A stretch of DNA of 64,000 nucleotides from Lepidodermella squamata (GCA_047495785.1 JBLDXI010000003.1:1798001-1862000); one strand, 5' to 3'. Positions 1-64,000 are shown, numbered from the stretch's first letter. Numbers and translations: made by a program. The notes: generated by a model not told the origin, from the sequence alone.

Positions 1-409
1 AGGATGCGACCTAGATAACATAACTCGGATCAACCTGTTAAGGGGCACAAAAAGGGGCTCCCCAAAGGTTGAGCGCAGATTCAGACATCGGAAGATGGCT
101 TTTGGGCATTGAATTCAACCTTGAAAATTCAGATTTTATTATTTTGATTTATAATTTAATTTCAGAAATTCAACCAATAATATTTTTGTATTTCAAATTT
201 TACATCCATTTAAGCTCATTAATGTAATTGCTTTAAAGTTGTGATCTATTCGACTAAATATTTCGGTTGAGCTCATCATTTAAAAATTAAAAAAAAATTT
301 AAAATTTTTAAAATTTCAATATTATTTTTTGACTTTTTTTATTTCAGGCAAACTCAAAGGAGAACTTTTACGAGGCTATTAAATGAGGAAACGAAAATCC
401 CTCACATGT

Positions 410-1716
410 TTATTTCAAAGTTGCAACTCTCAATTTATTCCAAGAGTGAGGGCAAGCTTCTAGTTCTTTCAACCGCAGCATATGCGCCTCGAAAGTTCCA
501 TTCCGTTGAGAGAAATCTTGCCATTCAAATTGGAACTGATATTCATTAATACTAGTAAACCTATTGTAACGTGAGCAAAACTCAGGCTGCTCCTCAGCCT
601 GCGTTAAGGAGTAGCAGTATCCTTTTCGCAATACAGTTAGATATTCATCCTTCTTTGAGTTTCCTCGATAGTACGTCCAGTGAAATGCAACACTCGGCCG
701 TTGGAGATTCATCATTTCCGGTGGAATGCCAGCTTCTTGCAAAGAGGCGACCTGCCCAGGTGGCACCGGGCCTGTCCATCCCAGTTCCGTTTCGCCAATC
801 ACCCAGAAGTACTCGTCACGATAAAATGTCCACAGAACGGTGCATATCATGCCATACTCGGATAATTTTTCCACGCCAACAAAAGCTGCGTCGAAATACG
901 CTTTTCCAGTTGCTTTCATGATTGTCTCTCGAACAGTGGGCAAATGCTTTGTTTTGATCACGACCGGAAAGTAGGACATGCAGTTGAAAATTTCTGCAAA
1001 TACATTACTACAACATTCTGCATGACAGACTAAAATTTACCTTTCATCCCAAGCAATTTTTGATTTTGAGCCGGAACTATCTGCCATCCGCTCCATATTG
1101 GCGATGGCTTGCCGTACTTCGGCCTTACAACCGGCTTTCCATCAACAAACAGGTCACGCTGAGTGATTCGTGCCGTGAAAACCGTGTCCGTGTCTATGAA
1201 GCCTACAAATTCCGCTTTCGTAAAATTATCGGCCCACAGCTTCATCCACTGAGCCCTGACCCAGCCATCGGAAGGGAAAGCCTTTTCGTCTAACATCTTC
1301 CTTATGGTCACGTTTTCGGGGCGAAGCTGCCGCGTTAGATTTGCGAGGTCGTCAAGAAACGCCGTAGCCTTGGGGTCTTCCCAATCCCCGACTATGACCA
1401 GATTCAGAGGTTGGGACATCGGCCAGAAGAGGGTAAGCGAGGGTAGGAGTAATTCCTTGTTCTCCTTCTTAGATCTGGCATCTGTTGGCGTTGACAGGTA
1501 CAACTCGAGATTGCTCGCCCATAGTTGAGTTTCGTCGCAGAGAGCGGTTGAACCTGTAGAACTACGAGCGATCCTTGAATTAGAAGATTGCACTGGATAG
1601 GTCTGGGCAGCTTGCTCATTAACCAAGTCTCTTCCATAGTATAAGTAGCAGATCAGTAGGAGAATTGAAGCTGAAATTCCCAATATTTCCCGAAGATTTG
1701 AGCTGCGAAGATACAT
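410..1716 (-). CDS. Type II membrane DxD glycosyltransferase-like protein, paralog 1 (2 exons: 1716-1041, 993-410)
   Basis: N-terminal hydrophobic anchor (ILGISASILLLICYLYY), short stem and a FVGFIDTDTVF DxD motif. A 47-nt GT-AG intron joins ORFs 1030-1752 and 410-979 in frame (..MK-E-IFNCM..). Strongly similar to 56108-58207 and 62503-end. Start taken at the first ATG. Confidence 0.75.
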
Positions 1717-2153
1717 CAAATTTCGGTCCAAATTTAGCAAAGCCCGTAACAATTATTCCTATTCAGAAATAGTTTTCGATTCAATCATGAAATCAAATAA
1801 TTGTGGCACGTGTCGCTATCGAACGTGAAACCAGACTAAAAACAATGAATGATAGAAAAAGTAATGACTCGGGCGCGCGATATGCAAAATACGGCAAATG
1901 AACGTAGTTTAAAACCGCATTTAGTTGCTCTTTGTTTTCATTGGAGAAATGAGAGCCGCCACCGACACAGGGTCCGATTAAACCATTAACCTCGTACGAT
2001 CGCATCAGCTCTTGATCCTGTTTTGCTTTCAAGTTATCATTCAATTAAAATATGGAAAAATATGGAAAGATCAAACATCGAAGAAATAGAAAACTTTATT
2101 GCGATGATTCAGCTTAATTTAATTTATCAAGTTTTTCAACGGCAATTTGTTGC

Positions 2154-2652
2154 CTAGTTGGAAGTGCTGACCGACTTGCTGTACGAGTACGAGCCCTTCT
2201 TGTTGCCCTTGCCCTTTCGGTTGAAGTTGTAGCCGAACTTGTTGCCGAAGTTGTGGCCCCACCTGTTGCCGGCCTTCTTGCCGTGACGGCCGAACTTGCG
2301 ACCGCCGTAGTTGCGCCTGTTGCCAGAGAACGAGACCGAGACCGAGACCGATTTCGAGTGGGAGCCGCGGCGTTTGTTCATCTTGCGGCCGAACTTCTTG
2401 CCGTGGCGGCGCTTCGGGGCGGCCCGCCATTTGCCGAAGGCCTTGCGGTTCTTCTCGAAGGACCGGCTCGCCGAGACACTGGTGCTCTTGTGGTAGTTGC
2501 GGTGCATCTCCTTCGACTCGACATTCCACACCTTGGCCTCAGAATAGGCTAAAAGAAATAAAGATGAAAATCTCCTACATTCAACTAGCAGTCATAGGAA
2601 AATTACCCAGTCCCAACAAGACGATGATTGCGATAGCGAGGAAAGCACGCAT
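2154..2652 (-). CDS. Secreted, highly cationic Gly/Lys/Arg/Ser-rich peptide precursor (exons 2652-2607, 2548-2154)
   Basis: Exon 1 MRAFLAIAIIVLLGL plus a 58-nt GT-AG intron joins in frame to AYSEAKVWNVESK... of ORF 2154-2531. TATA-like gctatatattaa upstream on the minus strand. GC-rich third codon positions. Confidence 0.8.
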
Positions 2653-3027
2653 TTTGGCGATGAAAGTTGCGAAAAAATATTTAAACCGAAATTGGAAAAC
2701 GGAATGATGATAATTTGTAGGGCTAACTCGGCGTTAATATATAGCTTGGCCACTGATATTTTGCTGCGATGTCGCATTGTTGATTTCCGCTTAATTAATA
2801 TTTGGAATAACGGAATAGGAACGGCCTAATTATTCCAACAATTATGACCCTTCTTTCTGCGCAATTTAGATGTGGGAAAAATGAGAAAATAGTTCCGCTG
2901 ATTCCCCACAAGCACAGCGGCGCGAATGGATATATCAGAGACTAAGTTGCAATTACAACATTGCTGTTTTATTTCACACTGTTTGCTGAGTAATTAGGTT
3001 AATGTAGCGGTCATGGATAACAGCAAG

Positions 3028-3098
3028 GCATCGGTGGTTCAGTGGTAGAATTCTCGCCTGCCACGCGGGAGGCCCGGGTTCGATTCCCGGCCGATGCA
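3028..3098 (+). tRNA. tRNA-Gly (GCC)
   Basis: GCATCGG...CCGATGCA acceptor stem, anticodon loop CT-GCC-AC, GGTTCGATTCC T-loop, downstream T-run terminator. Confidence 0.97.
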
Positions 3099-3246
3099 AG
3101 CTCACTGTTTTTCATTTTTTTATTTATTTTTTATTTATTTTTTGCGTGGAACAGTACTCTTGAAATAAAAACATAGTAAATGAATTTATTTTCTCCAAAA
3201 TGACTAAAAATGATCAATTGGTAAAATTTTAACATGTGGCTACGCA

Positions 3247-3726
3247 TTACGCGTAGGAGGCTCGTCTTCCATGTGCGATCTTCCCTTTGTTAGCAAAACC
3301 AAACAATTCATCTAGCAGCTTCAACTCTCGGACCTTCAGTTTTACCGGCGTAACCGATTTTGCTGTTAGCATCGACTCGTAATCAAAGACTTCGGTTGGC
3401 CTCCATGGCTCGAGAACAACTGTCTCGCGATATGAATCAGTCATTTGTACGGATTTCAGGTTCAACAGCTCGTTGATGTCGTCCCGCCAGTCACGTTTTC
3501 GCTGGCTAGGAGGAAACGCCTTACTGCTAGATGTTGATTCGGATGATGACAATTTCGGTAAATCGGTGGAATTTGATGGGAAAATTGTCGAAGGTCGCGA
3601 TGACGACTTCTGACTTACGGTTGAAGTTGATTCTAAGATTATGCTGAGCAAGTGATGCCTTTGATTTGAAGCCTTGAAAATCGTGTTCTCATGCTTTATG
3701 GCTTGTTGTTTCGTGTAAGCCATCAA
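3247..3726 (-). CDS. Hypothetical protein, 159 aa, with a Ser-rich central region
   Basis: ATG-initiated single ORF flanked by AT-rich sequence, with AATAAA downstream on the minus strand. No recognisable domain. Confidence 0.5.
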   Translation of the reverse strand: MMAYTKQQAIKHENTIFKASNQRHHLLSIILESTSTVSQKSSSRPSTIFPSNSTDLPKLSSSESTSSSKAFPPSQRKRDWRDDINELLNLKSVQMTDSYRETVVLEPWRPTEVFDYESMLTAKSVTPVKLKVRELKLLDELFGFANKGKIAHGRRASYA

Positions 3727-4505
3727 AATAGAATAAATTCAAAGACCGAAATGTCGCTAATTTTCTCTAATAAATCCCCCTTATTTATTGCAAGGTATAT
3801 GAGAGAGTATGACTGCAATATTATAGCTACCCCTTTGGGTGCCATATAGACCATCAGAAATGCCTCGGGTGTACAATTGATTCAGAAATTAGGAGTACAA
3901 TTAAATTAATAGACTCTTCTTGTTCATTCATGTGTAATTTATTACATTTTTTGATTATACAGTCGAGTGGTTTTTTAATTTAAAAAATTTAATTTTCAAA
4001 CTTTAATTTCAAACTTCTGGCCCTACTTCGAGATGCTGCTAGCTATCTTTTGGCTTTTAGACTAGACAGTATTGAAAAAATCATTGATTTGTGAAATCGA
4101 TACTTGGAATCGATATCGGCTCTGTGTAAAGTTCATCGTTTGATAAAAAATAGTAATATAAATTCATTTGCTTTTTACTTTTTATTTACTTCACGTTCAC
4201 GTTCAAAGTTCAACTCGAAAAATTCATAAAAAATATTCAAGGTATTAGCTATTTTTGGTGTGGATAATACCCGGCTTTTTAATTGATTCCACAATGAATG
4301 ACTTTCTCAGATGGCTTTCAAAACATATTTAAAAAGAGCAAAATACACCTTGTGATACAAAATGAGCTCGTATTCCAGCGGCAGCATTAAAAAGTGAATG
4401 GCTTTCATTCATTAAAGTTTGGTTGTTTTGATGACTAATTCTGGTTTATACCCCGTAACCATCCACGCATTTCAAGTATATTTCAAAACAAAATAATCGG
4501 ACAAA

Positions 4506-6046
4506 ATGCTGTTGTTCGATCTGAGTAGTTTTTTAGCCCTAGTATCATGTTTAGTGTTCAGCTCAAGCCAGGCAGCAGAGTATGGCGAGAGATGCAAGGC
4601 TGATAAAGACTGTGGCGGGGTGTGTTTCCATCAAAAATTATCTAAATTTTGAAAGGGTGTCTATAATCGGTTGTTAATTAGGTTAATCAATATTGCAAGG
4701 TAAAATCGGTGTCCTGTCCTTCTCTCTACTGCCTATGCCAGCCCGGTTTCCAATATGTCGACGGCAGATGCAAGCGTCGTGAGTTTATCATTAAAACTTC
4801 AACTATCTTAGTTTATGTTACTTGTTCTGGTTCGCAAACCTTTTCCTTTTTTCCTCACTGGAAAGCTGAGAAATCTGAGTTGATAGATTTGTTCACATGG
4901 CCTCACCTTAAAGAGAGCTCACTAAGGATTATACGATTTATCTGCTATTCTTACATTTTAAACCGAGGTGGGTTGGGTTATCCTTCATTTTCTTGTGAAT
5001 TTCTAGAATTTTACTGTTTTCAACCGATTTTCGGCATTTTCAAGCGATTTTATTATTGTAGTATTATTTGCATATTCACATGCTCATTTGCATATTCATA
5101 CGCCCTTTGCTTAAGTATGCAGCGGCCTTTTACTTGAGCAGGATACTACTCTAGGCTTAATTATGGTATAATAATTCTAGTAATAAAACCCCTTTTTGAA
5201 TGAGAGAGAGGCGTTCTTATAATTGACTCCTAATTGCAGCAATCGCTAATTTGGACGAATCCTGCATCCCGGCCTCCGAATATTGCCCATTCAACAATGC
5301 AACTTGTTCAACAGACACTGGCCTGTGCCAATGCATCACAGGCTACGCGAAAGGGCCAACAAATCTATGTGAACTATCAACAGCTAAAAGTGGCTTCATG
5401 GGCCGCTGCTTCGACACAACAATGTGCTACGGCAACTTGCAATGCATAGGCTCTTACTGCAAATGCAAGACTGGACAGACAGTTAACACGAATCTTTACT
5501 CTTGCAGGACAAGTTCGCTAAATTGAAAGTAATTTTGAGTAAAGAATATCGAATCTATGTAACAGACGAAGTTGGAGATCTTTGCAAGACTAATGACGAT
5601 TGCGATTTGATACCATTCGCTTATGGCATCTGTCAAAAAGGCCATTGTACCTGCCCCTTGAATACGCAAGTTGTCTACTACATGCGCACCGCTCGGATCT
5701 TGAAGCAGACTTGCGCTTTTAAGGGTAAGTAGATAATGAAATCAGTCAATTTGACGCTTTTGCAAACGTTATTTCAAGTTGTCGGAGAGGGTCAGAGCTG
5801 CTCAGTTACAACTGGAACCATTTGCGACCCACGCTTCTACTGCGACATCTGCAGTCCTCTTGAACCGGATAAGAAGTATTGTTTAAGTAAGCTCGTGCTC
5901 AAGAATGGAAGGATATTAATGCATTTCTCATTTCAGGACCGAACTCTATTCTTGCATCCGAAAGCCCAGCAGTGACATTCAAAATGATGGATCTTGCAAG
6001 GATTCTTTTAGTTTCCATTTGCTTGAACTTGATTTGTTCCAACTGA
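4506..6046 (+). CDS. Secreted/GPI-like Cys-rich EB-module (EGF-like) repeat protein, ~6 exons
   Basis: Signal peptide MLLFDLSSFLALVSCLVFSSSQA, then YGERCKADKDC...CLCQPGF, LDESC...CQCITGY, FMGRC...CKC and VGDLCKTNDDC...CTC repeats. Short GT-AG introns. Hydrophobic C-terminus (RILLVSICLNLICSN*). Confidence 0.75.
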
Positions 6047-6658
6047 CCAAAGTCTTACTGAAAAAAGTAAAAAGGTTGATTCGAATAATACACATTTTCT
6101 GCATCATATAACGCAAAAGACGCAAAATCCACGAAAAATCCACTTTTGGCCCGAACTATCCGACCAAAGGAAAGTTGACCCAGGACATTAGAGCAAAGAG
6201 TTACCAGATATGAAACTCTTGGATGTTTTGTAGGTCAAGAGAGGGATGAATTTGGCTTGCCCTTGCACAACATCCTTGATCCGGTTTCTTCTGTGAGAAT
6301 TGTGGCATTGAGCATTGAGCCTACGCTATCAGCCTTTAAACTTTAAACAGATTCCATGGCATTCTTATCAGTTTTCAAACTGATTTCTCCAAGTTTGGCA
6401 GGAGGCAGTTTCACTTTGGGCAATATATATGAAATACATTGTCCTGACTTTCAATTGGCTTGTCCTGACTAATTGTCGGTCAAGTCACTGACTTATCGTC
6501 AGCTTGCTATTATGGCCTAGTAAATGTATAAGAAAAGAGAAAGAACGATAAGATAAGCGGTCTCTCAGCTGGCCATGAACCATAAAGAGAATCGCTAGAA
6601 GGTCATTATTAGGTGTTGGTCAACAGAGCTGTAACTATTCAAGCTGAAATATCGAACA

Positions 6659-11527
<4,869 letters not shown>

Positions 11528-12102
11528 AGCTTTCGTCCCGATAAAATAAGGTTTTAAAGGAGCTTCGTGTAATTCTCCTGCTTTTTCGCTTGGTCTGTTG
11601 CAGGTCAACAACTGTTTCATTCTGATAGGAACACAGGCCTAGCTAGGCCAAGTAGCTATGGCCATAACAGCCGAACCTAGATGAATAAAAAGAATTTCCT
11701 GCGTTGAACGAGAGTGAGGCAAAATACATCTAAAGGTCCCATTGGATCTGATGCGGACAAAGGGCATGGCTTTCATAGCGTTTAGGAATTTAAAATAATG
11801 GTGTAAGTTGAAACAGAGACCGGATGTGAGAAAAATTTGTTCGTGTGTAGCAGGCTCACATTAATAACGTGGTTATTCACTATTTACGTCGAAATAACGC
11901 ATTTTTTCTGCAACAATGTCATGAATTTCGTGCCATATAGTTGATACTTAAAGTGAAAAAACAAGATAACAAACCAAAGCTCGAGCCTCTAACAAAATGA
12001 AGAATGGCACCATCGGCAACATTTCAAACCCTGTTCTGATCAACCTTTCACTTATTCACAATTGTAGATAAACGTATCGTTTACTGAAAATCCAGCAAGC
12101 CC

Positions 12103-15100
12103 ATGCTCCTAATCAATATTCTAATTCTGGCATTATACGCACACGTGAAGTGGCCTTTCGCCGAGGCATGCGCCTCTAGTAGCATCTCTAACGATGCAAA
12201 TACAGCTGTGCGCCGTATGGTAAATATCCGAAGCTCTTCATGCGAATTAAAAAAAACATTTGACTTCAAGTACGTTCAATGCTATGCTAACGGTGTCGGA
12301 ACTTGCCGACAAGATAGTTGCCAATCAGGCGAAACTGCTGTAACTGGCTATGGAACGCTACATTTTTGCAAACCAAAAATCTTCTTTTCGGTTTCAGATA
12401 TCAGACAAATTTTCAGATCAAGCTGTATGCCAAAAGTTCATTCAGGTATCTGACTCATCCCGTTTTTAAGATTTTTGAGCCGTGAACACTTTGCAGAGTT
12501 ACGCGATTTGTGTGTATGGCAATGACACATTAACATGCGTACCTGCTGTTCCTGGCTGCTCGGGGACATTTCGTTTCGCCGCTCAGGTAACCATGGAAGA
12601 TTCACATTTAAGTTTAGTGTCATATCTGATATTAATGGCACAGTATGGCGCGTCAATTTACGACTCAATGGACAGATGCATCACGTCCATGAATACAATG
12701 ACAAGGGCAATGACTACAATAGCGACGGTGACGGCGCCAGCGACGGCGACAGTTGTTACAGTAAAGGACTTTCAACGGATGTCAATCAGTTTCATGGTTC
12801 GAATTTCAGGCGACGGGAAAATGGCTCCGATGTTCAGATGGTGTCAATCCATTTTGCCGTACAAATCAGTGTCGAGCTGGTGAATTCAGAGTGAGTTTTA
12901 CCAGCATAAAAAGCATATATAATGCTGCTAGTCAGAATGAATACCAATGTATATTTCATCAATAGACAAATAATAACTATATCATCTTAAGGAATTGTGA
13001 ATTGTTAATGCGTGTTCGCGTTCAATCATTCATAATAAGTGCTCTGTTGTGAGGTTTTCTCGGCCTCGGTAAAACATGCAGAATTTTTTTTAAATAAATT
13101 TACATTTCGCTGAACAGCTCAGCTTCACTTCAGCCGTCACCTACGATTCCGAAGGCGCATGTTCCTCCTCATTATACGTAAGTGTGTTTTTACATATCGT
13201 TGAATTACTCGGATTTAGGCATGCTTACGTCAGTTTCAAGACGGGTGACTGAAGCGGTGGATGAAGGGGCGAAACCATAGGGCGAAACGAATGACTTTTT
13301 ACTCGTCATCTTTCATCCTGAAAGTTACGTAAGCATGCCTTAATTTAAGTCATTACGACCCGAGCTTTATATCTTCTTGTGCTCACAAGTTTTTTTACTA
13401 CATTTGCTAGAGCTGTCAACCTGATGTTTGCTAGTCAACGATAGAGCATCTTCAAACTTCAAATTAGATAGTGATTGTTTTAATAAGTACATCGCTTTTT
13501 ATGCGTGAAATGTGGGTAAAGGGGGCAAGGGTGAATGTGGGATCTTGACTTTAATCATGTCATTTTCCGTCGCTTGAAAGACATTTTCAGAGGATATTCA
13601 GCAGCTTTGATGGAATTCGCGACTTTGCTTGAGGTTGTGCAGCTGGCGACGTAGAAGACTGAGGTGACCCAATCCGCCGTTTTAAAGACATTTTGCTACG
13701 GGGCGAAGAAAAGCCCCTGTTGCCATGCGTTGGCTTTGGCCCACGAGCTAAGATTAAAGATTGGTCGCCATCGATCCGCGGCATCATTCTGTTCCGCTAG
13801 CGGTTATAGGACAATGTCCCAAGCCCGGTCGCCGCCGAGGACTGGTTGGAGCTTTGGACTATGAGACATCGAACAGGCAGGGACAACTAGGCCTTTTGAG
13901 TAACCTGAGTTCGGCTAAAAAGGCAGCTCTATTCGAGGAGGTAATTGTGGGTAAAAAGTAATACAAGCATGCGAAGCACGGGCGGTGTCGAAATCGCGGA
14001 ACAGTTCCTATTGTTCCTATTGGTCATGTGACCCGAAGCTAACTGGCTTATTGTTCCGTGTTCCGTCATCGAGAAGACACAATTGGAGGAAAAATATATT
14101 GAGGGTGGAGAATAAGTAATTTCGCATGAAAAGAGATAGGTATTTTTCTCATTCCGATAGATTCCGACGGTAGAAGATATTTTGTTCCGCGTAATAGAGA
14201 CATTGTTCCGATGTAAGCAACTACGGCCCATTTTGACCTACTTTCACTTGAGCAGTTCTCGTTCCTAATTTAATTTCTCTAAGGGATTTTTATTCTCGAC
14301 TGTTCGGAGAAACTGTAGAATTTCAAGGCTATACCATGCGTCACACACCACGCGAGTCAGCCGTATATATCTGTTACTTTGTAATGATTGTTAATTCGTC
14401 CTGTAGATCCTGCCTTAATTTCCAGCCCTGACTTTTAATTGGGTGCGGCCTAATTATTCGGGAAATACAGTAAACCAACGAAACTATCGATGTGCTTACT
14501 TTTTGGATTTGTTGATAGGTTGCGGTTGCATGTTACAAGCCGTCTTCCAATTGGCCGTTTTTCAGCTTTGTTCCTGGTTACGATCACACATCCCCTGCCG
14601 GTTGCAAAAGTGAACAAATACAGATCAACTTTGGGGTAAGATTCTTGCAGTCAGGTTTATTTTCGACATCTGTAACAGGCCTAGTCATCTTAGCCACGCA
14701 AAATTATAATTTCGTTATTGCGGCCCGGTTGTGCAGATACGGACGGGTTAGATTTCATCAAACGATTTCCCGTGTTTTAATCTACTAAGTTTCGTCTAAT
14801 GTAATGCAAAACTGAGTGCGCAGTGGCATTTCGAAAATTAGAAAATTTGCATGCTATGGCTAAATTAGACGTCGCTGACTTCAACCTACCATGTATTGGC
14901 GGACCACACTAATAACCCCTTATATCCTAACCACGGATGCCATCGAAGTGTTCCACTTGAATGCCAAGTATAGCAATGCGTGGCACATCTAATGAGACTA
15001 ATTATGACGAAAATTGCATTCCATCTTAATAGTAGCCTGATTTAAATAGAGCGGTCAGCTAAATCAGGGTCCAGAGTTCCAAAAACCCTGTGGCTATGTT

Positions 15101-18100
15101 GAACTCGGCGGACCCAATTTAGCGGACTAAATCAATTTGTAGTACTTGACTGTTTGGAACTGCCTGAGTGAGGCTTATGATCTCAGGTGTGTATAGTAGG
15201 TCATTAGATGGCCCTTTTAGTAGGAATCTAGCAACCACATGGCACACCTCCAGTCTAGTCCGAAACACTGGTCCGCTAATATGTTGTCGATATATATGTC
15301 ACGAATAGCCCCAAACCTGACCGAATAGTCTTATCCACGGGCTATTCCGGGAATCCGGGTGCCATTCGAATCAGGACCATTGGAAACGTGGAAAAAAGCA
15401 AAAAAACCAGGGGGTCATTTGTTGACGCCAACCGAGTAACCCCAAATGACGGTATTAGTGGGAAGATTTGGGGTACGAGATACGAGACCCATCTTTCGTG
15501 GGAAACTTGAGGGAACTTTACGTGGGAAAGCGAGAAAATGTTTGGGAAGTTTGGGATTTTTAACGCTGAAAATCAAGCCAAAAATGGTATTTTCCGGCTA
15601 TCGAATTATACGACTGGTGTCACAATTCTTGGGAATAGTTTTCTAATGTATACAATTAAGGGGGATGTTTCCCATATAATAATGGGGAAAGTGATAAAGC
15701 TAACGTTAGAGCCCTGGGAAATAATCCAGAACAAATTCGGAATCAGCGCAAAATTTGGGCTGGAGTGCAAATTTTCAATAGCGCGATACACGCATTCAAA
15801 AAACAAAACTACATACATGTTTACTTGTTCAGCGAATAGTGGGAAATTTTCAGAAATATTTGCACTGATGGTGGGAAGAAAAACACCTTTTCCAGCCATG
15901 ATCAGATCCAATATCCAATGCTCTGATACGGGCTAATAAACTGTGATATCACCATAGATCGCTTCGACTTACTTCTATTCGCAATACGCCGACATCGAAA
16001 ACGTGTTGATACAAGACAATGGCTACGCATACAACCTTCTGTACAAAGCAGATAACCTTAATACAGTGAGTTACGAGCCTGATTTCTGAAAAGTCGATCG
16101 TTAAAAACCCGAACAGCTCAAATACAAGAGGTGCGGCCGCAGTAACAGTTTGATTTGCAGACCAGTGGCAGTAGGTTGTTATAATCCGAATCCGGCGAAT
16201 CAAGAGGAAATTTTGGTAATATCATAATCAAAATTGTTCCTGCCCAGTTGGTTATTTTTTGCCTAGACGGAAAAAGTGATTCTGCCCGATGTTTCTGCCC
16301 GCTGTTTCTGCCCGCTCAAACGATTAGGGTGGATTTTTTATTTTCGAAAATCAATTAATGCTCTCGAAAATTCGGGAAAACCTCTCACCTGAAATAATGT
16401 TGCACAACTTCAATTTCCGTTCCCAGTCCCTTTACTACAACCTTCAGACTCTGACCAAACGAGTGAACAAGTGAATAACCTTTATTAGAATGTTTAAACT
16501 TTAAAACAAGTGTTTGGGCCGGATTAATTGTTAATAACGACGGAGCAATTCGAGAAATTGAAGATCGGCATGGGTTTAGCTTGCTTTACGGGTGGCTCAT
16601 CGCGCGGGTCATTTTCGACGTTTCGAAGCAGCAGCGTTTGCGAGAAATGCGACTCGGCCACCACCAATCCTTCGGTTGGCTTGATCTCTTGTGCAGACAC
16701 ACCCGAAACTGCAGCTGATTGTCCATCACCGAAACCGACAGCCAGTTTGTCGCTGATACTTCGTCGTTCAGAGGTGTTGAGTTTGTGGTAACTGTTCAGA
16801 GAATCGACCGATGCATGACCAGTAATCTGGATGATCTTTCGAGAATCGACACCGAGTTCAGAGAGGGTTGAGACGAGAAACTTTCGAGCCGAGTGGTTCG
16901 TGATTCGTTTGGTAATACCAGCACCGACAGCGGCGTCCTTGAGGAGCGATCCAAGGGGGTTCTTGCCCAAATTTTGGCATTTGTAGAAGAGGCCGTCGGG
17001 TCGAAATCGGGTCAGGCAACCAACATACATTGGGTCACTCGGGCGCGAAAACTTTCCCGGTCGTTTTGCACAAAAAATAAGGAACAATCGAACCGGGCAG
17101 AAAAAGCCACCGTTCTCGTATGCTCGTGGTGCCAGTTTTGAGTGGGTTGATTCGCCATTCCTGGTTTTAGTCTGTCGCTCGTTGAATTCGAGATACCTGC
17201 GACCTCCAGATTCGGTTTTTAGCTGGACATCACCAAACCTGAAAACGGCCAATTTAACAATTTTTCAATGGCAATCCAACAACCTACTTCATTTGTAGAT
17301 GTTCATCACGGCCACGAAGACCGAAATACACGGTGAAAACCAGCCACAGCATCGTGATCAAACCGATTGGCGTGTCATCAGTCAGCGTTTTCGCCTCACG
17401 CATTTTATCAATATCTTCTCGTTCTAGGCATTCAGATGCTCGGGCTTTATTTCCCTTTCCAGCACGCTTAGATTCGACAAACTTGGATTTCAGCATTTTC
17501 ATGCTATAGAAGAAATCGACTCTCGCCATGGTGAAGTTGATTTCGTTCTTCGTCACATCGCGGAGATGGCGAATGATGGAGGAATAAATGCCTCGAATCG
17601 TTGTCGGCTCCATCGCGCTACCATCAGTCTTCGTCAACTGCTTGAGAAAAAGAGCGACATAGAGATCCATATCCTTGACCGTAAGTTCAACTAATAGTTG
17701 CTCCGAAATGTGGAATCGCTGCTCGACAAATGCGACAAATCGGCTCCAGTGGTTTGTTTTGTTTCCAGTGTTGCGAAATCTGGTTTTCTGAGCTGTGCCG
17801 TTTGCTTCAAAACCAGCCACGAAATTTTCGACTTCTTGAATGAACTCCGACGTATCACCCTCTTCATCGGATTCTTCTTCTTCGATATCAGCATCAAGTT
17901 CTCGTTCGAGAAGTCGAATTGGATCGGATTCTTCGCGCTGTTTCACTTCCACGGAGCCGTCAGCGAGAGCACCGAGGCCCAGGTCGCCAATATCAAAAGT
18001 GATCTCCATTGAAAATTCGACGGAAATTCGCAATATTCAATTGATAATAAAACAAGGAAATGAACAACGAACAAAAAAATTCAAAAAAAAAATTTGCTAC

Positions 18101-19329
18101 AAATTTTAAGCTGGATTTCTTATTTTCGTTATTAACAACGGTCATCTTTCATACGCACTATACACCATTCCCCATTTTCACTCGTCCGAGTGTCTGATTA
18201 ACGAAAATAACCAACTGGGAAGGAACAGGAACTCTTCCCTTGTGTCTCGGGCAAAACCTCGAATTCAGCCCTTGAAAATACCCTCGGGCTTCGCTTCGCT
18301 GCGCTCCGCTACGCCCTCGGGCATTTTCAGCGGGGAGAATTCTCGGTTCTGCCCTCAACACCGGGAAGAATTCCTTAATTCCGAGTGATCTCAAGCTTGA
18401 ATTGGCAGGTGTCATCCACCGCTAGCCAACTATTCACTTTCAGCGAGTGCATTAACTATGTAAATTTGAACATCAGCTCGGCACGCTTGCTGGATGTTAG
18501 ATTCATTGTTTATTTCTGCGCAGAGCAAATATATCAGTTATTATTACTTGCGAAGTACTTCACCTTCTGCCTTCATTTCATGCCAGATGGATTATGTTAC
18601 ACAATTAGACAATACTTTCATCCAGGTAATAAGCTAGTGCTCATTTATTAAGACTTATATAACCCGTTTCAGCTGGCAACATACGACAGCCAGAGCGATT
18701 GTTTCTCCAACGCCCAAAATGTGGTTTTGTGACTAAAATATTTAAAAATCCTCTTGTAACTGAAATATTTCAGAAAAAGTATACCGGCTTTGTCAGATGT
18801 TTGACCAATTCTCAATATTCCTCGTCGGGCCCTCGAGCTATAACTTGCCGTCCTGTTGAGATCGTTGGCACGGCATGCACCAGTTATGATTTGACCACCC
18901 AATCAGTGAGTTTCAAATTAATCTATGAAGATAATCCTTAGCGCACTCGGATGAAACCGGTGGAAATACCTTTCAGGAAGGTGGGCCCTACCCGACAGTA
19001 TATGAGTGTCTCAGCGCCAATGTTGGACTCGGCCCTGTATGATTTACCAGGAATTTTCTAGCAAGAGGCTGTCAAATTCACTATGCTTTTTAGGCGAAGT
19101 GTTGCTGTGAACGTGGCGGAATTAAAACTTTAATAGGCACCATACAGAACGACACATCGATCACTTCTCACGGCCAATCTGCTTACTGTTCATGTCCAAC
19201 CGGAGCAACGGTAATAGGCTCAACATTGTGTTTGACTATAATATGAATAATTCTCTAATTTCCAATCTGAAGCGACACATCTACGACGAATACTACAGCA
19301 ACGCTGAAACTTCAACTCAATGCGGATGA
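12103..19329 (+). CDS. Secreted modular Cys-rich protein, all-phase-0 17-exon family, copy 1 (~490 aa)
   Basis: Hand-spliced from signal peptide MLLINILILALYAHVKWPFAEA through 17 exons bounded by AG/GT with no stops, ending RHIYDEYYSNAETSTQCG*. Exon-by-exon homology to copies 2 and 3. Confidence 0.85.
13197..13360. mobile_element. MITE-like foldback element, degenerate copy (in intron 7 of copy 1)
   Basis: CGTTGAATTACTCGGATTTAGGCATGCTTACGT is partly mirrored by ACGTAAGCATGCCTTAAT. Same terminus as the element at 20420. Confidence 0.6.
16240..18385 (-). mobile_element. Crypton-like tyrosine-recombinase DNA transposon inserted in intron 10 of copy 1 (boundaries approximate)
   Basis: The equivalent intron is ~55 nt in copies 2 and 3 but ~2.2 kb here. 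Contains a YR gene and a long subterminal hairpin. Confidence 0.8.
16524..18009 (-). CDS. Tyrosine recombinase, DUF3504/CryptonA-type (exons 18009-17288, 17238-16524)
   Basis: A 49-nt GT-AG intron gives ..FGLRGRDEHLQMK-FGDVQL... Catalytic set R (GLRG), K (QTKT), HxxR (TNHSAR), H (TGHAS) and Y (LNSYH) all present. Confidence 0.88.
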
Positions 19330-20419
19330 GCAGGCAACCACAGATTCTTCGCTTAGAATTAAATGAGCAGGACCAGTCATTCTTGAAACTTGAAAGTGGG
19401 GTCCGGGCAATTTTGAAAAGGGTTGCGGAAGGTTTTGGGGTCGTGGGGTCGCGAGAGTCGTGACAAGAAACACTCAAAGCCCACTTTTAACGCATTTTTA
19501 GCCTATTTTCAGAAAGAAGAAAGATTTCGTCAGCTAAAGCTCGCTTCGCTCGCAAAGGTTAATTAATTCACGGGTTTGAAGTTTGGAGGCCAAATATTAA
19601 TTGGCCAAAATATTACATAAAATTTCTTTCACGTTTTGACGTTTTGAGAGTGGTCGGTCGCGACTTCAGTTGAATGACCAATCAGGGTTCGCGTAATAAT
19701 TCAGTCAGTTACAAGCGGCCGGTTTAGGGTTCAAGAGGCAATGCGGCCGGAAAGGTCGCCAGCCAGCCGCCATTTTTGACCGAGAGCGAAAATAGTTAGA
19801 GAACCACTGGCTTGACGTATTTCGGAGTAATTCGAGTAATGCTTGATATGTAACTCGATTGGCTTGATTCGTATACGACAAAACCTGACCCACTATTCAA
19901 GTTTGGGCATTTGGGATGGGGATTGGGATGGCATTTCACTATTTTTGCGCTAACTTCCTAATGAAATACTACGTCAAGAGCAAAATGCCACGGACTAATA
20001 GTTATCAAAGAAAACAATCATGCGCAGAAGTATAATTTACAAAGCGCATCCACTTGGTCATTTTGGCTGGAATCTTATCTGTAATTAGGGCTATCAGGAA
20101 TGCTTACGGCACTTCAAACCGATCTATTGGCGAGAATGCAAAATAATTCTCAGAGTTTCAGAGTAAGTGAAGGCAAAAAAGTGGCGCCTACTTCAAGATG
20201 AGTTACGGGTAGATCTCTGAAGCAACTGGAGCGATTTGTTCTGCTTGGCAAGCGCAGCTTTTTAGAGACAAATCTGATCTGCTCTGGGGTTTAAATTTAA
20301 CACTTAATGAGCTTAATTAGTCTCCAATAGATGTAGACATTCTTCGTTTTGAAATGGAAGAAAACAGCCAAACCAAAGCAGTCAAAGCAGGATGCATCGC
20401 CTCACTACTCCGTAGTTGT

Positions 20420-20590
20420 GAGCGCCGTTGAATAACTCGGATTCAGGCTTGTTCACGTCAGTTACAGACAGTTGATGGGTGACAAGTTCCCCTCATTCAC
20501 ATAAAAACGCTCCAATTACCTTTCACTTGTCACTATTCATCTTGTAACTGACATATAAAAGCCCAAACCCGAGTTATTCAACGACGCTTA
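20420..20590. mobile_element. MITE-like element, ~170 bp, with long terminal inverted repeats
   Basis: AGCGCCGTTGAATAACTCGGATTCAGGCTT..GTCAGTTAC mirrors GTAACTGAC..AAGCCCAAACCCGAGTTATTCAACGACGCT. Related copies at 13197, 42541 and 58338. Confidence 0.75.
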
Positions 20591-21793
20591 CGCTCCCATT
20601 TCTGTGGCTTGTTAATTTAGTTATCGTTATAGTTACATAGTTAGCTAGATACCCAATGGAGTATCGCCGTCATCTTTTCTTGAAAATTGTTACTCCGGTT
20701 AAAAGTGATACACTTTCAGAAAACTTTAAATATCGCTTGTTTCCTAATTGCGACACTTCAAAGATTATCCGCTAACTTCCAGGGACGAGATCTACTTTCA
20801 ACAAAATTAAGTGTTCACAAATGTCATTTATAATTTTTCGTAGAAATCAGATTAACTTTCTATTTAGAATGGGTCATTTCAAAAATAGTTGGTAATGATT
20901 CATTAACATCTTATTGCAATATCTCCGAAGCTATTAAAGTAGAAATAGGGCATCCTACATCCTATTAGCTGCTGTATTAAATGTTAAATTCTGCATTGTT
21001 GATAGGATTATTTTACTTCAACTTGTACTCGAAGTCTCCTCTTCAGTTATAGCTGATTGGATATTGGAAATTGATTTGGAAGCGAAACTGGAAAATTGGC
21101 GAAATTCCGGTAAAAGGTCGTTACTCTACTATTGCTGAGTGCTGGCTATTTCGATATATTCAATCTGTTATCACCATATTTGTTGGAACAAAGTTTCATG
21201 AATTATTCTCATGGTTTCATTTCCTTTGTTCATTTTCGAGTATCTCGCTGCGTTGAAAATAAAGATGCACGGCAACGGGTTACGGCAGTTCGTTTTTGCT
21301 ACCTGTAAAATCTTAAATCGAAGAATTCCAGATTCCAGAAGAGCAGGAGAAAACTTTGAAAAGTCATAGAAAAGATAAGCGAAGAAGCAGAATTTCTCTA
21401 TTCTCTTCAAGCGCAAGAGCGCAAGAGCGCAAGATAGCAATCGCAGCTAATGGCAATTTTATAGCCCTTGAACCGAAAGTAGTAATTTGGGATGCAACCG
21501 CTCCGCAGTTGTAAACAACCGCCATATAGCAGTATAATTATATATAGAAATATACGCTAGCACTGGCGGTCCCTTACGTCGCAACACGAACGATATGTAC
21601 GTATCAAACGATGACTGATGATCTTCGATTGAATTCCGTAAACATGTGTCTATGTTGAATTCATTCCACTTAGAATTTGGGAAGTTAGTAAATCAAAATT
21701 ATGCACAAACATATGTGAATCGTTATCGTTTCTGTAGTTACGACATACCATCGCTCACGAATATGATTTTCAAGCAGAGCAGAGCTTTAAAAG

Positions 21794-23336
<1,543 letters not shown>

Positions 23337-23821
23337 AATGTAGTTTCTTTCGGAAAAGAATAAAAGATGAAGTTTAGAACGAATTAATCCGCGTATATCT
23401 CCTGCTATTAATCGGCTGTTGATTCTTAGTGGGCCTGGGCTGGGTTAGCCCTTATTTAGCCTCATGCAGGTCAGCAGGTTAGTTTTATATAAGGACAAGC
23501 CTTGTGTGGGCCCACGGCATACGGCATACGGCATACGTACTTGGCTATAATAACATGACGTTTGTAGCTGTGATAGTCAAAGCTGAAACCGGATGTTTTG
23601 CATTAAGCATTATGTGTTGTAAGCTAAGCCATGGGTCTGTTGCTTAATACTTACGTTGAGATGAGGCATTTTATTAAGAACATTGCCACGAATTACGTGC
23701 CAAGATAATCTTGATAGCGTGAAGTGAAACAGCAGTACACTTAAATGCTTGTTTCAACGGACGCGCATAATCAAACAATTTTCAAGAGAAATATCGTCAT
23801 TATATGTTTATCTAAGCTGAA

Positions 23822-26800
23822 ATGCACCTTCTCCTGGTCAATTTTCTATTCTTGGCATCATACACATACGCGAGGTGGCCGGTCGTGAAGGCATGTTCCC
23901 CTAGTAGCTCATACGATACAAATACAGCCCCAGTTGTGCGCCGTATGGTAAGTACCTGAAGCCCTATCAGCGATTAATAAAATAACAGTGACTTTAAGTT
24001 CATTCAATGCTATGCAAACGGGGTTGGAACTTGCCGACAGGATAGTTGCCAGTCAGGCGAAACTGCTGTACTTTTTTGGATTCACAATACTCTAAAAGCA
24101 AGAACGTTCTCCGGTTTTAGATATCCGACAAATTTTCCGATCAGACCGTTTGCCAGAAGTTCACTCAGGTACCTATTTGATTCATGGTTTTGAGACTTTC
24201 GAGCCGTAGACCCTTGGCAGAGTTACGTTATTTGTGTCTATGGCAATGACACCTTAACATGTGTACCTGCTATTCCTGGATGTTCGGGGTTATTGCGTTA
24301 CTCCTCTCAGGTTACCTTTACAATATACGTGTAACTTTCTTCAACTGACGTTGATGGAACAGTATAGCGCGTCGGTTTACGAATCGATAGAGAGGTGCCT
24401 TTCATCTGCGAGTACAAAGACAACAACGGCAAAGACAGCTTCAGCTGCAGCAACAACGACGTTGGCAACGCTTGCCACGGTGAGAATCTTTCTCAATGAC
24501 GTTTGTCATGTGAGTAAATTCGAATCTCAGCAGACAGGAAAATGGATCAGATGCTCCGACGGTTCCACTCCATTTTGCCGTGTAAATCAATGTAGTGCTG
24601 GTGAATTCAGGGTGAGTTCGAAGTAAAAAGCAATGTAAAATTACAATCAGTATCACAGTACAATCAGTTTCTCGTATTAAAAATTTTTAAGATTGAATAT
24701 GCCAATGAATTTTTATTGGCATGAAAGTATCAAAGTAGCAATGAGAAAAGTCCATCATTTAGTTCAACATTCGCTTTGATCGATTTCTATTTTAAAAATT
24801 GCTGAAAATGTGTTTCATGAATTGATTCCCATTCCACTGAACAGGCCAGCTTTACATCAGCCGTCAACTACGATTCGGAAAACGCATGTTCCTCCTCATT
24901 ATACGTAAGTAACTTAAGTAACTTTAGATGTAATTATCTCTCTTAGGCTTTCTAGATTTTAGCTTCGAACCTACTTTTCAAGCAATTTTGAAATTTGTTG
25001 ATAGGTTGCGGTGACATGTTACCAGCCGACAGCGGATATAGATTATCAACTTTTCATCATCGTTCCTGGTTACGATCACATAGCGCCTGCTGGGTGCAAA
25101 AGTGGGCAAGTAAAGATCAACTCCGGGGTAAGAATCGTATTCTGCAGTTGGGCTCAACTTATTTTGCGACAAAAGACACTGTATGACGCTCCTTGTATAG
25201 AGAATTGGCGTTTTAGGTCAAAACAGCGAAAAAGTGACTGAATCGCCCGCGAGTTGGCGAGCTTTCCGTGAATTTTCGACCTGGAAGGGCATAATACATT
25301 GTTTGATTGAGGCTAAAAAACGATACAGCAATTTGCAAGATGCAAGCTTTGAAAAAACTCCACAATTAAAACTCTGGAATAGGCTGTGAATTCCCGCGCG
25401 ATTGTAATAGAAAAGGCGCAAGAGATATGTGCCTAGTAATCGAGATTTCGTATTTGCGTTTGGGTAAGCGAAGGCACGCTTGGGTATAAGGTATAAGGAA
25501 CTTCTAGTATGCTCACCGTGAAGATTTTCTTCGCTGTTATGAGTAACCATCATTTCGAGCTGAATTGGTCGCATCTCACCTATCACATAGATTATTTTTT
25601 TACGAAACGATTAAATGGGGCGATGCATCGTTCGACTTCAACGACTTCCCCTTTTCCAAGATGTATTAATTTCACAATTTCGCTGGTTACGTAACATTTG
25701 TGACGTCATTAAAAAAAGTTCCCGTGGAAGCTAAAATCGATCAATTTAGCACATTTTTGATCAGCTGTCGGCATACACCTGTTACGTTCACCAGCAAGAT
25801 AATTATTTGTAAGAGTTACTTGGTTAATAGAGTTAATAGATGATCATTTCCTGTAATTTTCGACTCGAACCGATAATTGGTAATTACGTAAGCTCAATTT
25901 AAATAATGCAGCGATATTTGTCCCTGTTGCCCGACAGTTGCCATCTAACTTCCACGTTCTGCCTCGAACTCGGCGATCAAGGTGACTATTTCGCCCTTTT
26001 TCAAATCGCTTTTTCAAATGATTAAGTATTCCAATATCTTAAATCATTGATTGATTGTTTGTTGTTCGTTAATGAAAAAAACGCGTCACCGATAGATAAT
26101 TTATCTGTTTTTTTTACCGTCGCCGACAGAGGAGAATCAGTAATTTTCATTTTTATTTTGCTTCACGTGTATTTTACCTGGGCTAGGTTCACAAAATCTT
26201 TTACCCAATGACTAGTGAGTAGTTATAATGTGATAAATCCATCTTATGGGTGCTAATAAGTCGTTCATCTCATTTTCTCATTTTTACCCAAATGGTCCTC
26301 ATTGCAGCAATTTTCGCAGCAAGAACCTGTGAGTTCTAGCACAAGAAGAACTATTTGTCTTCGCAGATTGGTTTGTTTGATGATATTTATACACTCATAA
26401 CATCAAAAAGCGTTGGGGTTCACTCCCAGCGGCTCGGAAGAATCTAATTCGCATCATTAGCTAAGAAGCGCCACCATAGATGATGAAGGCCACCCGCTGA
26501 ATTGATATGTCAATGATTAAATGATGATTTTCCCCTTATATTCCACTCTGCTTGTCCAATCATATTCGCAAATACTTATTCGTTCGGCTTTAAGGAAAAG
26601 CAATGAAATTATCACTACAAAGCTCGAGGACACTATTTTTGACTAAAGTTTTTGACAATCAAAAGATGGTTTACAAGCATCTTTTGCAGTATGGTAGCTT
26701 TGAAGGCTTGGCTAATTGAGCGTTTTATTTTTCTCGGCAACAGCGTTAGGCAGGTCGATTTCCTGGCATTTTAGATCATTGAAGCTCTTGAAGAAGTTCC

Positions 26801-28611
26801 CTGAACAGCCCCACGATTTTTCTTTTGTAGAAGCTTCTAGTGACCGATCAATCGCCCGAACGATTATTCTTCGACTTGCCGGACCCAAAAAGAGCGATTT
26901 TCAAAATAGCGCCATGATTAAAATCCGATGCGATTGACAAAAAATTGCGCAAATAACTACTGTCATGATGTGGGCCAGTTGGGAGTACTAATTAATTCAT
27001 TCATTTAGATCTATTCATTCCACAGAAGTGGGCAATGGCCGATTAAATCAGAAATCAAATGTAAATCAAATCAGATATAACTCTCTGATATGTCTCTGAA
27101 CCTCTAAAGGATGATTCCACTTCCGCCATAGATTGCTTCAACCTACCTATATTCGCAATATGCCGACATTGATAAGCTGATCACAATAACCTATGGCTAT
27201 TACCCACAGAAAATTCTTTCCTACGCAGACCTGAATACGGTGAGTTCATAATATCATTTCCTTATTCATTCAGTAAAAGTCTATCGGAAACAACTCGAAC
27301 AGATGAAATACAAGATATGCATCCGCAGCAACTCACCTGTTTGCAGACCCGTGGCATTGGGTTGTTATAATCCAAATCCGGACAATTCGGAAGTTTTGGT
27401 AATAGCAGCTTGAAATTAGCTTGAAATGTGTAAATTCAAATATGCATTGGCAGTTGGCATCCACCGCTAGTCAAACATTCACCTACAAAGAGTGCACTGA
27501 ATATCAGGTAAATTTGATCATTATTTCAGCGAGTCGAACTAAATTCTCCGGGTTTTTTCGTTATTAATTTGAAATATCCTGAAATAACCCTGATCGATGT
27601 CTGAAAAAAACGTCAAAAATACTCAAAATAGCCAGAAAGCGAGCTAATAAGGCTTCCGACGTCTAAGTTCAGAGCGTTGTTTGAGAGTTTTTTGTTATTT
27701 TGCAAGGATTTTCACTGACTTTGTCACGGATATTTGGGATATTTCAAAGTAATGGCCTTATCACGCGGAGGAATTTGTTTTCTGGAAGCCTCATTTTCTA
27801 TTCATTCACAGAGAAAATTCATCAGCTATTATGACACGGCTGTAACGTCACCGTTGACAACTGATACCACCAAGTGTCAGACCGAATATGTCACTCAATT
27901 GGGCAGTAGTTTCATCAAGGTAATACATATGTCTGGGAAAATGGGATGAAAATAACTTGGCTAAAACGTTTCAGCTGGCATCATACGATAGCCTTGAAGA
28001 TTGTTCCACCAATGTCCAAAATGTGGTTTTTCTAAATTAATAACTGATGATCTCTTGAAGCACTGGATTATTTTAGAAAAAATATACTGGCTTTGTCAGA
28101 TGTTTGACTCAAACCCGATTTGTTCATTGGATAAGTCTTCAAGCTATTGTTTACCGTCCTGTCGAGATCGTTGGCAATACTTGCACCAGTTCAGACTTGA
28201 GCAACCAACCTGTGAGTTTCAAAATACTTGGCGTACACAGGTATAACTGTTTTAAATACCTTTCAGGAAGGCCCCTACGCGACACAATATGACTGTCTTA
28301 GCGCTAATGTTGGAACCGGCCCTGTAAGACTTTACCATAATTTCACAGCAAGATGCTGGCACTATTTTTCAGGCGAAGTTTTGCTGTGAAAGTGCAGGAT
28401 TGAAAACTCTAATAGGCACTATCCAAAACGACATATCGATAACTTCCCGTGGCCAAAGTGCTTACTGTTCTTGCCCAAGCGGAACTACGGTAATAGGCTC
28501 AAAAATATAATAGCATATTTTCATATTTTTTCGGTAATTTTCATTCTGAAGCGATACGTCTACGACGAATACTACAGCTCAACTGACACTTCCAATGCTT
28601 TCTGCGCATGA
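23822..28611 (+). CDS. Secreted modular Cys-rich protein, all-phase-0 17-exon family, copy 2
   Basis: MHLLLVNFLFLASYTYARWPVVKACSPSS... 17 exons, all GT-AG and open, ending RYVYDEYYSSTDTSNAFCA*. Confidence 0.85.
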
Positions 28612-28914
28612 GCAGCCAATCCCTGATTTCTGTGTTCAGTAGCGGATGCGCGTGGAAGTAGAGTTATGCTCGAGAATCAACACAATTTGAATTCTCATTC
28701 ATTCGGATGTCGACTGATGAATAAATTCCCCTTTTCAAGTGGAGCATTTGTTAAAAACTAATACGCACCTAATACGCATGTGACTCGTTTCCGCTTTTAG
28801 TGATTATGAAAACATGGCAAACTTGAAAATATCCTCTGATAATTAACGATAACAAGATTCCTGCGGAGGTGAAAACATCGTACTCGATTAGGAATCGATA
28901 GCTTTATTCAAATC

Positions 28915-28980
28915 AAGTCAGGCCTTGCCAGCCAATCCAAAGTCGATATTTGCCTCCATAGTGAGATCAGCTACAGCAGA
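28915..28980 (+). pseudogene. Small remnant of the ABCC 3' end
   Basis: TCAGGCCTTGCCAGCCAATCCAAAGTCGATATTTGCCTCCATAGTGAGATCAGCTACAGCA matches 11446-11506. Confidence 0.75.
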
Positions 28981-29615
28981 TCAGAAATCTGGCTGTTGAC
29001 AGTTTAGATATTATTTAGTTTCGACACGAATGAAATTAAAGGGAAGTGAAAAGAATGCGAAGAATTGATTAATTGATTTCTGGACCTGTTCTGGACCGGA
29101 AAAGAGCGAACTAGGACCGCGGATCTGGTGGGGATCACAAACATCGACATAAGGGTCCTCCCTTTGGTCTTTGAACGAGCCTACCGTACAGACTGATGGA
29201 ACATGGAACCCTTGGACTTTAATTCGAATTATGTGGAAGAACGAAGGAAAGTGGTCGTGAAACGTTAATAAATTAATTTCTGTATCTGTTGCTCATATTG
29301 CGAAAAGGCGGTCAAATTTGCAATGAAAACCGGATGTTAATTCACAATTCACATTATTACGCATCCTCATGTAGCGGGTTCGTGACTCTTATTTTGTAAC
29401 TAATGCATGCGAGAGTGTCATAGTTTCGCTAGTACGCAAACGGAAAGAGAAAAACACTTCTATAGGATGACGTAAATGACTTAAATTGCTGTTGCACGTG
29501 TTTCAAGCCACGGTACAATTAGAATGATGTACAAATTTCGACTTGTTCACGTATGCATCGCTGCTATATTTCCTATATAATTTCTGAAAAAAACTCTCGA
29601 TTGCTGAAAATTGAA

Positions 29616-32600
29616 ATGCATGTGCTGATTCTTCTAATGGCAATGTTCGGATACTTGAATCGGCTGTTCGTGGAGGCATGCTCCCCAAGTAGCATCTCTG
29701 CCGATGGAAATACAGCCCCAGCTGCGCGTCGTATGGTAGGTTTCTGAAGCTCTCTAAGCGAATATTTAAAAAAAAATCGTTAACTTCAAGTATCTTCAAT
29801 GCTATACTAACGGCGTTGGAACTTGTCGACAAGACACCTGCCAATCAGGCGAAACCGCTGTAATTTTCAGGAATTTCGGATGCTTGCGGAGCACGAATTT
29901 TCTTCGGTTTTCTAGATATCCGACAAGTTCTCCGATCAAACCGTTTGCCAGAAGTTCACTCAGGTATCTGACCCCTGACACTCATGGCTTTGTGATCGTT
30001 GAGTTGTGGTAAATTTACAGCGTTACGTGATTTGCGTACATGGGAATGACACTTTATCATGCGTATCCGCTATTCCTGGCTGTACGGGGGTGTTACGCTT
30101 TGTCTCACAGGTCGCCATCAGCCATTTACTTTTTTACCTTTCTTGGCCTAACTGCTTGTTACGGAACAGTACGGCGCGTCAATCTACGATTCAATAGACA
30201 AATGCATCACTTCCATGAATACAATGACGACAACTATAGCTACAGTAACAATAGTTCCAACAGATTTTCAATTATCGTCATATGTGAATTTCAGCCGTCA
30301 GGAAAGTGGATTCGATGCTCAGATGGTGCTAGTCCATTTTGCCGGGCAAATCAATGTCGTGCCGGTGAATCAAGAGTGAGTTTCGAAAGCAGAACTAACC
30401 AATGTGAAGTTGCTCATATTCGTTATGCTCATTAATATTAGCGCCTTGCTCATTCTGATTTCTTCATAAAGTCCATTACAGTGGCTTTGTCTTATCTCAG
30501 AGAAAAGTATTCTATACTATACCAATTACGATTCTGCCTTCGATCACAAGAGAAGATCTTTCTGTTCAGAGTCAGAAGTATCTGAAATTACGCCTTTCAA
30601 GATGAGACCACGCTGCAGCTATTGCGAAAATGTCTTGGTATTTAGGTAATCGAATGTCTATTTCAATGAACAGCTCAGCTTTACAGCAGCCGTCAACTAC
30701 GATTCCGAAACCGCATGTTCCTCCTCATTATACGTAAGAAATATTTTTGACAAATGATTAGCATATTTGAAGACAATCGAATTCGAGACTCATCAGTAGG
30801 ATGAGTTCGCTTCACAATTTTATATTTTATGACCGATAATTTTAGCTTGAAAGCGATACAAAGGCCGGGCTAAGCCAACGGCCAACGTGAATACCGAATC
30901 AGTACACTGTCCCGTACATTTTTTTACCCGAAATTTCACTCATTTAATCCGATCTCGCCCCAATTTCGTATTATTTTTTGAACACCTGAAACATCGAAAA
31001 TAGCTTGATATAAGCCAGTGTCAGATTGTGACTTTTTGCTGGGAGGGGGATTGTCATTATTGTCGTATTATTTGGCATGACCCAATAGCTATAAGAGAAA
31101 TACGGTAAACTGTAACTAACGAAACTAATCTGTCTGGTAACTTTTTGAATCTGTCGATAGGTTGCGGTGACCTGTTACAAGCCAACATCTGATAATTGGC
31201 CGTATTTCAGCTTCGTTGCTGGTTACGATCACACAGCCCCTGCTGGATGCAAAAGTGGACAAACACAAATTAATTATGGGGTGAGTTAACATTTTCGGCT
31301 TTGAAGCTAAGCTGTGTCTCACTAGAATGCAGAAACTCAATCGAAATCATTAATTGTCTCATTTTTACCGGAGTAATGTATCGATCTAATCAAATCATCG
31401 ACACCGATAAATCACGTTAAATCGCGGGAAACGGGAAATCGGAAGTCTGAGGGTTTTGCATGTTCAAGAAATATATATTGAAGCGCGAATTCGAAGCTGT
31501 TGAACCTTTCCAAACCAAATCAAATAGAAGAATCAAGTGATCTATTCCAAAGATTTGGCTCTAATGTTATGTACTAGAAAACAATGTTTCCTTCATACTT
31601 TAAGATTGCTTCTACTTACTTATATTCACAATACGCCGACATCGAAAACATGCTCTCAGCACAATATGGCAGCACAGATCAGCTTCTGTACAATCTGAAT
31701 ACGGTAAGTTGCAATTCGAATCTCGCTATTTGCTCAACAAATCCCATCGTCATCAGGTCAAATTCAAACGATGCTCCCGCAGCAACTCTTTGGTTTGCAG
31801 ACCCTCGGAATTGGGCTGCTATAATCCAAATCCAGCGAATCAGGAGGAAGTTTTGGTAATGTCAGATTCAAAACGGTAGCTAGCAATTTTGAGCATGCTT
31901 TGGCAGTTGCCATCCACAGCCAGCCAAACATTCACTTACTTCGATTGCAATGGCGCTTCGGTAAATTTGAAAACTAGCACGGCACATCCGCTACATTCGT
32001 TTTAATCTCTGTAAAGGGCAAATGTATCAGCTTTTATGACGTGGAAAGTACGGCACCGGTGTCATCTAATGCCGCCATTATTTGTCGGATGGACTTTTAC
32101 ACATCCAGTAATTTCGTTCAGGTAATACGCTTTTGCGAATGTAATGATGATAATTTATGTAATTAATTCCAGCTGGCAATATACGATAGCGTCAGAGATT
32201 GTGACTCCAACGTTGGAAATGTGGTTTTTTGAAACAAAAATTAGCCGCTTCTCAAACAATCGGATTTTTTCAGAAAAAGTATACCAGCTTTATCAGATGT
32301 CTGACTAAGTCTCTAATGTCATGGACGAACCTCCGAGCTATCACTTGCCGTCCCGTTGAGATAGTTGGCATGACATGCACTAGTTTTGACGTGAGCACCC
32401 AGCCGGTGAGATATACAATTGTTCGCGAGAAAAACCGTTGAGAATACTTTTCAGGAGGGAGGGCCCTACTCAACAGAATATGAATGCCTCAGCGCCAATG
32501 TTGGACTCGGCCCTGTAAGATTATCCCTTAACTTGATAGCAAGATACGGGCAACTTCACTGCTTTTTAGGCGAAGTGTTGCTGTGAACGTAGCGGAAGTA

Positions 32601-32809
32601 GAACACTGATAGGCACCCTCCAAAACGACGTAACGTTAACTGCACGTGGCCAAACTGCTTACTGTTCTTGCCCAAGTGGAGCTACGGTAACATCTCCAGC
32701 ATTCAAATATGATATTTATTTTTATATAATTTTCATCTGACTGATAACTCAGCGATTCGTCTACGACGAATACTACAGCGCCTCTGACGCATCAACTCAA
32801 TGCTCATGA
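29616..32809 (+). CDS. Secreted modular Cys-rich protein, all-phase-0 17-exon family, copy 3 (~477 aa)
   Basis: MHVLILLMAMFGYLNRLFVEACSPSS... 17 exons, all GT-AG and open, ending RFVYDEYYSASDASTQCS*. Confidence 0.85.
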
Positions 32810-32982
32810 CCGTTCAATCTCGGCATAAAATCAGCGGATGCGCATGGAAGCGGAGTTCTGATTGAGAATCAACACTTAAAAATTCGTATTTATTTGAATG
32901 GTGATCGCCGATATTAAAATTGTTTAGAAGATATAAAATCGTATAACGCACATACACGTGTACATCGCCACCGCCTTACTTG

Positions 32983-34228
32983 TTACGACAGCATCGCTAG
33001 TATTAGATATCCGTCGAAAAACATGGTCAAGCCTCCTGCGGAAGTGAAAAAGACAACATCCGCAAGACGAACAAGCGAGATCTCAGGAATTCGAAATTTC
33101 TCTGCAAATGCAAAAGAGATTTTACGATTGGCTGGAGTCTCATTAACCGCCCATTCTTCCGCGAAGATTGTGTAGGTTGTTATTAGTACTGCCATGAAGA
33201 GATGCAAAGCCAGCATTGAACTGCTGTAGACCATAGTTGAAGTATCTGGAATTGAATCCCGAACACTTGCCAATATGAAGATTTGCAAAATGGCATCTTG
33301 AAGAAAAATAACATTTTTCTAAATTTCGAATCTGATCGATGACTTACTAGAAATCGATAGTAACGTTCTCTTATGACTTTTAGGAGGTAGGAATGCTGTG
33401 AGATAAACTTGCGCCATAAGTAACGTCGATGGCAGGTAAACATTGAAAACATAGCTTGCTGGATTTCGACGAAAGTGAAACGAGAAAATGACTCGATTAA
33501 ATTGCAGTGGAACAAAATTTTCATATGACGCATTGACCAGTATCGATCTGATTCCTAGAATCGACCAAGTTGATTGCGGGTTCAAGAAATTTCGCGGGAT
33601 TGAAATGTTCTGATTCTCAACTTTCAAGTTGAGCCAAGAATCTGGGTACCATGGCTCGATCATTATTCCGCACTCTTGCTCGTCAAATGGAAATTTCGTA
33701 TAGCTGAAACCAACAAAATAAGTAGTTCAAATTTTGAATCTTGAAAATTGGATTTTCCTACTCAAAAGCACAATAGGAAGCGAAAGTACGAGCCACAGTC
33801 CATTCAACAGAGCCATCGGAGTGGAACAGTATCGGACTGTCTTCTGAAGGTGTATTTAGAGAAGCCGAACCGTGGGCTGGATTGATATGCTTCAGCCTAG
33901 GGTACCAAGTGTCTCCTAGCGCCATTTCAATGTATGCGACGTTCCAATCTTCAGATGTGTCCGTCCACTGCGCGCAGGGGTGGTGCCATCGCATGGTAAC
34001 AGCAGCAGTAATAGCGAGTCGGTCATCATTCAACTCTCGAAATCCAAGCGGAGTCAGTCCTATGGTGACTACTATTGGATCACCCGATTCGGCCACCGGG
34101 CGGGAATTTACGTTCAGGCTGCATTTTTCTGCCACAGTCACTTTGAGAAGTTCCTCGTTCGGTATGTATTTAGGCGCGGAAGATACTGCGCCTAAAATTC
34201 CACACACAAAAATAATTACAGAGAACAT
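32983..34228 (-). CDS. Divergent Cys-loop (nAChR-like) ligand-gated ion channel subunit
   Basis: Signal peptide, RPV motif, WYPRL, spliced Cys-loop CAFDYTKFPFDEQEC (C-x13-C), RRNP-M1 and hydrophobic TM segments. Confidence 0.85.
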
Positions 34229-34506
34229 GGTCAGTTGAAAATTGAAAGTGAAAGACTAAACATCGTAGGGGGCAGAAATATTTTCGCGCTCAATTGATTA
34301 ATCGTAAAAATTGCGGGCAAATTCAATTTTCTCTTCATATGCAAAGCACTGTAGTTGTTGTGCATCCGTCCTAATTATATTTTGCCAATTATTAGCTATG
34401 GTTATATTGACTTTGGCACCGATTCAAAAATCTTATTCTTCTGTGCCGTTTTTTTGGGGTGCTGATTTTGTTTTCATCAATTGGATTTAGAAAAATATTT
34501 CCGTTA

Positions 34507-34578
34507 AGGCCCAGGCGGGAATTGAACCCGCGATCTTCTGTTTACGAGACAGACGCTCTACCACTAAGCTACTGAGCC
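34507..34578 (-). tRNA. tRNA-Thr (CGT)
   Basis: Reverse complement of GGCTCAGTAGCTTAGTGGTAGAGCGTCTGTCTCGTAAACAGAAGATCGCGGGTTCAATTCCCGCCTGGGCCT. Confidence 0.95.
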
Positions 34579-34801
34579 TTACTGGTTGCTAGAACAGCTA
34601 ACCACTGTTATTTTTACTGTTATATTAAAGTTGGCGATTACTCTCTGCACAGACGGACTTGGGAGTTGGAAGGCGATAGAATAACAGATCTATTTATTCA
34701 TCATCTTAGTTCTGCCTCATCTTGGGGTGAACAGAATGCGAAATAAATGTGTCAGTTTCATGCGATGTCAGTTATATTGCAAGCATTGGTTTGCGAGTCT
34801 T

Positions 34802-35810
34802 TTATTTCCGGAGAGCGCACCTGAAACCGTTGCAGTCGCTACGAAAAGAACGAAGGCAATTTAAAATATTTTTAGACATTGATGGGGAAAACTTACTTTC
34901 CATCGCAGCAGTCACCAGCAGAAATGCAGTAGGTGCCAGTTGGCATGCACTGAGCATCCTTAGGACGGCACCAACCAACACGGGTTCCGATCTTAGGCGT
35001 GCAGGCCCTAAGGCAAAGAAAGGAGTCATTATTAGCATTTTAAAAAATATAGAAATACTCACAATCCATCGCAACACTCTCCATCTTCGCCGTAGTTGAA
35101 ACAGGTTGCTCCCTCGTTTGTGCATTTGTCAGCCCTGGTGATGGCTTGACCGCTGTTCTTGCAAGTTCCGATAAGTCCAGTTCGCGTCTGGTGTCCAATG
35201 CATTTCCTTGAGTATGCGTAAATCAATGGTATGACATCAATGTTAATAATAAGTTATTTACAGGCCGTCGCAGCACGGGGTGTTACCGAAGATGGTATAT
35301 CTGCAGCCTTGACCCTCTTCGGAACATGTGTCTGACCTGGTGCTCGCTTGGCCGCTGTTTTTGCAAGTTCCGACAAGTCCAGTTCGCGTCTGGTGTCCAA
35401 TGCATTTTCTTGGGTTAACGTAAATCAGTCACATGTACTTCAACTGTTTAAAATAGGCAATAGGCGACTTACAGGCCGTCGCAGCAAGGGGTGTTGCCAA
35501 AGACGGTATATCTGCAGCTGTGGCCCTCTTCGGAACATGTGTCAGACCTAGTGATAGCTTGACCGCTCTTCTTGCAAGTTCCGACAACTCCAGCTCGCGT
35601 TTGGTGTCCATTGCATTTCCTTGAAAAGACAGATCACAAATAGTTCCAATCATGTTGAAAATCCGGCTATACGTACAAGCCATCGCAGCACAGAATTTGA
35701 TTGAAGAAGGTATCTTCACAACGGTTACCCTCCTTAGCACATTGCCCATCGTCAGCACTAACGGCTGCGATGAAAACAGCCAGAGCGGCAAAACAGAAAA
35801 AACGAGCCAT
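34802..35810 (-). CDS. Secreted tandem five-knottin (ICK) precursor, 6 exons
   Basis: MARFFCFAALAVFIAAVSA signal peptide, then five C-x6-C-x(5-9)-CC-x4-C-x(4-12)-C domains. Every intron is phase 2 immediately after CCDG. Confidence 0.85.
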
Positions 35811-35881
35811 TATTATTCGAGATATCAACAAGAAGTTATAAATGAGTTAGCGGTTGGTTATGGAATCAAAGTATTAGGTCG

Positions 35882-36080
35882 GTTTTATAGGCGGAGCTTA
35901 TCGAAATTCTCCGCCACCTGCTTGGTTTCTGTCGCGAGCCATAACCGCTAATGGTGGGTTCTGACCGATTTCTAAGTACGCGCCCGCAAACACGTTATGC
36001 GGGCAGTAAGCAGAATACAGGCTGGGATCAAGGGCAGAACCGGATCGGGTCCAAAAGTTTCCCAGCCCGCATGCACGATC
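35882..36080 (-). promoter_or_regulatory. Upstream block of the five-knottin gene, with TATA (CCTATAAAAC on minus strand)
   Basis: Near-identical to 41248-41445 upstream of the paralog. Confidence 0.6.
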
Positions 36081-36224
36081 GCATCTTCGCAGAAGAAAAT
36101 TAATAGGTACAACAGGAACGCCACAACCATGCCTTCCTACTTTTTGTACGTAACACTTAGCATCACACCTTTCCACATTTTGGTTTAGAAGTAACAGCAG
36201 TAAGCTGTCTCCAGGATTTAGTCA

Positions 36225-36296
36225 GGCTCAGTAGCTTAGTGGTAGAGCGTCTGTCTCGTAAACAGAAGATCGCGGGTTCAATTCCCGCCTGGGCCT
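36225..36296 (+). tRNA. tRNA-Thr (CGT)
   Basis: Cloverleaf, anticodon arm TCTGT-CT-CGT-AA-ACAGA, downstream T-run. Confidence 0.95.
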
Positions 36297-36774
36297 TAAC
36301 CAAGATGTTTTTTCTATTCGATAACAAACCAGCTTTGGCCTCTTGCATCGACCTTGAACAGCCAGTGAGACTTTTGGCAATTTAGAAGATTTATTTAATT
36401 CAATAATAGCTTCATTCTTCGTCAGCTCATAACAATGGTTGAACATGTTTGTGTATCATCATAAACCTCCTCGCACCAGCAATTATGAAACTTTCGGCAC
36501 ATCATAGAGATTAGTTTTTGAACTTCAGTAACACGGACTATTCAACACTTGAAGAAGCCGAAAGATTCACAGTCTTTATCGAAGAACAGCGAATGTGCTT
36601 TGACAGTCGATTGGTATTATAGTAGACAAGAATGAACAACGATCGCAGAGTTGCGAAGTATTGAAATAACGTTAACTTGTCTGATAAATATTACAAATTA
36701 CACAATTTTAGTTGAACAATGTGATGAAATCTGTCGACGATGTCCCTTTCTGCAGCCATTTATCATCATGAATC

Positions 36775-39679
36775 CTAATCAAACAGGTTAAATGACCTCA
36801 TCAAAAAACCACTGTCCAAATTCTTATTGTGCAGAACGTGAAGATGAACGAAGAAGAATGCGAAAACGGCGCATGTCAAAACGTAGCAGTCAATTATGCG
36901 AACCAAACCAACTCGCCCATTGAGAAAACGCTTATGTGGGCGCGATTTGACATTCGGATCAAAGTACGAAGTTGCTAACCACAGAATTATCAAGCTGTAA
37001 ATGGTGTTTGCGATGCAAAACCACGCCAAGCTTTGTACCAGTTTGCCCAGAAGGGTGTCGTAAGGCTTTTTGGGGACTTCATTCATAATCGCACTTTGCA
37101 TAACAGTCATTGTCAAAAGCACAGTGACAGAAAAGGCTGAACGATCAGGTACATCTGGAGGCATCAGAAACAGGAACAAATTCAAAGATGCAAGGATCGA
37201 TGACGGAATCGCAAAGTTTTTGATGTAATAGCGAGGGTTTCGAGCGAGGCTCGCCGTAAATTTGAAGGTTGTAACGTTGTAACCCTTGTAAAACACCTGT
37301 CCAGTCGTATTTCGTATGAAAAGCAAGGTCCAACTGTCACCAGAAAGTGAAGGCTTGAAGTCAAATAACAGCGTTTTCTCATCGACAAGAACAACGTTGA
37401 TGTCTCGTTCGAGCGAGAACTCAAAATCGCACGTTTGCGTGTCGAATGGAAATAAATAGAGTGAAAGCTCGCAGGTAGCCTCGAACAAGCCTTCTTTCTG
37501 CCAGTAGAAATCGAAGGTTCGATTGATTTTCGGCACCTTTGAAGACATCATCATTAGGTAATCGTCGTTGATAATCATGTTCCGCATTTGAAGGTTCGAG
37601 TTAGCTGCCGATAGAAAACGAATCTTCGGGCGCCACAGATTTTCGAGGTTGTCGATGTGGATGGTCTCGAAATTTCTACCAGTTGGAAGGGCCGGTGACG
37701 ACAACCATGGACAAGTATTTACTCGCCAGTAGAGAACCATTAGGGCTTTGACGGTGATGACTTCACTAACCGTGTCGATTTCATTAAGGCCTGTAATCTG
37801 AAAGCCAACTTTGATTTTAAGAGGAGCGTCGTAATTCGACAGATTTTCGAAATTTCGAGGCGAATTCACGGAATTGTTGAAGTGACCACAATTGCGCTGG
37901 ATTGAAGTCATGTTGTCGATAAAATCGAACTGCTGACGGTCGAAGAACGGCACCATTTGCTCAGCAAGCGAGTTGCCATTTGAATAGATTGTTTTTTGAG
38001 ATACCAACCGACCGCAAGCGTTACTCAGGCTGGCGATTTCTGCTGCGCCCAATGCAGCGTCATAGAAATAGAAGCAAGCAAACATCGTGGTGTCGTCACC
38101 TTTGAGTGGTTTAGAATCGTTATCGTAGCCAATGCCTAGTTCCATCGAAACATATTCCATTGAAACGCCGTCGATGGGCGTCTGGAAATCTTCACTGAAC
38201 CTCATGCAAATTCCTGAAAAACATTATCAAAACATCTTTTCAACTCTCAATCCCTAACTTTGCGTTATTTCTAATTGTACATACTCTTAAATCGCCAAGA
38301 TACAATTGGGGATAGTGTTGGGTTTCCCCCTGATATGATACGAGGAGCTTACCTCCTGATGATGGTTCAAGATCATAATTCACAGATTGTACATGTACAG
38401 TGCAGTTTGTAAATTGTTCGTTTGAAGTGATCGCGAAAAAACCCCATGTTCCGTTGTGTTGATAATGCCCAGCGGCAGGATATTCGGACGTGAAATCAGT
38501 CGCTGACATTCCGTCGTTGGATATTTTCTGAAAGTATACCCACGTTCTTGAGTCTGTGAATTTGCAGAAAACTGATAGAAAGCCGTAGATAGTGACAACT
38601 CCGCGCCCTTCTTCTCCGCATCCTGATTTTATGTAGAAAGCAAGTGTGAAGCCAGCGCGTGGTCTTGGAAGGCCGTCGTAGGCTACTATTCCGCCAGATG
38701 CGAAGTTTAACCATGTATCATTCCACGAGACACCGCCCTGTGCGTAAGGCCCTTCAAATTTCACCCGCTTCACGTTGTGAGAGCTTGGCTGACGGGGTAC
38801 GATGACGTTGCCCGCCCCGTCCCAACCAAGAAGATTCGAATCAAACGAAAACGGCCAATAGCCAATCAGGTTTTCCCGGCGTGGAATTTCTGTCATGTCG
38901 ATTCGATCGATTTGGCCCATAGTAGCTTTGATTGCGTTACGACACGGCGTTAGGAATAATGATTTCACCTCATCAGCTGTCAAAGCGGCTTTGTAGAATG
39001 AAACGCAAGAAACTAAAGATTCAGATAAATGGCCATCAGAGTCTGAATCAATGTCCAGCCACTCTTCCCTTTTCCCAATCGCGAATATCCGTGAAGTTTC
39101 CTCGGGGTAGATTTTCGTTGATACCGTGAAATTTTCGGCGGACAACTTGTGGTCCTGGCTACTCATTTTATAGACTACAGCCAATTTCGACTTCTTGTCA
39201 AAAGTGACGGCCACAAGACTGCTATCTTCGTAGGTGTAATCACGTGGATATGAATGCTCTGTACCAGCGAGGTCCCAACTATCAGTACCATTTTTAATAT
39301 AAAGGCAGTATCGCAGCATCTTGAAATACCCCTCGAATTCGATCGAGCCAAATTCAAAACCAGTATGCACGGAAACTGTGAAAGAACTCGGAATTTCGGG
39401 TATGGAATAACTGGCGATACTTATTCCGCTCGAAAGTTCGTAGTACCCAGTATCGGCTATGTTGTTACTGCGGAAATTGAAGGTGCTATTGGTGGGCAAC
39501 GGTTTCAACACTTCGCCTCTTCTGGTGAATCCATTCAAACCCGAACGCGCGTCCATAGGCCAGAATGCGATTAGCTTATCCAGGCGTGGCAGCTGGAGCT
39601 TTGAAACATCCAAGCCGCTCGTAAGTACCGCTAAGCAACTGGCTAGAAAGATTATTTGAAAATTCATGCGAACGAACAT
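36775..39679 (-). CDS. Cys-loop ion channel with two N-terminal LamG/pentraxin-like domains (exons 39679-38353, 38213-36775)
   Basis: Phase-1 intron GTAAGC...TTTTCAG (139 nt) joins the ORFs in frame (PSSG-G-ICMRF). Domain repeat LIAFWPM..VSCVSFYKAALTADEVKSL / LIGYWPF..FACFYFYDAALGAAEIASL, the second copy spanning the intron. Followed by WRPKI, CELSLYLFPFDTQTC and 4 TM segments. Confidence 0.82.
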
Positions 39680-40580
39680 TCAGTGTGAAAGATTTGTTCC
39701 AAATGACTGTAAAGGAGAAAATGGGCTTGTTTGATTTGTGGTGCGCATTGCGTGTTGAAATTTTCATTTCCTGCTCGAATAAACCGGTTTGGTTTTCGAT
39801 TATTATTTTTCCAAGTCAATATTATAATACTTTTATCCAAGCAGAATATTTCGCATACATTTTGAAAGTATTCACGGATAATCGATCATTGCGCGTGCGG
39901 GTTCCGACGAGAAGCAATGAACTTCGAAACAAAACACAAGGCCGTGGAAGAAGAACAAGAACAAGGTATTAGATTATTATGAAAATTTCTAAATAATTAC
40001 AAAGTGTCCCATAAGTAACGAAAGCAAAGGAAATAATCGGGAAAGGGTTCAGAAAATCAGAACAAGTCATATCTCACAGCCAGAAAAAATTGAGAAAATT
40101 CAAAAGATCACAGGAATAGTAATCAAGTAAGTCACTTGTAATAAATAAATAAATTCCAGAGAAATTCGTTCCAACCGAGTAAAATACCGAACATTACCGA
40201 ATCCCGAACCGGTTACCATCGGGTTTTTCCGAGTATTTTGATATTTTGTCGGCTAAAAGTTATAATATTCTCTCGGTAGGTAACGAGCTGCAACGAGCTT
40301 CCACTGGCTTTCGAGCGCTAAACCAATGTTGCTGTTTCCTGACGTCAAAGCAGTAAACTCATGAAGTCAAAATGTGGGAGTGGTGATTGGTTGCAGGTTT
40401 TTCGAGAGAGTTGCTCTTGTCAAGCTCTTGCCTAGCAGAAACCAAAGGAAAACAAACAACAGCCTCGACAAGTATTAAGCATCATATCTATTTATTCGCC
40501 AATTATCCTTCGCCCTCCACTTGGGAAGGGGGACGAAATAAAGCAAAATGGGATATTAGATACATTGGGTTTCGAATAGT

Positions 40581-41175
40581 TTATTTCTTGAGAGCGCACT
40601 TGAAATTGTTGCAGGTGCTAAGAAAAGAAAGAAGGTAATTAACATAGCTGTACGTAGCAGCAATTGAGCAAACTTACTTTCCCTCGCAGCAGTTACCAGA
40701 GTAAATGCAGTAGGTGCCAGTTGGCATACACTGAGCATCCTTAGGACGGCACCAGCCAACACGGGTTCCGATCTTAGGCGTACAGGCCCTTTAGTACAGA
40801 AAGGACTATTTTTAGCATTATTTCAATCTAGGAATGCTTACAGTCCCTCGCAACACTCTCCATCTTCGCCGTAGTTGAAACAGGTTGCTCCCTCGTTTGT
40901 GCATTTGTCAGCCCTAGTAATAGCTTGACCGCTATTCTTGCAACTTCCGACAACTCCCGCTCGCGTCCAGCGTCCGTTGCATTTCCTTTGATAAGCACAA
41001 ATCATTTGTAAGGTTTATCAGCATGGGAAAATATTACTTACAGGCCGTCGCAACACGGGATTTCGTTGAACTCGGTATATTCGCAACGGTTACCCTCCTT
41101 AGCACATTGACCATCGTCAGCGCTAACCGCCGCGATGAAAACAGCCAGAGCAACGAAACAGAGAAATCGTGCCAT
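40581..41175 (-). CDS. Secreted tandem three-knottin (ICK) precursor, 4 exons
   Basis: MARFLCFVALAVFIAAVSADDGQCAKEGNRCEYTEFNEIPCCDGL|KCNGRWTRAGVVGSC..CTNEGATCFNYGEDGECCEGL|ACTPKIGTRVGWC..CMPTGTYCIYSGNCCEGN|TCNNFKCALKK*. Confidence 0.85.
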
Positions 41176-41247
41176 TATTTTCCAAGGAAATTAGGATGAG
41201 AAGAAATTATAAGTGTGTTTGTGGTTGGTTGGCGGGACAATGCGGTA

Positions 41248-41445
41248 GTTTTATAGGCAGAGCTTATCGAATTTCCCAACCACCTGCCTTATCTCAGCCG
41301 CCAGTCATAACCGCTAATGGCGGGTTCAGAGCAGTTTCTAAGTACGCGCCCGCAAACACGTTATGCGGGCAGTAAGCAGAATACAGGCTGGGATCAAGGG
41401 CAGAACCGGATCGGGTCCAAACGTTTCCCAGCCCGCATACACGCT
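41248..41445 (-). promoter_or_regulatory. Upstream block of the three-knottin gene, with TATA
   Basis: Near-identical to 35882-36080. Confidence 0.6.
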
Positions 41446-41884
41446 GGCTTCGCAGCAGAAAATTAATAGTTCAAACAAGAATGCATAGACATTGATACAA
41501 GATCGGAAACGTACAGTTCGTCATAAAGTGTTATCAACATAAACCAAAATGTCGAGAAAAACGGACAAAACGTGTTTAATTTACGTATACAATTTATATC
41601 ACATTTTGGTAACTTGTAAACCAGATTTTCACGCCAGAATTATTGGTACATTTTGTTTTCAAATTTAATGATTCAGTTTCACCTCAGTAACAATAAATCA
41701 TATTTGTAGATTTTAGATATATTTCACACACTGTTTAGTGATCTGAATTCCTGTAAAATTTAGCCCTATCAGGGAATTTCGCGGGCTATCAGAAGCAATA
41801 GAATTTATGTCAGCAAAAATGTTGGTTGATTTGTTACTAAATTTTGGAAATAACCATTTTAGCTAAACTACGAAAGTGGCTCAA

Positions 41885-42458
41885 GTTTGCGCCCCGATAT
41901 AGGTGCACCGCGTGTTTCTGGCCGACGGTTAGCCACCCAAGTCGATGCTGAAGCGGTGTCGGATCTGCCAAAAGATGTACGCCGTGTATGATTTTGATAG
42001 CTCGATCTTGTGACGATTGCAGATTGTCGCTAGTCGAATTTGACGCCTGCCCAAGGGTTACGTCGCCATAATTCAGATAGCTGACGACCAGCCCATTGTT
42101 CTTCATAGCTGCAGTTTTGCGATCGAGTCCAGCCTGTCAGCCTCGACAGCCTGTTTGAGAGCAAACAAGCCTTTTCTTGCTTTCCTTTCAGCCATCTCAA
42201 CGTGCTCATCGAATTTTAACTTGATGTCGATATCAAAACCAAGGGTTGATTTCTGACGGCTTTGTCGCAACCTCGCCGATTGAGACATTGAAATCGGGCG
42301 CTGTCAAGAAGTTGTGGCTTGAGAAGCGTGAATTGCCATTCACTGCAAGGCTGTTTTGTTTAAGCCATGCGCACACCCTGTTGATTTTTTATTGAAGAAC
42401 TGAATGGAGTTCGTTGATGTTCTTCCATCCGTAAAAAATGGTAATGCCGTCGGCGTAT
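41885..42458 (-). mobile_element. Degenerate non-LTR retrotransposon (CR1/L2-group) RT C-terminal fragment
   Basis: QYADGITIF (YADD-like)...WLKQNSLAVN, LGFDIDIKLKFDEHV, SYLNYG..LQSSQDRAIKII..LGWLTV, with stops and frameshifts. Confidence 0.75.
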
Positions 42459-42540
42459 TGTGCTATACACCGCATCAACTCAAAATCAAAATCAAAACCA
42501 TATTATACTCATTATTTTTTCATGCGAGAACATCATATCG

Positions 42541-42650
42541 TTAGCGTCGTTGAATACTAACTCGGATTTAGGCTTGTTTACATCCATTTCAAGATCGCCA
42601 GTGACAAGTAAAAAGCGGCTTTTTTACGTGAATGAAGAGGCAAAAACAGA
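42541..42650. mobile_element. MITE family partial copy
   Basis: TTAGCGTCGTTGAATACTAACTCGGATTTAGGCTTGTTTACATCC...GTGAATGAAGAGGCAAAA. Confidence 0.6.
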
Positions 42651-43324
42651 AGGCTGAAATAACTGAACCAAATACAGTCGACGACATTTCAGCTGCGACA
42701 ATTTAGCTGACGACAGTTCAGCCCATTATACATAAAAATATGACGCCGTTTCAGCCCGCGACAAATTAACCAACGTCAGTTTAGTCCCAGTTTAAACAAT
42801 CATTTAACTGGGGACATTCAGCATTGCTCTTAGGTTTTCTGATGTTTCAGGGATCATGTTATCCTAGCCCATCTCGAATAGAGCCCAGTTTTTCACCCTT
42901 TTGGGACATTAAGAATCTAGAGGACCGGGCTGGTATTTCAACATTTGCGGTATGCCACTTAGGTGACCCTGGAGAAGTGTGGAAATCGCTAGAGGGACTG
43001 GGAGTAGGAAAAGACCTTATCGAAAATATAAAGGCCATATAAAGAGACTGCATAGCAGCAGTTAGGGTTGGCGAAGTTTCGAATTTCGACTTGACGCAAG
43101 CTCACTATTCCGTTTTTCCCTCCTGATTGCGCCATAAATGTTGGGGGCTGTACGAAACTAAGGGGGCTCTGAATTGAGCCATTAAAACTGTCCTGCTTTC
43201 CGTAGAAGACTTTGCATTAGTAAACCGGTATCGAGAGCGAGGTGTAGTTCATTCGTTTCTCGTTTCCATTCCACATTCCACTCTGATCATTAAGTTACCT
43301 ATGGCTGTACACAGGATCCAGTCA

Positions 43325-43396
43325 GGCTCAGTAGCTTAGTGGTAGAGCGTCTGTCTCGTAAACAGAAGATCGCGGGTTCAATTCCCGCCTGGGCCT
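43325..43396 (+). tRNA. tRNA-Thr (CGT)
   Basis: Identical to 36225-36296. Confidence 0.95.
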
Positions 43397-43827
43397 ACAA
43401 TCATCAATTTTTGCAAAATCTGAAACCCAAGCCCCAAAACGGACTGATTAATCCAACAACATACCAAAGTTACACGATTGATAAATTGGAGATTAGGGTG
43501 CGGCTCATTTAGTGTAGGATTAGCGATGAGTAACGCATTTTTTTTCGGTCGCAGCCTGATTGTTTACCTTGGTCGTACCACCCAAGTCCGGTATCTCTAC
43601 TACCACGTGATCATGTTTATGTGTTTGTATCTAATCTACCGTCTACCGTATACGGTAAAAAAATGACGAGAAGCAAAAAAAACGTGACCAGAGATTATAG
43701 AGCACGTGAAACGGCGCGTGGGCATCGGTGATTCGCATGAGCGCTCGACCTGCATTGGCGCATAAATACTTCCTGCCTGTTTAATTCAGACACAATAAAA
43801 ACGAAAAAAAAACAGTAACCAAGCAGA

Positions 43828-45599
43828 ATGTTTGCTCGTTATCTATTAAGAAACCTTGCGGTTAATGGCCGCATTTCAAAGCTGCATCACAGCACCTCTT
43901 CAAGCCAACGCCCTGAATGGTTGCAACATATCTTCCGCGACAAAAGGACCTACTTTGAAAATGCAGATGTCCAATCTGGAATTACTAAATTCTTCCTGAA
44001 GGACGTAAAATTGGATTCGAAAGGAAGGCATTTCAAGCTCGAATTCGCCAATGGAAGAACAATGGAAACGTCTTTTGTTGCTCTCAGAGAGTCCTGCCAA
44101 TGCCCTCAATGCTTCTTCCCTGATGCGCAACAACGCAAGCTCCATCTCCTTCAACGAAACATTGAGAAAATTCAACCGGTTGGAAATTCGGTCGAGAGTG
44201 TTACCTTCAACGAAGAGGACCAAATGTTGCGCGTAAAATGGGAGAACGACGATCATGTCAGCAGTTTTTCTGGGCCCTGGCTCTACTCAACATTCAACGC
44301 AAAACAGCCGCTATTCGAGTCAAATGTAAAGAAACCGTGGCGTGTTGCAGATCTTCCAAAGGGGAACTTATTGGTACATGATTTTGCCAAAATTTTCGAT
44401 CCGCAAAACCAGGCTGCTCTGCTACACTTTTTGAACGATTTTACTACGTTTGGAATCGTCAAAATTGCGAATGCGCCGAAAGAAGCTGGAACGCTCAAGA
44501 AAATGTTCCCCAAAATTTTCAACTACATTCGAGCCACTCATCTCGGGTAAGTATTCTTCTCCGTGATCCTCATCGTTCGTGGCGCGGAAGAACTAGCTCG
44601 CGTTTAGCGTTTTTGCCTGAAGGGCGGATTCTTCCGCGCTACAACGATTATTTACTCGTGTTGAGCTTTCCTTATCTTCTCAATCTATATTGACGCTTTA
44701 AAATCTGGCATTTCGCCCTATCTTCTTAGTCCAAAGTTCATTCTTGCCGGCCCTCAGCCAGCTTCTTATCTCAACACGTTTGCACTGAGGAAGTGGGAGC
44801 TTCGTGTAGCTTCTATGAGCCAAGTTTGTCATGTAGGTTGAATATTGGCTGAAGGTCCATAGTCCACTTGGCTTAGCTATGAGTATTAACTTGTTTATGT
44901 CTTATCAGGTTAATAGACCAAATCGAGATCAAGCCAGTCGCTACGAACATTGGCTATCAAAATGGCGGGGTACCGCAGCACACAGACCTTGCCTACTACG
45001 AACAGCAGCCTAACATTCAAATTTTTCATTGCATCCGGCAGAGCGACGTAGGCGGGGAATCAAGTTTTGCTGACAGCCATGCAGTTGTTGCTGCTTTGAA
45101 AGAGCGCTATCCGAAGGCTTTCAAGCTACTGACCGAAACCAAGATAAATTTCTACATTTACCACAGTGATGAGTTTGGCGGGTTGATCACGCAGAGAGGA
45201 ACCGTGATCAGGCTCGACAAAACTGGCCAGGTCGAGAAATTCGTCCTCTCGAATCAAACCCTTGATTCACTGAGAGGAATGTCTGCTAGAGATCAAATCG
45301 AGTACTACGAGGCGCTTCAAACTTTGATGAAGCTACTCGATTCGCCTGAATTCAAAGTCAACACGAAAATGCAAGCGGGTGAGATGGTCATGTTCGATAA
45401 CTTTAGGGTGACTCATGGCCGGCAATCTTTCACGCAAGCTGCCCCGAGATTGATTGAATCGTGTTACTTTGACTGGGACTCCATCAATGCGAGAATACGG
45501 CAATTGCGAGCTGATCTATTCAGACAACGCCTCGACAAATGGTGGGCTGAACAACAGAGCTTGAAAATCGATCGAGTCAAGGCTGTTGCTTCTAATTAA
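43828..45599 (+). CDS. Gamma-butyrobetaine dioxygenase-like Fe(II)/2OG oxygenase, paralog 1 (exons 43828-44546, 44909-45599)
   Basis: LRESCQCPQC Zn motif, HTDLAYY, FHC, GGES and FDNFRVTHGR. Confidence 0.9.
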
Positions 45600-45929
45600 A
45601 CCAGTATTCAGTGACGGAAAGCCCGTTGTGAGACATATTTTATGATAATTTACCTAAATTTCCACGCCATCATTTTCGGGCTCATTTGACCTTTAAACGG
45701 ACTGATGAAATGAAAGCTTTGAGCTCGTTTACTGAAAGAAAACGGTTTCCTTTCATGTTACTTTACTGTAGCGTAAAGGAATATGTCAATACCATGAATC
45801 CACATGTAATATTGAATTAGCTCGGCAAACCTGCTGAAAAGCTCAATGGCTGCTGACCAGTGCAACTGAAATGGTCAAACATTAGGACTTATACTATAAA
45901 TTCTATACCTGATTAAGCTTTACGAAATA

Positions 45930-47297
45930 ATGGCCACGGTTGACGAAAAACCCCAATGGCTTCAGCATATATTTCGTGACAAACGAGCTTTTTTCGATGA
46001 ATCTGATATTGAATTCGGGCTGTCCAAGTTCTTCCTCATCGATGTTCTCATCGATACTGAAAGCCGAATGTTCAAGTTGAAATTCGCAAATGATAAAACG
46101 ATCGAGGTATCATTCTTCGCCTTACGCGAGGTTTGCCAATGCTCGCAATGTTTTGTTGCCGAATCTCAGCAGAGGAAACTTCATTTTAACGACAGAAATA
46201 TCGCAGATGTCAAACCAGATCAAAACAACTACGAATTCAGTCAAATCAACCAGATTCTCCGGCTAAAATGGGTAAATGATGGCCATTCAAGCTGCTACTC
46301 TGGACCTTGGCTCTACTCAACATTCCAGGCTACACATCCGTTATTCCAACCTATCCCAAAAAAGCCATGGAGTGTAGCTGACCTACCGAATGGTTCTTTG
46401 ATTTCTTATGATTATTCAGAGATTACTGATGAGAAGAACTACGAAGCCTTACTATCTTGCCTTAATGACCTGTCAACATTTGGTATTGTGAAAATCGCGA
46501 ACGGCCCTATTGAAGAGGGAACCTTGAAACGCGTCTTCCCTCGAATTTTCAATTTCATCCGAGCAACTCATTGGGGGTAAGTTTTCCTTAAAAGGTTGTT
46601 ATTCTCTAATTAAAGCTTTTCACTTAGGGTTATCGATAGATTGCAAGTGAAAGCAGCAGCTACGAATGTTGCTCACCAGAATGGAATTTGCCCCCATCAT
46701 ACCGACCTAGCATATTACGACCAGCATCCTGAAGTTTTGCTCTTTCACTGTATCGAACAAAGCAGTGAGGGTGGTGAGTCTTGTTTCGCCGACAGTCATG
46801 CCGTAGTCGCTGCCTTGAAAGAACGACATCCGAAAGCCTTCAAAATTCTCTCAACCGTTCCAATCAATCTTTACTTCTATCATACTGAACACGAAGGGAC
46901 GATGTTTTATCAAAAAGGGACGGTCATCCGGCTGGATGAAAGCGGCAATGTCAAAGAATTCGTGCTATCAAACCAGCTAGATGCATTTCGCGGTATGAAA
47001 GGCCAGGATCAGATTGATTATTACGAGTCACTTCAAATTCTGATGAATCTGCTAAATTCGGCGGAATTTAACGTCAATGTGAGACTCAACCCGGGTGACA
47101 TGGTGATGTTTGATAATCTGCGAGTAACTCATGGCAGACAAGCTTTCCCAGCAGGATCCTCTCGTTTGATTGAAACCTGCTTCTACGACTGGGATCAAGT
47201 CAATGCAAGGATCCGCCAACTTAGAAGTGACTTATTCAGACAAAAATTGGAGAAATTGTGGTCTTCTCGAGATTTACTAGTTCATGATTCTGCTTAA
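45930..47297 (+). CDS. Gamma-butyrobetaine dioxygenase-like, paralog 2 (exons 45930-46576, 46628-47297)
   Basis: LREVCQCSQC, HTDLAYY, FDNLRVTHGR. Same intron position as paralog 1. Confidence 0.9.
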
Positions 47298-48600
47298 GGT
47301 TACAATTATCAATAAAAGCGATGCTAGAGATAACAGAGTGAAGAAGAGGACGTCAAATGTTCGTAATAAAGTCGCTTTCATGCTGAGGTAGTTGAAGCCA
47401 ATTTTCATTTTCGCAGCAAAAGATTTCCTTCGAGAGAGTTCGATGGTTAGCAAAGTGTAACAAGTACAGACAACTCCAATAATTTTGAAACCAGATAGCA
47501 ATTTGTCCACCTCAGCGACCTCCGAAGTGTTAGGCATGGAATCACTTATGGCACTCTGAGTCAAGGCGTATGCGAGAACAACTGAAAAAATACATCCCTT
47601 AATCACATCCTGATCTTCGGATTGCTTACCTGATATGCAGTATATTGGTCTATCGAGACTATCTGGCGGCATAAAGCCGCTTGAAAGGAGTAGGATCAGT
47701 AGGCAAATCGATGGTAGGAAGATGTTGAGAGCATAAACCTCAGGTTTTCGTTTGAACGTGAAGCTGTACGTGATTCTGTCGTAATTGACCAGCGGCTCCC
47801 CAGCGTAAGTGATGTTATCGATTGATACAGAGAAATCGGTTAAGGTCCATGGCTCTTCCGATCTGATGAATGTGTCTCGGCTGAAGTTCGTATTAGATTC
47901 AGTGCCAGTCAGGAGTCGCTGGAAAGGCGTTGAATGCCAGGACTCAAATGCCAAGCTACAGATTTGTTGATCGAACGGAAATTTCTTCAAGCTGAAAGAC
48001 AAATCAACATGGGGATTTGCTAAAAGAATCGCTTCAATTTACCTCAGCTGGCATGAAGCGTCAAAGGTAGCCCAAACAAACCAAATCACTGTACCATCTG
48101 AGATGTAACGAATGACCGTCTTGTCCAACAACCTGTTGAAATTCTGTGAGTATGATTGGGAAAATCATGCAAATCAAAATGAACTCTTCCAGAAACGTAG
48201 CGTCGCTGATGGCGTTGATAAACTGAATTTTCGGATGCCATCCAACTCTTGCAGGAACTTCAAAGTATTCCACTCCGTTTTCTGCATCAGATGAGCTGTT
48301 CCACATCGCACACGGATGGCCCCAAACAATGTCCAACTCAGCGAGGACCGAAAACTTCTGTAGCACGTCATCAATGCCTCGAAAGCCGACTGGATTCAGA
48401 TAAGCAGTTACAACGATAGGAGTTCGAAAGTCAACTACGGGCCTGTGACTCGAGGAAATATTGCATAATAGGTCGAATTCATTCTTCAAAACCTCCTCGT
48501 CCACCCTAAATCCAGCAGTTCCGTTTGATTTTGTCTCATCGAAGACAACAGAAACGGTCTTTGACGTATAAGCTAGCAAAATAAATGTGAAAGCGAGCAT
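47277..48600 (-). CDS. Divergent Cys-loop channel subunit
   Basis: Signal peptide, HRPV, WHPKI, C..LKKFPFDQQIC, FKRKP-M1, short introns. Confidence 0.85.
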
Positions 48601-48713
48601 GCTCAAAAGCACTGCCTATTGAGTAAAATCATGAGATAATCTTCATTCAATGCAAAAAACTGTCTGCACTTAATTCAAGTGCAAAAATTGAGCGCTATTT
48701 ATTTTCGCAAAGT

Positions 48714-50031
48714 TCAGGCCAGCATCTCTTTGACAACTAACCCAGTCAAGAGTATGGAAAGAATCGAAATGAAGACATAAAATGTCACATCAATTATCCT
48801 GAATAACTCTGAGTTGATTGTGAAGAATAAATTTGACTTTAAGTGAACTTTGCGGCGGAGACATTTTCGTTGGGTTAATTCAACAAATAACAGGTTGTAG
48901 AACGTGCAAGCAACGCCGATTACGCGGTAGCTTGAAAGAAGGACGACAATTTCAGCTATTTGAGATGACTTGGGTAGCGAGTAGTTTATGGAAGTCTGGA
49001 GAACGGCATACGCCACAACAACTGAAATAGCTGAAACAGGTCAAAATGTGACTGATAAAGGCAAGGAATTTCACCTGTCATACTATAAACAGGACGATTT
49101 GAGCAGCCTGGTTCCATGAAAACACTCGCGAGAATCATTATGTGAAGACAAATTGACGGCAGGAAAATGTTCAGATTGAAAACGTCAGACTTTCGTTTCA
49201 GCCGAAAAGTCACAACCATCCTATCGTAAAACGCCCATGAAGTCGCCTCGTAAACATGCTGCTTCAGGGTGGTATTTACTGATACGAGAGTCCATAGATC
49301 GCTCGGGGTGAAGAAATTAGACTCATTTAACGTCAAAGGAGTGTCTGATAGATCAACTGACTGCCTCATATGGTTATGCCAAGATTCGAGCTCTATCGTA
49401 CAGAATTGCTCATCGAATGGAAATTTCTTCAAGCTGAAACATAACTCTTACAAAAACTAAGTTAATGGTTGCCTATGACTTACTTTAGTTCACAGGATGA
49501 GTCAAAAGTTGTCCAAATGAACCAGGTCACATTACCATCTGGATGAAACTGGACCAATGTTTTATCGAGCAGAGTGTCCAGAAAAAGAGTGTCACTCATA
49601 GCATTGATGTGCTCTAAACGAGGATGCCATGTTTCTGAGGCTAGAATCTCGATAAAATCGATTCCGGTTGAGTTTGAGTCCCATTTTACGCAAGGATGCG
49701 TCCATGCAACATCCAACTCTGCTAGGACGCTGAATCTGTGATAATTTTTGTATTAAGGAGGATTAGTTCATGTGGAAATCATTGCTACCTCTCACCTCTC
49801 ATTCCGATCGTCAATCCCTCTAAATGCTATTGCTGTAAATGATAGCTTTAATTGGATCGGTGATGCGAAAGAAGCAACTGGCCGTGTTGAGGAGGTCAGT
49901 CCGCAAGTCCGCTCCATTTCCTTCCTAAGCAAATGTTCTGCCGGAGCGAACGGTTGAACACCAGCATCATCACCAAAGGCGATGCAAGCAAAACTGGTTA
50001 AAATTTGGAGTTGAAGAATGGGGTGCATCAT
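48714..50031 (-). CDS. Divergent Cys-loop channel subunit
   Basis: Signal peptide, TRPV, WHPRL, CEL..KKFPFDEQFC, LKRKS-M1, TM segments. Tandem paralog. Confidence 0.85.
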
Positions 50032-50094
50032 TCGCAGCAATTATGGCCTTTCAATTTGAGTTCTATCACGTCGTGTTTTATTTGCTTATCGCAT

Positions 50095-51402
50095 TCACGC
50101 GATCAAAAGAGCGAGCACAGTGACGTTCAAAAAGAAAGCGACAACGCCTAGAAAAGAGAAAAAGGCCAAATCTATAATGCGGATAGTTTTCACACGAATA
50201 CTGAATGGTTTACAGATCACGAATGTAACAGTCAGGCGTTGTTTATAAACTGTTTTAGTAGCAAGACCCGAAGTAATCAGAGTGTACAATGTGCAGATAA
50301 CCCCAATGATTCGATAGCAGGATAGTAACACTACAATATACGATATCTCAGATGATTTTGGTAGAGATTCGTTGATAGATGAATGAAGGACTGCGTAGGA
50401 TAAAACTACTGTAATGCAATAAAAAGGTCTATCGGTGTTCTCAGGAGGCATAAATCCGGATGAGATTAGTAAAATTAGTAAACACCACGACGGGAGGAAA
50501 ATGTTAACTGCGTATAATTCTGGTTTTCTATCGAAATGAAATTCGTAGATGACTCGGTTGTATGTTACGGATGGATCATCGTACGATATAGATTCCATGG
50601 TTGAGTTTGTGCCAACGAGCATCCAAACCTCTGCCGGTGAAATGAATTTAGCTAGATCGATTGTCAATTCACCGTCGACTGCCAAGCGCTGCCATCTCGT
50701 TGAATGCCAGGATTCAAAGGTCAAACTGCATTTCTGGTGGTCCAATGGGAATTTCTTTACACTAAAATCAGGAAACGTTGTTTACTTCAAGAAATTTGGG
50801 AGATGAACTAACTCCAAGTGGCAAAAAGATGTGAATGTTGTGACGACATACCACTTGACTCGGCCATCAGGCCAGAACCAAACTGGGGTACTACTTGCCA
50901 AGCTGGTGAAAATAATCATTAACACTTGATATTGGGACTGTTAGGAGTAAAGACCTTTCAAGATAGTTGCTATCGCTTTCGGCATTGATGTGCTGTAAAT
51001 TTGGATGCCAAACTTCGTCAGCTTTCATCTCGAATGAAGGTATGCTGTCTTCACTGGATTCATTCCACCGAACGCAAGGGTGATACCACGTCAAATCAAG
51101 CTCAGCCATCAAACTGAAGCTAGATGCCGAAAGAATTCTGGAAAAAGGCTCAATTTAAGGCATTATCTTTACCTCTGGCTTCTGTCATCAATCCCTCGAA
51201 ATCCAAGGGCAATCAAGGAGGTTGTTATATTCAATGGTACTCGGAAATCAATAACAGGCCGAGATTTAGCTGTGATGCCACATTTTTCAATCATGGCTCT
51301 CTTGAAAATCTCCTCATCAGGTAAGAAATTTGTCATGTTGCTATGGCATCTTACAGCAACAGATCTCGATAAAATTAAAATTAACCACAAAATAGCTGAC
51401 AT
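50095..51402 (-). CDS. Divergent Cys-loop channel subunit
   Basis: Signal peptide, SRPV, WHPNL, CHLDVKKFPLDHQKC, 4 TM segments. Confidence 0.85.
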
Positions 51403-51744
51403 GACTGATATATGCGATATGCTTCCATCGAAATTCTGGCATGGAAAAATCAGTCGTAGGAAACGGAAGTGCTCGATGGAAACGATTGAGCAATATTTAC
51501 TCGGATGCTTTCAGCTTTGTTTTTTCAGTCCCACAACATCAAACGTCACGATTCTGTGCCAAAGTGCTTGTATGACGCGCAATGCATGACTCTGCGCCAG
51601 CTAATAACACTATGCCGAGGCTAATGATGAATCACGGCCATAAAATGCAGCTCGGTGCAATAAGTGTGGGCATACTAAATTCAAGATAAGATAACGCTAT
51701 AAATTATGTAAGGGTTAAGAATGACTCGCGTGTGTAGACTAAAA

Positions 51745-52783
51745 ATGTCATCAGCTAGAGATGATGGTGTGGAGGTCGTTAAGCTCCACGAAAAGGTTTG
51801 CAAAACCTTCGGAGATGGCCCAGTTTGGCTCGAAGACTCCGGCGAGCTTATGTTCGTCGATTTTTTCAAGGCTAAGGTATTTAAACTCAACGCAGCCACA
51901 AACGAGCTAACCTACAAAGTCGTACCAGGTAATACAACTAGAGTCTAGTTTTGCTTATCCAAAATGTTATAATTTAGGCAGAGGACTGGTAACTTTGGCC
52001 TATCCTACAACGCAAAAGGATGTGTTTGTAGCCCTAAGTTGGTGCGACATCGTTTCGTTCGACTGGAACGACCCTTTAAAAGTTCAGAACTTGGCAAGTT
52101 TCGTCGATGACCACGATTTTCATGCGAATGATGGTAAGGCGGATCGAAACGGCCATCTCTGGTTCGGAACTCTCTCCACCGAACCTAGTGATGAATTTGT
52201 GGTAAAACCAAACGCGGGTGGTATTTATTACGCAGAAACTGAGGATCAAGATAAATCTCAGTTGAAAGTTGCCAAAATTACTAATATCGACCCAGTAGAC
52301 CTAACAAACGGAATAGATTGGTCTATTGATAACCAAACAATGTTTGCAGTAGATACCGCACGAAGAGTTGTTAATGCTTTCAATTACGATGCATCAACTT
52401 GCGACTTGTCAAATCAAAGAGTTGTCATCGATTACGCTGAAGCTTCTGCGGAGCACGAGTCAAACCTTGGTAACCCTGATGGCTGTGCTATCGATGTTAA
52501 CAACAAGTTATGGATTGCTGGCTTCAAAGGATCAAATGTTTGCTGCTTCGATGTAGAAACTGGTCAACTTATCGATATGATTGATTTCGACGCTAGATCA
52601 ATAACTTCGGTTGCCTTTGGAGGGCCTCATATGAATCAGCTTTTCGTAACTAGTGCTCCTGGTACATATGAAGACGGCGGGTCGATCTACCGCGTGGACG
52701 GTCTTAATACTCGAGGAAATCCGGCTACAAGATTTAGAATCCCAGAAACACAATCGTCGAATGATTTTTATGACCGAGAATAA
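51745..52783 (+). CDS. Regucalcin/SMP-30/gluconolactonase family protein (2 exons)
   Basis: GDGPVW, ANDGKAD..G.LWFGT, NGIDWS, PDGCAID and TSVAFGGP motifs. Confidence 0.9.
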
Positions 52784-52918
52784 AATAAACCTTGATTCGA
52801 ACCTCATTCCACCTTTTATCTCGGTTTTCGGCCATTATTCCTTATCGTTGAGAAAAATGACCCCGATAAGATGGAATAGGGAAGTTGGAATAGTGTAAGC
52901 CACCATATTTCGTGAAAA

Positions 52919-54184
52919 ATGCTCCCGACTCTACTTTTAGCTATTCTCTTCGTCTCGGATGCTTCAGCGAGATTTCCCGACCCCACAAATCCGACATGGT
53001 GGGTAAACTGGGGTGGTGATAACAAGCATAGCTACTACCGAGATGAGACGATCGGTACGAATAAAACCCATTTCCAGCAGTTATGGAAGACCAGTGTTTT
53101 GAACATCCCTGAGTCATACGGCGACCATTTGTACGAGCCCCTCATCTTTGAAAGCGTGGTCTTCGTTTTGAGTAAAACTGGGATGTTATCAGGCCTCGAT
53201 CTTTCAACTGGATCGGTCATTAGGTCTCGAAATCTAAGCGACACATCCCGATGCACTAGTCGTCAGAACTATCAACCGCCGTCGATATTTCCAGTAAATG
53301 GAGCCGGAACTTTATTCACCCGAGTTCATTGCGAGGGCAATGTCACTGTTTTTGCCGTGGATACAGCAACTTTTAAAACCCTGTTCTCAACAGAGCCGTC
53401 CGTTTCTAGCGACGATGATTTTGAGTTCAGTGATGTTTCCAGTATATACCTCAACATGGCCTACTACAGGGTTAACAACTCGGCTATTCGAGATTTCGAA
53501 GCTCAGATTGGAAACTCGGTTTACACCTCTAAACTCAGCCCTGGCTCTAGTATCATTAGTCTTTCGCTACTTGACCTTCTCGACGAGAAAAACGACCCTG
53601 TTGCCTCAAGGCTTTTCGCGTCTTTGAACGGATCAATTGCCGAGTTTGACATGCAGTTTGGTAGCGTAAAATGGTCCCTGAAACTGCCGGCTGGATCCCC
53701 TGGCTATGAATGGGCCCCTGCGATCTCCAGAGGAATGGACAGCGTTGTTGCAACCCAATGGCCAGCCAATAACCAGATTCAGATCTTGGGCATCAACCTT
53801 AAAACTCGTAATATCGACTGGCAGTCGGATTCGTGTGGAGATACGATGCCTAGATATGCTACTCGACCTGCTGTAGACGATTCTTTCGCCTATTTGAAAT
53901 GCCGCGGCCGCGAGATTCGTGTTTTCAACACTTCTGGCAAGGCTGTGAAGAGTTACTGGGGTGGTCTTTCTAGCAACTACCTAACCCCGCCTCTTGTTCT
54001 GGATGATTACGTTTTAACTGTTCAAACTGATGGTTTAGTTGCTTTCAACAAAACATCGGGAGCTACAGCTGCTTTGGCAAAGATACCGACCAACTACGGA
54101 ACAGTCGCCCTATCCTACTTTTCCGGAGCCTTCTTCTTGGCCAGTGACAACGACCAAACTGTCACAGCTTATCAAATGATATGA
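52919..54184 (+). CDS. Secreted PQQ-type (BamB-like) beta-propeller repeat protein, intronless
   Basis: Signal peptide, then WVNWGGDNKHS, LWKT, PLI..VFV..G.LSGLDLSTG, G.VKWS, IDWQ, RPAV and TPPLV propeller-blade motifs. Confidence 0.7.
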   Translation: MLPTLLLAILFVSDASARFPDPTNPTWWVNWGGDNKHSYYRDETIGTNKTHFQQLWKTSVLNIPESYGDHLYEPLIFESVVFVLSKTGMLSGLDLSTGSVIRSRNLSDTSRCTSRQNYQPPSIFPVNGAGTLFTRVHCEGNVTVFAVDTATFKTLFSTEPSVSSDDDFEFSDVSSIYLNMAYYRVNNSAIRDFEAQIGNSVYTSKLSPGSSIISLSLLDLLDEKNDPVASRLFASLNGSIAEFDMQFGSVKWSLKLPAGSPGYEWAPAISRGMDSVVATQWPANNQIQILGINLKTRNIDWQSDSCGDTMPRYATRPAVDDSFAYLKCRGREIRVFNTSGKAVKSYWGGLSSNYLTPPLVLDDYVLTVQTDGLVAFNKTSGATAALAKIPTNYGTVALSYFSGAFFLASDNDQTVTAYQMI

Positions 54185-54281
54185 ACCAATAATCACCATA
54201 AACTCTTAACGATTGATAAATAATTTATTTTTTTGAACTACGAATCGGAAGAATCACAATAAAAATGATCAATTTCAATTG

Positions 54282-54692
54282 TTATCCAGTCTTTTCCTTT
54301 TTCATTGTAGCGACGCCATTCAGGCAATTGATGACCAAAAATCCAACTTGAAGAACGATAGATGTTTTAGGAGCCAAAGATTTATCGAAATGGCCGGTAA
54401 CCATAGGAGTAGTAACTGCGAATAGAATTGGAGATGAAAGCGCAAGAAGTTTCAGTAGTCGAACAGTGTTCTCTTTCGGTGTTTTGTTAAATGGGTAAAC
54501 TCTGCTTCGGTGGGTCAGAAATTCTGTGGCGCTGATGTAGCTCAGAAATCGAGTGAAAGCTTCCGCGACTATTACAGCGATTACGACGGAGACAAATCCT
54601 TCGAAGTAGAATCTCAGCGAGAGTGAAGCGATTCCGATTGCGAGTCGCAGCTTGCTGCATCGCCCTTGCCAGGTTTCAATGTCTCCATCCAT
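54282..54692 (-). CDS. Hypothetical small multi-pass membrane protein
   Basis: ATG-initiated 136-aa ORF with several hydrophobic segments, AATAAA downstream on the minus strand. Confidence 0.45.
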   Translation of the reverse strand: MDGDIETWQGRCSKLRLAIGIASLSLRFYFEGFVSVVIAVIVAEAFTRFLSYISATEFLTHRSRVYPFNKTPKENTVRLLKLLALSSPILFAVTTPMVTGHFDKSLAPKTSIVLQVGFLVINCLNGVATMKKEKTG

Positions 54693-56107
54693 TATTACGG
54701 TTCTTGTATTCCTGATGCTGCTAGACTGTACAGTGCGTATGCGTTTTTTTCTTATCGCCCTGCAATACTACGCTTTTTTATCGCAGAGTATATTACTTAT
54801 GTACATTGTACATTGCAGCCCGCGACATAGCAACACGTATAGGGCATGTCAACGTGGCGAAGTAGCCGTAGCGTGTCAAAATTTACGATGCAGCTAATTC
54901 TTCAAGGTAACTCATACACTCAGTATCGACTGGTCACAACAGCAGCAAGCTGATTTACTTGTCCCATTATCGACTTACTTGTCCCCAAGAAAGTGTAAAA
55001 TGAGAAGCAAAGCAACATCCTAATGATAGAAAAATTAAAAGTTCAACTATTTTTGGATGAAGTCGCAGTAATCGATGGTGAATCCTTAAATTTGTGAATA
55101 ATTTATACATTGCCTGCGACAGCTCTCAATATACACCCGATGACCTGGCTGAGCGATAGCCAAGCGCGAATTCGATCATTGATGCAAAGGTCATCCCTAG
55201 TTTACGGCGTTCTAGTAGTTTTGCTATGGCTGGAGGTGACCAATTTCACATATTTTAGGTATTCTAATGCATTTTCTGGCCTTTAAAAAGTTGGCTTGTT
55301 ATACGTTGTACTAAATAATAATAAATTTCTTCCAAAAATTTTTGCCTATCGATCCTCATTATATCTTGTACTCATTATCAATCAGACTGAGAGCAGTTAT
55401 GCATACTGTATGTAATATTTAAGGAAACGGACCGGGCCAGACATATTTCATGACGACAGGTTTTTGAGAAGCAGATTTCCTAATTGCACAGAGAAGGTAT
55501 GCTGAGCTTATCAAGGCAATCAAGCCATTTTTCATTACTTCAGGTGATCTCAAGTCAACAGATTGATTGAAGATAAACGAAAAGTATATTCTCTGATAAT
55601 AATAGTCAATATAATAGTATGAGAAATTTAATGCGTGAAGCAAATGGCAAACATTTTTATGAATAATGGTATAAATCTTACATGTTTTTATTTCAGCAAG
55701 TTTTAAATACCACTGACAAAAGCAACCCTCACTCCCTTCTGCCGTGTTTCGTGTTCCTCCAACAAGACCCTACCCAAAAGACAGATACGCGCAGACATTA
55801 TTTTGATTTTTTCAGACAAGAAAAGATGCTTTAACCCGAAGCGACTCACATAAGGATATAGCAAGGACGTGGGAGACGGACCCTCACGTGGGAGCAGACG
55901 GCTAAGCCGTATTATTAGCATCCCAGATAAAATTCACGACATGGAATTTTCCCAGGGTTTCGGCTTTGGGTGTAACCTAACTAGTGACAAATACTATTGA
56001 CTCCTAATAACTTTCTATAAATTGACCGTGTTGTGTGTCGCCCGCCCAAACTTAGCGATATACGTTTGAGATGATATTCGGCCGGAAACATCAAGATTTT
56101 CATTAAG

Positions 56108-58207
56108 ATGGGAACGAAAGCGGCTGCATTGGTTAAACATTTGTGGATTTGCGATGGCACTCGTAGAAACTACGTTGCAGCTATCACATTCGTTTGCCTC
56201 CTAATCCTATGCTACTCTATTCTAATCAGCCGTGGATGCAGTACTGGATCTTCTTTCGAAGTTGAAACTGATTCATCCGTGACCAAACGCATTTCCTCGA
56301 ATGTCCTCGAAGCCCATACAACCCTAAGGAGTGGGGCAGCATTAGAAAGGAGGAAAGAGACTGTAGAGGAGAATACTCTGCTAATTTGGAGAAGATCCAC
56401 AGAATTTAGACTGAATTCATCCACAAAGCTGTCAACTTATGCGATCTCTGTTTCGACTCCTTCTCTATCAAAGCTCCCCGTTTCGACGAAACCTTCGAAA
56501 CCTTTCGACGAAGTTACGATAGGGACCAGAGAATCAACTCAACCAATACTAATCTTGAATACCATATTGAGCAAACAAACTGAGTCGATTGCAACAGCTT
56601 CACGTGAAGAATGGGTCAAAGAGACTACAGTGTTGATTAGGGATAGGTCGTCGAAAGTTGCCGGTAGATTATCAACAAACTTGATACCGAATCCCACCTC
56701 TAAGTCTCAACCTGTGACGACAGCTCCTCGAAAGCTAGCTGTGCCAGACTCAATCACAAGAGCAAGTATTCTTGCGGAGACAACGCCGCTAATACGAAGA
56801 AGAGTAACCAAAGTTTTCGCTCAACTTTTCCCAAAATTCATGACTAATCAAACAATCAAAGAAGCTAATGCTCAATCCAAATCGATAGCTATAAGAATGC
56901 CACATTCATCAGCAGCCTCGGTAACAAAGGCGGAGATTCGTAGTGAAACTACCCCGCCGATAAAAGCGAAAAGCGTTATAACAACTCATCCGAAAACATT
57001 GTTGTCTACTTTGAGAAACAATTCGCAAAACCTCACAACGCTTTCTATCATCGAACCGGTTTTGTGCAACGAGACACAATGGGCTAGTAATCTTGAGCTG
57101 TTCCTTACAACGCCAGCCTCCCCTTCGGGCGAGAGGGAGAACACGCAATTTCTGCTACCTTCCTTCACTCTTTTCTGGCCCATGTCGCAGCCTCTAAATC
57201 TCGTCTTCGTCAGCGATAATGAGACTGCTTATGCTCCGAAGTTTGTGGAGAAGATGGAAAATTTCACGAGGGAGCTACGTCCAGAAAATTTGAATGTGAG
57301 AAGTGTTTTAGGCAGGAAGGCTTTTCCATGTGATGGCTGGCACAAGGCTCAATGGATGAAGCTATGGGCGGACAACTTCACCAAAGCTGAATTCGTTGGA
57401 TTCTTAGACACAGACACGGTTTTTACTTCTCGAATCACCGAGAGGGACCTCTTTGTGGATGGGAAGCCAGTTTTGCGGCCTAAGTACGGCAAGCCCTCCC
57501 CATTGTGGGGCGAATGGAAGAAGGTACCGGGAAAAACATTCAAATTAGTCGGATTGAAAGGTAGGATTTGATGCATGAAATTATTGGCATTCAAGCAATT
57601 TGTTCTTTTTCTATTTTTTTCAGAAACCTTCAACTGCATGTCATTCTTTCCGGTGGTGGTCAAGACGAAGCATTTAGCTACCGTTCGGGAAACGATCAGG
57701 AACGCAACTGGAAAGGCGTATTTTGACGCCGCTATAGCTAAAGAGAAATACTACTCTGAGTACAACATGATATGCACGGTTCTGTGGAACTTCTTCCGAG
57801 ATGAGTATTACTGGGTAATAAATGAGACGGAACTGGGTTGGAAAGGGTCAGTGCCACCTGGGCAGGTCGAATCACTGCAAGAGGCTGGAATTCCGATGGA
57901 TTTACTGAATCGACAACGGCCGAATATTGCGTTCCATTGGACTTATTTCTCGCTTCGAAATGATAAAGATGCCTTCAAAACTACGATGCGGAAAGGATAT
58001 TGTTACTCAATAACTCATGTTGAAAAGCAGCCAGATTTTTGCTCAAGCTATGATAGATTTGCTAATGTTAATGACAATCAATTTCAATTTGAGTCTGAAA
58101 ACTATGCAAAGCGGAAAGGTGCGTACGAGGCCCACCTGTTGCGCATAGCCGAACTTGAAGGATGCCCACACTCTTGGAACAAGCTTCGAGTCGCCGCATT
58201 ATTATGA
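56108..58207 (+). CDS. Type II membrane DxD glycosyltransferase-like protein, paralog 2 with long Ser/Thr stem (exons 56108-57560, 57624-58207)
   Basis: TM anchor, mucin-like stem, FLDTDTVF, and the same intron position as paralog 1. Confidence 0.8.
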
Positions 58208-58337
58208 ATCACCTAATAAAGAAGTAGACGGAGTTTCCAACTCGGAGCTCGGTATTATTAGTCAGACTGTAACCGTAGCGATTATAGCAGCAATTTAGAC
58301 TCCAACTCGCAAAATTTTGCTGGCCGCACGGCTATCG

Positions 58338-58455
58338 TTAGCATCGTTGAATAACTCGGATTAGGCTTGTTTACATCCCTTCCAAGGTTACGGGTGACGT
58401 TCTAGATAAGCGGATAAGCGGCGTTTTTTGATGTGAATGAAGAGGCAAAACAAAA
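58338..58455. mobile_element. MITE family partial copy
   Basis: TTAGCATCGTTGAATAACTCGGATTAGGCTTGTTTACATCC...GTGAATGAAGAGGCAAAA. Confidence 0.6.
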
Positions 58456-59452
58456 CTCGGCAAAACTCGGAGGCAGAAACCGAAGCTAGGGTTAATATTC
58501 TTTTGACTGGTGGTTGCTCGTAGTCACCAAACATTGTTTGAAAAATGAACTCATACTTGGTTCGAAATTAGAAATGATCTTGTGATTCTTTCATTATAGG
58601 ATTTTGATGGCGAAGGCAAACGGACTCGAGCTGACTCTCAGAACTCCCGGACTTCGGCTTCTTCCTTATATCTGGGTCTACTGAGGGCATAAGCTACAGC
58701 TGCGCCTTGGTCATATTCCTATGAATAAGAGCATCTGCACATCAACAGCCAACCACAAGCGAATATCAATTTTAGAGCAAGCAATTCCATGACCAAATAA
58801 CAAGTCGGCTAATCCGATTTTTCAGATTATCCTCTAATTCTAGGCATTATTAACCCCAGCGGGGGATGAAAAGCGTCGCAATCCATTTGGAATTGCTCAT
58901 ATGCAAACTCCCTGACGGGACTTTTTCATTCAAATTGACATGAAGATACCCAAAGAATTGTTATTCATGCGCGTTTAATAAAATAAGTTAGTAGTGACTT
59001 AATGAAGTTAGCACGCTAAACGCTAGTATCCCGTGGAGCTTAATATGCGCAAATGATACCTTGCTGATACAATGCAGTGTCAGTCGGAACTACTTGGTGT
59101 CATTTTCATGCGGTAATGCGTCTTTTTGTACTTTGTACTATTTAATTAAGTCTCTCTGACATATTTCGTATTCACTCGAAAAGCCAACCTGATATTGATT
59201 TATTAAATCTAAAATATGACGGGAACAGATCTTCTTAGATAGAAAATCGTTAACCTAGGATGCTGTTCTGGGCAACTATGATGCTTAGTTCCCCTATAAT
59301 GGCATTCCAAAACCGCATGGGATTTTCAAAATTGTGCATGGTGGTTCACACAAATATGTCTGCCATGATGTGCAACAGGTATTAATTACAGGTAGAACCT
59401 TGCTAGAAGCCTTATAGTCTCTTTTTCTCAGCTCAATTTCAAGCCTTCAAAT

Positions 59453-60417
59453 ATGTCTTACCTTACACTGGCTGTTATCGCTGTTGCCTTTGCGGCTGTC
59501 ACAGCGTGCCCTCCGTCGACAACGACAACTCCGTGCCCAACTAGCGGCTCTGCATGCACCACAGGCCAAACCTGCACATCGTCTGCTAATATCTGTGATA
59601 CTAGCAGTAAGAATTGTATCGACAAAACCGCCACTCAGTGCCCTACAAGTGGTCAGAGTTGCCAAGCTGCGGCAGCTTCGGTAATATGCAAAGCCAAGCA
59701 TCATTGTAATCGTTACATTTTCTCCATTTCTCCCCTAGACGCTTTACCAACTGTGCACGATGGTAACCCAAGGGTTAGCTACCGCTGGAGCTACTCAGGT
59801 AGCTCAAACTGTCAAATTTTGCCATAACGTCGCCGGAACCGGAGCCAGCGCGTGTACCGCTTATCTGACAGTAACACCTACGGCTGCTGCGGTAAATAGT
59901 TTATTGGCTCGTTTCAATGCAGTACTTACTTATATATCAAATGATACGACTAGGCAGCTTCTGACGCGACCAACACTTTCGCCACATTTGGTGCCTGCTG
60001 CACAGCCACAACTCCTACGGCTGCCTGGATCAAATACGAAATCCTCCCACAGTCAATCGGTAGCCCAGTTATGACCTGCATTGGAGGAACCTCAGCAGAT
60101 TCCTATAAAGTTACTACTACAACCCTTAACGGAAATGTTGTATCTCCAGGCAGTGCCCAATGCGTCCGTTTTCCCCATACAGCTTCCTCTTCCGGTAACG
60201 TCCAAGCAGTTTCCGTGGTAATCATGCTTTTTGTCGTTCATATGTATACATAATGATTGATGATGTGTTATAGAACGGAATTACGTCCCCACTAACTTCC
60301 CCTACATTCGCGGGTTGCTGCTTCGTTCTCGGTGGCGCAGCAGGGAAAACAGGCATCAGCACAGCCACAATATACAACGTGGCTAATGTTGAAACGTGTA
60401 CAGGCGCCGTTCCATAA
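59453..60417 (+). CDS. Secreted Thr/Ala/Cys-rich protein, 4 exons, 3 phase-0 introns
   Basis: MSYLTLAVIAVAFAAVTA signal peptide. Three short GT-AG introns join the ORF pieces without stops, ending ..VETCTGAVP*. Confidence 0.75.
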
Positions 60418-60879
60418 TACTTGAACAAGTTGAACATTTTGGATTAAACGATTTTCTTGATCATTTTTGTGCTTTAACCGTACTTGGCTGATCCGGCACG
60501 TCAATTACAAAGCTTACCATTGAGCTGACGCATTTCAGTTGAATCTCTGTCTTAAATCGGCTAATGAATCATAAATAAACTTGTGGAATAATAAAATTGT
60601 ACTATTGATTAAGTATTTTCGAATTTTAAAATCACTGTACATCACGAGGATGCCATCGTTGGCTAAGAACTAAAGAACTGAGAATTCTATGATAGTTTTC
60701 TGTGACGATTTATTCCTAGATTTTCTAGCTCAAGACGTCAGTGGTTCAAATCCTACTGGCACCCCTATGATTTTTTTATTCACACTTTTCTGTATAATTT
60801 GTGCATAAGCAACAAGTGCTTCCAGTGAGCTGTCGTTTCATCCCAGAACCCGCCGAAAATTTTTTTTCTTCTTCCAGTT

Positions 60880-61073
60880 ATCGCTTCTCGGCCTTTTTGG
60901 CTATGATCAAAGTGTAGTATCTGTTCTTTGTAGTTTAATATCTACAACGGCCTCCATGTGGGGCCTACGATATTAGCCCTATTTTTGGCTAACCGGGCTG
61001 GTGACGCCAGCTTGCTGGACCCTGCCCACGAGTCGGCCCGGTATTGCAGTACCTCCGGGATTCGGCTCACCCC
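60880..61073 (+). ncRNA. U2: U2 spliceosomal snRNA
   Basis: ATCGCTTCTCGGCC 5' end, GTGTAGTATCTGTTCTT branch-pairing region, Sm site ATTTTTGG, loop IV ATTGCAGT. Confidence 0.95.
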
Positions 61074-61269
61074 CTGAAAAGGGGGAATGAAACTAAAAAC
61101 AAAGTATTATGCTCACTGAATGTAGTTATCAACTTCTTTAGTGTAATGCAAATTGCAATGTGCCTTCGAGGATTTCAAATGGATCGAAACAAAAAACACC
61201 GAAAACCTGAATTAGTTAGGATTTCTATTCGTCAATCATATAGAAAGATATAGATATCCACCGGATCAA

Positions 61270-61450
61270 ATAACAGATTTAGTGACCCCTGACCGACTTG
61301 CGACTTGTTGTAAGATCTCTTGCGGCCGAACTTCTTGCCGCGGCGCTTCTTCATCGGGAAGGTATCCCTTGTTGAAAACCTTATTCTTATCCTCGAAGGT
61401 TCGGCTCGCCGGAGCAGTGACGCTCTTGTGGTAGTTGCGTATGCGCTTTC
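61270..61450 (-). pseudogene. Frameshifted paralog of the cationic peptide gene at 2154-2652
   Basis: RNYHKSVTAPASRTFE is in one frame and KKRRGKKFGRK in another. No signal-peptide exon found. Confidence 0.65.
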
Positions 61451-62502
61451 AGACGGAGAGCTTATATCGGGAAGGCCAGCCATTTTTTATGAACGGAAGC
61501 AGCCGGCTCAGATATAAAAAATAGAATGCGCCTAGGTTATCGCAACAGCTGGGACACTAAAGAACTAGACCGTTTTGATTATTGCAGACAACCTGAAAGA
61601 CTAGCTGCTCCCAAGTCAGCAGTATGAGTAAATATATAAATACAAAGTAATATTCCTGGATCTTGTTAATAATGCTGAACTGAGATGGTGTTCAGCTAAT
61701 TGGATGAGTGAGTGCTGTGAATGAAGATTTTATGATTATTCGGGCAATTCCACGGCTCACGGCTCCGCATATGCAATGGTTCTCAATTTGTTTGCTTTAT
61801 TGATAGGAATGCAAAAACACTAAAAACATGGATTTATTCATAATCTGCCTTTTGCTCATTATTCAAATTGTTGTTTGATTAATGTAGTAAAGAGTAAACA
61901 TTGTACTTTTGCTAATTAAATACTTGGTGCGTTTTCAGCTGGATGATCACGTAGTTCAACTTCACCTAGTTCAGCCCCGAAATTCAAGCTTTAATTTCTA
62001 ATGATTTATGCGCAAAACACTCTATTGTAACACTCAGACTTGGCCAGCCACGTTAGAGAGGGCTTGTCCGAATTATTAGCATTCAAGATAACATTCGCGA
62101 CATGGGTTCTCCCATGACTGGGTTGTATACGCGTAACAAAAAATGCGGCCGAATTCCCAAAGATGGATTATGCTAACGAGCTAGCTCCGTTATACGAAAA
62201 ACGTAATCCGTAACTGAAAATACCAAACGTATTACAGCATAGGTAAAGAGGGAATATTTGTTCGTATTTTGATGTCAATACGGGATTCACACCGCTAGGA
62301 TTTCGGAATGATTCTCCATTTGACGGTAAATTCATCTTTATCTTACAGAATTTTGCGGTATTCAGTTGTTAAGGCAAATTTCTAATGTTCCTTCTTCTCT
62401 TTATAAATCGAGGGAGTTAATAAATTTTCGTCTAAGATATCAGCGTATTAGACATCGAGAATTGTATTCTTGAAGCCTTGATAACCGAACAGTGACTCAT
62501 AG

Positions 62503-64000
62503 ATGGGAGCGAAAGCGGCTACTATTTTCAAGCTTACACCTCAATGGAACTGCTATGGCACTCGCAGAGACTACGTCGTGGCTATCGCATTCGTTTGCTT
62601 TCTTATTCTTTGCTATGCTGCTCTAATAAGTCGTAATAGCAATGTTGGATCTCCTCTCGAAGCTGAACCTTATTCATCAGTATCCGAAGAGCGTGATAAC
62701 GAGTTGGCCCATCTTGTCGAAGATCATACAGCCCCAAGAAGCGAAAGTGTTACTACTCTACTGATTTGGAGAAGCTCCAAAGAATCACGGAAAACAGATA
62801 AAACAACAACTTTTTCCACGGCGGCTTCTTACACTAATAAGCAAATTAGTTCTACGAGAACAGCTTTTTCTACGCTGAGGGACGATTCACAAAATCTCAC
62901 AACGCTTTCTATCATTGAACCGGTTTTGTGCAACGAAACCCAGTGGGCTGGTAAACTTGAGTTGTTCCTTACAACACCAGCCTCTCCTTCGGGCGAGAGG
63001 GAGAACACGGAATTATTACTACCATCCCTAACCCTTTTCTGGCCAATGTCGCAGCCCCTGAATCTCGTCTTCGTCAGCGATATTGAGTCTACTTATGCTC
63101 CGATGTTTATCAAAAAGATGGAAAATTTCACGAAGCGATTACGTCCCGACAACCTGAATGTGAGGAGTGTGTTGGGCAGCAAGGCTTTTCCTTGTGATGG
63201 CTGGCACAAGGCTCAATGGATGAAGCTATGGGCGGACAACTTCACCAAAGCTGAATTCGTTGGATTTTTAGACACAGACACAGTATTTACTTCTCGGGTC
63301 ACTGAGCGGGACCTTTTTGTGGATGGGAAACCGGTAGTGCGGCCTAAGTACGGCAAGCCCTCCCCGTTATGGGGCGAATGGCAGAGGGTTCCGAGGAAGA
63401 CTTTTAAATTGCTAGGAATGAAAGGTAAGATTTGACGCACATAATGCTTGAAATCTAGGAAATTTCATGCCACAGAAACGTTCAACTGTATGTCGTTTTT
63501 TCCGGTGGTGGTCAAGACGAGGCATTTAGCAACCGTTCGAGAAACGATCAGAAATGCGACTGGAAAGGCGTATTTCGACGCAGCTATAGCTGGAGAGGTT
63601 TACTACTCCGAGTACAACATGATGTGCACGGTTCTATGGAACTTCTTCCGCGATGAGTATTACTGGGTAATAGGCGAGACCGAGTTGGGTTGGAAAGGAC
63701 CAGTGCCACCTGGGCAGGTCGAGTCACTGCATGAGGCTGGAATTCCGTTCAGTATATTAAATCGACAACGGCCGAATATTGCGTTCCATTGGACTTATTT
63801 CCCGCTTCGTAATGAGCAAGATTCCTTCAAAACTACGATGCGGAAAGGATATTGCTATTCTTTAACTCATATTGAAAAGCGGCCAGGTTTTTGCTCAAGC
63901 TATGATAGATTTGCTAATGTTAATGAGAATCAGTTTCAATTTGAGTCTGAAAACTATGCAAAGCGGAAAGGTGCGTACGAGTCCCACCTATTGCGTTTAG
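62503..64000 (+). CDS. Type II membrane DxD glycosyltransferase-like protein, paralog 3 (exons 62503-63424, 63476 to window end; incomplete)
   Basis: TM anchor, intermediate stem, FLDTDTVF. Catalytic domain nearly identical to paralog 2. Confidence 0.8.

Follow-up and report, generated by a model that had tools for sequence, protein, structure and literature searches.

Three neighbouring genes in a stretch of 64,000 nucleotides from Lepidodermella squamata (GCA_047495785.1 JBLDXI010000003.1:1798001-1862000; the window, to whose first letter positions refer) have all of their introns between codons, which raises the question of whether this uniformity serves exon skipping or reflects the way in which the genes were built. 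The original prediction placed three intact paralogs here, and in our explicit models the start and stop codons coincide exactly with the predicted ends: 12103..19329 for gene A (491 aa), 23822..28611 for gene B (499 aa) and 29616..32809 for gene C (478 aa), all on the plus strand. The predicted architecture of 17 exons and 16 phase-0 introns was recovered in each of them, as was the approximate protein length of 480 aa. The exons of gene A are at 12103-12219, 12271-12339, 12398-12445, 12497-12586, 12644-12760, 12810-12890, 13118-13177, 14519-14635, 15958-16065 (exons 1-9), 16117-16215, 18409-18459, 18524-18625, 18673-18723, 18774-18905, 18977-19036, 19094-19210 and 19273-19329 (exons 10-17). 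Those of gene B are at 23822-23947, 23999-24067, 24121-24168, 24221-24310, 24363-24479, 24531-24611, 24845-24904, 25005-25127, 27132-27239 (1-9), 27303-27398, 27454-27507, 27812-27919, 27975-28025, 28077-28211, 28267-28323, 28373-28489 and 28552-28611 (10-17). Gene C, the most compact copy, has exons at 29616-29735, 29791-29859, 29916-29963, 30021-30110, 30170-30244, 30295-30375, 30674-30733, 31161-31280, 31605-31703 (1-9), 31757-31855, 31907-31960, 32017-32121, 32173-32223, 32274-32405, 32455-32514, 32570-32686 and 32753-32809 (10-17). The three models contain no internal stops, each intron has GT..AG ends and sits between two codons, and every exon length is divisible by 3. Exons measure 48-135 nt (16-45 codons; median 81 nt in gene C); the predicted range of 16-44 codons held at its lower end, and exon 14 of B extends the upper end to 45.

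The A, B and C regions share ~74-77% DNA identity in alignments that span exons and introns. Full models of two more paralogs, from other parts of the genome, again have all introns in phase 0: D, with 486 aa from 17 exons, and E, intact, with 564 aa from 19 exons. Exon junctions of A to E were placed by comparative evidence from the genomic sequence of the paralogs. The only sequencing run matching the locus consists of genomic contigs, which are continuous over the introns (depth 49), and its apparent joints are the same contig matching paralog B.

Phase 0 was found for 82 of the 82 introns in A to E. With the phase-0 frequency of ~46% reported for human introns (PMC3632108), 16 independent introns would all be in phase 0 with p ~4e-6, a value that treats as independent introns which here are not. 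Between 12 and 13 of the 16 introns per gene in A to D are short (47-71 nt), and in every paralog the introns that flank exons 7 and 8 are longer (100-2004 nt). In gene A, introns 1-16 measure 51, 58, 51, 57, 49, 227, 1341, 1322, 51, 2193, 64, 47, 50, 71, 57 and 62 nt; intron 10 owes its 2193 nt to a tyrosine-recombinase transposon sitting inside it, foreign to gene A, whose ORFs lie at 16524..18033 on the minus strand (Pfam Phage_integrase, E 2e-7, and DUF3504). Alignment of the copies shows weak donors kept in all of them after exon 4 (GTCGCC) and exon 13 (GTTTTT). Among 61 short introns, six keep the frame and lack a stop codon, close to the number expected by chance, so introns compatible with retention are not in excess. 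In a neighbouring ABC-transporter gene the one intron examined (22604-22668) is also phase 0; the signature-motif region of that gene seems to be missing, and the junction after this intron could not be modelled.

The encoded proteins have the look of the secreted, disulfide-rich products that had been proposed. The N-termini of A to C are hydrophobic and carry small residues at positions -3/-1, in agreement with the predicted signal peptide (cleavage for example at ...FVEA|CSP), and no stretch of the mature protein is hydrophobic (Kyte-Doolittle maximum of 1.2 over 19-residue windows). The best explanation is that the products are soluble, secreted proteins of ~50 kDa, rich in Ser, Thr, Tyr and Cys. 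There are 31 conserved Cys, distributed over exons 1-17 as 1,3,1,3,1,3,1,2,0,3,1,1,1,3,1,5,1. Exons of the '3-Cys' type follow the pattern [KR]-[YWF]-[IV]-x-C-x7-8-C-x4-6-C and those of the '1-Cys' type Y-[DE]-S-x3-C; the two types would together form small disulfide modules. Since the total is odd, one Cys may be left free for intermolecular bonding. B alone is without two otherwise conserved Cys, having Tyr at 28152-28154 (exon 14) and Phe at 28379-28381 (exon 16), and their joint loss hints at a disulfide bridging the two exons. According to the protein alignment, exon 5 ends in a low-complexity T/A/S linker, rich in Thr and Ala and variable in length (plus strand; A 12680..12760 and B 24399-24479, 27 residues each; C 30206-30244, 13 residues), which is likely an O-glycosylated spacer. 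With this linker glycosylated and its tail acidic and rich in Tyr, the protein may serve in extracellular binding or as a matrix or coat protein.

Using exons 4, 6, 8, 14 and 16 as queries, we found matches only on contig C3 and at one locus on contig C9, apart from a marginal exon-4 match (E 0.03) on contig C17. Genes A, B and C are part of a larger superfamily, clustered in the 121-Mb genome and with at least 10 canonical members, together with relatives in which cassettes are amplified and relatives with a different C-terminal part. The copies vary by whole two-exon cassettes. There are 8 cassettes in A to D and 9 in the 19-exon paralogs; E has 19 exons because it carries one extra two-exon cassette (4b+5b, present in E to H), which contributes exactly 4 additional Cys. 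One locus (L017) holds at least 4 copies of 4b-like exons; three others (L014 to L016) hold at least 7 tandem cassettes of 7-like and 8-like exons, the internal intron being lost in some. In L019 to L022, exons 1-5b are common with the family and the C-terminal part is different.

The cassettes are also homologous to one another. In hhalign comparisons, M2 against M2b gave E 4e-14, and M2-M5, M1-M3, M5-M7, M2b-M5 and M2-M6 scored above all 432 column-shuffled controls, linking modules M1 to M7 into one connected set; the last module (exons 16+17) shows weak homology to the others (p about 0.03). Among the older cassettes similarity lies mainly within the 3-Cys exons. Each cassette has one internal phase-0 intron and a phase-0 intron at both boundaries. 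The structural unit could be even+odd, odd+even, or larger (3-4 exons). A four-exon super-repeat suggested by the Cys pattern (exons 6-9, 10-13 and 14-17) was rejected, as its alignment fails past the first exon.

Given the homology of the cassettes and the extra cassette of the 19-exon paralogs, serial cassette duplication best explains the uniform phase, and it is probable that A to C belong to a functional, lineage-restricted, tandemly expanded superfamily built in this way from a two-exon phase-0 cassette. The original prediction had itself cautioned that internal duplication of one phase-0 module would give the pattern; both the homology between cassettes and the differences between paralogs by whole cassettes bear this out. 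The protein would then consist of small disulfide-bonded modules in series, with one pair of short exons ('3-Cys' and '1-Cys') coding for each, and the gene would have grown by serial tandem duplication of the pair. Because both introns of the founding cassette would have lain between codons, every descendant intron would have inherited phase 0, and the all-symmetric pattern would record how the gene was built. Uniform phase still permits cassette gain, loss, fusion and recombination in DNA, all four of which the paralogs display, and splicing is most likely constitutive, by intron definition across the ~50-nt introns.

Could the modules belong to a family already described? The queries were single exons and those read-through pieces that remain in frame without a stop: exons 1-2 and 4-5 of A, 5-6 of B, and 4-6 and 14-15 of D. 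No relevant Pfam match was found for 18 such pieces with E up to 1-10 (including EGF, Sushi, TSP1, LDLa and ShK), and neither the PDB sequence profile search nor the word-indexed search returned a match. A profile of exons 4-6 had no real match among 1.84 billion protein representatives, including none pointing to the micro-exon gene (MEG) families of platyhelminths; the sole match (P0001) was rejected because it is a tandem-repeat ORF of 329 aa whose Cys motif is due to chance. AlphaFold gave an unusable model for the intron-containing piece of D exons 4-6 (pLDDT 40), and, given an alignment of 30 rows, it returned a helix and a beta-hairpin for a fused cassette lacking the intron (pLDDT 65); for this single-cassette model, Foldseek and the Atlas shape search yielded no PDB or Atlas fold match. 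The original prediction had named a match to a well-described family as evidence against it, and these searches with partial queries, covering Pfam, PDB profiles, protein representatives and structures, produced none. Public protein collections are evidently without members of this lineage, since not even ORFs of the genome itself were matched, and an absence of relatives in them is therefore weak evidence regarding other taxa. Apparently the module is an unrecognised small disulfide domain that is abundant in this genome.

It is nevertheless conceivable, if rather unlikely, that the modules go back to a described fold or family but have diverged beyond the reach of sequence comparison; this could be a beta-trefoil lectin-like fold made of three-module groups, or another small disulfide domain. 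The named top matches of an Atlas feature query with exons 4-6 all belong to the beta-trefoil clan (RicinB_lectin_2, Fascin, FRG1, CDtoxinA and Inhibitor_I66; scores 0.85-0.87), and the 9 cassettes of the 19-exon paralogs equal 3 x 3. These scores, however, are under the reliability line (recognition 1639 versus 2300, with some 64 features shared), another Atlas query, made with a different cassette, returned nothing, A to D carry 8 cassettes rather than 9, the QxW-type motif is absent from the alignments, and the Pfam, PDB-profile and fold searches with the partial queries above gave no match. The account of exon duplication would be unchanged by such a fold. A different doubt concerns the genes themselves, which might be decaying or unexpressed relics with frames left intact merely through recent duplication; the transposon in the intron of gene A and the two Cys missing from B would suit such relics. 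Among A to D, however, dS is 0.56-1.05 with dN/dS of 0.28-0.38, and against E dS exceeds 2 with dN/dS of 0.18-0.19, so that dN/dS stays within 0.18-0.38 while all 5 modelled paralogs (A to E) retain intact ORFs and all splice sites, and we regard decay as extremely unlikely. Mean pairwise identity is 0.74 for exons versus 0.59 for short introns. Judged by their sequences, A, B and C are real coding genes under purifying selection.

The reading that the original prediction favoured is that one or two symmetric exons at a time are left out, under regulation or stochastically, to give a combinatorial secreted repertoire with roles in recognition, adhesion or venom-like activity. Its arithmetic is right: every exon of A to E is symmetric, as are the internal exons of MEGs, so that no skip would break the frame. 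The exons are short by animal-gene standards, exons 7 and 8 sit between longer introns in every paralog, all copies keep the weak donors that follow exons 4 and 13, the family of secreted proteins has expanded, and exons 11, 13 and 17 are almost neutral (dN/dS 0.74-0.96) in the per-exon comparison among paralogs that had been proposed as a check. On the other hand, the introns are mostly 47-71 nt, which favours intron definition, under which skipping is uncommon (PMC6142364). Since the Cys counts per exon are mostly odd, skipping nearly any single exon would change Cys parity, and the Cys lost together from exons 14 and 16 of B hint at a disulfide spanning exons. Diversity is, moreover, visibly made in DNA, through many paralogs and cassette-number variants. 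The overall dN/dS of about 0.3 indicates purifying selection and a conserved fold, not the accelerated evolution reported for schistosome MEGs (PMC4350168). The likeness to schistosome MEGs lies in the signal peptide, the 10-20 symmetric exons that are hard to spot in ORF maps, and the clustered, lineage-specific expansion. In MEGs, however, the exons measure 6-81 bp and most of them 15 bp, the introns span 0.1-5 kb, the products are small and poor in Cys, and splice variants are documented, whereas the genes described here, known from genomic sequence, have exons of 48-135 bp and introns mostly of about 50 nt, and encode ~50-kDa proteins with 31 conserved Cys. Skipping of this kind is therefore improbable.

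Serial cassette duplication has parallels among tandem-exon repeat proteins with uniform phase, such as fibrillar collagen with its 54-bp phase-0 exons and the repeat exons of nebulin and titin. As in those, the repeat corresponds to one or a few exons, the founder's phase recurs in all introns and copy number varies between paralogs; similarity between cassettes, equivalent introns of the same phase and copy-number variation were all found here. The unit differs in being a two-exon, 4-Cys disulfide module of unassigned fold rather than a Gly-X-Y helix or an actin-binding repeat, and the protein in being extracellular and Cys-rich. The modules also resemble those of EGF, Sushi/CCP, Ig and LDLa exon shuffling, which are small, disulfide-bonded, extracellular and bounded by symmetric introns, and they recombine between genes (L019 to L022, with common N-terminal cassettes and a different C-terminal part). 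Classical shuffled modules, however, are overwhelmingly of class 1-1 with one exon per module, whereas the class here is 0-0, with an extra phase-0 intron within each module and no Pfam match.

The module merits definition as a family, since both ORF-based and homology-based annotation would otherwise miss it. It is very unlikely, although the exon structure would allow it, that whole two-exon cassettes (or exons 7-9, between longer introns) are skipped in frame, which would yield many secreted isoforms beyond the diversity of the paralogs and amount to a MEG- or Dscam-like system that arose outside flatworms and arthropods, on a new disulfide mini-domain, in a free-living small invertebrate. 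If true, and this is speculation, secreted diversity generated by splicing would have originated here independently. The locus offers a clean example of uniform intron phase arising from serial duplication of an exon cassette, a uniformity that then allows modules to be gained, lost, fused and recombined in a rapidly expanding secreted superfamily.

With explicit models built from a three-way alignment, in which exons were chosen as blocks that share an open frame across all copies and are flanked by conserved AG and GT, we were able to identify three intact 17-exon paralogs on the + strand of the window (~42% G+C, animal-like nuclear DNA): gene A (12103-19329, 491 aa), gene B (23822-28611, 499 aa) and gene C (29616-32809, 478 aa). 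The three regions are 74-77% identical, with both exons and introns aligning. Each exon has 16-45 codons and a length divisible by three, all 16 introns of each gene are GT..AG and fall between codons (phase 0), and no internal stops were found in the models. The original prediction, which placed three such paralogs with uniform phase 0 here, was correct in every checkable detail; its signal peptide claim also agrees with the hydrophobic N-termini of the A, B and C proteins, where a plausible cleavage site precedes a conserved cysteine. The mature proteins (~50 kDa, pI ~6) are abundant in Ser, Thr, Ala, Tyr and Cys and have no transmembrane-like segment. We note that the donors after exon 4 (GTCGCC, GTTACC, GTAACC) and exon 13 (GTTTT[TG]) are weak in every copy. 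Intron 10 of gene A owes its 2193-nt length to a tyrosine-recombinase element inside it, seen as two adjoining ORFs (16524-18033, - strand) with the Crypton-like Pfam combination of Phage_integrase (E 2e-7) and DUF3504.

An exon-by-exon search of the whole 121-Mb assembly found eight, seven and twelve loci with the exon 14, 16 and 6 queries, and 23 and 26 matches with exons 8 and 4, respectively. Nearly all exon matches lie at 1.25-1.83 Mb of contig C3, the window's own contig; contig C9 carries one canonical copy (gene D), and contig C17 one marginal exon 4 match (E 0.03). Two paralogs outside the window are also intact, D (17 phase-0 exons, 486 aa) and E (19 phase-0 exons, 564 aa), and among the five fully modelled genes (A to E) 82 of 82 introns are in phase 0.

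On comparative evidence, A, B and C appear to be real genes. By the Nei-Gojobori method, dN/dS within A to D is 0.28-0.38 (dS 0.56-1.05) and comparisons with the distant paralog E give 0.18-0.19, mean identity is 0.74 in exons versus 0.59 in short introns, and exon boundaries are retained even in paralogs sharing just ~50% of residues. Per-exon dN/dS indicates strong constraint in exons 2, 3, 6 and 15 and near neutrality in exons 11, 13 and 17. Genomic contigs of the sole public run with the locus are unbroken across the introns. Between B and C, contig depth rises about ten-fold (512 versus 49) at ~29144-29175, where several contigs terminate; this is a dispersed repeat. Between A and B lies the C-terminal half of an ABCC-type transporter (21809-23336, + strand; ABC_membrane E 4e-19, Walker A GRTGAGKS) with a phase-0 intron (22604-22668); no model was obtained for the stretch where its ABC signature motif is expected (~22995-23052), and the transporter could be a pseudogene, or a small exon could have escaped modelling.

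Two exon types alternate along the 17 exons: there are three cysteines in even exons ([KR]-[YWF]-[IV]-x-C-x7-8-C-x4-6-C) and one in odd exons (Y-[DE]-S-x3-C), with conserved cysteines in exons 1-17 numbering 1,3,1,3,1,3,1,2,0,3,1,1,1,3,1,5,1 (31 in total). A description of each gene as eight repeats of a ~4-Cys module largely held up. Homology of the two-exon cassettes was assessed by profile-profile alignment (five paralogs per module, 432 column-shuffled controls). Modules M2 and M2b matched at E 4e-14, and M2-M5, M1-M3, M5-M7, M2b-M5 and M2-M6 all scored above 432 of 432 controls; M1 to M7 form one connected set, to which M8 is linked only weakly (p ~0.03). Paralogs also differ by whole cassettes: paralogs E to H, which cluster 308 kb upstream, have an extra cassette (4b+5b) that adds exactly four cysteines, and another gene, L017, has at least four exons of the 4b-like type. 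Three more distant relatives, L014 (G000:C3:1255000-1264900), L015 (C3:1270000-1279900) and L016 (C3:1532000-1540000), contain at least seven tandem units at ~600 nt spacing, a unit consisting of a CRPD-type 3-Cys exon, an exon-7-like exon (Y-D-S..C-N..L-Y) and an exon-8-like exon (C-Y-x-P...G-Y-D-H...C); in some units the intron between the latter two is gone and the exons are fused (e.g. L014:5285-5473). L019 to L022 (G000:C3:1303000-1312900 and 1366000-1397800, both strands) have exons 1-5b in common with the A-E family, joined to another Cys-rich C-terminal region (conserved F-C-H-N-V-A-G and V-A-W-I-K-Y-E-V-I-P-Q, no Pfam match), and represent mosaic recombination of cassettes between genes.

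Cassette duplication is the best supported explanation of the all-phase-0 pattern: all 16 intron phases would be inherited from two introns of one founding cassette. With a phase-0 frequency of 0.46 (PMC3632108), the naive chance of 16 phase-0 introns is ~4e-6 (0.46^16), a figure that does not apply because the phases share descent from that cassette; they are not independent draws, since cassettes are mutually homologous and paralogs differ by whole cassettes. The same two observations bear out the caveat in the original prediction that internal duplication of a phase-0 module could give this pattern. Its main proposal, that A to C work as an exon-skipping repertoire like schistosome micro-exon genes (MEGs), whose products are diversified by alternative splicing, strikes us as improbable. 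MEG exons are 6-81 bp (mostly 15 bp), whereas those of the A-C family are 48-135 bp; MEG introns span 0.1-5 kb, whereas 12-13 of the 16 introns in A to D are 47-71 nt; and MEGs encode small secreted, fast-evolving products, whereas the A-C product is a protein of 50 kDa under purifying selection in which 31 cysteines are conserved.

In eukaryotes, exons that are skipped are generally short with long flanking introns, as in exon-definition splicing (PMC6142364), whereas the ~50-nt introns of A to D point to intron definition. Three features would fit some alternative splicing: exons 7 and 8 are in every case flanked by longer introns (100-2004 nt), the two weak donors are conserved, and constraint on exons 11, 13 and 17 is relaxed. 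Nearly any single-exon skip would alter cysteine parity, which stays odd only after skips of whole cassettes or of exons 8 and 9. Gene B alone lacks two otherwise invariant cysteines, at 28152-28154 (exon 14) and 28379-28381 (exon 16), and this paired loss, a single event, suggests a possible disulfide spanning the two exons. In-frame retainable introns were no more frequent than expected by chance (6 of 61). Overall, a MEG-like mechanism for A, B and C is unsupported and rather unlikely.

A match to a well-described family, an outcome considered in the original prediction, did not emerge from Pfam, PDB sequences, 1.84 billion representatives or fold comparison. Pfam found nothing relevant in 18 exon or read-through pieces, and a profile built from 30 sequences of the exon-8 module (motif A-x-P-C-Y-x-P...P-Y-[YF]-x-[IV]-x-P-G-Y-D-H...C-x-x-G) matched neither PDB sequences nor a word-indexed protein collection. 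The exon 4-6 profile had no real match among the 1.84 billion representatives, a collection without matches to the genome's own ORFs, so that the lineage is absent from it and its silence says little about related species. The sole match of this profile, P0001 (329 aa), is an ORF of perfect ~57-aa tandem repeats in which the motif L-T-C-T-P-G-S-P-T-C-G-G occurs by chance; it is no relative and probably represents satellite DNA in translation. AlphaFold models of intron-containing or single-cassette pieces (pLDDT 40 and 65) agree in giving the 1-Cys exon a helix and the Cys-rich exon a beta-hairpin, and matched no known fold; a weak Atlas signal for beta-trefoil families was not reproduced by a second Atlas query. 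Because no search recognised the protein, we regard the module as a small, hitherto unrecognised disulfide domain, and neither the A-C family nor the module had a counterpart in the databases searched. The protein is secreted and soluble, exon 5 contains a Thr/Ala-rich spacer of variable length, the tail is acidic and Tyr-rich (Y-D-E-Y-Y), and the number of conserved cysteines is odd. Judged from this anatomy, the protein would most plausibly serve outside the cell in binding or as part of a coat or matrix, perhaps linked by way of a free cysteine.
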